Part shown: one piece after another, positions 1-64,000 of the stretch
How the letters are laid out: every line of letters begins with the position of its first letter
Position numbering within the stretch: position 1 is the first letter of the stretch
Assembly (NCBI RefSeq): GCF_000143415.4
Contig: NW_003314408.1
Span: forward strand, 110,934-174,933
Direction: 5' to 3'
Source: Selaginella moellendorffii
Lineage: Eukaryota; Plantae; Lycopodiophyta
DNA length: 64,000 bases
The notes under the pieces: generated by a model
What the model was told of the DNA's origin: nothing
The model's database searches: none
What the model saw: the letters and a program-made list of their open reading frames with translations, nothing else
Position numbers and translations under genes: made by a program

Positions 1-2217
1 TTAATCCCCTCATCTGGCTCTGAAAGCAATGGACACTTAAAACGGAGGCAACAAGCTGTTTGTCTGCAGCTGCTGCTACGTCTGCCCAGCTCTGCTATCT
101 ATGCCATAACTACACTTCCCGCAACTCAACAGGTTTGAATTCCTCTCTTCCTTTCCTTTCTTTTTCCATTGTGTTATATCCCGCCCTGGCTGAGGAGAGC
201 TTTATGTTGCTGCAGGGGTTGCTGTCACCAAATTCCAGCAGTCGGCGCACGGCAATTCCCATCACAGTGAACAGATTGCTCTAGAGCGTGGGATGGCAAG
301 CAAAGCGGAAGAAAGAAAAGAGAAAAATATGCAAGGATATAAATGTTGGAGCGAGGCCGTCGGTCAGGCAGGCCAGCGAGATTAGCGACACGGCTAACAA
401 GACGAAGGGGAGGATGAACCGAACTTACAAATGCCAAAGCTTGATGCAACAAATGGCGAAGGAAAGAGATTGAAGGGATGGATGGATCATGGATGGACGG
501 CAAGCGCACAGGAGCAGGAGCATTCAACTTGAGCTGCCAAAGATGTGACTCCTTCTGTCCGTAAGCCATTTACATTTTACTCTATTCTTGGTGGTCACTC
601 ACTCGCTCTCTACTGCAGTCCTATTCAACTCCTCTCCATCGTCGTGACTCGCTATCGTCGCCCGTGGTTTCTGGTAAGTGGTGGGAATTAGCGGGACTGG
701 AAACCATAGAAACCAAGGCATGGTTTCTTTCCGGGATTAGAGTGGATGGCATTACTAATATTCGTTTTCTTGTCTCTTCCTTCTTCCAGGGACGAGACGA
801 AGCTCCTTCATTCAACGCTATATATTACGCTACAGTGCTTGGATGGCAGACAAGGAATTTGCCTTTAGCGATTTGGAAATGCTAAAGGCAATTCCAAATT
901 GAATGATTCTCACCTCAACAATTCCAATCATGGTCCGGAGACATAGCTGTGTTGTTCTTTCCAGGCCGCAGTGTGTACACGGAGGGTTGGCGTTCCGGCC
1001 AGCCACTGCACCGAAACGCTCCGCCAATCGCAGTACGAGAGCCATATAAGATGTTCTACACTACAGGTACGAGATTGCTTTAGATCTGGTGTCTCCATGC
1101 AAGCTAACTCGGGATTTCTATACAAGAAACAAACACAGTGTTCTACGCTACAGGGACAAGATTGTTTTAAATGTGCTAGCTAACTTGTATTGGAAAACTA
1201 GATCGAAACACCGTGTTGCTGGGATCCATACACGAAAAGAAAGATGATAGACAGCCTACTAGCATCACGATGGCCACGCCAACCCGAAAACAAATCCTCC
1301 CGCACAGATACGGTGGCATCACATTTTTCAGGTACTGTTTTAAAATGTTTTCTCTTGATCTCTTTCTTTCGTGATCAGCTAAAAAAATCGGTTTTTTTCT
1401 TGCTTGCTGGAGAATGGCAAAGCTCTTCTGGGGCCTTCGTAGCTTAGGGAGCTATCTACCAGTGGTGGTTATGCTGGTCTTTTCGTCACCAGCAGCATTT
1501 ACGCTTCCATCTTGACAAGACAAGAGCGCAAGAACAAAAAGGAAAAAAAAATGGTAGACCTCGCAAGAACAGGGGCCTCCTGGCAAGAGACTTCGCACAG
1601 GCAGCCTTCCTTAAATGTATCGCTACGGTCGACCGCTGTGAAGTACGCCGGGATTTATCTTTCTCTCCTTGGGGACTCTGGTTTTGAGGAAGATTTCCAC
1701 CGGCCTCAGGAACGAGTAAGAATCAACGTCCTGTTCTTTTCAGAGGCGAAAAATCTTTCCGGAGGCAAAAGGAGGCGCTTGGAAGTAAGTGGCTTTAAGT
1801 CGAGCGCCGTGGCGATGGTAGCCTTCTTTCTAAGCCGGAGTGGCAGGGACGCGTTTATGTTTCCTGCAAATCCAGGAGCTCGAGTGTTATGTATTTCCCG
1901 TGTGATTTACAAAGTTGTTAACGTTTTCCTTTCTTGTACGCTCTCGACCATAATCATCTTTGTAGGACGATGAATCTCATTCTCCTAGACAACGCGAGAC
2001 AAGGGAAATCCAGAGTTAAAAGCGACAGTCCACCGGCAAAAAGAGAACATCGAAGAATCTCTGGCGGAAACTTTGACCCTCCTTTGGAACGTTGCAATGT
2101 TGCGATAGAATTTTGGATCCGTCAAGAGTTCTTCCAATTGGAAGCGCTTGACCAAAGAACATATATGTATAACATATTCACAGATAAAACAAGGAGGCCT
2201 TACCAAAGTAGCGAACG

Positions 2218-5200
2218 TCACTCGCTCCAATCGTCTTCCTCGTCTTCACTGTCCGCGAGAGACTGCAAGAGATTAACCATGATTTGAGAACCTCTCCAGT
2301 GAAAACAAGAGCAAACCGTAGAAAGAGTACCTGTCTGATCGCGTTTGCTTTCTCCAGGATGGCAGCCACGTTAATGTTTGTGACAAGACGCGGGGTCGTC
2401 TCCTTGATTTCCTTCTTCTCTACGATCGTGTGCCGGAGGTTGAAGGACTGTGAAACATGCAGACGAGCGACTTGTAGCTCAGCAAACAAACAACGAGATA
2501 GCAGAAGAAAAGAATAGAAAACAGAGAAAGTTCAAGTGCAATCATGTTTACCTGGGAACGGATTTGCTCCAGCAAAACTTCCCGTTCGTCAGGAGCTTTT
2601 GGCACACCCGGGACGTCCGACGGCACCCTCTTGAGCTGTGACATATAGCAAACCATCAGCATAGGTACGACGCTTCCCGTGATTGCACGTTACCTTGGTC
2701 CTGTCATGCACGGAGATTGCTTGTATCAGAGCATCACCCGGCAAATCTTTCCTGGAGGGTGATGGCGCATCAGCTGGAAAAGTTTCTGGCTCCTCGTCCA
2801 GATTGCCTCGTGGTGGTGGGGGTGTCGGGCTGTCATCGACAGGACGAGATGGAGGTGACTTCAAAACCTCTGGTGGATCCACCGACTGCTCTCCTACTGG
2901 ATGTAGCACGAGTGCCTCTGGCGAGTCCTTTGACGCCGTGAACGACTCCGGGCTCTGTAATGGTATGGATACTTCTGTTCTTACAGGCGACTGAGGTTGA
3001 GTTTGAGCAGCTTGAACTGGCGAGGATGCGTCTGGGAACTCCTTTGTCGGGGACGGGCTACGAGGTGGCACGGACACTTCTCGCACGTCGTCTATAGTTC
3101 CTGGTGACGAAGGAGCTCGTGGAGATTCTTTAGCATCTGTAGGCCAGTGGGTTTGAGGTGGCACGGATACTTCTTGCAAGTCGTCGATAGTTCCTGGCGA
3201 CCAAGGAGCTTGTGGAGAATCTCTAGCAGCTGTAGGCGAGTGACTGAGAGGTGGCACGGACACTTCTCGCAAGTCGTCGATAGTTCCTGGCGAGTGGCTT
3301 TGAGGTGGCACAGACGCTTCCCGCAAGTCGTCTATAGTTCCTGGCGACCAAGGAGCTTGTGGAGAATCTCTAGCAGCTGTAGGCGAGTGACTGAGAGGTG
3401 GCACGGACACTTCTCGCAAGTCGTCGATAGTTCCTGGCGAGTGGCTTTGAGGTGGCACAGACGCTTCCCGCAAGTCGTCAAAAGTTCTTGGTGACGAAGG
3501 AGCTTGTGGAGATTCGCTAGCATCTGTAGGCGAGTGACCTTGAGGTGGCAGCGATGATTCTGGCAGGCCGCGAGCTTCTGCCACAGGTCCTGGACCGGGG
3601 AGCTGTTCCGTGAGCGGTGAAGCGGGAGCGAACACCGAAACTTCCATAAGCGGTTGACTGTCGTCGAGATGTGACAAATCTTCTCTGGCTGATGCAATTG
3701 TAGGCACCTCATTGTCTTCGGCTGGAGGTGGCACCAAGGATTCGTGCACTGTTGCATCGGGACAAGTTTTGTCATCCGGATGAGACAAGCCAGTTGCTGC
3801 GAGCGACTGGCTGTCGTCAACGAGTAGCGCTGGAGGTACGTCAGCCACCGTCAACGGGACAGTCCTAGGAGATGTTTCTGGATCACTCGGCTCTTGCGAT
3901 TCAGCCTCTTCCCGAAACTCATCCATTGTAGACACAGGAATGGCATCAGCTGGATCGTCGTTTGAAATATTTTTGTTGGCCAAGCTTTGCGAGCTTGGAT
4001 GTTGTTCCAAACTGTCCACGTCGATTGACCGTGACAAGAAGCTGGAAGGTTGTGAAGGTGGCTCCGGATCCGGCAAGTGTAAATCTGGAAGTGGCTTGTC
4101 GACTAACGTTTCTGGCTGTGAGGAAATCCTGTCGATGGTATCCTCCAGTGGCTGAGGCTCCGGCGAGTCTACAGCTTGGAATGGAGAAGTCTCTGACGCC
4201 ACCAATACTTGTGGAGGAGGCTCATGCGCTGAAGCGAGATGATCACCAGCGCCAACTTCCAAGCTTGGAGGCTCGCGTTGGAATAGTCCGCTGTCCCTTG
4301 GCATGAACAACGAAGTCCGCCACCTTAGTGGAGGCAGTGGAGGTAGCGGTGGCATTTCTTCCGGCATTGGAGACGGCATCGACTGGGACGTTGGAGAACT
4401 CGGCGCCAGTATCGTTGCAACTTCGCTTTCAAGGCTGTCTGCCGATTTAGCGGGTGACAGGACGCCGAAAACTGGAGACCTTGGGGAGGAGCTCAAAGAT
4501 TCCTCCGACTTGTCAGACGTGTTGTCTTCCGCTGCCCATATAGCATCACCATCGCTCTTTGAGGTGTCAAAAGCTTGCAACTTCGGAGAGGCTTGTTGAC
4601 TTGTGGGACGTTCGATTTCCTCCAGCTGACGACTGCTGGAAATAGTGCTTTCAGCGTGTTGTTGATGCTCTTCCACGTCTTGCTTATCCATTTGGCGATC
4701 GAGATCCACCTCGTTGTCGTCATCGGAGTCCACCTTATGATTGCCGATTTCGTTTCCTTGCGCTTTACTATCCGAGGGAAGACTGTGTACCAGTTCGTCC
4801 TCGTGTTGTTGCGCACTTAAATCGTGAAGTCGAGATAAAAGCTGCTGGTTTACGTCCACCGTGGAACCTTCACGTTCATCTGACTCTTTCCCATCTTTGC
4901 TGAGATCTCTTTCTGCCTCGTTCTGTTGTTGAATTTCCAGCTTTCCATCTCCACTTGGAGCAGTAGACCCCGCAGGTGTCCAATGTAGTTCCGATGCTGC
5001 TTCTGAATGACCATTTCTCATTGAGTCGTCATCTGCCGAGTACCCATCGTGCATGGAGTAAAGTTCCTCGACCTCCAATTCATTATTGGGGGTGTTGTTC
5101 TCGTCGGAAAACGCACTGAACCTGGATGAGATTTCCTCGCTGAAAAAGTTTTCCTGGCTGCTTGCAGACTCGAAAACATCCATGGGACTGCTCGCTTGCA

Positions 5201-7747
5201 AGCTTTCGTTTCGTTCAAGGGCGGGAGCTGCTTTTGTTTGAACGTTTTCCAAACCGATGATATGCTGCTCAGGTTCATCCTCTTGGATAGCATTACTATC
5301 ACGACTGTGCCCTGAAACCGCCTGCTCTGCCACCTCTGTCGCACGGTAAACCTCGGCTGATTCCTCTCTCGAAATTTCAGCTTCTCTAACCAGAAAACTA
5401 GCTGATTCTTCCCGAGTCACTGTTTCAGTCTGGCGCGGAGCATCAGAAGTATCAGCAATTTCATGAACGTTGGCTTTGGTTTCAGATAGACGTTCTTCAT
5501 GATCGTCTGCTTCGTCTTCTCTTTTCTCGTTGTCTTCAATGGTTCCCTCGTCATCAGATGCAAGCAATGGCTCGAATTCAACTTCCTTCTTTGTGTCCCC
5601 ATTATCTCCAATGACTTGAATAACTTCGACATCGAACGGTTCCTCGTCTTCCAGCTCCGAGGTAATCTTCTGCTCTTCAGTTTCTTCAGCCTTCTGCTTG
5701 TCCACTTCTGCGTCAGAAATTTCTGTGGACTCGAGAGCAGCTCCTTCGTCGTCAGGGCTCTCTTCGATGTAGTCCTTGTCCGATGCCAAAGCTGCTTCAT
5801 CCACTATATCATCACGTTCATTCACGTCTCTTTCGTTGCTGGTACGAGATGCCGCTTTCGCCGGTGAGGTTGCTCTGTTTACATCTTCGACAACGCCAGA
5901 GCTATCCTGATGAAGCTCAAGTAGCTTCTTTTCTTCATTTTCCAATTCCAAGACGTCGTTCATATATGTGGTTCTTGATTCAACTTCAAAATCCTCCTCC
6001 TCTGGATATTCCAGCCTGTTCTCATCCTCAGGTGGCAGATCTTTCTCTGGATACTCCCCTTCATCGTCCGTCAAATCTCTGTCTTCATATTCCAGCCTCA
6101 AGTCTTCAGAAATGTTTGGATGGTCGGGTACTTCATCTGGCCTATCAACATCCACCTTCGCATCGTTTTCTACGTTCATTACTTCGTAACTTAGTTGAAC
6201 GTTCTCGTGATGAACAGGAGATCGAGGCTCTACTGAAATCGGTGTTAAGTCGAGGCTGTACTTGGACTCAGCTTCTGTCTCTGAATCGATTGCCAAGTTT
6301 CTAGCATCTTCGAAAGGAGCGTCTTCGTCATTCTCTGCCTTCTTAGTTCTCACCACCTTGGATTGTCTAAAATTTGAAAGCCTCCGCTTCTCTCTTGGTT
6401 CAGAATCTGTCTCGGATTCCATGGTCGTCATGGCATCCAAAAATTGCTCTGTGTCACTTGCAGCATCATCGACTTTTTCTTCCTTCCTCGTCGCAGTATC
6501 TCCCTCTATTGTCTTGCTGCTGCTCTCTTTAAAGATCCGATCTTCTTCCTCTTTATCCGCCGCAGCCACAGGCTTTGATACTGATTTTCTTACTGACATG
6601 GGGGACTTGCCGCTTAGGCTGACTGTGCTTTCCTTCGAGCTCTGCTGTGATCCGCCCAGAAAAGTGACAAATGGAAACGGCTTGCTGGATGGGTCGCTCT
6701 CTACGGCCATGTTCGTCAAGGGAGTGGTGGCGCTTTCAGATAGGCCATCGACACTAGAGACGCTTATAGTTGAGTATCGCGCCCTGTTAAATACCATGTT
6801 AAAATTCTCATAGATCGAAGATGAAGGCGAGATACCTCGGGTGCTGAAACTGGACAGGGGGAGGCCTCGAGTCTTTTACCTCCCCTTCCTTCCGACGTCG
6901 AGGTTTCTTCACATGCAAACGCAAAAATGTTTCAAAACTTCGAGATTTCCATAAAATACTTACTTTGCTTCTTCGAGCTTTTTTGTCTTGTTGTGCCTTC
7001 TCCGCTTTCATAATTTCGGAGCTCGCCCATTCCATCTTAAAAAACGATGGATCCGTGTACCGCTTCAGGCAAGCTCCAACACCACCGACATCAAACCTGG
7101 AAGACGAAGAAGAGATCGTGCGTCAAATTCTAACTTATACCGAGTCACGAAGTCTAGATCTGATTTGCATACTTGTCCAAGAGAAAAAGCCTCGGAGGAC
7201 CCCGACATTCCTCGTAAGAACTCCTGATAAAGCGAGGCAAGTCGCCTTGCGTGCAAAGGTTTTGATCGTTTCGAATGCTTGCATGCCAGTCAAGACCTGC
7301 CAATCCAATCCAGTTTCCACCTTTCGAGCTATAGAAAACAAAAGGAGAGAACTCGGGAGTACCTGGAGCGTAAGGAAACTGGAGAGGATTCGTCTTTCTA
7401 GATAGTATAGCCTTCTCCAACGCAGGCAATTCTCCTTCCAGCTGACTAACACGCACGACGAGGTCATGGCTCCTGGAAGCAGTCGTCATGACGGCTTCAT
7501 GGAGCTCGTGGAACACATCCGCCGCAAACCTGGAGAGAAAATTCACAAAAAAAGTGGTCAGTCCGAGAAGAGCCGAGAGAAAGAACTCTTACTCTGCTAG
7601 ATCTCCAAGTTGCCTCACAATGCCGACGAGGCTGACCATGGAGACGCCCTCGAGGATCGCCTCCGGGTCATTTTTCGGTGCCGACCTGTAGAGCTCTCGA
7701 TTGGCGAGCTCATACTCACTACGGAGCTCATATCTCACTAGCGGCAT
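2218..7747 (-). CDS. SCAR: SCAR/WAVE family ARP2/3 activator (multi-exon)
   Basis: Exon 1 from ATG at 7747 reads [52 protein letters not shown], then [23 protein letters not shown]...[23 protein letters not shown] (SCAR homology domain). A large acidic/Pro-rich exon ([12 protein letters not shown]) follows. The C-terminal VCA region reads LLEQIRSQ|SFNLR...[16 protein letters not shown]|[14 protein letters not shown] (TGA 2218-2220). Confidence 0.95.
3070..3550 (-). repeat. Coding tandem repeat in SCAR, 147-bp (49-aa) higher-order unit
   Basis: tcgtc(g/t)atagttcctggcgaccaaggagct occurs at 3181 and 3328 (period 147). Peptide unit: [31 protein letters not shown] + [18 protein letters not shown]. 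Confidence 0.9.
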
Positions 7748-8540
7748 CGTCTACACCAGCAGCAGCCTCATCAAGATCTATCCCACCGAAATTTCCACCT
7801 GAAAGATTCCAATGCGCTGCCGCGCTGCCGCTCACTGGCCAATTCTCGCCAGCTCCAATGCAGCGCTCGCTGTCGCCGACCAGAGTCAGCACCCGTGACG
7901 AAAACCTGCACGGACTAGGGCCACTGGAGCGGGCAAAGACGAATTACCGGAAGAGCGCGGCCTGGAATCCACATTTTTCCGCAGCGATCCGGCGAATTGA
8001 GGCAGCCGCGGTCGAAATCCATGATCTCTCCAGCGCCTTCTTGAGAGATCGCGCAAGAACTGACGTTCCATGGCGAGAGAAAGACAGAGAGAGATGACAC
8101 ACAGCTGGAGTTAGCTGAAAACCCCCCCACAGTAGGAAGACGGGACGGAATATCCCACGCATGCCGCTAGCAGCCCTAGAATCGACGGCGCAGCGTCGCT
8201 GATCGTACGTCAGTCGCGTCAGCTTTTACAAAACAAAACCGCAGAGAATATTCCAAACGTACCAGGAAAACTTAGTACGGAGGAGACTATGATCAAGAAC
8301 ATACACTATTGCCTCGATGGCGACTACCACTGTATGATTGCCAGTCACTAAAAAAATTATACAATACAACCTTGCGAGCGTTCGAAGAAAAAATCTCTCT
8401 AGCCATGCGAGTAGGATTGTGACGTCCATCGGTTGGTTTTATAGCCAAAGAGAGTTTAGAGATCGATCTTTCCTTCCAGCACAGTGTGTTCTTCGCTTAG
8501 AAATCGATCAATCTTTTGGAAGAAAACTCCGGCTCCCGGC

Positions 8541-9770
8541 TTACGATCCAAACGAGCTCCTCCGGACGAGCAAGCAAGTCATGGTTGTGGAGTGTCCCAC
8601 GACCCCGGAGAGCGTGCACAGCACGTAGTCGGGCTTGTGGAACGTCAAGTTGAGCTGATCGTCGCAAAGCCGGAGATTCGACGCGTCGAGCAAGACGTGC
8701 CAGGAGTTCCTCTGCGCTTCCGAGACCCAGTGGAGCGAGTTCCTGGTGCCACCATTCTCCGCCGCCGGGAACGCGAACAATCCCTTCAAGTTTGGGCTCT
8801 GCTGCTTGCTCTTCCTCCGGAAGTTTTGGCTGAGCTGCGAGCCGGCTATCCTGAGGTTGAGCCAGTTCGATGGAGCGACGATCACCTTGGCCTCCTTGTA
8901 CGATGCAAACTCTCGGATCCAGTCCACCTCCTCGCTCAGCACCGTCATGAAGTTCATGTAGCGGCAAAACGGATAGCTCTCCCCGACCATCATCATGGAT
9001 TCCTTGAGGCTGGATGTGAAAACCACCAGGTAGTCCTCGTCCGTGACCCCGAGATGCCTGAGCAGCGTGTTCCTGGCGTGGATCTCCGGGATGGAGCTCA
9101 GGCTGTCGGTGTAAGTGGCGATGGAGGTGGCCTTTTGAGTGAGGATGTCTAGCAGCCGCGATTGCTCCAGAGGCATTTTTTTCACTCCCCATTCTTTTGC
9201 CTGGCCGGCGGAGGGAGATTTCCTCTTGAACTCGTCCGGGCCTGCTGCTCCTGGAGTGTTTCTGCCGTTCTCGTCAATGTACTCCTGATCTTCTGTCAAG
9301 ACTGGGAGATTTCTGGCGTCCCCGGCTTTCGCGAAAAACTCTGGATACCGGGCCTTTACATATTGCTCCACGTATTGCATCTCCGTGGGAGTGATCGGAC
9401 TTGACCACCTTAGATCCAGCCCGTGGAGAGAAGACATGGCTTCGGCGACCATGTAAGGTGGAATAACAAGCTGTAAAGGTTCAAAGAGTGAGAAAGAATT
9501 AAAAATTCCTCACTAGAACAAGAAAGATAGAAATGTCAACCAAGCAACTCAAGCACGAGAAATAAAGGCGGAAAAAGCACAGCATTGTCACTTGTCAAGT
9601 CACGAAGAACAAGAAACAATGATGGAATCGTGCGAAAAAGAAGCAAATCCACCATACAAATGCCCAAGCTGGGATTTTCTTCCAAGCACGAGAAGGAAAG
9701 CAAAGAAAATGGTCTCTAGATTTGCAAAATCGCTTACCTTGGGTTCTCCATCGCCCCCGCTTGTGGACAT
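8541..9770 (-). CDS. Plant PLP-dependent transferase-like / molybdenum cofactor sulfurase-like short protein
   Basis: ORF 8541-9452 has LHGLDLRWSSPITPTEMQYVEQYV, SIPEIHARN, YLVVFTSSLKESMMMVGESYPF, SLHWVSEAQRNSWHVLLDAS and FHKPDYVLC. A probable short first exon MSTSGGDGEPK (ATG 9770, donor GTAAGC) is spliced to LVIPPYMVAEA. Confidence 0.75.
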
Positions 9771-10097
9771 TTCCCAACCCTAGGCCGCAAACACTGTTGC
9801 TGGAAATTTTGCCCAGTTTTCTCGCCTCGATCGCGCTTGATGGCGCTCAATCCACCGATTCTAGCTACCTCAGACACCGATCCCGCAAGAAAATCGAGAT
9901 ATCTCCGCGATGGGATCTCTCTCTCGCGCTTCCAAGCCGCCAGGCCGCCTTGGCGCTGCCCAGATGAAGACAATGCCCGGAACACGTGGCACCTAGTCAT
10001 CCTTAAAGGAGAATCTTTTGTGCCGCGTGGCATCCACCTGTCCCTACGCGGCAAATTTTATTTTAAACCGACGGCGGCATCTCAACCGTCGATCTTT

Positions 10098-11713
10098 CTA
10101 TCTTAGACCGTTGATTCTCACGGCCTCCACGAACGCTTCCAGGTTCTTGTGGGAGCTCCCGCCCTCCATCACACACCGTCGTGCCGCCTCGCGGAGCTCC
10201 CTCGCCCTAATTCGCAGCTCCATGCCGTCCTCGCCGGTCATGAATCGTGTCACGACGCGCTCGATCTCTTCTCGCCCCACGATTGCATCGCCATCGCCAT
10301 CGTCATCGCCGCGCCGCTGGAGCTTGCATCCCACGCCCCAGTCCTTCACAGCGCGCTTGCAATTTAGGTTTTGCTCCGCGATGCAAGGTAGCCCGATGAT
10401 CGGCACGCCCATGGCGATGCTCTCGATCGTCGAATTCCAGCCGCAGTGGGACAGGAATCCGCCCACCGAGGGGTGGAAGAGCACCTGGAGCTGGGGCGCC
10501 CACTGCACGACGAGCCCTAGCTGTCGAGTCCTCTCCACGAAGCCCTCCAGATCGAAGCTCCCGAGATGGCTGCCGGGCCGGATCACCCACAGGAATGGCT
10601 GCCGGCTCGATTCGATCCCCGCGGCCAGCTCCAGCATCTCGGCGGAGCTCATCACCGCCAAGCTCCCGAAGGAGACGTAGAGGACTGACGAGGGGGATTG
10701 CTTGTCCAGCCAATTCACGCAGCGCTCGTCCTCGATCCACAGCCCATTCCCAGACCCCAGATCGTCGCCGCCCAGCCCCAGGAACGCCGATGGAAGCAGA
10801 GGACCCACTGGCGAGAAATTCCTCCTCTTCTTCTTCGCAGCGCTGGTGGGATCATCGTTGATCGCTTGCTGGATCGCGTCCAGCGCATCGGGCTCCAGAT
10901 CCTGGAAGGTGTTGCCGAGGATCCAGTACGCATCGCAGAGCCGCCGCGTCCTCGCGTAGCGCTTCTCAAACCCTGGATCGTGTGAACTGTAGCGCTGGAG
11001 AATAGACGGTAGGTCCTTGGGATGGAGCGGCGCTACGCCGTCGATAAAGGCGATCGTGTGGCTGTCATCGTCCAGCACCGACGCATCTGTCAAGAACAGA
11101 GCACAGCACACGGTCGATCGAATCCGACCAAATTCTCGCGAATCTCACCTCGAATTGGAGCGTACCCTCGCGTGCGGAGCTCCAGGAGATGGAAATTGAG
11201 CAGGCAGTACTCGGTGGACGACGCCCAGAGCGCCGCTCGCGGTATCCCAAATCGATCCGCGACGTCCTGGCTCCACCCCAGGAACGCATCCGAGAGGATG
11301 CAATCCACTCCCCGGCCGCGATCCAGCAGGCCCTGTAGCAGCGCCACGAACGGCCGCTCCATGGCGTCCGCCGCGACGAGCGATCGCTGGAGGGCGTCGT
11401 CGCCGCCGGCGCCAGCGCCCCCCTGGTGGGCGGATGGATCCTCCTCGTCGTCGGCCAGCGCGAGCATGGCGATGTCGAGCCCCTGCTCGAGCGCGGCGCC
11501 GCGCGATCGAGCGAGGCGGTCGTGGTTGGTCTGGGTGTTGACGAGCGAGATGGAGAGGCCCAGCGATGCCAAGCGCTTGCAGAGATGGATCATGGGATTG
11601 ATGTGGCCCTGCATTGGGTACGCGAGCGCCACGACGTGAGGCTTTCGCGATGGATCCTTTGCTCCTCGCGCGCCGCCGCCATCGTCTTCCTCCTCGCGAA
11701 GGATCGTCTCCAT
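10098..11713 (-). CDS. Family 1 UDP-glycosyltransferase (2 exons)
   Basis: N-terminal KPHVVALAYPMQGHINPM (catalytic His) and DCILSDAFLGW. PSPG box WAPQLQVLFHPSVGGFLSHCGWNSTIESIAMGVPIIGLPCIAEQ. Intron about 11087-11148. Confidence 0.95.
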
Positions 11714-12151
11714 TTCTCTGCCTGCGCGAGACAATCACCTGCTTGCGCCGCGACCCAAGTTATCGATTGCTGCCCCGGAGCGACCCATCTCCTCGGATTG
11801 CGCGAATTCGATCGTCCCCCCGCCGCGTTCCCTCCCGGGCGAGATCACAACAAGGAGCAGGGGTGAAAGTGGCACGCAGTAAACGCAAATGTGGAGGTGG
11901 CAGCCAGAGAGAGTACTTGGGAATCTGGGAATTATTCCAAACACATGAGTGGTCAAATGGATACACTTCCACGTTGCATTCGATTGATTGCAATATTCCA
12001 AAACTTCTTCTGTTTGGAAGTTAGAAAAAGAAACCAAAAATAACAAAAACCAAGAGAAAAAACACAAAGAGATCATAGAATGACCATCTTGATCTTGAGT
12101 TTTCCAACGAGCTTACACCAAAACAATCCATCCACAAACGATACAAACTCT

Positions 12152-15100
12152 CTACGGGAAGCCGATCTCGTGCGCACCAAACTGCGATTGCTGGTGATGC
12201 TGCTGCTGATGGTGGTGATGGTATAAACCGATGGGATGATCTCTGCCAGGAATCCATCGCGCATCCAATCCAGCACCAGCACCACCGCCACCACCACCAG
12301 CGGCGGCGGCGATTTCTCCCGCGACGAGAAAGCCAGCATCGTTGGGAGGTGGAAAGCCGAGGAAGGCGCCAGGCGTCGCGAGAGGAGGAGGATGTCCGAA
12401 ACTCATTGGCGGAGCGCTGTGACCCGGTGGAAGATGCAAGCTGGCCAGCGGGGGGAGTGGCGGCTGCTGGTTGGAGCCATTTGGAGGGAAGAAGCTGTGA
12501 GGCCGCTGCTGCTGCTTGGAACTGTACAAGAGGTGGTGGTGAAGATCATGGTGGCCGAAAGCGGCGGCCGACGATGGTGGCGGAGCAAAGCCTCCTCCCT
12601 GGTGGAAGTGATGAGCGTGAAGCTGCTGCTGCTGCTGCTCAAACAGTGCCTGCTGCTGTTGTCGAGAGAATGATGGTCTCGCCGCTCGGGAGTATCCGGC
12701 ACTCGCTTCGCCGTTCGCTTGCTGCTTTGCCTGGATCGATGCTCTCGAGCCTTGCGACGCCAAGGCCTGCTGGAGCTGCTGGAGCTGCAGCGCGGACGAC
12801 TTCTGGTTGATCAGCGGAGGAGAGTGCGACCTGTAGAGGTTTGCTGGAGTAGTCACTGCTGGGCTTCCTCCTCCGTTGCTGGACGTGTCAAGCGGGTTCT
12901 CTGGCCGTTCGTTGGACGAGTTTTCCTGGGAGCCACTGTCCTTCGCCACCCCGAGGAAAGGATCGTTTGCCTTGCTGCTGCGCTGCTTCATGGCCTTCTT
13001 GAACTTGAGGAAATCGTTGAAGACGCCACTGTCAAGCTCCTCCGAAGGCTGTTTCCGGAGCTCCTGTCCCGGCGAAGTGTCGGCGATGACGTGCTGAGAG
13101 TTTCCGGAGCTCTTCTCCGGCACTTCTGGCTGCTTGTTCCAGGTTGGCCAGCTCGGGTGATGACTGTTGGTGTTCATGTACATCCCATCCAGTACCTCTG
13201 ACGCAGCGTTCGATTTTTCAGGAACTGTGGCAGCGTTCTTCGGCAAAAGATGATTGTTCGTCTCGCTCGCCACCTTTGCGGAAAGCGGCGCATCAGTCGA
13301 CCGGAGTTCCATCATAAACGACATGCCAAACAGTGCTTCTAGCGTTGCGGCACCAGACTCTTTTCCATCCCTGGCTTCACGCTGTCCATCACACGGTTTA
13401 GCTTCCACTGGAGGTGCCTTGTGTTCGTTGTCGGGCTTCAAGGATGCCTTTTGCAGTAGAGACAGTAAATGTCGCGAAGCATCCGTATCCGCTTCTTTCG
13501 CAACCGAATGTCCCCAGTTGTCGTTCAATTGCTCATTGTGCGTTTCAGTTTTTGCCTCGGCCAGTAGTGATTGCTCTATATCCTCACATGTAAGGAACGT
13601 GCTGGAGCTTCCATGGTGATCCGAACCCGCACCATTGTCGAAACCTTTCTCGATGTCCTCAAGTGACGGGCCGACTGGCATGGGTAGGATCAGCCCGTGC
13701 TGAACAACCTCAGACGATGGTTTCATCCCGGAGCTTTTAAGAGCAGGAGACCGTGGACTCTGGCCACCATCTTTTGATGTACTCCCAGCAGAACCAAACA
13801 AGGACAGGAATTCCATGGTAGAGTTATCATCTGCTCCAAACTCAATGAGAACATGCGAAAATGTGAAAGGAAAGAGTACCTTCAAAGCTGAACAGATGAG
13901 CAAACTTCGATGACGTCCTGGTTAGGCGCGCATCCACTTTCTCAGTCTGCACAGAAAATCAGACGCTGCATTGAATTTATAACTTGACTACCACCTGGGG
14001 GCTGGAGGAAGGAACTGTCACGGCACCAGTGCTGTTTGAGATTTTTCCATTGCCAGAATCATTAGTAAGCGCGAAGGATTCGGCTTCCGTTAACGAGATG
14101 GCAATTGCGAGTGGATCGACAGCACCAGATGATTGCTGAAGCGGTATAACGTCGCCACCGATAGCCTTTTCTTCTTTAGTCTGGATGCCTTAAGAGCATC
14201 AGAAACCAGATATAGGACTGAAGCTTTACCTCTTCGTTGTTCTGCTCCTTTCTGGCGCTCGTCTTTTTACTAAAGCCAGGAGGTACCAAAGGCCGCGATC
14301 CTTGTTTCGCATTCTGCTCTACTGGTAGTACTTTAGTATCGTCGTCACGTTTCTTTTCCTCCTGACGTTTCCTCTCCTGTTGTTGCTCCTTTCGCATCGA
14401 CTCGAACGACTCTGCAAGTTTAAGTTGAGACAAGAATGAGCGTAAATACGAAGGTCCAGCAAATTACCTCGTCTTTTGCGCTCTTCCTCTTCTCTATCCT
14501 CAGTAGAAATTTTCTCTCCGAAAGTTTCACCATCAATAGCGTCTAGATCATTCCGATATCCACCAGAAAACTGATCCAAGGCAATTCAGCTTGGAAAGAG
14601 AACACAAAATCGTCAAACATCTTACTTTGTTGGGACGCGTATCATTGGCATTGTTCCGAGACCCTCTGCCACCTCCAACGAAGCGGTCGGAACCTCCAGG
14701 ATAAGCCCCACGTAGACCGCCACCACTTCCAAGTAAACCATCGTGCTCAGAGGCAGCTCCATCCCAGTGTCGCCCACCCCTCTCCCTCTCCCGATCAATA
14801 GAGCTACGATGATCCCACCTAGTCTGACCCGGTCCTTGTCGACTAGCACTAGTACGAAACGGACTTGAAAAAGAAGATCCTTCCTCGTCATAAGCTTTCC
14901 TCCTAGCCGGACCCTGAGAAAGAAGCCCCCCTCCATTCCCAGAGTTCCTATTTCGCCACTCAGGAACATCGTGACCAAAGTCACGATCTCGACGGTGTAA
15001 GAACTTGGTTCCAGGAGAAACCCCACTGTCCACTAAGTCGGGTGAGGGGGAGTCTCTGCAGACACCTTCCACAAACTTTAGCCCAGATGCTTGACAACAG

Positions 15101-15211
15101 CAGTAAGACACATACTAACCTTCTCACTGCTGGATCGAGATCATTCGGTGGTCGCCGGCAATTCTCACTGTCCGCAAAGGACAGAAGAAACTCCCTAGTG
15201 TAGCGTTTCAT
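12152..15211 (-). CDS. CBE1: CBE1-like eIF4E-binding protein (multi-exon)
   Basis: N-terminal canonical 4E-binding motif YTREFLL (YxxxxL-phi). Blocks DGETFG...EDREEEERKRR|ESFESMRKEQ, RPLVPPGF, LTCEDIEQSLL and TLEALFGMSFMMELRS match the recalled At4g01290/CBE1 family. Q/H/P-rich C-terminus. Confidence 0.8.
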
Positions 15212-15861
15212 CCTTCTAGCTAAATGCTAGTCAACTATAAACGCAATTTCTTGGTGTTGATAAAGTGCGTATGACACCCTTCCACATAAAACGCAGGCGC
15301 ATGCACTTGGTGGTACTTACAAAGACCGAAAAACAAAAAACAAAGAAGAGAACACACACACGGGCTATACAAAAGAGCAAGCAGAAAAAAAGAAGAGAAA
15401 AAAAAAAAAAACGCGCAGAGGCAGTGAAGAAAAGGGACAGTGACTTAGATCGGGATGCTCTAAAACAGATCCATCACAATTCGAGCGGCGGCAGCACACA
15501 GGCTATATGTACAAAATTTCTTCCTTTACACGCGACCGACTCATTTCGCCCGCTGCATTCACCGCTCTCGGGAAAGAAACCTAAACCCTATCGGAGAAAT
15601 CTGACCTGGGGCGATCGCAGCGAGCGCTGGCAAGCGGGCATCCTCGCAGCGCAAGCTGCTCCAAAACGATCGGAGCGATTCTCGCTCCCTCCTCCATTTC
15701 CCCCTCCTAAAAACTCACTCCCCACTAGCTTGCCCTAAATATCAAAACCATGTGGAAACAACAATGTAGGCGTATTCCATCCGTGCAGGAATATGCTTGG
15801 AATTTCTTAGAAACGATTTGAAATTTAGGGCGGGTTTTAAAGAGGGGGTTTTATTTTGGCG

Positions 15862-16997
15862 ATGGCGTCGTGGTGCTGTGGAGCGGTCTCCAATCTCGGT
15901 AGCGGCGGCTATGGCGTGGCGTCTCACAATACGAGGATCCGGGGCGGCTCTTTGCGGTGCGCTGCCGCCGGTCGCGATGACGATGGAGGGAAGTCAGGTA
16001 TGCGTGATCGCTCGGTTGGAAATATCGTAAATCCTGTGTGGTTCTTGATCAAGAATCCAAGCCCTGGCAATCTCGAGCGGCCGCATTCACGCTCGCGGCG
16101 ACAGTTCTTGCGACGGGTATGAATGCCGGGGCGGAGCTGAATAAATTCGAGGCCGAATCTCGAGGGGAGTTTGGCATAGGATCAGCAGCGCAATTTGGCT
16201 CGGCAGATTTAAGGTAAATGTTAGTGAAATATTTTCTCTTCGATGCTTATCTTCGTTTCATATCTTAGGCAGACAAGCCACGCAAACGAGAATTTCAGGT
16301 AAGAACTTAATACCATCGCTAGATTCTATGGAACTTTGGATGAGCAGGAGAGCAAATTTTACATCGGCTGATATGAGAGAAGCGGACTTCAGTGGGAGCA
16401 CATTCAACGGTGGCTATCTCGAGAAGGCTGTTGCATATCGCACGAATTTTAGCGGTACACTCAATGGAAAGAGTTTGTAGATCGCTCTGTGAGCATGAAC
16501 TGTTCCTTTGCCAGGTGCGGATTTGAGCGACACTCTTATGGACCGGATGGTAATTGAGCGACACTAGATTTTCACTCACGAGTTCTGACATTTCATTTCT
16601 TTTTTACCAGGTGCTCAACGAAGCAGACTTGACCAATGCACTCCTCGTCAGAGCCGTTCTTACCCGCAGTGATCTTGGTGGTGCCAAAATCGAGGGTGCC
16701 GACTTCAGTGATGCTGTCCTAGATCTTGCACAAAAACAAGTGAGTTATCCTTTTTGTTGTTATCGTTGTTTCATGTTTCTTTGTGTTCTCGAGTTCTGCC
16801 AGGCTTTGTGTAAATACGCGAACGGAGTGAATCCGGTCACCGGCATGGACACGCGAAAAAGCCTTGGCTGCGGGAACGCTCGGCGAAATGCCTACGGTAC
16901 ACCGTCCGCTCCAATCTTGAGTGCCCCACCCGAGAGGCTTCTCGACAAGGATGGATTCTGTGACGACGCGACTGGCAAGTGTGCAAGAACACCTTAA
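15862..16997 (+). CDS. TL20.3: Thylakoid lumenal pentapeptide-repeat protein TL20.3-like (multi-exon)
   Basis: Bipartite transit peptide ending AGA|ELNKFEAESRGEFGIGSAAQFGSADLR. Pentapeptide repeats ANFTSADMREADFSGSTFNG, ADLSDTLMDRM and ADLTNALLVRAVLTRSDLGGAKIEGADFSDA. C-terminal LGCGN...GFCDDATGKC. Confidence 0.92.
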
Positions 16998-17038
16998 ACG
17001 CTTGGGTAAGTTTTTCTTTTGGGTATAGGGTTTAAGTC

Positions 17039-19534
17039 ATGTTTGTGAGACGACAGTGCGGCGTCTTTCACAGGCAATGGAGATGTATGCATAGCTGCAA
17101 TGCCGGTGCCGGGGCGCTATCGGATACACGTGAAGGGCATAATTCAGGGATTGTGGGTGAGTCGTTTGCCAAGGTAACGAGTTTTCTCAATACAAAAGAG
17201 CTAGCTTTGGATTTCTTCTCGTGGGCTGCTCTTCGGCAGCCACAATGTCTTGAGGATGAGAGGTTTTGGTGTCTTCCAGATCTAAGGATGCTTCTGGAAG
17301 AAAGCTATGGCCGAAAAAGTGAACCGCACTGCTTTGCAAGCTTGCAAAATGGTTTCGAGCTCCGCATTGCCGTTTGGGAAGGCGATGCGTCAACGGCTTT
17401 CAGGGTCCTCAGAGGTGAAGCGTCTGCAATGCTGAAAAGAATGTCTATTCAGCTAGACAAGCCAGCAGTAACATCCTTTACGACTATCACGGAAAACATT
17501 TGCAAGGCAGGCAAGTTTCACAAAGGCTATTGGCTGCTTAATCATCTGCTATGTTCCGGGAAGCAGGATATGGGAATTTCTATCGTGAAGTGCCTTCTCA
17601 CTATTTTCCGGCTAGTGAAAGCGCTTGAGCAGTTCAGTCTTATGATCGATACAGGGTGCACTTTTGACAGAGAAGCATCTCGTCTCGTCATCAACAAGAT
17701 GTGCAAGGCCAACAAGGTGGATGATGCGATGAAAGTTTTGAAAGTGGCGAACAAGCTGCATGGTCCAGACATGGTTTCGTTCAACACAGTAGTTCGGGGA
17801 CTGGCTGCATCGGACAGGATACAGGAAGCTATGGACTTTTTCGGGAGGGAAGGCATAACTCCAAGCTCCAGCACTTACAACATTATCATCGAAGTTTTTC
17901 TTGAGCAGAACAGACTCAATGAAGCGTTTGATATCTACCAGGAAGCTGTTGATAACGGGCAAGTTCGGAGCATCGGTTCGGCCTTGGCAATGTTGTTTCA
18001 AGGGCTCGTCTGGGGTCACAGGTTCAGGGAAGCGCTGGAACTTTTGGAAACATACGTTGACATCGGTGGTGTTCCTACAGCAGCAATGAACGCCGATATA
18101 GTATTGTGTCTCTGCCACGTTGGGAAGCTGGACGAAGCACTGGAGCTTTTCCACAGTCTGGTATCAGATGGTTGCGGCTTACCGGCAGATTTGCTCGTCC
18201 GCGAGCTGTCCAAAGCGGGACGAGCTGAGGAGTGCTTAAAGGTGGTGAAGCTGATGCTTGACAGGCAGCAGCTGCGGGAGCGCCACCTTGTCAACATTAC
18301 GATCGACAGCCTTTGCAAGTCAGACATGATCGACAAGGCCGAATCGTGGTTCCAGGAGCTTAAGGATTTTCGTGGCCTTGTCAATACCGTCAGCTATAAC
18401 ATCTTGATCAACGCGTTTTGCAAGACGAAACGCATAGACGAGGCCATCCAGCTCTTCGGAGAAATGAAGGCACCGGGCTGTGCTCCTTCTACTTCCACCT
18501 ATAACACACTGATTGGAGGCTTGTGTCGAGTGGAAAGGCTCGGAGAAGCTCAGCAGTTCTACGAGCGTCTTCTTTCCTCTGGTGCTGGAGCCAGTTTCAT
18601 CACGTACAACATTTTGGTCGACGGCTTCTGCAAAGCAGACCGAGTTCCTGAAGCTGTGGAGCTGCTGAACGAGCTCGTGGCACGAGGTGGTGTGGTGACG
18701 AGTGCTCCTTACAACTGCATCATCGACACTCTTTTCAAGAAGGGGAAAACTCAGGAGGCCGAGCTTTTCTTCAACAGGATGGAGAAAGATGGAGTCCGAC
18801 CTCAGGAGGTTACGTTCACAGTTCTTATTGATGGCCTGTGCAAGGCGAACCGGGTTGCTCGAGCAAAAGAGATCTTCTTCAGCTACCTTGAAAGCGGAGG
18901 CAGTCCCTCGGTCGTTATTTGCAGCTGCCTCATGGACGGGTTTTGCAAGTACGGAGGCGTGGACGAGGCCTGGAGGATTTTCGAGCTCATGACCAACAGA
19001 GGCTGCACTCCCAACGATGTTAGCTGCAATATCCTCATCAACGGGCTTTGCAAGGCCAAGAGGCTCTCTCAAGCCCGAGAAGTTTTCGAGGAGGTGGTGA
19101 AGAGGCAGGCAAAGCCGGACGTGGTTACTTACAGCACCTTCATGGACGGGCTTTGCAGAGCACACAGAGTCGATCAAGCCAGACAAGTTCTCTGCATGCT
19201 CGTTGACAAAGGCGGCACGCCGGACGTGGTGATGTACACGGCTTTGATCTCGGGGCTGTGCTCTCTCGGCAGGCTGGACGAGGCCCGCAAAGTTTTCGAG
19301 GTGGACATGAGAGCTGCTGGATGCGCTCCCAATAACTTCACGTGCAACGTTCTTGTCAACGGGTTTGGACTTGCCGGGAGACTTGACGAAGCTCGTGAGC
19401 TTTTCCAGAGGTTTGTCGAGAGGGGTGTCCAACCCGACTGTCGCACCTTCTCGGCCATGGCAAACAACACGGCGAAAACCGAAGGCTGGGATATTTACTC
19501 GTGGAACGAATGGATAACTGGAAAGTGGGATTGA
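17039..19534 (+). CDS. P-class pentatricopeptide repeat protein, intronless, probably organelle-targeted
   Basis: 831-aa ORF with successive 35-aa motifs (SYNILINAFCKTKRIDEAIQLFGEMKAPGCAPS, TYNTLIGGLCR, TFTVLIDGLCKAN). Arg-rich N-terminus. Confidence 0.93.
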   Translation: MFVRRQCGVFHRQWRCMHSCNAGAGALSDTREGHNSGIVGESFAKVTSFLNTKELALDFFSWAALRQPQCLEDERFWCLPDLRMLLEESYGRKSEPHCFASLQNGFELRIAVWEGDASTAFRVLRGEASAMLKRMSIQLDKPAVTSFTTITENICKAGKFHKGYWLLNHLLCSGKQDMGISIVKCLLTIFRLVKALEQFSLMIDTGCTFDREASRLVINKMCKANKVDDAMKVLKVANKLHGPDMVSFNTVVRGLAASDRIQEAMDFFGREGITPSSSTYNIIIEVFLEQNRLNEAFDIYQEAVDNGQVRSIGSALAMLFQGLVWGHRFREALELLETYVDIGGVPTAAMNADIVLCLCHVGKLDEALELFHSLVSDGCGLPADLLVRELSKAGRAEECLKVVKLMLDRQQLRERHLVNITIDSLCKSDMIDKAESWFQELKDFRGLVNTVSYNILINAFCKTKRIDEAIQLFGEMKAPGCAPSTSTYNTLIGGLCRVERLGEAQQFYERLLSSGAGASFITYNILVDGFCKADRVPEAVELLNELVARGGVVTSAPYNCIIDTLFKKGKTQEAELFFNRMEKDGVRPQEVTFTVLIDGLCKANRVARAKEIFFSYLESGGSPSVVICSCLMDGFCKYGGVDEAWRIFELMTNRGCTPNDVSCNILINGLCKAKRLSQAREVFEEVVKRQAKPDVVTYSTFMDGLCRAHRVDQARQVLCMLVDKGGTPDVVMYTALISGLCSLGRLDEARKVFEVDMRAAGCAPNNFTCNVLVNGFGLAGRLDEARELFQRFVERGVQPDCRTFSAMANNTAKTEGWDIYSWNEWITGKWD

Positions 19535-19596
19535 GAGCTTGCAGGTAAGCCGAATGCTTGCTTACGTGGTGCTCGCTTAGGTCGGGATAAAGAGAT

Positions 19597-20809
19597 ATGG
19601 CGCTGATGCTTTACGCTTCTACTTCTTCCGCCTTCAAGAATCTCTCGCAACAGGACAATTGTGCTGTAAGTCTCTATATCACTTTGCTTGTGATTCAGTT
19701 TCTCACTGCCCCATTTCTTTTGTTCCCTTCAGAAACAAGCGGACGTTGCGAGCCGGACGAAGATGTGCCTTCAAATGCTCCCAGAAGGTCAGCTCCCAAA
19801 GCTAAGTTTTCCTTCTTAACTTTGAGCAATCAGTTTACAGAGAAGACTTGTGTAAGGCATCGCCGGGAATTTATAGCCGGATTTTTTGTGCCTATGCTAC
19901 TGGGAGTTGGAGCTGCTGACGCAGAATTTGCAGATAGTACGAGTTTTCATTCTTTGCTTTCATTTTCTAACGCTGCTCTTTATGGTTTTCCAGTGCCCGC
20001 TCTAAGAGGAAAGGACTACGGGAAGACGAAGATGCGCTATCCGGATTTCAAAGAAACTTCATCCGGTCTGCAGTTTAAGGTAGTGCAGAAGAATTTTTTG
20101 CATGAAGTCGCTCTCGACGACGATTTCTTTCAGGATCTAAAGATGGGAACAGGTCCCATTCCAAAGCCTGGTGAAACTGTAGTGGTAAGCGATCTTCTAT
20201 CTGAAACCTTCAACTGGACTTGTAAAGCTCTCAATGAACTTTCTCAGGTGGACTGGGCTGGCTACACGATTGGTTACTACGGTCGCATTTTCGAAGCACG
20301 GAACAAAGCCAAGGGAGGATCTTTTGAGGTACATAGTTTTTGATATGATCCGTGGACAACGTTTACTGGTTTTCCAGGGAAACGAGAAAGAGCTCTTTCG
20401 ATTCAAAGTCGGAAGGAGCGAGGTACTAAATCTCTAGCCTTGAAAACCAGAGTTCCATGACTCGTTCCAAACTTCTAGGTAATCCCCGCGTTTGAAGAGG
20501 CTGTAGCATCCATGTCCGTGGGTGGAGTGAGAAGGTACCTTGATCTTACTTGCGAGCTTGTTTGACGAGATTTTTCGATCAACAGGATAATCGTCCCACC
20601 GGAGCTGGGGTATCCCGAGAACGATTACAACAAGAAGGAACCCAAGCCAACCACATTCTCTGTAAGCTCAACTACTTCGATTGATACAGTAATCAATGCT
20701 TCAATCTCTCCAGGGACAAAGGGCGCTGGATTTCGTGCTCAAGAACCAGGGACTCATAGACAAGACACTTTTGTTTGATATCGAGCTCTTAAAATTCGTT
20801 CCTTCTTAG
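19597..20809 (+). CDS. FKBP19: Chloroplast FKBP-type peptidyl-prolyl isomerase FKBP19-like (multi-exon)
   Basis: Spliced exons give PALRGKDYGKTKMRYPDF...VDWAGYTIGYYGRIFEARNKAKGGSFEG...VIPAFEEAVASMSVGGVRRIIVPPELGYPENDYNK...GQRALDFVLKNQGLIDKTLLFDIELLKFVPS* (TAG 20807-20809). Confidence 0.92.
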
Positions 20810-21042
20810 TACATCTTCTTCCCTTGTGCGCGGCACTGCCCGTTTACCGCCACTATACCTCATGGGATCGAAAAGTCTTGTGCATCGTACCGCGCGGCAC
20901 TGCCCGAGCTCACCGCGCGCATGTAAAAGAGAGGCATATTCTATGGCATCCGCAGGCCGGCAGCCCGCCCAAATTTAATTCAAATTCTGTCGAGGTTTTG
21001 TTTCGACGGCCCTCAACAAAGCTCTCGAGCGAGCTTGCGGCG

Positions 21043-21526
21043 ATGGCGGCGATGGCGGATCAAGAACTGGCGCTCTTCCTCAGCGGCAATGCCGGCATTC
21101 GCAGGGATCCGCCTCCACAGCTGCCCGGTCGCAGGGAAAATTGCGAGAATCTGCTCCGTCTTGCCGCGGTTGCATGCGCTCTGAATTCGCCGAGCCTGGC
21201 CGCCGCGATCCACCTCCACAAGAAGCGGCAGCGCGCTCCCAGGGCGAGGGATGCTACTCGCATCCAGCGGACGGCCGCCGTGGTTCTTGGGGTTCTATCG
21301 GACAGCGAGGACTTGCTCCCCACCGAGAAGATCATCCGGGAGCTTCTCGGCAATAATCCCGACACCAGCAAGGCGCTTCGGCTGTAAATCATTCTCCCCT
21401 CTCTTCTATCAATCTTCTTCCGTTCTTGATGGATCTCCTCGTCTTTCCAGGCTGCTGAAGCAAAAAAAGATCCAGCGTGTCGGGAGCGGCGGAAGAACAT
21501 GCCCATTCCGATATTACAGCATCTAG
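21043..21526 (+). CDS. Small plant protein with C-terminal putative helix-turn-helix-like motif (2 exons)
   Basis: IRELLGNNPDTSKALR|LLLKQKKIQRVGSGGRTCPFRYYSI* after splicing a GT-AG intron at about 21384-21450. It resembles a recalled conserved plant motif (LGDSPDTSKALRMLL...RSGTGGR.DPYIY). Confidence 0.7.
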
Positions 21527-21932
21527 ATCGGATCGATCGAGAGGTGGAGAGAGGTATTTTGTGATCGAGAGCGTCGATTTCTTGGATCACGGCATCACTG
21601 GTACTGTTATCTGAGGTAGAACTCCTGGATCGCTCTCAAATCTAGGGAAATTTTCACAGCATTGCTATGCAGGAATTGAGCGCTTCTTGGTCTTCGCAAA
21701 AAGGAATCCCCAATCGCGGCATCCAGGCGACGAGGACGATCAACACATCGTTGGCCATTCTCTCTCTCCATGAATCTCAAAATCATCCATCACTTCTTTC
21801 CAGAAAGCATCGGCTCTCTCCTTTACCCCCAAATCATCACATGGCAAGATGCCCGGTCTGGGAATCTCCTGTTCTTCCTATCGATCGATCGATTCCAGGC
21901 ATCCACGGGCAAATCTCCAGCGGCACTCGCGA

Positions 21933-22322
21933 TCATAGCACAGCGACGCCATTCTCCTTGACAGTGTTCAGCACGATCTCAAGCTTCTCTTGCAGCCTCT
22001 CGTTCTTCCTGGGCACATACGTCACAGCGTACACATCCGCCTCCATTGCCCTCTCCGCGATGAGCTTGCCGATCACCTCGCAGGCGCTGGCGCTGGTGAG
22101 CGATGGCAGCGAAGCTCTCAGATCCTTGGCGTTGGTCGTCGCCACGGCCACCGTCTTGCTCGTCACGCGGTGGACGATCTTGGCGTTCACGTAGCGCGAG
22201 GAGATGTAGACATCGATCGAGAAGGGCCTCATGTACTTCTCCGTTGCGCGCTTCCAGGATTTGCGATTCTTGCCGGGCTCGCCGGATGATTTGCCCGTCC
22301 ATCCCCCGGCTTGGATGATCAT
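21933..22322 (-). CDS. Organellar (bacterial-type) ribosomal protein uL18 family
   Basis: YMRPFSIDVYISSRYVNAKIVHRVTSKTVAVATTNAKDLRASLPSLT...ACEVIGKLIAERAMEADVYAVTY. Confidence 0.9.
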   Translation of the reverse strand: MIIQAGGWTGKSSGEPGKNRKSWKRATEKYMRPFSIDVYISSRYVNAKIVHRVTSKTVAVATTNAKDLRASLPSLTSASACEVIGKLIAERAMEADVYAVTYVPRKNERLQEKLEIVLNTVKENGVAVL

Positions 22323-22494
22323 CGACGATCGCTGGAAATCCAGAGAAATCTCGATTCAGGCAAGATATTTCATCGATCTCTCACCTTGTGCTTGGTTCTT
22401 GGCAGGAATAGCTCCTGGTAGAGAGGATTCGAGGGAAATGCTTGAGACAACAGCATTGCTCCTCAGAGTTTAGGGCTCTACCTAAAAGCCCGCC

Positions 22495-24499
22495 ATGGCG
22501 TCTCTGGGATTGGCGGGAGCGCCCGCCGCGGCGGAGTGTACGTATGGAGGGCGCAATGCGCAGTGGCTCTCGCAGGAGCTCCCTCGTCTTCTCTCAATGC
22601 AGGTATGGATCGATCTGTCACACGTATTGTTTTGTGATTTCTCTCGCAGAGAAATCTTCCTGGCAATGGTCTTGTTCTTAGCCGTGGATCGTGGTCTTGG
22701 GATTGTCACGAGGCTTGCCACTATCAGTTTCGAGGGGTTATGAGGTCACTGGCTAGCATTTTTCTCTCTTGGTTTGTATTGTTTTGGTTTATTTCCTCGA
22801 AGGTTTTCTAACATGACGAGACGCCATGAGCTCTTCATTGCCGAGACCCAAGGGAAGCTCCAGCTCCTCTCGCGAGGCTCAGTCGAGTCGATCAAAACGA
22901 AGCTCAAGGTTCGCATTGTTTTGATAAATCTCAACTTCTATTCTGTAGCTTTTCATGGCAGATTCTTTCCAGACATCCAGGAAACAAGCCAGAGGCAAGG
23001 AACGATCGCTACTGGCCTGCTTACATTACTAGAGCTGGAGAAAGCACGTCGATAGAGGTGTGTGTGTGTAACGTTTTTCGTGATTTCTCTCAGGTACTGA
23101 ATTCGTTCATGAATAAATAGGTGGTGGTCGATGTCGAATCGCACAGTCCTTTGCTCCTCTCGGATTTGCAGGCACGTACCTTTGACGTTCATTGTTGTAA
23201 GCTGATGAAACAATATGCAGGCTGTTTGCGTCGAGATGGAGTATGTTTGTTATGGTCCTCATGGACGGACAAATCATTCTCAACACGTCGTTCTTCCAAC
23301 GCACTACCCCGATTCGCCTTCCAAGGCTTCGTAAGCAAGCTCCGAGTCTCATCACAGTTTTCTAATCTACTTTTGCTTTTAAGGGAGGCGTTGAAGATAC
23401 AGCCGATCTACACACATCTTCTGTGCCATCTAGATGATCCTCTGGAGGTTCTTAAAAGGTGAGATACCTTTGACATGGTTAGTTTTTCTTTTCTTTTTTT
23501 CCCCCTGATCATGTACGCTGCAAAAGAAAAGATACGCGCTTCCATACGTCAAGCCGGGCGATGTCATTGCCATAGGAGAGACGCCACTTGCCATAATGCA
23601 AGGTAACTGTATGGAAAATAACGAGCTGACATCCTTTCAGGGCGTTACCGTCATCCTACAAGCTTGCAACCAGGCCTTCTTGCAAAGCTGGTGTGTCGTC
23701 TCTTCCATCCAACATCGTCCCTCGCTACCGCATGTGGTATGCAGGTAAATAAGCTTTCCTTTCCTAGTACATTACGCTTATTTCGGATAATCATAGGCTT
23801 TGATTGACATATCTGGGAAGCTCAGGATTGTCTTTGCGGTCGTCATTGCAGTTATTGCAAGGTAAGCAAAAATCGAATCATTCTTGACGATATTACGCGT
23901 TGCAGAACATTCGTAGACTATTTGGGCAGCGAGGCATGTTCTACCGACTAGCCGGGCCACAGGTACGACTCTGTGATTTTCATGCATGTTACTTCAGATT
24001 TTATTTTGCAGGCTAGGCTGATCGATGATGTTACCGGAACTCTCCCACCTTACGATCAATTCATAACACTTGGGCCGGTACAGTTTTTGCGAGATATTTT
24101 CTTCTCAAGATTTCTTCTTTGACCCTGTTTTCCTGAAGGTTCACACTAAAGCCACCGTGGATGCTCTCAAAGCTAAAACAGGTAATCGTGTGAGATGGAT
24201 TGTCTAGCATTGTCTAGCTTACCTTCGCAGGATGTGAAGTGGCTGTCGTGGACGTGAACGATTTGAAGAAAGTCCAAATACTAGCCGTATGTAAATGGAT
24301 GCTTGGCTTTGTTTTGGAGACCGACCCAACCTCATCGTGTGTAGGCATCCGACGGTGTGGACCACGACACATTATCGCAAGCTTTGATCAACAATCCTGC
24401 TGGTGAGCTGAAAGATGGTTGCTCTTCGTTCACTGACTAATTGAAACGTTTGCAGGGAATTCGGATGAGCAGACACCCATTGTGATTGTCAGAGCATAA
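22495..24499 (+). CDS. Cyanobacterial-type coenzyme F420-0:gamma-glutamyl ligase (CofE)-like protein, about 16 short exons
   Basis: Manual splicing gives [15 protein letters not shown]...[23 protein letters not shown]...[39 protein letters not shown]...[13 protein letters not shown]...HVVLP...[138 protein letters not shown]...[23 protein letters not shown]...[21 protein letters not shown] (TAA 24497-24499). The C-terminal exons join in frame at GT/GC-AG junctions; a few N-terminal junctions are less certain. Confidence 0.85.
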
Positions 24500-24611
24500 A
24501 ACGCCGAAACACCGAACACCGGAAACAAGTATAGAACAACGATCAGATTCTTTGTAAGGAGCAAAGACTGAACTTTGGCTCGCATATCATCCGGGCTGCT
24601 GCGGATTCTCC

Positions 24612-26010
24612 GTGAACAAAGGTTCTAAAACGAAAGCCCTTTTTAGTAGAATGGTGCGCTGCGGCGACGATGTTCTCGCCTTGAGCTTCCACGGTTCGGC
24701 CATGGAAATGTTCGATCGAGTCGAAGCAAGGTTTGGCCAAAGGAAAGATCCGCACCTGGTCGACGTGAATGGAATTATCTATACGAGCACTCCCTGAGGG
24801 CGATTACAGTTACGCGCTCCCCCCAGGTTTGTACATCTAGATTACTTACTCCCTCCTGAGCCATGCCCTCTTTTCTGTTCAGATGTGTTACGTGATCCGC
24901 AATTTGGCAAACTGGGGCGGCTTTCAAAACAGGATTATGGCCTCGTCAAGGAGGAGCAGTCAGGAAACAATCCCGAGGTTCTCAACTTCCGGCCCGCATT
25001 GGCTGCGCCTCCGTTGCCTTTACAGCTTGTTCCCGTGTTTGGAACCTTTCTGGACAGTGTAAGCACGGTCGCTGCATCCGCGTTATGATGATGACGAGTT
25101 CGAAATGACTAGTGCGCTGCGGAGGTAGTGGAAGGAGTACCTTGGGCTGCATTTGGAAGATGAGTGAAGAGAACAAGCATAGACTTGGGTATTCGGGAAG
25201 AGCGAGGCTCTTCTGGTACTCACAAAACTGCAGCGGGGCATGTCACTGGCGAAGACGGAGCCGCAGTCACACCCATTACTCAATTACAAGCTCTACTATA
25301 GCACTTGCCGGGAGGAGAGCCTGATACATGCTTCCCGGTACTCATCCTCGAGCGTGTTGGACAGCTGCTTCAGGTTGGTGCTGCTGTAGCTCTGCAAGGC
25401 CACCAGCCACTGGCATTGCTCCTTCCCGCAGCGATTCATAGTCATGATCAGGGTGCACGGTGCTGTTGTTTGTGTGGCGGTGAAGCAGACGGCTCTCGGG
25501 CTGCGGGAGTATTACCAGCGCTTTATGAATTCTGGGACGACAGTGGAACAAATGCACCCAGATAAGCGAGTCTATCTTGTCAAGCAATGCGAGGACTGCA
25601 GTGTTCAGCTGTACGGATATGCAGTCCACAAAGCGTGGGTGGGTCGACGCGGGCTACGCACCCCCGATATATGGTGAACCTCGAGAGGTGCCGCGTGGCT
25701 GGCTAGCGGTGGTAATGGGGCACCTGGATGCTGAGGAATGCTGCCAGCTTCTTTACTGCCACAGCGATGCGGAAAATCTCCGGGGCAAGGTGGTGGAGTG
25801 TCTAAAGGCTGCTCACCAGGTGAAAGTTGTTGAGACAAGCAGCGGGGAGGCTACGTGTGGCGTGCATGGCGACATGCGTGACAACAATGTTGTGGAAAGG
25901 TGGAGGTGAAGTTCATTGACTGAGGAAGGATTGCCAAGGGCACTGTATCCAGCGTTTATAAAACAACAAGATCAACTGGGCAGACGGAGTTGGAGCCAAC
26001 AGGCCACCTC
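24612..26010 (+). pseudogene. Degenerate protein-kinase-like (APH/fungal-type PKL) gene with frameshifts and stops
   Basis: Fragments in different frames: VLILERVGQLLQVGAAV, LGLREYY, YGYAVHKAW..., YAPPIYG...PRGWLAVVMGHL, AAHQ...GVHGDMRDNNVV (HGD catalytic loop) and VKFID* (truncated DFD-type motif). Confidence 0.6.
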
Positions 26011-26287
26011 TTGTGATGCAGGCAAGGCGATTCTTCCATTCTTTCCGTAAGTCTCGATGAGCTTGTTGGAGTCCAAGGTATCGATGGCCGTACGGGAAGG
26101 TCCATTACAGTCCTCGTACGGAGCCGACCTTTGCGCGTAGGTGACGTGAACGAGTATTTCATATTAGCACGACATGCAAACGAATAGATGCGAATATGTG
26201 CCGCCTGTTGACTTATATAAAGTTCCATCGCAGGCGCGCTGCGAAGGCCCGCGGGCGTGGATGGCGATCAATGCTCTCGCCTCAGGT

Positions 26288-28147
26288 ATGGCACATTCTC
26301 TAGCGCCGATCAGTGCGGCATTGCAGCGATCGATTCTTGAGCTATGCTTTGCAGGGCTGCCGCTGCTGCTTCTCACGCTCATCCTCCAGCTCCAGCTCCA
26401 ATGCGGCTCTTCGGGAATCACAAGCCCTTACCGGCGGAGGCTCCAAGCCTCGGAGGATTTGCCCGTCGACAGCGAGTTTCTGCGACCTCCTGATCTAGCA
26501 GGCTGTGGAAATGCGCCAGAACAGGTTTTCTTTGCGATAACTCCTCGGTTTGATTAGAACTTTGTGTTCCAGGTCCACATAACGCAAGGGAGTGTTACTG
26601 CGGATTCCATGATCGTTTCCTGGGTTACTCCGTCACAACCTGGATCGTTGGCTGTAAGTTTTGGAAACGAGACAGCAAAGTACTCGAGGACGGCGACTGG
26701 AAACATCACAACATATAAATACGCGAACTACACATCTGGCTACATCCACCATGTGAAGCTCACTAATCTCGAGGTGTGTTTGATATGATCTACAGTTTTC
26801 TGGCCGACTCACTGTTGTGTCCTTGTTTTTGGTTCTTGCTTCCTTGTCCAAAGTATGCTACGAAGTATTACTACAGACTCGGCGATGGAGAATGCGCTCG
26901 ACAATTCTGGTTCGTCACTGCACCGAAATCTGGCCCCGACGTTGCGTACACATTTGGCGTCATAGGTTTGTGTCTATTATATCCTTTCGAAACCGACAAT
27001 TGCTTCTGTCGCAGGAGATCTCGGACAGACGTATGACTCCCTCAACACCTTTCAGCACTACTTAAACAGCAGCGGACAGACTCTTCTTTACGTCGGAGAC
27101 CTCTCATACGCCGATCATTATCCCTTGGACGACAATAATCGTTGGGACACTTGGGGTCGATTGGTGGAGCCGAGCACCGCGTATCAACCTTGGATCTGGA
27201 CGGCGGGAAACCACGAGCTAGACTACCGTCCAGCAATCGTAAGCTAGTGCGCATTCTAGACTCTACCAGGTTATATAGCTTACAAGTTTCCGGCGGTGCT
27301 AACTTCTTCCAGAGCGAGGTGATACCATTCAAGCCGTATCTTCATCGCTATCAAACACCCCATCGTTCATCAAAGAGTACATCGCAGCTCTGGTATTCGA
27401 TCAACAGGGCGTCAGCGCACATCATCGTGCTGTCTTCATACTCCGCATATGGTTTGCGAATGGCTTGCTAACTAATGTTTCTTATAAGCAACGGTCGTGC
27501 AGGGAAATATACCCCGCAGTGGGCATGGCTGCAGAATGACCTCCAGAATATAAACAGGAAGGAAACCCCGTGGGTGATTGTTTTGATGCATTCCCCGTGG
27601 TACAACAGTAACACCCATCACTACATGGAGGGCGAAACGATGCGTGTGCAATTCGAAGCATGGTTTGTGCAATACAGAGTCGACATTGTGTTTGCCGGGC
27701 ACGTTCATGCATACGAACGGAGTGTAAGTTTTGTTCTCTCTTTTCTTCCTTTTGCTAGCTTTCTTTTCTTAATGCTTTTGTGACCACAGCACCGCGTCTC
27801 TAATATCGAGTACAACGTTGTCAACGGCCAATGCTCTCCATCCCGCAACGAGTCTGCGCCTGTCTACATAACAGTCGGCGATGGAGGAAACATAGAAGGG
27901 CTCGCTGGAAAGTAGGTGGTTTTTTCTTAGTCTTCTCTTTCCGGCCCTGTGAGATTTATACGGACATTTTCCCAGCTTCATGCAACCGCAGCCAAACTAC
28001 TCGGCATATCGCGAGGCGAGTTTTGGTCACGCAATGCTCGAGATCAAAAACAGGACGCATGCTTTCTACTATTGGCACCGTAACCAGGACGGAGAGGCTG
28101 TAAAAAGCGATTCGACTTGGCTCACAAACAGGTACTTTGAATTTTGA
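26288..28147 (+). CDS. Secreted purple acid phosphatase (PAP10/PAP26-type, multi-exon)
   Basis: Signal peptide; NAPEQVHITQG. Metal-binding motifs GDLG, GDLSYAD, GNHE, VLMH and [26 protein letters not shown], ending WLTNRYFEF* (28145-28147). Confidence 0.95.
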
Positions 28148-29490
28148 AGCTTCATCCAAAGAAAAACTGCATTGTTGCATGTAAGTGTAAAGCCTGGATA
28201 GTAGGACAAAAATTAGAGAAACAAATGTTCAGTTTCGCCCACGTGTGATTACAGGCATAATCATGTGAAAGAAGAGCGGTCTTTGCCAAGAAGAAGGCTG
28301 CCACTTTGAAGAAAGGAGAGGGACTTTTTTGTTCGTTCAAGAGAACTGCAACTCTTTTTTCCAGAAATTTCCTATTACTAACTCTCAGAGTGAGGTTATT
28401 GAGGGATTCCATGCAAGCAAAAGATCTCTTTGGACACCAACTGAATTACTTCCCGGTTTTGCAGCTTGTCTTCAAACACCAGTTCTTTGTTTCAGATACA
28501 TTTAAAATTACATCGAACATCCTCCCATTAACCTCCCAAATGGAGGGAGACCAAGACCATCCGCTCTTCTTCCTAATTCCTAATAGCACGCCAAAAAAAG
28601 ATTGCAATAACTTCATCATATTGGTTCTGCTTAAGTTTCAGAGTTTGTAGACCGAGTTTGAAGGCAATTTCCTCCAATACTTATGAGAAACTAAAAATAT
28701 GAAAGTGTATGGGCAACTTACAATTTCACTTAGCAATTGATATTTGGCAATCCAAGTGACAGCAATGTAGGTCACAGGAATTCTAACCTCCCACGTGGAG
28801 GGAGTCGCCCAATTGTCACCCCTCAAATTGGCATTTTATGAAATAAATCATCATTAAATAAAGCATTTAATCTCTGCCTGGAATTTTTGTTTACCTTGTG
28901 CTTCAGTGTTTTTAGAGGGACTCACCACACACCTGGCCACATGGCAGAATATCACTAGTGACATAAGCCAATAAGGCTAAGTTCAGTGATAGATAAAGAG
29001 ATCTATAGACCAAGATTTTTGGAAAGGAGTATCCTACTACATGTCAAAAGGGAGCTCAACTCTTGGAAGGCTAGAAGACAGTTCTTGGGAGGAAATCCAA
29101 GTAGTGCACTTAAATAGAAATCAATGAGGAAAAATGAGATAAAGAATAGGATTTCAGTCAACCTTCAATGGACCTATAAGAGGTGCTACAACACCATCAT
29201 TAACAACAACCACATTAAAAACTAGGCAATCAGGAAGTTAAGGGCCTCCAAAGCTTTCTAGGAGCCACCAAACATGCCTCAAATGACCACAAAGGGGAAA
29301 AATTCTAGAATTAAGGATTGGCATCCTAATAAGAGGAGTTGCCATATGATGATTTCACATCTTTCAATATAAGGCTGGAGTGAATCACACAAGAAGAGGG
29401 TTTGGATTTTAGTTTTCTTTTAGTAAATGAGGTCGAGGACAAGGCAACTTCATACCACAATGAAAAGTTCCTTAAAGTGGAAATGATAAT

Positions 29491-29569
29491 GGGAGGATTT
29501 TAGGTAAAGTTGGATGGGATATGGATTTGGAGGAAGATACCTATAGACCTTTGTAATCTAGTAGCCCCT
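29491..29569 (+). repeat. Dispersed repeat, copy 1 (copy 2 at 61165-61239)
   Basis: ggaggattttaggtaaag(t/c)tggatggga(t/g)atgg ... agacctttgtaatctag(t/c)agcccct occurs at both sites. Confidence 0.85.
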
Positions 29570-30894
29570 ATTCCATCCAAATCCTGAGTATTTTTATGCA
29601 CAAGCAAGCTGTTGACTAGAGCCATTTCTTGTCCAGTGCCTAAGTGCTCATTTGAGATTTTACAAAGGAATGCCAACCAGAAAATAGTTCATATGGTGCT
29701 TTGGTCTTACCATTATATTGTAGCTTGTCACTTTTGTCAACTTGGGCAGCTTTGCATTGAGAAAGGTTAAGTAATTTACACAATTTGATTGCATCATTAG
29801 ATATGGGTGGTAAATTAAGATGTAGAGAAGACAATACATAATACTTATTACAAATCCTATGAATTCTTTGTTATGCCATTTAGTCTATATAATGCCTTGG
29901 CTACATGATGGATAAAATATTTAGAGAGCGATTAATTTTTCTATTTTACTTTATCACATTTTTTACCTCTCACTCAAATTCTATTCCCGACTTGGGGACT
30001 TGTTAGCTCCGTGAATGGCCTCTATGCCCTTTTAACTTTGCACTTGGTCCAAGTGCTCTATATATCCAATACCACTATAGATACACAAAGGTACTATTGA
30101 CATATTTGCCCATTATGCTAAGGCAATGTTCATTCACGTTTGCCTCATTAGTAGTTTAGTGCCATAGTTCTATCTTTCAAAGATTGGGCCATCTGTTTGT
30201 GAGTGGTCTTCCCAAGACCACACATTAGCATCTTTAGAATGATTGAAGACATGGGGAATAACCTTCCCTAATATCCTTTTTTTAGTCCTCACCAAATCCC
30301 TCTCCGTCCATGATTGTCATTACCATTTGATCAAGGCATAAAGGCTCGACCACTACACCACATGACCATATCATTGGTCACTATACAAAAGGATTGTTTT
30401 TCTTCCTTTCCACAATCCAGGGCTTTAAGACGATATTTTATAACACTGTAACTTTATGTGAGCCTCGTGAGTACTCTTCCCACCTTTCACCTTTGGGTGC
30501 CCTAGCCATGTGGTTAGAGTGAAGTTCCAATGAACCACACTAGGTATCTAAGTAGGTAATGCTACCCACACTTAGATTGGAAGCATTTACCATTTAATTT
30601 CTCAGAAGAGCTAAAATTAATTTTTAAACACTTCACTAAATTATTCCATTTATTCGTCCATGTTCACTCTAGCCTTGGATTTCTCAATAGTTATATCATC
30701 ACCCACCACATGGGTATAACTTTCCTTAATCACACTAGCCTTTCCTCACAAAATTAGTTTCACTGGAGTCCTCCCCCTACTATCCTTTTAAAGCTCATCA
30801 AACCCCTTAGGGTCTAGGAGACAATCGCTTTGGGCTTTCACCTTCGGACTCGGACTTGGTTTTGGTTGCGATCCCAATCCTAGTCTCGGTCCCC

Positions 30895-31172
30895 ATTTCG
30901 AACTCCATCTCGGACTTCTTCTTGGACTCCATCTTGGATTTCATCTTGGACTCCATCTCAAACTCCATCTTATACTCCATCTCGAATTCCTTTTTAGACT
31001 CTTTCTCAACTCCATCTCAAACTCTATCTCAGACTTTTTATTAGACTCCATCTCGGATTCCATCTTAGACTCCTTAAATTCCATCTCAAATTCCATCTCA
31101 GACTCCTTCTCAGACTCCTTCTTAGACTCCATCTTGGACTCCATCTTAGCCTCTTTCTCAGACTCCTTCTCG
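30895..31172. repeat. Degenerate 12-bp minisatellite (gactccatctca-like)
   Basis: About 23 units such as aactccatctcg, gactccatcttg and gactccttctca. Reads as MESE/KESE repeats on the - strand. Confidence 0.9.
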
Positions 31173-31269
31173 AAGTTAGTCCTAACACTTTCTCATATCA
31201 CGACACTTGCCATGTGCTAGTCCCTTTTGTGTCCTTTTCCATAGACTTGTTCACTCTACTTTGGGGCAT

Positions 31270-33560
31270 AGAGATTTGTGTCTCACAATTATTTAGATAT
31301 ATTTGTTGTCCTATATATTGATAATGTTTTAATCTTCAATGAAATATTGGAGGAAACACTTAAGGTAGTATTTCAGAAGTTATTAAAAAAACAAACTATA
31401 TACTAAGAAGAATAAATGTGCATTTGGTAAATTGTATATAATTGGTATTGGTGTAATTGAGGTGGATCTAAAAAAGGTGGAAGAGATGAAGTCTTGGGAA
31501 GTCCTGACCACTATATCAAATGTTTGTTCTCTCAATTTGGCAAGATACTATCAAAAGTTTATTTGCAATTTTTGCAAGTATTGTTTTTCTGTTGATTAAG
31601 TTAATAAAGGGTAGTATAACGTTTTATTAGACATCAGCTTATTAGCGTGCTTTTGTACAATTGAAGGAGATCTTGACCATGGTTCATATTCTCATGATCC
31701 CAGATCTTGATTAACCCTTTGAAGTGCATTGTGATGCATTTGACTATGCTATAGATGCCATGTTATAGCAAGATTGTGACAATGCAATTAGTATTACACT
31801 AAAGTGATGTGATTATCCTATTATATTTTACTTTAAAAAATTGGATGAAACTCAATGAAAATGGCTTATGCATGAGAAAAAAATGCTTATTGTAGTGTTG
31901 GCATTGGAACATTGAAGACACTATTTGGATGGATATACTAAATTTTATAGGGATAGTAACACATTGAGCTACTTTGCAACTCAAACAATACTTATGTAAA
32001 AGTAAGTTTGTTGGCAAGAGAAGCTCATTAAATTTGATATTGAAATCATCTATAAACCTGATAAAGATAATATTATTCAGTCATTAGGCTCAATTTCGGG
32101 CAATATTAACAATTAGTTTAGACTAATTGGAGGATGTTCAAATTTCATATGGAAGTGATCTATTGGCAAAAGTGATATTGCACTATGTGGAATTGTTGAA
32201 GCAAAACCTAAATAGTGATATAACAAATGCTATTAATCATACTAACACAAAGCTTTACTTCTCAATTAAGGATGAGCTTATATATTATAGGCAAGAAAGA
32301 TTGTATCTTGAGATTGTTATTTCTAAAGGACATCATAATGTTCCAACAGGGGGATATAGCAATAAATAAAAGACTCTTGCTTCATTGAAAAAAGGATTTT
32401 TTAGTCTAGTATAAAAGATGATATAGCAGATTATGTTCATTATTGCTTTAATTATCAACAGTATAAATGAAGAATTAAGAAATAGGTTGGGAAGTTGTAA
32501 TGTATTCTAGCACTAATATGGTCATTTCAGAGTGTGACACTTGACTTTGTCACTTGCTTGTTAAAGTTTAAAGGTTATGACATTTCGATGGTGGTTATGG
32601 ATCGATTGTTAAAGATTGCACACTTCATTCTAACTATAGAAACAATAAATACAAAGCAAACAACCAAACTTTTTTTCCATGAAGTAGTATTGGTTTGTGG
32701 TTTTCTTAAAGAAATGATCTTAGATAGAGATTCAAGATTTAAGGGAAAGTTTTGGGGCACATTATTCTAATTGTTCAATACCAAGCTGAAATTTAATACA
32801 GTTTATCATCCTCAAATGGATGGGTAAACCAAACATGTAAATACTTAGCTTGAGAATTATTTGTGGTACTCTATTGTGATGAACCAATATGATTGGGTTA
32901 AGCATTTGGACACAATAGAAATATGTTATAACAACATATTTCACAACACTATTGGTTATTTTCCATGAGAGATATTGCAAGGGAATGTTCGTGGGGTTCG
33001 TCAACAGATTATTGTATCAAAACTAATGTCCAAAATGTTGGTCCTAGCCATTGAAACTTATGTAGAGTAGTTATACTAAGGCAACTAAGGTGATAGGTAA
33101 AGCTTATGATAGGTATTGACATAATAAAGATTAGTACTATCATATGGGAAACTAAGTTTGGTTATCCTCGTAAAACTTGAATGCTAAGGGATCTTTGTCC
33201 CAAAAGTTATTACCAAAATATATTGGTCTCTATTGGGTGTTAAAGTAGGTTAGTGATATATTCTATCAATTGGATCTTCCTTCAATATTCTTAATGTATT
33301 TCATGTTAATTTATTAGTCTTGTACACTATGGATGTTGCATGCCAAGGGGAGATTTGTCTGCAGTCAAATGTATGAAGTTGAAAGCATTTTGTCATGTTG
33401 TCAAAAATTTAGTGGTCACACCAAAGAATATTTAGTTAAATGGAAAGTTTACCCATCTTGTGAATTAATATAGGAACCTCTTAATAATTTTACACATGTC
33501 CGTAAGCTTGTCATAGAGTATGAGAATTGTACTAAAAAATAACATTTATAACAAATCAAT
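31270..33560 (+). mobile_element. Decayed Ty3/Gypsy chromovirus pol (RT-RNaseH-integrase-chromodomain)
   Basis: RT FVVLYIDNVLIF. RNase H PFEVHCDAFDYAID. Integrase SVTLDFVTCL...VVMDRLLKIAHF, DRDSRFKGKFW and YHPQMDG. Chromodomain YEVESILS...EYLVKWK. Many stops and frameshifts. Confidence 0.9.
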
Positions 33561-33713
33561 AAAGTAATACACTTTAATCCAAAGTTTTTTTTGTTTATTA
33601 GTTTTAGGTCAGTTTTGGTAGGTTGACTTTGGCACATGGGTTCAATTCACAACCATGAGGATAATTATTATAGATTGATCACAAGCCCCTACCTCTCTTT
33701 CGTTGACCCATTT

Positions 33714-34200
33714 TTGAAAAAGGGGCATAGTCATATCTACTAATTTATCATAGTTATTTAAATCTTCCCAATGGGGTTAATTTATTCTCAGGGGAGTTGG
33801 GTCTCTAACTCTCTCTTTATATCCCTGTAAATAGGGCTGTATCATTCTTTTGTATACCAAATATACCCTAAGTAGCAAAGGTGGATAATTTTGTTAGTCA
33901 TTTCTTTATCAATGATGATTGGAGAGTGTTTGAGTTTTAGCGTCTTTGGATAGAGAAAATGTACTTTTCCCACTCATTTAAGTCGGTGTATTTCTCACAA
34001 AGTGTACTTTCTATTAACTTTTGAAATTGTTTCCTTAACTGTTGGTTATATTATTGATCTTCCCTAAAGGGGAAGAGTGTCTTAAATATAACTTCAAGTA
34101 TCAAAAGATATTTATCGGTTAGTCTTTATGGACACTCTCTTCTTACTCCCATAATTGCGGGAGATTAATACTCCTTTATGTTTCCCTTTATAATCTCTAC
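33714..34200 (+). mobile_element. Possible polypurine tract and degenerate 3' LTR of the Gypsy element
   Basis: ttgaaaaaggggcatag lies downstream of the chromodomain and is followed by AT-rich LTR-like sequence. No matching 5' LTR was seen. Confidence 0.4.
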
Positions 34201-34246
34201 CTAAGCTAGTTGAAAAAAAAACCAAAAAAATAAATGACCATAAAGA

Positions 34247-34323
34247 CAGACTTTCTAAATATTATTAGTCAAGCATACTTAATTAGGCAGACTTTCTAAA
34301 TATTATTAGTCAAGCATACTTAA
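34247..34323. repeat. 36-bp direct tandem duplication (period 41)
   Basis: cagactttctaaatattattagtcaagcatacttaa at 34247 and 34288. Confidence 0.9.
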
Positions 34324-36480
34324 CCTAATTAGAGAAATTTGTTTTCTAACTTGCAATTGCTAGTGTTGTGAGTGCTTGGAATATGGAAAGGGAATATAGA
34401 AATGTGTATATCAATTAACCCAAAAACCCTAATTTATATACAGGAGCGAGTGGTCTGGATTGAAACCAATCTGACGGCTACCAAAATCCCACCACGTTAA
34501 TATTAGTATATGGCATTGTAATTGTACACTTGGCCCTCAGAGTGTTAAAAACCCCTATTGTTATGTGATAATTTACTATATCCACTAAATGCTAACCATG
34601 GCATTATCTGCAATAACTACAACATCTTCTATAACACCAACACTTCACTAGTCCACCAAATCTTCACAAATTACTTAGGTAGCCTTTCAAACTTTGGAAG
34701 TAGTTCTTCTCAACACATAGGAGCTCTCTAGCTTGCAACACACAACAAAGTTCTAGCTTTTGTTGTGAGACCACTATTGCCCTCCTTCACTCTACTATAT
34801 GATATCTGCCTCTAGAGGGCAACATAACTAGCTTCATTAGCATCCTTGGACTTTTTTAGGATGCTCTCCACCCAACTACACCAAGTGGCTCCCAACATCA
34901 CCACCAACTTGTAGTGAATTCTTTTCTCTTTCTTTCTTTTGTGTTTTTTCCTTGTCTTTGCTTTTACCTCTTTTCTTTTCTTATAATCCCATGATAGAGC
35001 AAGTAGAAGCATGGATTTTCAATTCGAGGTTGCATCAACCCCTCTTACCTAGAAGCTTGAGCATTTCCCAGTTTATTTCTCAAGGTTCACTACATTAGTG
35101 CATTCCACATATTACCACCACCATTCTCCATCACTCACAGTCATCATCCATTCATCCCTTTACTTACATCAACACTGTTTCTTACTCACTACAATTTCAC
35201 TTTCCAACCACTTTTCTCACCATTTGCACATGAATTTGGGGACCTTGTTTAGCATCAACAAATGCAGCAAACTAACCAAGAAGCAGCCAAATATAATATG
35301 CCAAACTCAAGATATAAAGCTGACCATCTTAATTCAGTGGATTTGAGAAAATCCAAGACACTTGATTTTCAGCTGATTCTCAAAGGTCAGTTGAACCTAA
35401 TGCACATAGGAGACCATACACTATTATGGGCAGATGTTTATTCCCCTTCCCGATTAGCTCCTTCAGCACAAACAATTATCCATACAGACTCTGATAAAGA
35501 CTGAGCTTTTTCTTCTCCCACAATAAGCACATAAGCTGCAGACCACTTCAACAATGATCAGAGGCTCCCAAATCTCTTCCACTACCACTACATCACAATT
35601 AGCTATCACATTTACTCACAATCCATTCATTCAGTTGCCATCTTTCATTGCTCTACAATTACCATTCTTGGGCAACACATTTACTCTTCCTTTGGACTGA
35701 GTTTAACCAGGCAACTGTTGAGGAACTTTCCAGAGGTGAAGAGACCTTAAGGTGGAATTCTAGGTAAGTAATTGTCCTCATTTTGGTTTCATATTTCTTT
35801 CTTATTCCCTTTCTCTTTTTTGCTTTGTTTCCCACTTTTCTCTACTTCACTTTGGGTAAGTTCCTAATTCAAATCTTCCCCTTTTGTGGTTTTTGATTCT
35901 GGAACTTTTCATTTCTCACAAGCCACTCTCCAGCATGTGAATGACCAATTGCAGAAGAAGATGCAAGAAATTCAACATCAAGCAATTGAAACATTTATTG
36001 TCTAGCAAGGTTGGCTAGTGGATGTGTTGGGAGGAAGAGGCTCTCTTATATGGGAGAAACACAATTTAGAAGCTCTTTCATAGATAAAGAATATTTGAAA
36101 ATCTTGCTATGCATATCCTTAATAAGTGACAAAGGATTGTGCCAGAGCACAAGAAACCCACGACTACCCCAACATGATGCACTATGTCAACACTGTTGTG
36201 AGAAAAAGTAAAAAGGAAACACACGAAAAAGCAAGTAGAAGGACTTGCTGTCACCAATACTTCCCCCCGGGCTCTCAAAACACTGAGGTAGTTACACATT
36301 CTGTTACCACCACTTTGTATTTTCACCATGTAAATATTTACATGGTCTCTTCGCAATATGGCTTCGGAAGGGTAGTAAATCCTCACATTCGTGTTCTTGA
36401 TGATCCTGGCACTAGTGACTTAACTACGAGGCTCTACGCTTTGCTTTTTTCTTGCCCCAGCTTCATTAATCCGAGCAAGC

Positions 36481-36580
36481 ACCTTATTGCAAACTTTGAT
36501 CAAGGAATGGTTGCTCTTCGTTCACTGACTAATGGAAAGGTTCTCAGATGAGCAGTCAGACCAATAAAACTAGAACATCA
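36481..36580 (+). pseudogene. Degenerate duplicate of the 3' end (last intron and exons) of the CofE-like gene
   Basis: atggttgctcttcgttcactgactaat is identical at 24415-24441 and 36507-36533. Flanks are similar: ttat(c/t)gcaa(g/a)ctttgatcaa, gatgagcag, gtcaga..ataaaac. Confidence 0.8.
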
Positions 36581-36612
36581 AGACTATAAGGAGCTTCACA
36601 ACGTCCTCGTTG

Positions 36613-38687
36613 TCATAGCTGCTGAAGCATGGCTCTCACTTTGGCTCGAATATCATCCGGCACTTCTCCCTCGACCCCCTGGCCATTTGTGTGATGGTGC
36701 TTCCTCTTTCGCTCGTGTCCATTTTCAACCTTGTCATCCCGCAGCCTCCTCCGCTCGTCTTTCTCACTGGACTTCTCAGAGCTATTGTCCCCCGCGCCGC
36801 CACCTTCTCTCACAAGCATCTTCGCTCTCTTCAACCTCTCGGCCTTTATATCCGCCTTGATCTCCTCCTCCGTCCTGCTCGTGGCCTCCGCGACAGCTTT
36901 CCTTGGCTTCTGGATCCCTCGGGTTGCTGCCAGGACTGCCGCTAGAGCATCATCGTAGCTCATCCCAGACTGCTGTTGCTGGTTCCAATCGATACCTCTG
37001 CTGCTCGACTCGATGTCCTTGACAAACTCGTCCTCACTGGAAACCACTGGAAGACCGCCCCGTGCCCCGTGAGGTGCTGTCTTGGTCTCATCCCTTGGGG
37101 GAGGAACATCAAACCGAGTGCTTCTCCGTCTTTGCCGGCTATTTACTTCCTGGGAGGAAGAACTCGAGCTCGCCTTGAGGTTCGCCGGTGGCTTGGACGC
37201 TTGTCTATGCTTGCTTAAACTCGATCGCCGTCTCGAGGTAGCCTGTGATCACAAGAGAGTAAGAGAGTAGAACTTCACTGGACTGGAAAGAACGAGAAGG
37301 AAACAAAGAGAGAAAGCTACCTGGTCAGCGTTTTGCAGCATTCTCAAGTAGTAAGGATGATACTCGTGCCATGGATGGAGAAAGTGGAAGCGCTCGTCTG
37401 ACTTATCCTTGTCCCGGACAACGTCCTCGAAGTCCTTCCCGTTCCTGGTGATGAACTCCACCATCTTGTCGATGACCGTCTTGATGTATGGAGGTGGTTC
37501 CTTGATAGTTCTGATCTCCACTGTCGGTGGCAAGCTCAAGCTCTTGTCATTCTCTTCGTCGTTCTCTCCGTAGACTTCGCCCAGCAATCTCAGTCCTTCT
37601 GCTGGTTTCGTGATGGAAGCGCTGCCAAGCCGTGACGGCGGTGGGGGCAGCGGCGGTGGAAAAGATCTGAGCATCGCTCCTGTCACCTCCGGGTGATCCA
37701 CCAGGTACCGGAAGTAAGGATGGAGAACGTGATCCGATAGCAAGAATCCAAACTTTGGATTGCCTGCCTGCTTTACTTTGAGGATAACTTCGGCCTGTCC
37801 ACCACGCTCGCTGACAAACTTGGCAGTCCCGCTGATGATCTGGTGTATCTTCTGGGACCTAGGCTGGAAACACAATCCACAAGATGCACAAGTTAGAAAG
37901 CTTCAGAAAAGAAAGAATCAAGGAAGTAGACTTCTAGCTTGGAAATTTTAGATAAGCTGTTCTACCCATTACCAGCACGCATCCCCTCGCAATCACACAC
38001 CTGTGTGTGCCATCAGTTTGCCAATTCAAAGCCATTAATTCTCCACCATACCAGCACAGCGCCAGCAATCTTCCATGCTAAAAACCACTGCAACTCGAGA
38101 GAACGGCTTAGACGAGAAAAAAGAGTGCTTTTGATTCTCATGCGCCCGTGGGGAGTTTCTACTTACAAGGTGTGGCTGCAAATGGTCCGGGACGGGAAAG
38201 CCAGGAACAAAGAGCGCCTCCTCTTGGTCGGGTGGCGGCGGTGGAGAGTGCTTCTCTTTCTCTTTTTCGCTGTCTTTCTCTTTGGGATAGTCGAAGGGGA
38301 CGCTGGTGTAGCGGCCAGAGGTGGAAGCCGTGGCTCCATCGTTCCCAGCTTTATCTACAAGCAAGTAAATAAATCCGAGTCACACACAACGAAGAAAACC
38401 ACACGCTTACCTCTTTCAAGCTCGCGACTAGCCTCGTGGAAATCCCTATACCGCTCGTAATCGAGCTCCTCCTGCGAAATTCCTTCGTCCGCGGGGCTGG
38501 AGTGGCGGTGCCGGCGCTGGAAAACACTGGCGTCGTGGATCAAGTGGCGGACATCGTAGCGATCCATGAGAACGTCGGCATCCTCGCTCCAGGGGACCAG
38601 CGCCTCGTCCGAGGCGACGAATGCAGCTGCGGGATCGTCGTCGAAGAGCCTCGTGTGGACGCCAGTCACCACCAGATCGATTTCCAT
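36613..38687 (-). CDS. SWAP/SURP-domain splicing regulator (SFSWAP-like, multi-exon)
   Basis: N-terminal DRY_EERY-type region (MEIDLVVTG...LMDRYDVRHL...LDYERYRD). Two SURP domains: HQIISGTAKFVSERGGQAEVILKVKQAGNPKFGFL..HVLHPYF and IDKMVEFITRNGKDFE...RFHFL.PWHEYHPYY. C-terminal KAERLKRAK and PDDIRAKVRAML. Confidence 0.9.
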
Positions 38688-38950
38688 GGCCGCGCGCTCT
38701 CGCAAACCCTGGAGACGCGATTTTGAGAAACCCTAACCAAGTGTGCTATCGCCGTGATTCGAACCCCAGACCCCTTGGAAAATTTTACAAATTTTCATCA
38801 TTTTTTTTTTTTTTTTGCGTTCTTGTACAGAAAATTCACAATTATCTCCATTTTTTTTGCGTTCTCCCACTAACAAAACCAGAACTTTGCCCCTGTACAA
38901 ACGAAGAAAATAGAAAACTAGGCTACAACTCAAGATCACATCTATCAAGT

Positions 38951-41900
38951 TCACGAATTGACACTGCAGAAGCTGGGCGAAATCGGCGATCCGGCGTTTG
39001 GATTGCTCACAGGCTGGACGACGAGCTTGATCACCCGCGAGCCGCTAAAACGCATCACGTCCAAGCACTCCTCCAAGTCGGCGTCGCCATTGAGCACCAC
39101 CCATTCCGCATCGTCGTCCATGTACTTGAGCGTGAAACCTTCCTTGTCCAGCTTGAATCGCCATGCCACCTCGCCCTTGAGCGTGCCGAATCCAAACTCC
39201 GTCCCCATCTTGAATCGAATCGTGTCTTCTCGCAGTGTTGCCTTGACCGTGATCGCCCGCTCCTCGAAACAGTTGGTTCCCTCCTTGGAGCATAGAACTC
39301 GGTTCGACAGCGCTGGCCAGTCGATGTAGCTCGCCTGGTTTTGGTGATAGAAACTTTGATGTTCTTGAGTTCCTGGTGGTGGTGGTGGTGGCGGTGGTAG
39401 TGGTGGTGAAGAGGATTGCTTTCTCGCTATCAAGCGCTCGGGAGATAGTTTCTGTTGATCCAGGACCGAGAGAGCTGCGTGGCTTCCGTGAACCCGGGGC
39501 TCGATCTTGATCGCCGGTAGCATGTTCACTCTCGGTTCGGTGGTGTGAATCTCCGGAGTTTCGTTTGGAGAAGTAGCAGTGCCACCGCCGTCTGGGAAAA
39601 CGTTGAGACCTTCTTTTCCTGCTGGAGTCTCGGCTTTTAAGCTAGCTTCGGATGAACTCTTGCTCGTTGATGGACCTGTAAGAGCGAAGTCTAGAGAAAA
39701 AATGCAAGGAAAAATATGACTTTGCAAGACCTGAATTGCTCTTCTTGGATGTGATCGCAGCTGTAGCAGCAGCAGCCGACGCGATCTCTCCGGTCAGTAT
39801 GTCAAGCTTCACTTTCCTGTCTGCGCCCTCCACCGAGTTTATAACTCCTTGCAGCTTCATGAGCGATCGATTCACCTTGTTTATCTTTCGAGACGGCCAC
39901 CGCGAGATCCCATACTGTCGACATATCCGTTTCAATGTCGTCGGACACACTGGAGACGAAAAAGAAAAACGGTTTTTGAAGTTAGAGAACTCTTCTCTTT
40001 GCTAGGAAATCTAACGAAAAACTATCCAAGTTTTACCAACCTCCAATGTTCCTAGCAGCATCCCTCAAGCTCCCAGCGAAGTGCTGCTGGAGAACATCCA
40101 AAGGCACCGTTTTCTCGTTGGTGGCACGCTTCTTCTCTCCCGCTTTTTTCTTGGCAGCGCCGGAGCCATCGCCTTGAATCGAGCAAGCACTCCAGTACGA
40201 GCTCTGATCATCTCCACATAACTTCTTCCTCTTGGCCGTAGCTTTCGTCGTGGTCGTGGTGGCGGTGGTGGTGGCACTCAATCCACTGTTGTCGAACACA
40301 ACACCCGACATCTCCTCGTCACCACTGTGAAGCTCCACGATTCGAGGAGAGCTAACCACACTCCGCTGCTCCAAAACTTCTCTGCTAGAAACCATCCTCA
40401 AGCTCTGGCAAGCCTGCTGCATGGTGACCGAGAGAGCGTCCAGGAGTTTGCACTGCTCGACCTCTTCCGTGCATTCGAGCGGGAGAACAAACTCCAGGAC
40501 GTAGTCGTCGCTGCCAGTGAGCCGGCTCCTCAGCCGGATCGCCACCGCGGCCCCGAGCTTGAAGTAGCGAGCGTAATTCACGAGTGGATACTCGGCGATG
40601 GAGTAGCTCTTGACGTCTCTCGTGAAGCTCGGCTGGTTCGTGGTGGAGGCTTTCCCAGCGACGCCTTGCCCGGCTTCCAGCTTCTGCTGCGAGCAGGCCC
40701 GGTGGAATCCCTCGAGCGACGAGTCCCTTACGTGAAACGGTGCGTGGCTCGCGAGCAAGCACGGAAGGTTTTTATTCCCGGAGCTCTTGCCGGAGGACTG
40801 GAAGCATGGAATCCATGTCTGTGCTAGTGGAAGTTGATGGTACTCACACACTGCTAGAAGAACTCCGGAGATCTCCTCGAACACAGCCTCTCGCCCAGCT
40901 TTTGGCACCTAAAGTTTGTGAGAATGTGTTTAGAGCTGAACGAACCTTAAAGTTGTGTCACGTACCTCCGGTACTCCACATCTGGGCCAACTCGAGAGAT
41001 TTATGTCCTGAAAAGAAGAAAGTTTGATCAAGCTAAGAACAAAATGGAAGCTTGGAAGCTAATGAGAAAATGAAGAGACGATATGAGTAAAACGATCAAG
41101 AGAAAAGGACTGATCAAGCAAAAAACTTTTTTGATCGATGAAACAACCGAAAAAATCTAATCACAAGAAAGAACAAAACTTGCCTCGAGCGCTTTGCAAA
41201 TCATTCCCATCTCGGACTCATACCCGACCTTCTCCACATTGGCGACAAGCTCAATCACTGCCAGGCACTCTCTAGTACTGGGCTCGATCACCGGCACAGC
41301 CAGAGTTCCCCGCACGTTACACCGCGCGGCGTCTTGGACTCGCAAGAAATCTTTACAGTCATAAAACTGGACATTGGGACTCCACTCCGGCAGCATACGG
41401 CTGTACACCCGGCCGGGCAGCCCGGGCAGCACGTCACCACCAACTTCACCAATGATACCGCCAGCCACCGGGAAGGCGTACCGCGCGGACAGCGTGCGGT
41501 ACCGCACGAGGTCCCATTTGGTGGGCTGCACTGCGTATGGCTGGTCTTGTGTGGTAAGCATGACCCTGCTGTTTCGCATCGTGGGCACCCATACCTGAGC
41601 CAGGAATTCTGTTCTCTCACACGAGATTCTCCGCAAGACGTTGCCCAACAGCTCGGATTTGTGGGGCTTGCGGCCGCGCGCTTTCGATTTCTCGTCCTCC
41701 CCCTCCTCCGCCGCCACGCCCTCCCATTGATCCGGCGATGACGCGGCGGTATCCTCTGGTGGTGGCTCCGAAAGGAGGAGATCTTCCAAGAGAGAGGAGA
41801 AGCTGCCCGACTGAAATGGAGGCGATGTGAGGAAATTGGTCGCCCAATCCGCGGCGGGTGGAATTGAATTGGGGAATCCAGGATCATCCATGAAGCAATC

Positions 41901-41981
41901 TCCTCCTCCTCCTCCACCTCCTCCTTCTCCTGGCAAGAGCTCGCACACCATCTGGAAAAATCCATCATCTCTCTCAGACAT
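38951..41981 (-). CDS. NLP: NIN-like protein (NLP): GAF-like N-terminus, RWP-RK and PB1 (multi-exon)
   Basis: [14 protein letters not shown]...[28 protein letters not shown] and [40 protein letters not shown]1 ITVKAT...DTIRF...[20 protein letters not shown]. Confidence 0.95.
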
Positions 41982-42158
41982 TCCTGGGCACGGTGGGCAT
42001 TTCTTTGCGGTGGTGGTCGATTTCACCGGGAAATCGTGCGGCAATTGGACTCCACCACCGCCACCACCACGACCGAATCTGTGAGAAAAAACGAACAGAA
42101 AGAAAAGGAGTGGACAATCTAATCGAATCCGCTAACCAAAAATCCTCTGGAACTTTGC

Positions 42159-42159
42159 C

Positions 42160-42193
<34 letters not shown>
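42159..42193. repeat. (CT)n microsatellite upstream of NLP
   Basis: ctctctttctctctctctctctctctctctctctc. Confidence 0.85.
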
Positions 42194-42194
<1 letters not shown>

Positions 42195-42778
42195 CACAAA
42201 ATGGTGGGCGCGAAATCCACCGTTGGCATCCGCCGCTAGCGACTCATCCAACGGCGGGGGCCACGGCCACGCACACCACGAGTGAATATTCACCACAGCG
42301 TGGCGGAGCTTTTCCGAAGACGAGGGAGGCTGTCCACGTTGACCCCCACCGGTGAATATCCCTCGCATATTCTCCCTCTCTTTGCCCCCTTGCGAAACGC
42401 CTGGGCGAATCGAAAACCGAATTCTGGCCGTTGGATCGGCCCTCCAACGCGATTGTCTAAGGTTGTCATGACACAATCATGCATGGAGATCGAGCAACAC
42501 GACAAAAACGGGAATCTTGGAAAAATAAAGACGCCCCCGGAATCGCCGCTTCCAATACTTGTGGAGAACACGTCTCGCTACGCTAGCTTTAGCAGCGCGC
42601 GCGCATTCGTAATGCATTGACCCACCAGAGCCGGAGTGTCGTACACCGAAGTACCCGAGCATCTTGCCATTCCGAGCATCTTGGCAAAGATTCCGGGAAT
42701 ACCCGGCATATCTCTCGCACATTCCTTTTCTAACGGTCATAACGGCCCCGGTTTCTTGCCCTAGTGACACAACCCGAG

Positions 42779-44026
42779 ATGGCTCGCCGCGCCGTGAGGC
42801 TCGCGGCCATCGCCCTTATGGTGTTTGGGACCTACAACCTCTGCTCGCTGTGGAGCTGGCAATTCCACGCCCCGGACCTGGGCGATCGATCGCCGACGCG
42901 CGTTCTTTCTTCCGAATTCGTGAGTCGATAAGCTCTTGCTCGATCTGATCGCGGGAATCCAGCCGCTGTGTAGAGCCATCGCGAGCTGCGAGGACTGGAG
43001 CGAGCTCTGGGCGCCGCGGCGTTCCGGAACAGGACGGTGATCATCACGACGCTCAACCGGGCGTGGGTGTCGGCGGGCATCCTGGATCTCTTTTTAGGGA
43101 GCTTCCGGGCGGGGCAGGGTACGGAGCCCTTGCTGGATCACCTCCTCATCGTGGCGGTGGACAAGATCTCGCACGACCTGTGCCTGGCGATCCACAGCCA
43201 CTGCTACGCGCTGCGCACCACCGGCCTCGACTTCGCCTCCGCCAAGGGATTCATGACCCACGACTTCATCCAGCTCATGTGGCGCCGGATCTACCTCTTG
43301 GGCGTCGTCCTCGAGCTCGGCTATAGCTTCGTCTTCTCGGTAAGAACCCTAAAATTCAAATTTCAAAATTTCCCCCCAACCCTAATTCTTCTCGAGAGAT
43401 CTTTGCAGGACGCCGATGTGATGTGGTTCCGTGATCCATTCCAGCACTTCCATCCAGATGCCGATTTGGAGATGGCCTGTGACTACTACCCCGTCCATCA
43501 CGGCGACTCAGCATATCCAAATTGTGGCTTCATGCACGCCCACGCGAACAATCGCACGCTTCAGCTCTACAAGTACTGGTATCATGCCCGCCTCGCTTTC
43601 CCGGGCCAGCCGGATCAAGACGTCCTCACCGCCGCCATGTTCAAGGACGAGTACTGGGACATGGGCGTCAAGACGAGGTTCTTGCGCACCGAGCTTTTTG
43701 GGAGCTTCTGCCAGGCCAAGCACCGCGTGGGCGAGATTTGCACAATGCACGCGAATTGCTGCATTGGGATGCATCGCAAGGTCAAGGATTTGCAGCTGCT
43801 GAGCAGTGATTGGGCCGGCTATGTCAATCGCTCCCGGAGCTCGCACAATCGCTTCCGGAACTCGTCCTTTGCGAAGGAAGCAGGGGATTTTCGATGGAGC
43901 GCGCCCAGGGAGTGCCTGGCGTCGATGTACAAGGGAAAATCGGTCTACATACCAGTGAGGAAGAAGAAGCCCAAGTGGTGGAGGAAGCGCTCGCTAGAAT
44001 TGCAGCAGTGGATCACTAGCTGGTGA
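42779..44026 (+). CDS. Nucleotide-diphospho-sugar transferase (GT77-like, type II membrane)
   Basis: N-terminal signal anchor MARRAVRLAAIALMVFG. RTVIITTLNRAW...LDLFLGSFRAGQGT..LLDHLLIVAVD, LMWRRI..L..VLELGYSFVFS|DADVMWFRDPF (DxD), DQDVL and HANCCIG. Two introns. Confidence 0.92.
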
Positions 44027-44105
44027 CTCTGTTTTTAGGGTTCTTCGCAATTTTATCTTTCTTTATAAACGTTTTTGGCGGGAATGGTTTAGGTTAGGGC
44101 TTTAG

Positions 44106-45772
44106 ATGGTGATTCTCGACGGCAAACTGATCTCTGGGATCGGCGACGCGCCGGCGCTGGGCGAGCTGTCGCTTGCTCGCCGGAAGATTGATGAGGTGTG
44201 TTGTGATGACATTGGCGGAGGAAAATCTTGCTAAACCAGTGCTTCGATAGATTTCGGATGAGCTGCATTCCTGCGGCAATCTCAAGCGCATTGACCTCTC
44301 TGGGAATCTTCTCACGAGTGTTGAGGTATGTGAATAGGGGTTTTTCTCCTTTCATTTCTGAGGAACTGGTCGCTCCGTTGTTAGGCTCTTGCTCCTTTGA
44401 AAAAGTTGAAATGGCTTTCACTCTCTGGGAACAAGCTCACGTCTTTGACGGGTCTAGAGGGCCTGAAAAATCTTTCAGTGAGTAAAGCTCTTTCTTTTCT
44501 TTCGTATTTCTTCCTCGCTTCTCTTTCATTCTGTTTGTTTCGTTCCAGGTTCTCAACTGTAGCAAAAACGAGCTTACATCAACGGAAATGCTTGCAAAGC
44601 TTAGAGAGCTTCGAGCTCTGATTCTGAACGGTCTGTTCTTTTATCAAGTCTTTTTGATTGAGTAAGACGGTTCATACAGATAATCAGATCACTTCTATCG
44701 GAGCCTTTGACGAACTTGTGAACCTCGACACTCTAGGTAGATTGCATTTCAGTTTTATCTGTCAACTCTAACCGTGCTTGCTACGAAGTTCTCTCCCAAA
44801 ACCCCATCTCCAGCCTTGGGACATCTTTGACAAGGCTTACATCACTTAAGAAGGTAAGCGTTTTGTTCTTTTCCGGCAGTCTTCTTGTAAACTAGAATGT
44901 TTGCTGTAGCTATCCCTCTCTCATTGCGAGATCAAGGATTTGGGAAGCTCGATAAGTAACTGTCTGCTCTTGGAAGAGCTTCGGCTTGCACATAATCACT
45001 TAAAGGTAGCTCTTTTCCGGATGATCGTATTATTATGATTGTTCTATCCTGCAGAAACTCCCGAAGGAACTGGGGCTAAATTCTCGTTTGCGGATTATTG
45101 ATGTGGGACACAACAGTATTAAAACATTCAAATGTATCAAGGTACGTAAATCCAAGTTCTGCTCGTCGGGCACTCAACTGAATTTTTAGTGAAGGTCTTG
45201 AAACAATTGCAATCCCTCGCGAACCTGAGCCTGCGAGGAAATCCTCTCTGCGATGAGGCTAATTATCCTGACGATGTAAGCTTTTGGTCTTTCATCTTTG
45301 CTTACACGGATATTTGTTTGATTGTACTCAGGTAAAGAGTCTAGTTCCTGACCTGCAAGTATTCGATGGCCGGCCCACAGACAACAAACAGAGGACGAAA
45401 CACAGGAACAAGTTAAAGCAAACCACCGAGCAGCGCGCAATACAACAGCAGAAAGAGACAGTTGCTGCAAGTGTCAAAGATGACAGCCGTGATGAATTGA
45501 CAGAGGCGAGGCCGTTCATCGAGCTTGTTGCATCGAGCGCCGACGCTGTTAGCGCTGCTGCTAAAGACAACACGGAGAAACCCCGTGAGAAGAAACGGAA
45601 GGATGGGCCCAAGCAAGATTCTAAGGTGGTTTCCATCATCGAGGGCGGCGGCAGAGAAACACGCAAGAAGCCCAAGAAGCCCAAAGCCGAGCTCACTGCG
45701 CCGTCATCTTTGGCAAATGCCTTGGAGGCGCCTGACGTTGGTGGCGGTGGTGTGTCGTCCTGGGATTCATAG
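44106..45772 (+). CDS. SDS22-like leucine-rich repeat protein (multi-exon)
   Basis: LKRIDLSGNLLTSVE, LKWLSLSGNKLTSLTGLEGLKNLSVLNCSKNEL, LRALILNDNQI, LEELRLAHNHL and LSLRGNPLC...LVPDLQVFDG (LRR cap). Lys-rich tail ending GGGGVSSWDS*. Confidence 0.88.
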
Positions 45773-45902
45773 CAGCACAGTGGTAAGTTCTTTTTTATTA
45801 AAACTCTCTATTTTCTTGATCCAGTTTGTTTCTCTTTCATCTCAAGCAGCATCAACTAAGAAAAATGTGACTTTTCAGCAACAAAAACTTGTGAGTTCTT
45901 CC

Positions 45903-47933
45903 TCAACAAGCGCTAACTCTAGTTGACTCTTCCAGAAGAATGGAGGCCGCCGTGTTTTGCGAGTCGAGTTCTAGAATCCTGGAGGCTGCTCGTTTTGCTC
46001 GCCCGCCATCGCCATGCATTCTACACGCAGCCAGCAGCGACACCCACGACACCTTATCCGGCAGATATGGCATCGTCTCCACGAGCTCCTCCGCCTCGTC
46101 CAGCTTCTTGCCTCGCCCCAGCGCGTCCACGAGGCAGTGAAAGTGTGTCAAGCTCGGCCTCACGCCAAAGTCATCCTCCATCTGCAGGAAGTGCTTCCTC
46201 GCCTCGTCAACCTCGCCGCCAAATCCACACCCAGTGAGCAGCGCCGTCACCGTCGCCTCCGTTGCCTCCACGCCCTCGAGCAGCATCCTCGCCAGCATCC
46301 GGAGAGCGCGGTGGAGCTGCGAGCTTCGAGCGTAGGCCTGGATCATGGACGTCCAGGAGAAAGTGTCGGACGAGGCGGCTTGCTGCTCGAAGACGCTCAA
46401 GGCGACTTCGAGATGGCCGCGGTGGGACAAGGCGGCGATCATCGAGTTCCCGAGCAGCAAGTTCCTGCGTGGTATCAGGCTAAAGGCCTCCACGGCTCTG
46501 GCGGCTCGATCCGCTAGGAAGAACGCCTGGATCATGAGGCTCCAGGAGACGATGTTCCTGCTGGGCGATCGCTGGAAGAGCTCCCAGCACTCGTCCGGCT
46601 TGCGTGCCTGGGCGTAGATCTGGATCACGGCGTTCCAGCTGAAAGAGTTCCAGCGAGGGAGCCGGAGGAAGATGAGCTTGGCCTCAAGCGAGCAGTGGCC
46701 GGCGTCGGCGTAAGCTTGAAGGAGAACGGACCACGAGATCACGTCCTTGTGGGGCATTCGATCGAAAAGCTGCCGAGTTCGACTCGAATCCTTGCGAGCT
46801 CCAAGCATGATGTTCCACGACACGAGGTTGTAGTGTGGGAACTTTGCGAAGAACAGCGCCTCCGCCGCGTCTAGCTGCTGGCTCTCGACGAAAGCTCGCA
46901 GGATGTTGTTCCATGAGATGATGTTTCGCTGCTTCATGGCGTCGAACAGGCTCTTGGAGTCGTGGAATCGATGCTGAGCGAGAGATGAGAGGAGGACGTT
47001 GTACGTGACAAGGTTTCGATCGGGCATTCGATCGAACACGAGCCTTGCTTTGTCGACGAGACCTTCGTTTCCATAGGCCGCAACGACGGAGTTGCAAGCC
47101 GCGACGTTCCAGCCGGGCATGAGGTAGAAAATCTTCTCGGCGGCCTCTAAATCCCCGTTCTCGGCATTTGCCGAGAGGAGAGCTCCCCAAGCAACAACAT
47201 CTTTGTCAGTGACTTCGTTAAACATTTGAGTGGCTTTTACTATCTGGCCATACTGCGAGTAAAGGACAATTACTGTTGTAAACGAGACTATGCTCCACCT
47301 AGGCTGTATAGAAAAAATAAACTCTGCATGAGTAAGTTGCCCGTCTTGGGCATATGCTTCTAGCATAGCGTTCCAAGTTACCTCTGTCTTTCTGAGCATT
47401 TGATCAAACATTTCTTTCGATTGATCAAGATAACCATATTTTGCGTAAGCTACCATCAAGGTTGTAGAAGCGATTACGCTGTGGTGTGGCATCCTTGAAA
47501 AGTATGAGCGAGCTTCCCCTAGATACCCTGCCTGGGCATAAGCCTCCACAGCAGACGTCCAGGAAACAGCGTTTCTCGCGCGCATTTTATCGAAGAATTG
47601 CTGGAACTCGATCATCTGTCCGCCGAGGAGATAAGCCCGGAGCATAAAATTCCACGAATAGGAGTTTGGATCGCTGATCTCGCTGAAGACCGCCAGCGCC
47701 TCCCTGGGGCTCCCGCATTTGCCGTAGAGATCGACGAGGAGATTGGCGAGGAAGCGGCAGTGGGCGTGTTTGCTGCGCGAGATCGCGGCGTGGGCTCGCC
47801 GGAGGGAGGGGAGATTGTGGGAGAGGTGGAGCAATCGAATCAGTGAATGTAGATCTAGATCCGCGGGGGACTGCTGCGAGCAAGGCGAAGAATCGATCTC
47901 TTGCCGGAGTAATTGGCGAAGAATCCTGCTCAT
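45903..47933 (-). CDS. PLS-class PPR protein with C-terminal E region, no DYW
   Basis: Short 31-aa-type motifs (VSWN...Y...G....A...FDRMP). Ends HFHCLVDALGR.KKLDEAEELVETMPYLPDKVSWVSLLAACRMHGD... Confidence 0.92.
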   Translation of the reverse strand: MSRILRQLLRQEIDSSPCSQQSPADLDLHSLIRLLHLSHNLPSLRRAHAAISRSKHAHCRFLANLLVDLYGKCGSPREALAVFSEISDPNSYSWNFMLRAYLLGGQMIEFQQFFDKMRARNAVSWTSAVEAYAQAGYLGEARSYFSRMPHHSVIASTTLMVAYAKYGYLDQSKEMFDQMLRKTEVTWNAMLEAYAQDGQLTHAEFIFSIQPRWSIVSFTTVIVLYSQYGQIVKATQMFNEVTDKDVVAWGALLSANAENGDLEAAEKIFYLMPGWNVAACNSVVAAYGNEGLVDKARLVFDRMPDRNLVTYNVLLSSLAQHRFHDSKSLFDAMKQRNIISWNNILRAFVESQQLDAAEALFFAKFPHYNLVSWNIMLGARKDSSRTRQLFDRMPHKDVISWSVLLQAYADAGHCSLEAKLIFLRLPRWNSFSWNAVIQIYAQARKPDECWELFQRSPSRNIVSWSLMIQAFFLADRAARAVEAFSLIPRRNLLLGNSMIAALSHRGHLEVALSVFEQQAASSDTFSWTSMIQAYARSSQLHRALRMLARMLLEGVEATEATVTALLTGCGFGGEVDEARKHFLQMEDDFGVRPSLTHFHCLVDALGRGKKLDEAEELVETMPYLPDKVSWVSLLAACRMHGDGGRAKRAASRILELDSQNTAASILLEESTRVSAC

Positions 47934-48056
47934 GAACGCGATCGCGCGAGCGATTCACAGTCCAAAAGGTGGGACTCTTTGACTGGTTGAGTTGACTTCT
48001 TAGTCAAGGAGTGGACAACTTTTTCAGTCTACGAGTGGACTCATTGACGGGATTTT

Positions 48057-49886
48057 ATGACCGATGAGAATGTCAGGCGCGAGCTCTTCGCTCTTGGCCG
48101 CCTCTTGAGTGGCAGTGGCGCCGCCAAGGATCTAGCGCAGGCCCGCCGCCTCCATTCTTTCATCCGCCATAGCCCCCAATTCCGGCGCAGCCGCTACCTC
48201 GCCAATCTCCTGCTCGACACCTATGGCAAATGCGGGGACTTGTGTCTCGCGCGCGAGGTTTTCCTCTCGATCGACAAGCCCAACTCCTACTCCTGGAACA
48301 TCCTCATCAGCGCCTACGGCCGCAATGGCCGAATCCGCGACGCGGGCGACGCATTCGCAGCGATGCGCGGCAGCAGGGATTGCAACTCGTGGGCGACGAT
48401 GGTGGGCGCCTGCGCGCACGCCGGGCAACCCGACGAGGCGCGGCGAGTGTTCGCGCTCATGCCCGAGTGGGATGTGGTATCCGGAAACACCATGATCGGG
48501 GTCTATGGCAGCTGCGGCAGCGTAGAGGACGCCAAACGGACGTTTGATTCCATGCGCGCCACCAATGCCATGTCGGGCAATGCGCTGCTCAAGGCGTATG
48601 CCCGGAATGGGCATCCTGAGGACGCGAGGACAGTCTTCGAAACCATGGTGGAGAGAGATCTTGGGTCTTGGAACGCGGCTATTTCTGCGTCTGGGGACGC
48701 TTCAGCTGTAGAGACCTTTGATCGGATGCCCGAATGGAGCGTCACGTCCTGGAACGCGATCCTTACAGCATTTGCCCGAAAACGGCATCTGGAAAACGTC
48801 AAGCGGAACTTCGATCGCATGCCTCAGCGAGATGTTGTTTCGTGGACGGTGCTCACACAAGCGCTAGCGCAAGAGGAGGATTTTCTCAAAGCGGTGGATG
48901 CATTGGACAAGATGCCGCAGAGGGATTTAATCGCGTTTACCATCCTCCTTACAGCATATGCCCAGACAGGGCATATTGACAAAGCGAGGGCGTTGTTTGA
49001 TACGCTCGAGTTCAAAGACTCGGCGCTATTGACGACGATGATCCAGGCCCATGCTCACAATGGAGATCTTCGCGGAGCTAGAGAGCTTCTTGATAGAATC
49101 GAAGACCCCGGCATAGTGCCTGTGACAGTGATGATCCAGGCTTATGCCCAGCTTGGGCATTTGGACGAAGCCTGGGAGCTATTCGCAAACCTCACTGCGC
49201 GGAACGTCATGAGCTACACGGTGATGATCGTCGGGTGTGGGCAGAATCGCAAGGCCAGGGAGGCGAGGAAGATCCTCGACAAAATGCCGGAGTGGAGCAC
49301 CATCACCCTCAACGCGATGCTCACGGCCTATGCGCAAGATGGCCTTCTTCACGAAGCTAGCGAGATGTTCTCGAGAATAGCGAGCAAGAATGTGGTGTCA
49401 TGGAGCACCATGATCCAGGCGCTGGCGGAGATTGGGCAGAGCGATCGCGCTCTGGAGCTGTATTGGGCGATGGAATTAAATGGCGTGAGGCCGAATTCCA
49501 TCACCTTCGTTGGAATTCTCACAGCTTGCAGCCATGGCGGGCTTCTGGAAGAAGGGCGCCGCCAATTCCAGTCACTGCGCGTGGATCAGGGGCTGGAGCC
49601 ATCGCCGGAGCACTACCGATGCGTGATTGATCTCTTGGGAAGAACAAAGCGGCTGGGCGAGGCCGAGGAGCTCATCCACGCCATGCCTTTTGACAATCCC
49701 GACGGGCTGGCTTGGACGGCGCTACTGGCAGCGTCCAAGACCCACGGAGATCTCTCCCGGGCGACTCGAGCAGCGCAGTTCCTCGCGGGATCCAATCCAG
49801 AGCAAGGATCTTCCTACTTGCTCCTCTCGAATGCCTTGATCGCCAAGAATTTGGAGGAGCATAGCTATGTCAATTGTGCTGGCTAA
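48057..49886 (+). CDS. PLS-class PPR protein with E region, no DYW
   Basis: Same architecture. ITFVGILTACSHGG...HYRCVIDLLGR...WTALLAASKTHGD...SSYLLLSN. Confidence 0.92.
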   Translation: MTDENVRRELFALGRLLSGSGAAKDLAQARRLHSFIRHSPQFRRSRYLANLLLDTYGKCGDLCLAREVFLSIDKPNSYSWNILISAYGRNGRIRDAGDAFAAMRGSRDCNSWATMVGACAHAGQPDEARRVFALMPEWDVVSGNTMIGVYGSCGSVEDAKRTFDSMRATNAMSGNALLKAYARNGHPEDARTVFETMVERDLGSWNAAISASGDASAVETFDRMPEWSVTSWNAILTAFARKRHLENVKRNFDRMPQRDVVSWTVLTQALAQEEDFLKAVDALDKMPQRDLIAFTILLTAYAQTGHIDKARALFDTLEFKDSALLTTMIQAHAHNGDLRGARELLDRIEDPGIVPVTVMIQAYAQLGHLDEAWELFANLTARNVMSYTVMIVGCGQNRKAREARKILDKMPEWSTITLNAMLTAYAQDGLLHEASEMFSRIASKNVVSWSTMIQALAEIGQSDRALELYWAMELNGVRPNSITFVGILTACSHGGLLEEGRRQFQSLRVDQGLEPSPEHYRCVIDLLGRTKRLGEAEELIHAMPFDNPDGLAWTALLAASKTHGDLSRATRAAQFLAGSNPEQGSSYLLLSNALIAKNLEEHSYVNCAG

Positions 49887-51624
49887 GCTCCTCCAGAAGA
49901 TCGATGGGCTCGAATCGATCGCCCACGCGATCGATCGAATCGATGTAGGTGTTGAAGAGAAGCACGTAAGACGAGGATTCCTCCGGGGAGAGCTCCACCG
50001 CGCAGCGCGCCGCCAGCGCCGCCAAATCGGTCTCCCCATAGACGCGGCACGCCGCCAGGAAGATCGTCCACGACACCATATCCGCTCGGTGCGGCATGGT
50101 GGTGAGAAGCTCGTACGCTCGCGCGAGGTGGGTCGATCGGCACAGCCCATCGATCAGGCACTGGAAGTGATCCGCGAGGGGAGCGATCCCATGCTCGGCG
50201 ATCATCATCGCGAAGTAGTGGAATCCCCGGTCGATCGCGCGCCCGGCGTGGCTGCAGGCCGTGAGGATCGCGTTGAAAGTGAGCGCATCGGGATTGGCAT
50301 CGCCCTCGAGATTCATGGCCGCGTAGAAATCGAAGAGGCGCGGGGACTCCTCGCCGCTGCTGCGAGCGATGGCTTTCATCATCGTGTTCCATGCCACTGC
50401 GTCGCGCTCGGGCATCCTGTGGAAGAGGAGCTCCGATTCGTGGAGATTGCCTCCTCGGGCGAGAGCGCCCAGCATCGCGGTCCAGATCACGGCGTCCCAG
50501 CAAGGGATTCTGGCGAAGATCTCGCGCGCCGTCGCAGCGCGGCCGATTTGCGCGGCGCCCACCGCCAGGATCGTCCACGAGACGACGTTGCGCTGGGGCA
50601 TCGCCTCGAATGCGCGCGTCGCCTTGTCGAGGAGGCCATTCTCGGCGTTGATCGCGACGATGGCGGTGGCGAGCACGGTGTCGCGCTGCGGCATCCGTGA
50701 GAACACCTCCATGGCCGCCTCAATCGCGCTGGTGGCGATGAATCCCTGGACGAGGATGTTCCAGGCGGCGAGATCTCGGGTGGGCATGGCGGAGAAGGCG
50801 AGCTTGGCGCCCTCGACGTCGCCGCTGTGGGCGATCGCTCCCACGATCGCACTCCACGCGGTGATGTTCTTGACCGGGATCAATTGGAAGAGCGTGATTG
50901 CATCGTCGGGCCTTCCGCCTTGCGCCAGCGCGGTGATGAGGGCGTTCCAGGGGACGAGATCGCGCTCGGGCATGTGCGAGAAGAGATGGATCGCCTCGCG
51001 AAAATGCCCGTTTTGGGCATAGCTTGTGACGATCGTTGTCCAAGCCACAAGATCTCTCTCGGGCATTGCATCAAACACTTCCTTGGCGCCAAGAACATCG
51101 CCTTTGAGCGACAGTCCTTGGATCATCGCGTTCCAAGCAAGGGTGTTCCTCTCGGGCATCCTATAGAACACTTCTTTCGCCATTCCAAAATACCCGTTCT
51201 GGGCATACATCGCAACGAGCGCAGTCCAAGACGTGACTGTTCTATCCGGCATCGCAAGAAACAATCTCCAAGTCTCATCCAAATCCCCGCTTTGAGCGTA
51301 GAGATTCGTGATCTGCGACCACGACACGACGCTCCTCTCGGGCATTCGATTGAAAACCTCCCTCGCGCGCGCAAGATCGCCGTTCTGGGCAAATGCCGCC
51401 GCCACAATGTTCCAGGAGAAGACGTTAGGTTTCTCGATCGTCTGGAACACGGCGAGGGCATCGTCCACGCTCCCGCATTTCCCATAGAGCTCGATGAGGT
51501 GATTGAGGAGGAGGGTTCTATCGCGCTGCTTCTTCACGCGCTGGATCTGGGCTTGGATCCAATGCGCCTGGCGGAGATCCTGGCAAGCGCCGCATTCCTT
51601 GATCAGGCGTGCCAAGCTGTTCAT
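49870..51624 (-). CDS. PLS-class PPR protein with E region, no DYW
   Basis: Same architecture. TFNAILTACSHAG...HFQCLIDGLCR...SWTIFLAACRVYGE...SSYVLLFNTY. Confidence 0.92.
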   Translation of the reverse strand: MNSLARLIKECGACQDLRQAHWIQAQIQRVKKQRDRTLLLNHLIELYGKCGSVDDALAVFQTIEKPNVFSWNIVAAAFAQNGDLARAREVFNRMPERSVVSWSQITNLYAQSGDLDETWRLFLAMPDRTVTSWTALVAMYAQNGYFGMAKEVFYRMPERNTLAWNAMIQGLSLKGDVLGAKEVFDAMPERDLVAWTTIVTSYAQNGHFREAIHLFSHMPERDLVPWNALITALAQGGRPDDAITLFQLIPVKNITAWSAIVGAIAHSGDVEGAKLAFSAMPTRDLAAWNILVQGFIATSAIEAAMEVFSRMPQRDTVLATAIVAINAENGLLDKATRAFEAMPQRNVVSWTILAVGAAQIGRAATAREIFARIPCWDAVIWTAMLGALARGGNLHESELLFHRMPERDAVAWNTMMKAIARSSGEESPRLFDFYAAMNLEGDANPDALTFNAILTACSHAGRAIDRGFHYFAMMIAEHGIAPLADHFQCLIDGLCRSTHLARAYELLTTMPHRADMVSWTIFLAACRVYGETDLAALAARCAVELSPEESSSYVLLFNTYIDSIDRVGDRFEPIDLLEELSQHN

Positions 51625-51694
51625 GTGCCCATGATATTTGAGGGTTTGGAGCTCGGGATTTTAGGGTTCTAGGCTAGTGGCATTCTTCTCTCCA

Positions 51695-53435
51695 ATGGCG
51701 ATCTCTGCGGCCGCGGGCTTGCACAGCACCTCCTCGCTCACATTCTCGAGCAGGCACGAGGAGCGGCATGCCAGAATTCTCGCGGCCGGATCCAGGATCT
51801 CGAGCAGCTCCATCGCTGGGCGGGGGGGAGTGCATGCATCGCTTTCTGCGGGCCTGACGCCGATTCTTCTCGGCGCATCGAGGGAGGATGATCTCGCGAG
51901 CAAATTTCGGCCCCGGACGCGGATCATCGAGGCGAGGAGCGCTGCGTCGGGCGATGCGTCAGCGGCAGCTCCAGGCGATGGCGTGGAGGAGCAAGAATCC
52001 GGCAGCGCGATGATGCGCACGCTCCAGCTGGGATCGCTCTTCGGATTGTGGTACCTCTTCAACATCTACTTCAACATCTATAACAAGCAGGCATTGTTTC
52101 TTCTCGTTTTCTTTTCTCCACCATAGCTAGGATCTTTTCTTGTTTTCTCCATGCATGCTACTTTCTAACTAGAACTTATTTCTCAGGTGCTCAAGGTCTT
52201 TCCATTCCCGATCACGATCACTGAGATCCAATTCGCCATTGGGTCCGCTGCCGTGCTCTTCATGTGGACTACGGGACTGTACAAGCGTCCAAGTCTCACC
52301 ACTGCACAGGTATCGTCGTAGAAATTGTCGTTTGTGTAGATCGAGCATCTCTAAAAATTTTGTCCTTGTTTCTTCGTAGGTGGTCGCGATCTTGCCGCTG
52401 GCATTGGTGCACACCATGGGGAATCTCTTTACCAACATGAGCCTTGGAAAGGTTGCGGTGTCATTTACTCACACAATCAAGGCTATGGAGCCGTTTTTCT
52501 CTGTTCTTCTATCGGCTATGTTCCTTGGCGAGGTATGATACGTTCGCAGAAAAGGTTCTATATCAATTGCCTTTGCAGGCTCCAAGTGCTTGGATTATCG
52601 CTTCTCTCTTGCCAATTGTTGGAGGTGTGGCGTTGGCATCCTTGACTGAGGCGTCTTTCAACTGGTAACAAGGCCTTACCAACATCGCATTTGCCGTTTC
52701 TTATATTCTTTTTCTATGGACAGGGCTGGATTTCTAAGTGCCATGGCATCAAATGTTACTTTCCAGTCGCGAAATGTTTTGAGCAAAAAGTTGATGGTGA
52801 AAAAGGAGGTAGATCTTGTTCTCTGTTCTCGTTCTATTTGGATTCACTTTCTTCCGCAGGGCTCTCTTGACAACATCAATCTGTTCTCCGTGATTACGAT
52901 CCTGTCCTTTTTCCTTCTGGCACCCGTGACGCTGTTCTTCGAGGGAGTGAAATTCACACCCGAATACTTGACTTCAATGGTAGATTTGTTTCGTGCACTT
53001 CCTACGTTGCGTTTACTAATAGAAAGAAAATGGATCCTGCAGGGACTGGATGTGAAAGTTGTTATGTTGAGAGCATTAGTAGCAGGATTATGTTTTCATT
53101 CGTACCAACAGGTTTGCTCTGATGCAAGTTTAGCGTTGTTTCTGAAGGACGATTTGCAGGTGTCCTACATGATATTGCAAAGGGTATCGCCGGTTACGCA
53201 CTCCGTTGGAAACTGTGTCAAGCGCGTGATTGTGATTGTAACTTCAGTCATCTTCTTTAGAACACCAGTGTCGACAATAAATGCTCTTGGTAAGATTCTC
53301 CCTGCCGTCTTCGTCGCTTCGTTATCCACGTTAAAAACACACGGTGTACTTGTTGCAGGCACTGCTCTGGCACTGGCTGGCGTCTTTGCATACTCGAGAG
53401 CCAAGCGCATAAAACCCGCGAAAAAGAGTGCCTAA
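51695..53435 (+). CDS. PPT: Plastid phosphoenolpyruvate/phosphate translocator (multi-exon)
   Basis: Ser/Arg-rich transit peptide. [23 protein letters not shown]|[46 protein letters not shown] and [15 protein letters not shown]. First intron has a GC donor. Confidence 0.93.
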
Positions 53436-54462
53436 AACTGTGAGTAAAGCCGAGAAAAATCATTTTTTTTAATTTTTTAGATCTTTCTCGCTCTTTTGCT
53501 GGCCTGCACAATGGTACTAAAATCTCTGAAAGCTCGATTCTGTGGCATGGATGCGACAATCCAGGTGTCTCTCGCAGTTTCTCTGATTTCTGTCTGACAA
53601 GAACTTAACGCCGATCTCGCACAGATCTGAAAGAGAGATAGACCGAGCTCTGGAGATGATATGCTGGTTAGTGCCTGCGCTTCCGTTTCATTGCTAACGT
53701 CACGGCTTCTATTCTCCTCCATTTTTCTATTTGGTTGGAGGTTGTTTTCAAGGCAAGGTTTCTCAACGATGGAGTCCCACCAAAGTCACAATTGCGAAGG
53801 TCGCGCGACTAGACGATAGAGACCGACAAATACACGTCCTTTCAGACCTTAGCTTTCGTCTTCTTTAATTTCCCAGGCCTTTTTGATCATAGTAGGCTGG
53901 GCCCAACGACGACACGGTGGCTTCGCTTTGCATGCATGCATCATCTATCATAGGCAATCAAACACTACAGGAAAAATTTTGAGGCGAAAGGTGGCGGTGA
54001 TATTACGATGCCACCTCGTGGGACACTTGTTCGTTGAGACTGATTATACGCGGTGCTTAGAATAATCGCTGTGTCGGCAACACCATAATAGCTGTAAACA
54101 ATGTAAACTAAGCGTGAGCAGCAGTACGATGCGCGCCACGTGTCGGTTGCCCAGACGGGAAGGCGGCTCCACGCGCTTGCCCATTCCGGAGCGTAAGGCC
54201 CTGCCGGAATGTCCATGCTTTGCGACCCGTTGGACATTCCATCCCTTGGCTTGGAAACTAGCTCTCCCCTCTTTCTCGCACGGTAGCACAGGTTTCGTCG
54301 AGTCGCATTTGCCCAGGGATCGCGCAGGGCGCGTGATGTTGCGTGTTTTTCATCGATCTCACCGGCGATCGATGGCGCGGGAGTGAGCGGAGCTTCAATC
54401 TTTGGTAGATTTCTTGTCCCTACCCCAATCCAACGCCGCGAGGTAGTTGCTGCTGGCCAGCC

Positions 54463-56572
54463 ATGGGATTTCTAGCAAGGGCCTCGCTGTGGCTGCTACT
54501 GGCGATCGCGATTGCTGCCATCGCCGCGCAGGAAGATCATCGTGGAGCATTCCAAGGTTTGTAGCTGCGTGCGCCATTCTCGTGGTGAGAAATATTTTCT
54601 TTTGCGCTGTGGCAGACACAGGGATAGTGGTGATTCATCCGGGATTTGGGAGAACCCTGAAGCAAGCGCCCTCCTCTAACTCGACCTTGCTCCTCGCGGA
54701 GGATCGGACTAGCAGGCACGATCCGCTCGATGATTTCCGGCGATACAGGGATGGCTGGGACATTCGAAACAAACACTACTGGGCGGTACGAGCGCGCATA
54801 GATATTTTGTTTTTGGCCCTTACTCCTTTGATTTCTTCTAGTCTGTCGGTTTTACAGGGCTTCCAGGTTTCATCCTAGCGCTCCTCTGGGCAGCGCTGGG
54901 TTTGCTCTTCCTACTGTCCTTGTGCTGCTACTGCTGCTGCTGTAGGAGGAAAGATCGCTCGGGAAGCGAGTCCAGTTTGGTACCCTTGCTTCTGCTCTCC
55001 TTACTCACTTTGGCGGCAATGTAAGTGAAACTATATAGCGAAAGCTGGATAAGCTGAGCTTTCCCTTCTTTTGCAGTGCCGGATGCGTGTTGGTGTACAT
55101 CTCCCAGGCAAAGTTCCATGACGAGCTGTCCGGCACTCTCAACTTCGTTGTACGGCAGTCCCAGACTACCGTGGACAACCTCCAGAATGTGTCGAGAACT
55201 CTCAACCAGGGAGCTTCCATTAACATTTTTGGGTTTGGGCTAGGCAACGATGAGAGGCAGCAAGTCTTGCAGATAAGCCAGCAGTTGAACACTACCTCGA
55301 ACCAGTTGGAGTTGAAAACAGAGGACAATGCGCACAAGATCCGGAGGGCCATCAACATGGTGTAAGCACGTCGCTTGTTTTCATTCGAGAAAACACAAAA
55401 AATGATTTGGAACTAACACTCTCTCTTACGTTTCCAGGCGTTTGGCAATGATTATCATCTCGGCAGCGATGCTCCTACTTGTGCTTCTCGGAATCCGTAA
55501 GATGCAACCATACTCAAAAGCGAAGCTAACTTTTCCATGTTCAACGCAGTGTTCGCCGCGTGTGGCTTGCAGTCCCTTGTCTACCTGTAAGTGTCAACAA
55601 CTAGTTCATTTCTCATCTTGTTTGGTAAGCTGTTAACTCACCGACGGTTCCTTCCAGGCTGGTGATTTTGGGATTCATTCTTGTCATCGCAACGTGGATT
55701 CTCTGCGGGGTTTTCATTCTTCTCAACAAGTAAGACTGGCAGACCATTTACCAAGCCTGATATATGTTTTTTCATTTCAGCGTAATGGGGGACACTTGTG
55801 TTGCAATGCGCGAGTGGGTCCAAAACCCCGGCCGCAGCACAAACTTGGATGACATCCTTCCGTGCGTCAACCAGACAACAGCAAACCAGACGCTGGACAG
55901 AAGCAAAGAGGTGGCGGTGTCGGTGGTGAGAGTCCTTAACCAGGCAGTCACGCTCGTCCTCAACGGCAACGCCGCGCCCCCTGGTAATCCATTGAACTTC
56001 AACCAGTCAGGACCCACGATGCCCACGCTGTGCAGTCCATACGGCCCCGCGCCGGACTACGCCGAAGTCCCGTGTGCCAGCGGCACCATCACGCTCCAGC
56101 AAGCTCCAGGGGTAAGCAACTCAACTTCACTCTTTTTTCTTTTCACTCCAGAGACTTGTTTGACACTTTTTTTTCCTTTCGATCGTGATAGAACTGGTCC
56201 CGCTACGTTTGTCAAGCTCCTACTGGGACGACGTGCGCCACGCCTGGACGAATGACTCCACAGATAAATGACCAAGTCATGAAGTCCGTGTCCGTCGCTA
56301 CCGGCTTGGTTGTCAACGTACCGTTCCTGGTGAACGTGGAGAACTGCGTGTTCGTCCGCGAGACGTTCCAGACCATCATCCGCGAGAGGTGCCCGGGCTT
56401 GCGGAAGTACACGAGGTGGATTTACATTGGCTTGGCTCTCGCCTCCGCCGGAACGATGCTGTCCATCGTGTTTTGGATCATTGCTGCCAGGAGAAAACAC
56501 CGCCAGCGCCATCGCCATCGCCATGCTGGTTACGAGAAGAACGAGCCCGGCGAGAAGGTTGCACCAACGTAA
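54463..56572 (+). CDS. Plant multi-pass transmembrane protein (At2g12400/At1g71110-like, multi-exon)
   Basis: Signal peptide MGFLARASLWLLLAIAIAA. LAEDRTSRHDPLDDFRRYRDGWDIRNKHYWA|SVGFTG, several TM helices, DTCVAMREWVQNP...LDDILPCV, FNQSGP.MP.LCSP and CVFVRETF...CPGL. Confidence 0.85.
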
Positions 56573-56691
56573 ACGAAAGGTTTGATGGATTGATCTCACT
56601 TGTGTTGTATACAGTCTCTTCTTTCACTTGTAATTTATGAGATTTTTACATACCCATGGCATTCCAAACACCAGAGTTTCCAAGTTTCAAT

Positions 56692-59370
56692 CTATCGGCT
56701 CATGGAATTACATACAAACTTTACAATGAGCGTGTAGATGTCTTGTACTCCAGGCTCTTGGCCATTCTCCAAGCCACGCTCAATTGTCACGAGCTCTTGC
56801 TTGGTCATGTCGATGCCACCCCTCGCCAAGATTGGCAACAAGATATCGATTGGAGAGAATTGCCTGCAGTGAGAAAAACGCGTTAAGTTAGCTCGAAAGT
56901 TTCTAAAAAAGAGATTTTGAGGAGAGATTTGTGTTTTACTCCGACGGATTGCCCTTTGGTAGCGTGAGCTTGAGATTGTGGAGGCCATCCTCGGGCATTC
57001 TCTCAATCGAAGAATTTAGCTGCAAAAGAACCATGAGAAGAGATGAATAACAAACAGTAAGGAAATATCACCTTGCAATAAGCTCGTCTATAATCCGACT
57101 GGGGGAAGGTACTGAGGTTTCTCTCCATGTACTTGAGCGTCCATTCGTCTGCCTGGAGGAGCTCAAACAAATGCCTGTGTATCTCTAGTTTCGCTCCCAC
57201 AAGCATATCGCTTGGTCCATATGGTCTCTTGGTCCCAGGCTTGGGAGGAGAGTCCTGACGATACAAAAACTTGCCACCAACAATACCGGAGTTTCTAGCC
57301 GGTGGCTCGTAGATGGCAATTGTATCGTCAGACAAGTAGTACTGCAAACAAAAACATGTCATTATCAAGATCTAAACAAATGACAGAAACAAATGGTAGT
57401 ACCTGAAAAACGAAGAGGCGACCTCTGTCAGGGCCTATAACGCGGTGATTTGCATCTTCTGCGAACCTTGCCGAAAAGCACATAATCTGTATATTCACGA
57501 GAGCGAGAAGGCGTCAAAAGGCACTTAAGAGCTTTCCAGTAGTCGTGTCTACCTTTCCGTCGTTGTTTAAGAACTTGTTGAAGTCTTTCATGGCCGCTTT
57601 TGGAATCAGAGAAATACAATTTTGCATACTGTCCGCGTCAGAACCATAGCCGTTGTATGGAGGAACTTCCATTCTGGCCAGCACCGGTGCTTTTTCCTGT
57701 AACGCAATTGTTCCATTAAAGCCGTGGCACACATCACAAACTGAAAGACACAAAGAGAGAAGGAAAGAAACGCTACCTGAACCGCAACAGGCTCCAGCAT
57801 GTCATCAGTAACTCCCCATTTCTCCTTGTAATATTGTCGGGTAAAATCATCGCAATCGTGCAGTAGCAAATCTCGACCGTAAATCGTCAAGAAGCTCCCA
57901 ATGTGCAAGTCACACTCGTTGTAGCACGAGGACTTGTGAACATGCTGAGCTCCAATATTCTTGCCTGCAACATGCTACAACTTTACTGCTCGGTTTAGTT
58001 CTCTTCTCCTTAGAAGATCTCACCTAAGAGGTCAGTTGGTATCTCTCGAGGAAGTTTCATCCTGCGCAGCATCATTGGAAACGGGTACCTCCCGTTATTC
58101 CGCTCGTGCATTTCCAAAATCTCTATCGTGTCATCTGCCAAGAAGTAATGAAGAACCTGAAGAAAGAAAGAAAAACAGCCATGAGAATCAGAAGAAAAGG
58201 AAATCCAACTTACGTATGGCCTACGTTCTCCGTAGACGGCCCCACGGTCGTCCCAAACGCAGAAAAATCTTAGAACCTTTCCATCGTTTTCCAGAAATTG
58301 TTTGTTTGCATACTCCTTGTGAACCTTGACACGATGACGCTCCAAGCTCTTGCGGTATGCGGACAAAGGTTCTCCGGGAACATCCTCCTCGTTGCCCACT
58401 TCAAATCTGTGCTTCATCAAATACCTCTGCAACACACATTAGTCACATCTAAGCACAAAAAGTGTTTTTGAGGATGTGTCTAACTCGAGTAAATGTGTCG
58501 CAGTTGCAAATCCGAAAAGTCCTGTCGTAGATAGTCAAGTCTGTGCCCAGGACAAAATCCTTCACAGACAAATAGCCACTTCCATCTTTCTTGGGGATTC
58601 TGTGCCTCTTCAGGAATTGTCCCTGCAGACAAAACACGTAACGAAGTTTAGAAATGTAGGAAAGTACAAATCAGCAAACCTGCATTAGGCCACTGTTGTC
58701 TTGGCGTGGTTCCTGTTGCATGCATCAACGAGAAATAGAGTTTATAAAGTGTTCCCGAAATCCACGAAAGTTAAGTTCCTCCGATGAAAGATTATTTGTG
58801 AATCACGGAAATGAAAAGAAATCCCGAGCACTCACCGAGACATGAATGCTTCCATCTTCCAGGTAGAAATAGATGGTGCATTTTCGAACTCTAAAGTTCT
58901 CGTCCCTCCTCTCGTTCACAGGCTCTTTGAAGTAGCAGTAAAATCTCAGCACCTGGAAGAAAGAACGATGAAATTTTACCAGTTTCTCTTCCAATTTGTT
59001 ACCTAGACCCCAGTTTGTTACCTGGCGATCGTACTTGAGCCACTTTGGGAGTGGAGTGCCCATCTCTACGTTGCAAGGCCCACAAACCCCGCCCTCGTAG
59101 AAATAATCGCGCATCTTCTCGCCCAGCTCCCGCCGGTGCTGCTTGCGCACCTCGGGATCGCGCACCTCCCGGAATCCATCCGTGAAGTTGAGATTTTGGG
59201 GCTTGGGCCGCCCGCATTCCTGCGAAATCCACCAGGCTTGTGCTTTGTGATGCCTGCGATCCTGTATGAAAATCCAAGAGCCATGGATCGCTGCTTACCG
59301 GTGGATGGCAGAAGGAAAATGCGGGAAGTTCAGATCCCTGTGGGCCGCAGCCGGAGTTACACCCACTCAT
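56692..59370 (-). CDS. EFHC1/EFHC2 (Rib72) DM10-domain axonemal microtubule inner protein (multi-exon)
   Basis: Three DM10 repeats. First: PKWLKYDRQVLRFYCYFKEPV...VRKCTIYFYLEDGSI...QGQFLKRHRIP. Second: QFLENDGKVLRFFCVWDD...LHYFLADDTIEI. Third: PPYNGYGSDADS...YYLSDDTIAIYEPPARNSGIVGGKFL. Confidence 0.92.
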
Positions 59371-59801
59371 GGTGGAAGAACCCTAATTGCTAGGGCCGAT
59401 TGAAGAGAGAGAGAGAGAGAGAGAGAGAGCGCTCTTCTTTTTGAATTTCAGCCGGCTGGGCAGTTAGCTCCGGACAACGATTCACATGGCGCCACGCCAG
59501 CGACATTCTCGCCACGTTGGCGGATTCTCCAGCCACGTTAGCTATGACATGGTCGCGAGACCTAGCTGGGCGGTTTAGTTACCGGCAAGCCTGCAATGGC
59601 GGAGTGGAGGAGGAGCCGCCGATTTTGATCCATCCGTCGCCCTCGTAGCTCTCTCTTGATCGCGATCGAAGGTACGCAATCCCAGCGCCGTGAAGTGATT
59701 GAGAGATGGATTGACATTCGCACTGGCCAGGCCGATCGAAATATTTTGGAGCCAGACCTAGGGCAGGAGCGAGAGCCCGGCGCTGATTTGGGGGAGCGAC
59801 A
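59371..59801. promoter_or_regulatory. Bidirectional promoter between the EFHC/Rib72 and CFAP20 genes
   Basis: 431 nt between divergent ATGs. Contains (GA)n at 59404-59429, three GCCACG motifs at 59490-59537 and GGCGGTT at 59569-59575. Confidence 0.6.
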
Positions 59802-60692
59802 ATGTTTAGGAATGCATTCCAATCCGGCTTCCTCTCCATCCTCTACAGCATTGGGTGAGAAATCGTTTCTATTCGTCAAAGATCTGTAGAGAGCTCGCTA
59901 ATGCATTTGCTCTGGACAGGAGAAAGCCTCTCAACATATGGAACGAAGAAGGTCTGATCCTTTCTTTGTGTCCTTCGGTCTTAGAGAGAGAACTTTGTTT
60001 CTTTACTCTCTCATGTTCTTCCTTTTTGTTGCAGTGACGAATGGCTACATCAAGAGATTGACTGACGAGGACATCCAGTCGAGTGTTTTGGAGATTCGCG
60101 GAACGAACGTGAGCACGAATTTCATCACTTGCCCCAAGGAACCAAAGACCACGCTCGGCATCAAGCTGCCCTTCCTGGTGATGATCATCAAGAACCTGCG
60201 CAAGTACTTCACGTTTGAGGTCCAAGTCCTCGACGACAAGAACGTCAAGCGCCGGTTCAAAGCCTCCAACTTTGAGGTACTTCCACGCTCACATCTGCTT
60301 TCAACCAGGTAATATAAACTTCTCACAAGTTTCTTTCGTTATCTTCCTTTTCTCTAGCAAAGCTTTCGTTGCTCACCTCCGTTCTTATTTCAGTCGACAA
60401 CACGCGTGAAGCCTTTCATCTGTACCATGCCGATGAGGCTTGACGAGGGATGGAACCAGATCCAGTTCAACCTCTCCGACTTCACGAGGCGCGCTTACGG
60501 CACGAACTACGTCGAGACGCTGTGCGTCCAAGTTCACGCCAATTGCCGCATCCGGAGGATCTACTTCTCCGATCGCCTTTACTCCGAGGAGGAGCTGCCT
60601 GCTGAATACAAGCTCTTCTTGCCAATCCAGGTAACTTGCTTGATATTGTTTCGTTTCCTCTGCTCTGATCACCAATCGGTTAGAAAACGTGA
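59802..60692 (+). CDS. CFAP20: Cilia- and flagella-associated protein 20 (BUG22)
   Basis: [18 protein letters not shown]|RKPLNIW...[40 protein letters not shown]...[68 protein letters not shown]|KT*. Confidence 0.96.
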
Positions 60693-61164
60693 CTGACCCG
60701 AGGAGAAAAGAACCTGCTGTCATCAAGTTTGCAATTTTGTTTGTCATTCTTTGATTTGATTTGATTCCACGCTTCTCAATCTTCTCAATCTATACCCGTC
60801 TGATCACACACATCTACGTTGACGCTCGTTTCAAGGTTTTTGGACGAGCTGCTGCTCTACATGTTAATCTCGTGGCATTTGACAGCACCTCACTTTGTGA
60901 GATAGCAAAGCATACATGTACTAATTATTGTATCTGTTCTGGGCAGAATAGAGAGTAAAGGACTAAAGTATAAACTCCAAGCCATGTCTGGCCTTGTCAT
61001 TCCCAAACTTTTATCCTAACCATTCTCAACACTTCACTATGCTCAATCCATTTGCCTCATGCATCACAAGATAATAAGGCATACATTACCAAAGGTAACT
61101 TGACACCACAAGCATGCATTTTAGTAGCTTAACTTAAGAATACTCAAGGTTTTGCTTGACAATA

Positions 61165-61239
61165 GGAGGATTTTAGGTAAAGCTGGATGGGAGATGGCAC
61201 ACTGAAAATTTAGAAGACCTTTGTAATCTAGCAGCCCCT
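61165..61239 (+). repeat. Dispersed repeat, copy 2 (copy 1 at 29491-29569)
   Basis: Shares two conserved blocks with copy 1. Confidence 0.85.
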
Positions 61240-61834
61240 GGCAGTCACCCATATATTCCTAAACAAATCATAGTTGTACTGGGAGAACTGCACTAGCTAT
61301 TAAGAGAGAAACAGCACATTCCAAGGTCAGTGATTATGGTTATAAACTGCTAGCTTTGGACAAGAATCAATAACTAGCAGCGTTCTCCCTCACTAGTTCC
61401 AAGAGGATCACAAGAATAATCTTCAAGGCTCCAGAAAATACAGTTTTTGTGTTTACTAGGATTTTTATTCAAATAAAATTACCCAATCCCGATACGATAT
61501 TCTAGGATAGTTTACTATCTCACAGTTGTTATTCACTTAGATTAATCTTGTATTTATAATTTATAAACTTTTTAAAACCCTTTCTAGTACATTCTTTTTT
61601 TTATTCTATCATCTAATGGTTGATATGCAATAAGATTAATCTTGTTTTTAGAAATAACAAATAAATAACACTACTATTAAGTAAACTAAGCATTGCAACA
61701 CATAGTAAATTATTTTAAATATTTTATAAATTGAATAATCTGTAAAAATATAATCATTATAAAGCTATATTCTGATGAATTGTTAAAAACATAAGATTTT
61801 AGAATTTTTTTTTAATTCCCCATAAAACTTTATT

Positions 61835-62756
61835 NNNNNNNNNNNNNNNNNNNNNNNNNNNNNNNNNNNNNNNNNNNNNNNNNNNNNNNNNNNNNNNNNN
61901 NNNNNNNNNNNNNNNNNNNNNNNNNNNNNNNNNNNNNNNNNNNNNNNNNNNNNNNNNNNNNNNNNNNNNNNNNNNNNNNNNNNNNNNNNNNNNNNNNNNN
62001 NNNNNNNNNNNNNNNNNNNNNNNNNNNNNNNNNNNNNNNNNNNNNNNNNNNNNNNNNNNNNNNNNNNNNNNNNNNNNNNNNNNNNNNNNNNNNNNNNNNN
62101 NNNNNNNNNNNNNNNNNNNNNNNNNNNNNNNNNNNNNNNNNNNNNNNNNNNNNNNNNNNNNNNNNNNNNNNNNNNNNNNNNNNNNNNNNNNNNNNNNNNN
62201 NNNNNNNNNNNNNNNNNNNNNNNNNNNNNNNNNNNNNNNNNNNNNNNNNNNNNNNNNNNNNNNNNNNNNNNNNNNNNNNNNNNNNNNNNNNNNNNNNNNN
62301 NNNNNNNNNNNNNNNNNNNNNNNNNNNNNNNNNNNNNNNNNNNNNNNNNNNNNNNNNNNNNNNNNNNNNNNNNNNNNNNNNNNNNNNNNNNNNNNNNNNN
62401 NNNNNNNNNNNNNNNNNNNNNNNNNNNNNNNNNNNNNNNNNNNNNNNNNNNNNNNNNNNNNNNNNNNNNNNNNNNNNNNNNNNNNNNNNNNNNNNNNNNN
62501 NNNNNNNNNNNNNNNNNNNNNNNNNNNNNNNNNNNNNNNNNNNNNNNNNNNNNNNNNNNNNNNNNNNNNNNNNNNNNNNNNNNNNNNNNNNNNNNNNNNN
62601 NNNNNNNNNNNNNNNNNNNNNNNNNNNNNNNNNNNNNNNNNNNNNNNNNNNNNNNNNNNNNNNNNNNNNNNNNNNNNNNNNNNNNNNNNNNNNNNNNNNN
62701 NNNNNNNNNNNNNNNNNNNNNNNNNNNNNNNNNNNNNNNNNNNNNNNNNNNNNNNN
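61835..62756. other. Assembly gap (N run)
   Basis: 922 consecutive N. Confidence 0.99.
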
Positions 62757-64000
62757 TAACTATTTATATTACAACTTAGTAGCCTCCACATTTGACTTCT
62801 AAAAATTTTATTCGAAGGTTAATTTGTTTTGATTATAATACTTTGAAAATTGGTAATTATAAATGCTAAATTATTATAAATATATTTATTTTATGTTCCA
62901 TCATATAGGAGAAATATGTTCTTATTTGTAAGTATCTATGACATCACTATAGACAGAAATCATGTAAGAGAAATTGTCAAGCCTCACAGATGTTTTAAGT
63001 GATTAGTATGAGTAAGATTCTTTAGAATATTCTATTGAAGGGTATATCCCTTTTCTCCTTCTCTAGTTAGGGTTTTTAGTTCTCACAATTGAGATTGAGC
63101 ATGAGTTCAACAAGGATTTTATTTCTTTGCTTGTAATATCCTTAGTTATTAAAATATATTTAGGTAATGGTTGTGATGGATTTGTAGGTTTTAATATGAA
63201 TTTCTCTCCAAGTCATTGCCTACTTACAGTGTCCCTTCTAGCTTGAATTGCATCTAAAATCAAAGATGAGGGACAATATAAGATTAATTCTTCTCAGATT
63301 GTTGTCACATATTTGTCACTTCTTTGTATATGCTAGAGTGTATTTTACTGTCAATATCTATGACAGAATTCAAACCTTATATTTCTACTAATGAGATTTG
63401 AATTTAAAACTATTGTACATTCCAGGATTAGTATGGACGTACACCTAGGTTTCTAATTAGCTTGGAGATAGAGCAATTTGTAGGAACAACAATAGAGCAA
63501 TTTGTAAAACCAAAGGCTAGAAGAAATGAATATGACTAATATTTATAATATGATATTCATAATATAATTCATAATGATATTAATAATATATCATAATTCA
63601 TGAAGCCATCATAAAATGACTCATTCATTTTATGATATTCATAATATGATAAGAATATTTAAATGTAATATTCATATGATTTCTCTCTAAGTCATATTTA
63701 AAATAGACTTCTCTCCAAGTTATGAATATGACTAACAAAAACTTGAAGGTTAGAGTTTGACTAAGAATGAAAACTAATGTGTTGAAAAGTGTTGAGAATT
63801 GATATAAGCGAACTTAGAAAAAAGGAAATTAAAATTAAGCATTAAAGATATTGTTCAAGAGTTGAATAATATACTTTGGCAATCCATGAAAATATAAAAT
63901 GTCCTTGTATATAAAATTAATTAATTGCTCTCCATCAATCATCTTCTAATATAGTAAATGTACACTTTTGGAAAATTAACTAACCACAATAAAGATAATA
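62757..64000. repeat. Very AT-rich intergenic/repeat DNA with short atatgatattcata-like repeats (about 63520-63680)
   Basis: Low GC, no ORFs, and repeated atatga(t/c)at(t)cataat words. Confidence 0.5.

Follow-up and report, generated by a model that had tools for sequence, protein, structure and literature searches.

Amide formation by CofE was known to depend on an NTP and a metal and to proceed via an acyl phosphate (PMC8498797, PMC10861534). The enzyme from Archaeoglobus fulgidus (PDB 2PHN, 2G9I, 7ULD) had its fold in common with the C-terminal ~205 residues of the Selaginella moellendorffii protein described here, as judged from the model of an orthologue. However, CofE was a single domain of ~250 aa (or part of the FbiB fusion, with a nitroreductase-like domain), whereas the Selaginella protein had 397 aa. 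Moreover, in contrast to CofE, the family of this protein possessed an extra N-terminal beta-sandwich of ~150 residues, an insertion bearing two invariant cysteines and, in its cyanobacterial members, a membrane anchor, and its host organisms were not known to make F420.

A CofE homologue with another substrate has been described, namely Chlamydia trachomatis CT611 (FolC2), which complemented an E. coli folC mutant (PMC1971073). This protein, with its folylpolyglutamate or dihydrofolate synthase function, was a precedent within the CofE family for a substrate other than F420. CT611 clustered with folate genes, whereas no folate or pterin gene was present in the conserved cyanobacterial gene string of the family studied here. 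Two further systems were alike in reaction or in logic. MurT/GatD and the AsnB-type LtsA act on lipid-linked precursors at the cytoplasmic face of the membrane, where they amidate a carboxyl of the stem peptide, and Negativicutes amidate the D-Glu of peptidoglycan with cadaverine or putrescine. The reaction type of MurT/GatD and LtsA was the one that a sequence-only reading of the locus had proposed for the CofE-like family, but the folds were unrelated and the family had neither a mur neighbourhood nor a biochemical link to these enzymes. Mycothiol synthesis uses the MshC ligase together with the tandem-GNAT acetyltransferase MshD. This pairing of an amide ligase with a tandem GNAT resembled the cyanobacterial gene pair in logic only: the MshC fold was aminoacyl-tRNA-synthetase-like rather than CofE, and there was no evidence of a mycothiol-like product for the CofE-like family.

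The Selaginella gene was an orthologue in an uncharacterised two-domain family of cyanobacteria and the green plastid lineage. In our favoured reading, to which we gave a probability of about 0.7, this family was a nucleotide-dependent amide ligase acting on a substrate other than F420. A different substrate had already been proposed in a sequence-only reading of the locus, and we judged this to be reasonable. Literature searches returned no characterised member of the beta-sandwich plus CofE-like family and no paper tying it to chloroplasts, peptidoglycan or cyanobacteria.

The Selaginella gene and its transcript

The window was a stretch of 64,000 nucleotides of S. moellendorffii DNA, and the gene was located at positions 22495-24499 on its plus strand. 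The RNA-seq evidence over window positions 21900-25100 came from contigs of three runs, which belonged to three studies, and from the raw reads of a further, stranded run. The splice joints defined 16 exons separated by introns of 38-73 nt, with the ATG at 22495 and the stop codon at 24497-24499. Joining the exons gave an in-frame CDS of 1194 nt encoding 397 aa, so that the earlier proposal of roughly 16 tiny exons and a protein of about 400 aa was upheld by RNA. Among the 14 joints listed, 13 were of the GT..AG type. The other one, 23166->23216 with seven ambiguous letters, had no GT placement and fitted only a GC..AG intron at 23172-23220. Each listed joint was covered by 9-26 raw reads with 9-21 start places in the stranded run, and evidence of a fifteenth joint, 22908->22962, came from loose contig ends in all three contig runs. 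First mates mapped to the minus strand throughout the stranded run and therefore, for a standard stranded library, the RNA was from the plus strand. Upstream of exon 1 there was an in-frame stop (22483-22485), with plus-strand reads starting at ~22458-22471. The 3' UTR reached ~24597, as given by contig pieces at 24473-24597 in three runs, and read depth fell after 24575. Of the allelic differences in the reads, 13 were synonymous, 8 were non-synonymous and 3 were located in introns, a pattern that fits a gene under selection. No Rfam match was found over the whole 64-kb window. This locus was a real, expressed and spliced plant gene.

The first exons, like all 16 on the plus strand, encoded the N-terminal domain. 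Exon 1 (22495-22602) contained the start codon and aa 1-36, which comprised a short N-terminus and a conserved eukaryote-specific helix of 13 residues, and its joint 22602->22650 was found in four runs. Exon 2 (22650-22744), bounded by this joint and by 22744->22803, encoded aa 37-67 plus 2 nt; it held the PGN motif, and the beta-sandwich began here. It was followed by exon 3 (22803-22908), whose 3' joint to 22962 was the one represented by loose ends in the three contig runs. Exon 4 (22962-23057; joint 23057->23121) carried a motif of 10 residues; the loose ends were at 22960 and 22908 (CTTTTCAT), and an alternative acceptor at 22949 would shift the frame into a stop. Exon 5 (23121-23171) encoded 17 aa and preceded the sole GC-AG intron. 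The YGPHGR...HVVLP motif was located in exon 6 (23221-23330), whose joint 23330->23384 had 26 reads. All motifs quoted in the sequence-only reading were present in the 397-aa product, although the spacing of this one had been misjudged: five residues, not two, separated GR from HVV (YGPHGR.....HVVLP). Exon 7 (23384-23458; joints 23330->23384 and 23458->23532) contained another 10-residue motif and the boundary between the beta-sandwich and the CofE-like domain, at ~aa 191 (23388) by the limits of an orthologue model.

The remaining exons encoded the CofE-like domain. Exon 8 (23532-23602) carried a 15-residue motif with the invariant residues D224, E230, P232 and Q237, and exon 9 (23641-23744) a 14-residue motif with the two invariant cysteines, C256 and C269. 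Exon 10 (23797-23861) encoded a hydrophobic helix and was connected to exon 11 (23917-23962) by the joint 23861->23917 with 16 reads. A 22-residue motif with invariant D314, D315, G318, P322 and D324 was found in exon 12 (24012-24077), followed by exon 13 (24139-24181; joints 24077->24139 and 24181->24231). Exon 14 (24231-24286) contained VVDVNDL with invariant V352, D353 and N355. Exon 15 (24345-24402; joints 24286->24345 and 24402->24456) and exon 16 (24456-24499; joint 24402->24456) completed the gene, the latter with a 13-residue motif and the stop codon. The ends of exons 8, 9, 10, 12 and 14 were also set by RNA-seq joints.

This gene had been described as hidden, but it was already annotated as LOC112343386, with the product 'uncharacterized protein LOC112343386 isoform X1'. 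The stored isoform X1 matched the 397-aa model exactly over aa 1-295. It used an acceptor at 23906, 11 nt upstream of the RNA-supported 23917, which led to a frameshift and a stop at 308 aa, and it lacked the C-terminal 102 aa with their invariant motifs. Thus, the stored model was truncated by a wrongly chosen acceptor, and the RNA-supported 397-aa product should take its place.

Family membership, fold and the F420 name

Aa 1-295 of isoform X1 (identical to the new model), single exons and close orthologues stood in for the 397-aa protein in our searches and in folding. The protein was 48-53% identical over ~365 aa to cyanobacterial proteins automatically named 'F420-0:gamma-glutamyl ligase', a resemblance that had been pointed out correctly in the sequence-only reading. 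Identity to bryophyte, fern and gymnosperm orthologues was 60-69% (up to 69% in mosses). The cyanobacterial proteins (e.g., WP_190345038.1 from Leptolyngbya sp. FACHB-36) had the same two-domain architecture and the same invariant residues, and they are true orthologues of the Selaginella protein. Among the family columns conserved at >=90%, Selaginella kept 105 of 106, including all 39 invariant ones. Exon 9 as a HMMER query was sufficient to find 43 family cluster representatives.

The structure was taken from an AlphaFold model of the Sphagnum protein, which was the closest complete orthologue (69% identical to the Selaginella protein; pLDDT 89.8, pTM 0.90). It showed an Ig-like beta-sandwich at the N-terminus and a CofE-type domain at the C-terminus. 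CofE was the top Foldseek match in both PDB and Swiss-Prot with a probability of 1.0. In VIA-align, the model matched A. fulgidus CofE (2phn, 7uld; chain residues 2-223) at Z 14.2, with 182 residues aligned at an rmsd of 3.1 and 20% identity, and the next unrelated rows scored ~9. The CofE fold claimed for the C-terminal half was therefore borne out on this orthologue model. The acidic motifs GD....GE, IDD..G, VDVND and DEQTP were invariant in the family and, taken by themselves, suggest that the domain may be catalytically competent. The exon 10 segment had ~13 hydrophobic residues with flanking Arg, and its hydrophobic character was kept across the family. A membrane span was ruled out, as the model packed this helix confidently inside the domain.

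Sequence profiles gave no such assignment. Full-length orthologues scored 12.6-18.7 bits against Pfam F420_ligase (PF01996, COG1478) or did not match, with a gathering score of 25, and the Pfam check proposed for the gene call never reached its threshold. The weak matches fell on one common stretch (GD....GE) in five of nine full-length relatives, corresponding to exon 8, and a precomputed PF01996 match existed for a minority of the cyanobacterial relatives. Isoform X1 (308 aa) and the single exons gave no F420_ligase match in Pfam, and five full-length relatives had no NCBIfam match of any kind. The only Pfam match among ten single exons was to zf-CCCH with E 0.023, which we attributed to chance; pieces of 21-36 aa were not expected to give more. 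A profile of 60 family members had no match among all PDB sequences even at E 10. A phmmer search of PDB with a cyanobacterial C-terminal domain returned one match (E 0.055, 47 residues) to an unrelated toxin chain, also regarded as chance.

These results bore on the automatic UniRef and NCBI names, by which the enzyme would be a true F420- or deazaflavin-related gamma-glutamyl ligase. The CofE fold agreed with such a function, and the deazaflavin FO is produced for photolyases in cyanobacteria and in some algae (PMC8498797). However, the F420_ligase matches were below threshold and the architecture was unlike that of CofE and FbiB. In addition, FO offers no carboxylate for activation, and F420-0 depends on CofC/CofD. 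Neither CofC/CofD nor F420 itself is known from cyanobacteria or plants. We therefore regarded this function as extremely unlikely, and the database name 'F420 ligase' was almost certainly wrong for this family.

The N-termini differed between cyanobacteria and plants. A hydrophobic 19-mer (median Kyte-Doolittle 2.57) was present at the N-terminus in 80 of 80 cyanobacterial loci and was followed by YRRR-PGN, that is, a transmembrane anchor and then an Arg cluster. The plant proteins had a presequence and the conserved TYG..N.QWLS.EL helix instead of the anchor. The Selaginella protein had only 14 residues ahead of the first conserved block and, therefore, plastid import was not evident for it, in agreement with the earlier remark that exon 1 showed no clear transit peptide.

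Distribution and origin

The named eukaryotic members came from streptophyte algae, bryophytes, lycophytes, ferns, gymnosperms and prasinophyte-grade algae (e.g., Chloropicon), and all named bacterial relatives among the matches listed were cyanobacteria. The family was apparently widespread in cyanobacteria, including picocyanobacteria. The relatives proposed for Negativicutes were not recovered: no named protein of this group was present among the 43 HMMER representatives, the best-120 lists, the best 80 of 540 genome matches or the Atlas clusters. More distant relatives with only the CofE-like C-terminal domain also existed. In some bacteria, this domain was fused to asparagine synthase.

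In a quick IQ-TREE analysis that included no outgroup, the eukaryotic copies formed one clade, whose internal order followed the species tree with zygnematophytes sister to embryophytes. The Selaginella protein was placed as expected for a lycophyte, in a 12-row embryophyte group (SH-aLRT 95) within a 14-row group that included the zygnematophytes (98). The single clade was consistent with an endosymbiotic origin and so supported the derivation suggested from the first reading of the sequence. We concluded that the Selaginella gene descended vertically from a single cyanobacterial-type ancestor. Two further family members were found on a picoeukaryote contig together with clathrin, Sec20 and pescadillo genes and were therefore eukaryotic rather than cyanobacterial. 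This contig also contained a VanY D-Ala-D-Ala carboxypeptidase gene 2.6 kb from a family member.

The distribution was relevant to one candidate function in particular. According to the sequence-only reading, the enzyme would join a polyamine or another amine to a carboxyl of the peptidoglycan stem peptide, or of its lipid-linked precursor, both in cyanobacteria and in those plastids that have retained peptidoglycan. The named eukaryotic members belonged to lineages counted as peptidoglycan-retaining, or lay outside the core chlorophytes (PMC4815162, PMC10784329). Furthermore, no angiosperm was found among the best 120 matches with either a liverwort or a gymnosperm query, and the VanY neighbour on the picoeukaryote contig pointed in the same direction. 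On the other hand, Citrus, Asparagus and Micromonas pusilla have a complete peptidoglycan toolkit according to published surveys (PMC10784329), and no member from these was seen among the matches listed (the best 120 per list). Glaucophyte members were also absent from the matches listed, as were those of Negativicutes, and the Selaginella protein had no evident transit peptide. We know of no D-Glu polyamine amidation in cyanobacterial murein, in spite of the apparent wide occurrence of the family there. The fold was that of CofE and not of the Mur-ligase or AsnB type that, as is generally known, serves the established peptidoglycan amidation systems; for the Sphagnum model, Foldseek and VIA-align gave no Mur-ligase or AsnB-type match and CofE only among the best ones. 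Overall, we considered peptidoglycan amidation unlikely.

Gene order, proposed reaction and candidate substrates

In cyanobacteria, the CofE-like gene was the first of a same-strand string that continued with a tandem GNAT, RuvX, DUF1292/DUF3727, MltG, YqeG and ProB. The tandem GNAT gene followed the CofE-like gene in 70 of 80 cyanobacterial loci and was assigned by fold (E 2e-13 to 2wpw). Across the same 80 loci, RuvX was present in 65, DUF3727 in 59, MltG in 57 and ProB in 24. A Prochlorococcus-like marine contig had the same order with overlapping genes but lacked MltG. The genes upstream (CruF/CruG, Crr6, a cyclase, an SLH protein, RNase H, IlvD and ZIP) were variable and were rejected as members of the unit. 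A tblastn search of the window and the picoeukaryote contig with GNAT, RuvX, DUF3727, MltG, YqeG, ProB, CruF and CruG had no match and, therefore, no string partner was linked in either. The conserved order may simply reflect synteny kept by descent and need not mean that the genes are functionally linked.

The presence of MltG, an endolytic murein transglycosylase, in most of these strings was in line with peptidoglycan amidation. So was the membrane anchor, which with a cytoplasm-facing catalytic part would suit a lipid-linked precursor, and the adjacent tandem GNAT could make or supply an N-acetylated amine. However, the conserved string in the 80 loci contained no mur, mraY or pbp gene, and MltG was missing from its Prochlorococcus-like version. 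RuvX-DUF1292-MltG is an old cluster that is present in Firmicutes too, and because of this the MltG adjacency was perhaps incidental.

Other parts of the string suggested other substrates. RuvX/YqgF and the YqeG-type HAD phosphatase are linked to ribosome maturation in other bacteria, and GNAT enzymes include ribosomal-protein acetyltransferases; thus, the enzyme might amide-ligate a translation component (a ribosomal protein, factor or RNA) in a loosely RimK-like manner. All of the evidence for this came from gene order, the membrane anchor fitted it poorly, and a core function of plastid translation would hardly be expected to disappear in angiosperms, which made it very unlikely in our view. 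Similarly, ProB is a glutamate-using kinase, and its place in the string could be taken to mean that glutamate or another amino acid was added to a folate, a pterin or some further cofactor that is not F420, as by chlamydial FolC2. The CofE fold suited this, and a CofE homologue stood in for FolC in E. coli (PMC1971073). Against it, the absence of folate and pterin genes from the string has been mentioned, and the beta-sandwich and the membrane anchor would be left unexplained. Moreover, cyanobacteria and plants have canonical FolC/FPGS, and there was no gap for a cofactor ligase to fill. We rated cofactor glutamylation as highly improbable. No cof gene was present in the 80 cyanobacterial neighbourhoods.

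Returning to our favoured reading, we propose the following reaction. The C-terminal, CofE-like domain would use an NTP and a divalent metal to activate a carboxylate of the substrate, which would not be F420-0, as an acyl phosphate, and an amine would then attack the acyl phosphate to give the amide. In cyanobacteria, the reaction would take place on the cytoplasmic face of the membrane and would probably be coupled to an N-acylation carried out by the tandem GNAT encoded next to it. Green eukaryotes would have exchanged the anchor for a presequence and a conserved helix, and their enzyme may work in the plastid, which was doubtful for Selaginella. A cell-envelope or peptidoglycan precursor was one candidate substrate among several. 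As a more specific and speculative version, to which we gave little credence, the anchored CofE-like ligase and the tandem GNAT would form a hitherto unrecognised two-enzyme system in cyanobacteria. Its task would be to load a lipid-linked precursor of the envelope, whether of peptidoglycan or not, with an amine or amino acid that has been N-acylated; for the plastid envelope, the ligase would have been retained in the green lineage up to its loss in angiosperms.

Thus, the Selaginella gene represented a gene of endosymbiotic origin that was kept from prasinophytes to gymnosperms and was not found in any angiosperm in these searches. This put it among the few cyanobacterial traits that, within plants, survive exclusively in those without flowers. 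The conserved linkage to MltG and a tandem GNAT provided a testable entry into the envelope biochemistry of cyanobacteria and plastids. If the two-enzyme system were true, the ligase would give plastid peptidoglycan metabolism its first new enzyme outside the Mur/MraY/PBP set.

Gene model and neighbouring transcripts

A three-frame reading of positions 22400-24600 contained many short open stretches with the motifs named in the sequence-only reading. RNA was mapped to window:21900-25100, namely Logan contigs from three studies (runs X1, X3, and X5) and raw stranded reads (run X23), all under the same organism label. Within 22495-24499 on the plus strand, we found 14 splice joints, every one of them in all four runs, and X23 supported each listed joint with 9-26 reads from 9-21 start places. 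With the stated cut offsets applied, 13 of the 14 were GT..AG. The joint 23166->23216, which had seven ambiguous letters, allowed no GT placement; GC..AG fitted at 23172-23220 (plus strand, GCACGT...ATGCAG), making intron 5 the sole one of the gene's 15 introns with a non-GT donor. The fifteenth joint, 22908->22962, was seen as loose contig ends in X1, X3, and X5. Joined together, the 16 exons gave 1194 nt in frame and a protein of 397 aa. Intron lengths ranged from 38 nt (23603-23640, plus strand) to 73 nt. Thus, the gene call was confirmed and refined: four RNA runs supported the spliced model, and the coordinates, exon count, length, and motifs first proposed for it were all right. Allelic differences in the reads comprised 13 synonymous, 8 non-synonymous, and 3 intronic changes.

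The gene was not "hidden", as had been claimed, since it was already annotated as LOC112343386. Namely, the stored NCBI protein P0002 ('uncharacterized protein LOC112343386 isoform X1 [Selaginella moellendorffii]') was identical to the RNA-based model over residues 1-295. However, it spliced exon 10 to 23906 rather than to the RNA-supported 23917; the resulting frameshift ended the protein after 308 aa and removed the IDD..G, VDVND, and NPAGN.DEQTP motifs. Another form, using acceptor 22949, was present in X3 and X5 contigs and would frameshift into a stop. Acceptors 22949 and 23906 were two unproductive choices.

First mates of the stranded reads lay on the minus strand over the CofE-like gene and on the plus strand over its upstream neighbour; therefore, the CofE-like transcript comes from the plus strand, and the two genes stand head to head. 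Plus-strand coverage started at ~22458-22471, with none at 22328-22434, and the start codon was fixed by an upstream in-frame stop at 22483-22485. The neighbour, a single-exon ORF that is expressed, encodes an organellar-type ribosomal protein L18 (21933-22322, minus strand; Pfam Ribosomal_L18p, E 1.5e-08). The two transcripts were ~125-140 bp apart, which suggested a shared bidirectional promoter. Downstream, a second plus-strand transcript (24568-25100 and beyond, intron 24827-24879) began near the 3' end of the CofE-like gene's mRNA or overlapped it. There, X1 and X5 contigs lacked 6 nt at 25025 and showed clustered differences at 25014-25020; these probably come from the other haplotype. 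ORFs farther downstream were kinase-like in look, with an HGDMRDNN motif near 25860. The plus strand also carried purple acid phosphatase exons at 26564-27783 (Pur_ac_phosph_N, E 1e-17; Metallophos, E 1.6e-10) and an ORF at 20824-21387 whose C-terminal end matched the HTH_74 three-helical bundle (E 1.4e-10); this ORF probably belonged to a larger spliced gene.

Family and descent

A HMMER search with exon 9 (34 aa) against 1.84 billion cluster representatives returned 43 proteins at E <= 0.001, P0002 among them. The Selaginella protein was 60-69% identical to full-length moss, liverwort, lycophyte, fern, and gymnosperm proteins (one lycophyte and one gymnosperm) and 48-53% identical over ~365 residues to cyanobacterial proteins of 385-400 aa, many of them automatically named 'F420-0:Gamma-glutamyl ligase'. 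When added to a family alignment of 60 sequences, it kept all 39 invariant columns and 105 of the 106 columns with at least 90% conservation.

In a tree of 46 members, built quickly by maximum likelihood and with no outgroup, all eukaryotic members fell on one side of one branch (SH-aLRT 82), with zygnematophytes sister to embryophytes and Selaginella among the latter. Two of these eukaryotic sequences were recognised as such by the clathrin, Sec20, and pescadillo genes on their contig. This is the pattern that a single endosymbiotic transfer followed by vertical descent would leave, and the grouping and branching order agreed with the endosymbiotic derivation proposed earlier. Named eukaryotic members included streptophyte algae (Mesostigma, Chlorokybus, Klebsormidium, Mesotaenium, and Closterium), land plants (liverworts, mosses, lycophytes, ferns, and Cryptomeria), and also Pycnococcus, Pseudoscourfieldia, Pyramimonas, Tetraselmis, and Chloropicon. 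There was no angiosperm among the best 120 matches listed, even for a gymnosperm query whose list did reach cyanobacterial proteins at 48-50% identity. The matches listed likewise held no Citrus, Asparagus, Micromonas, or glaucophyte member, and the relatives proposed in Negativicutes did not appear among them. All these absences are provisional, coming from lists of best matches in which several clusters are unnamed.

A contig from an intron-poor green picoeukaryote genome (L084:12822-13943, Logan SRR32456863) had an AA_kinase gene directly adjoining the CofE-like gene on the opposite strand and a VanY gene (D-Ala-D-Ala carboxypeptidase) 2.6 kb away. Its CofE-like protein had no N-terminal extension ahead of the conserved AYGG..WL helix.

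Fold, enzyme class, and N-terminus

The Pfam F420_ligase profile, named earlier as a check of homology, reached 12.6-18.7 bits, short of its cut-off of 25; five of the nine full-length relatives gave such a match, always on the GD....GE region. NCBIfam had no matches in the relatives, and the family profile had none among PDB sequences. The AlphaFold2 model of a Sphagnum orthologue (P0048:66-470, 69% identical to the Selaginella protein; mean pLDDT 89.8, pTM 0.90) told more. Its residues 39-198 formed a beta-sandwich with generic matches to adaptin ear and ApaG-like domains (Z ~9). Residues 192-401 matched chain residues 2-223 of A. fulgidus CofE (Z 14.2, 182 aligned residues, rmsd 3.1, ~20% identity), and CofE entries ranked top in the Foldseek lists of both PDB and Swiss-Prot. 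Thus, sequence methods left the family outside CofE, whereas the modelled structure placed it within, in line with the fold homology first proposed. By this model, the CofE-like domain of the Selaginella protein spans ~aa 191-397 (exons 7-16, plus strand).

The CofE ligase depends on GTP and Mn2+ and makes an amide via an acyl phosphate (PMC8498797, PMC10861534). The invariant acidic motifs of the present family are compatible with a putative metal-nucleotide site. A chlamydial CofE homologue replaces FolC (PMC1971073), so the superfamily is not tied to F420. A folate-type role would have its precedent there, but the pathway has no gap needing filling. The reading as a CofE-fold ligase derived from cyanobacteria was well supported, and its naming after F420 is very probably a mistake. 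More distantly, the C-terminal domain had relatives at 22-34% identity in the ESM Atlas and in the AlphaFold cluster library. Some, from Actinomycetota, Caldisericota, and others (e.g., A0A1F7GX01, C7QF66, and A0A1B0ZI55), were fused to glutamine-hydrolysing asparagine synthase or TPR repeats, a hint that the superfamily has a broader branch still to be explored.

In all 80 fetched cyanobacterial homologues, the N-terminus was strongly hydrophobic (median Kyte-Doolittle of 2.57 over 19 residues), and E.QYRRR and then the PGN motif came next; by the positive-inside rule, both domains are predicted to face the cytoplasm. Eukaryotic members had no hydrophobic helix of this kind at the N-terminus, with a conserved TYG..N.QWLS.EL.RL segment instead, helical in the model. 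In most eukaryotic species, 27-95 residues rich in Ser/Thr/Arg and resembling a transit peptide came before it. In Selaginella, only 14 residues preceded it and an upstream exon was impossible, so the earlier remark that exon 1 had no clear transit peptide stands. The internal 13-residue segment, once thought to suit a lipid-linked substrate, was a conserved short hydrophobic helix packed confidently inside the domain of the model, making it poor evidence for membrane or lipid binding.

Cyanobacterial gene string and possible functions

A scan of species-representative genomes gave at least 540 relatives, and context was read in the best 80, cyanobacteria throughout. Clustering and naming of neighbouring ORFs revealed a conserved same-strand string headed by the CofE-like gene (80/80 loci), followed by a tandem GNAT of ~400 aa (70/80), RuvX (65/80), DUF1292/DUF3727 (59/80), MltG (57/80), a YqeG-type HAD phosphatase (43/80), and ProB (24/80). 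The GNAT protein had no Pfam matches, but its fold was that of a tandem GNAT (2wpw, E 2e-13). Median gaps were 110 bp between the CofE-like and GNAT genes and 23 bp between GNAT and RuvX. A marine AT-rich Prochlorococcus-like contig kept this order, MltG excepted; its genes overlapped, and the second one encoded a GNAT-like protein of weak similarity. Such stable order across distant cyanobacteria suggests co-transcription of at least the first two genes, although a common pathway is not thereby proven. Genes upstream varied. About half of the loci had cruF and cruG (myxoxanthophyll) divergent just upstream, e.g., L005:2764-4928 (NCBIfam equivalogs, E 1e-140 and 2e-195); other lineages had Crr6, UDP-GlcNAc 2-epimerase, or others.

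The string bears on several possible roles. Its RuvX and YqeG genes could point to ribosome maturation. The tandem GNAT, together with the asparagine-synthase/TPR fusions of distant relatives, may recall pathways building small N-acylated, amidated peptides, and the pairing may resemble the ligase-plus-tandem-GNAT logic of mycothiol synthesis. The amide ligase modifying chloroplast peptidoglycan that was originally proposed is unlikely, yet remains an attractive and testable minority hypothesis. MltG lies within the string, the cyanobacterial enzyme is predicted at the cytoplasmic face of the membrane, and the GNAT partner could explain an N-acetylated amine. However, the RuvX-DUF1292-MltG trio is conserved in Firmicutes, where it is not known to include a CofE-like gene. 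The eukaryotic distribution matches partly, including the lack of angiosperms among the best 120 matches, but several unrelated cyanobacterial traits were also lost in angiosperms, making that loss weak evidence. Neither glaucophytes nor Negativicutes, among the matches listed, lend support. A full peptidoglycan toolkit has been reported in Citrus sinensis, Asparagus officinalis, Thuja, Chloropicon, Ulva, and Micromonas pusilla (PMC10784329; PMC4815162). Since members from Citrus, Asparagus, and Micromonas did not surface among the matches listed, the correlation with this toolkit is imperfect at best.

The CofE-like family was a variant of a known enzyme kind rather than a separate one, widespread yet unstudied, with a conserved operon partner and an apparent loss in flowering plants.
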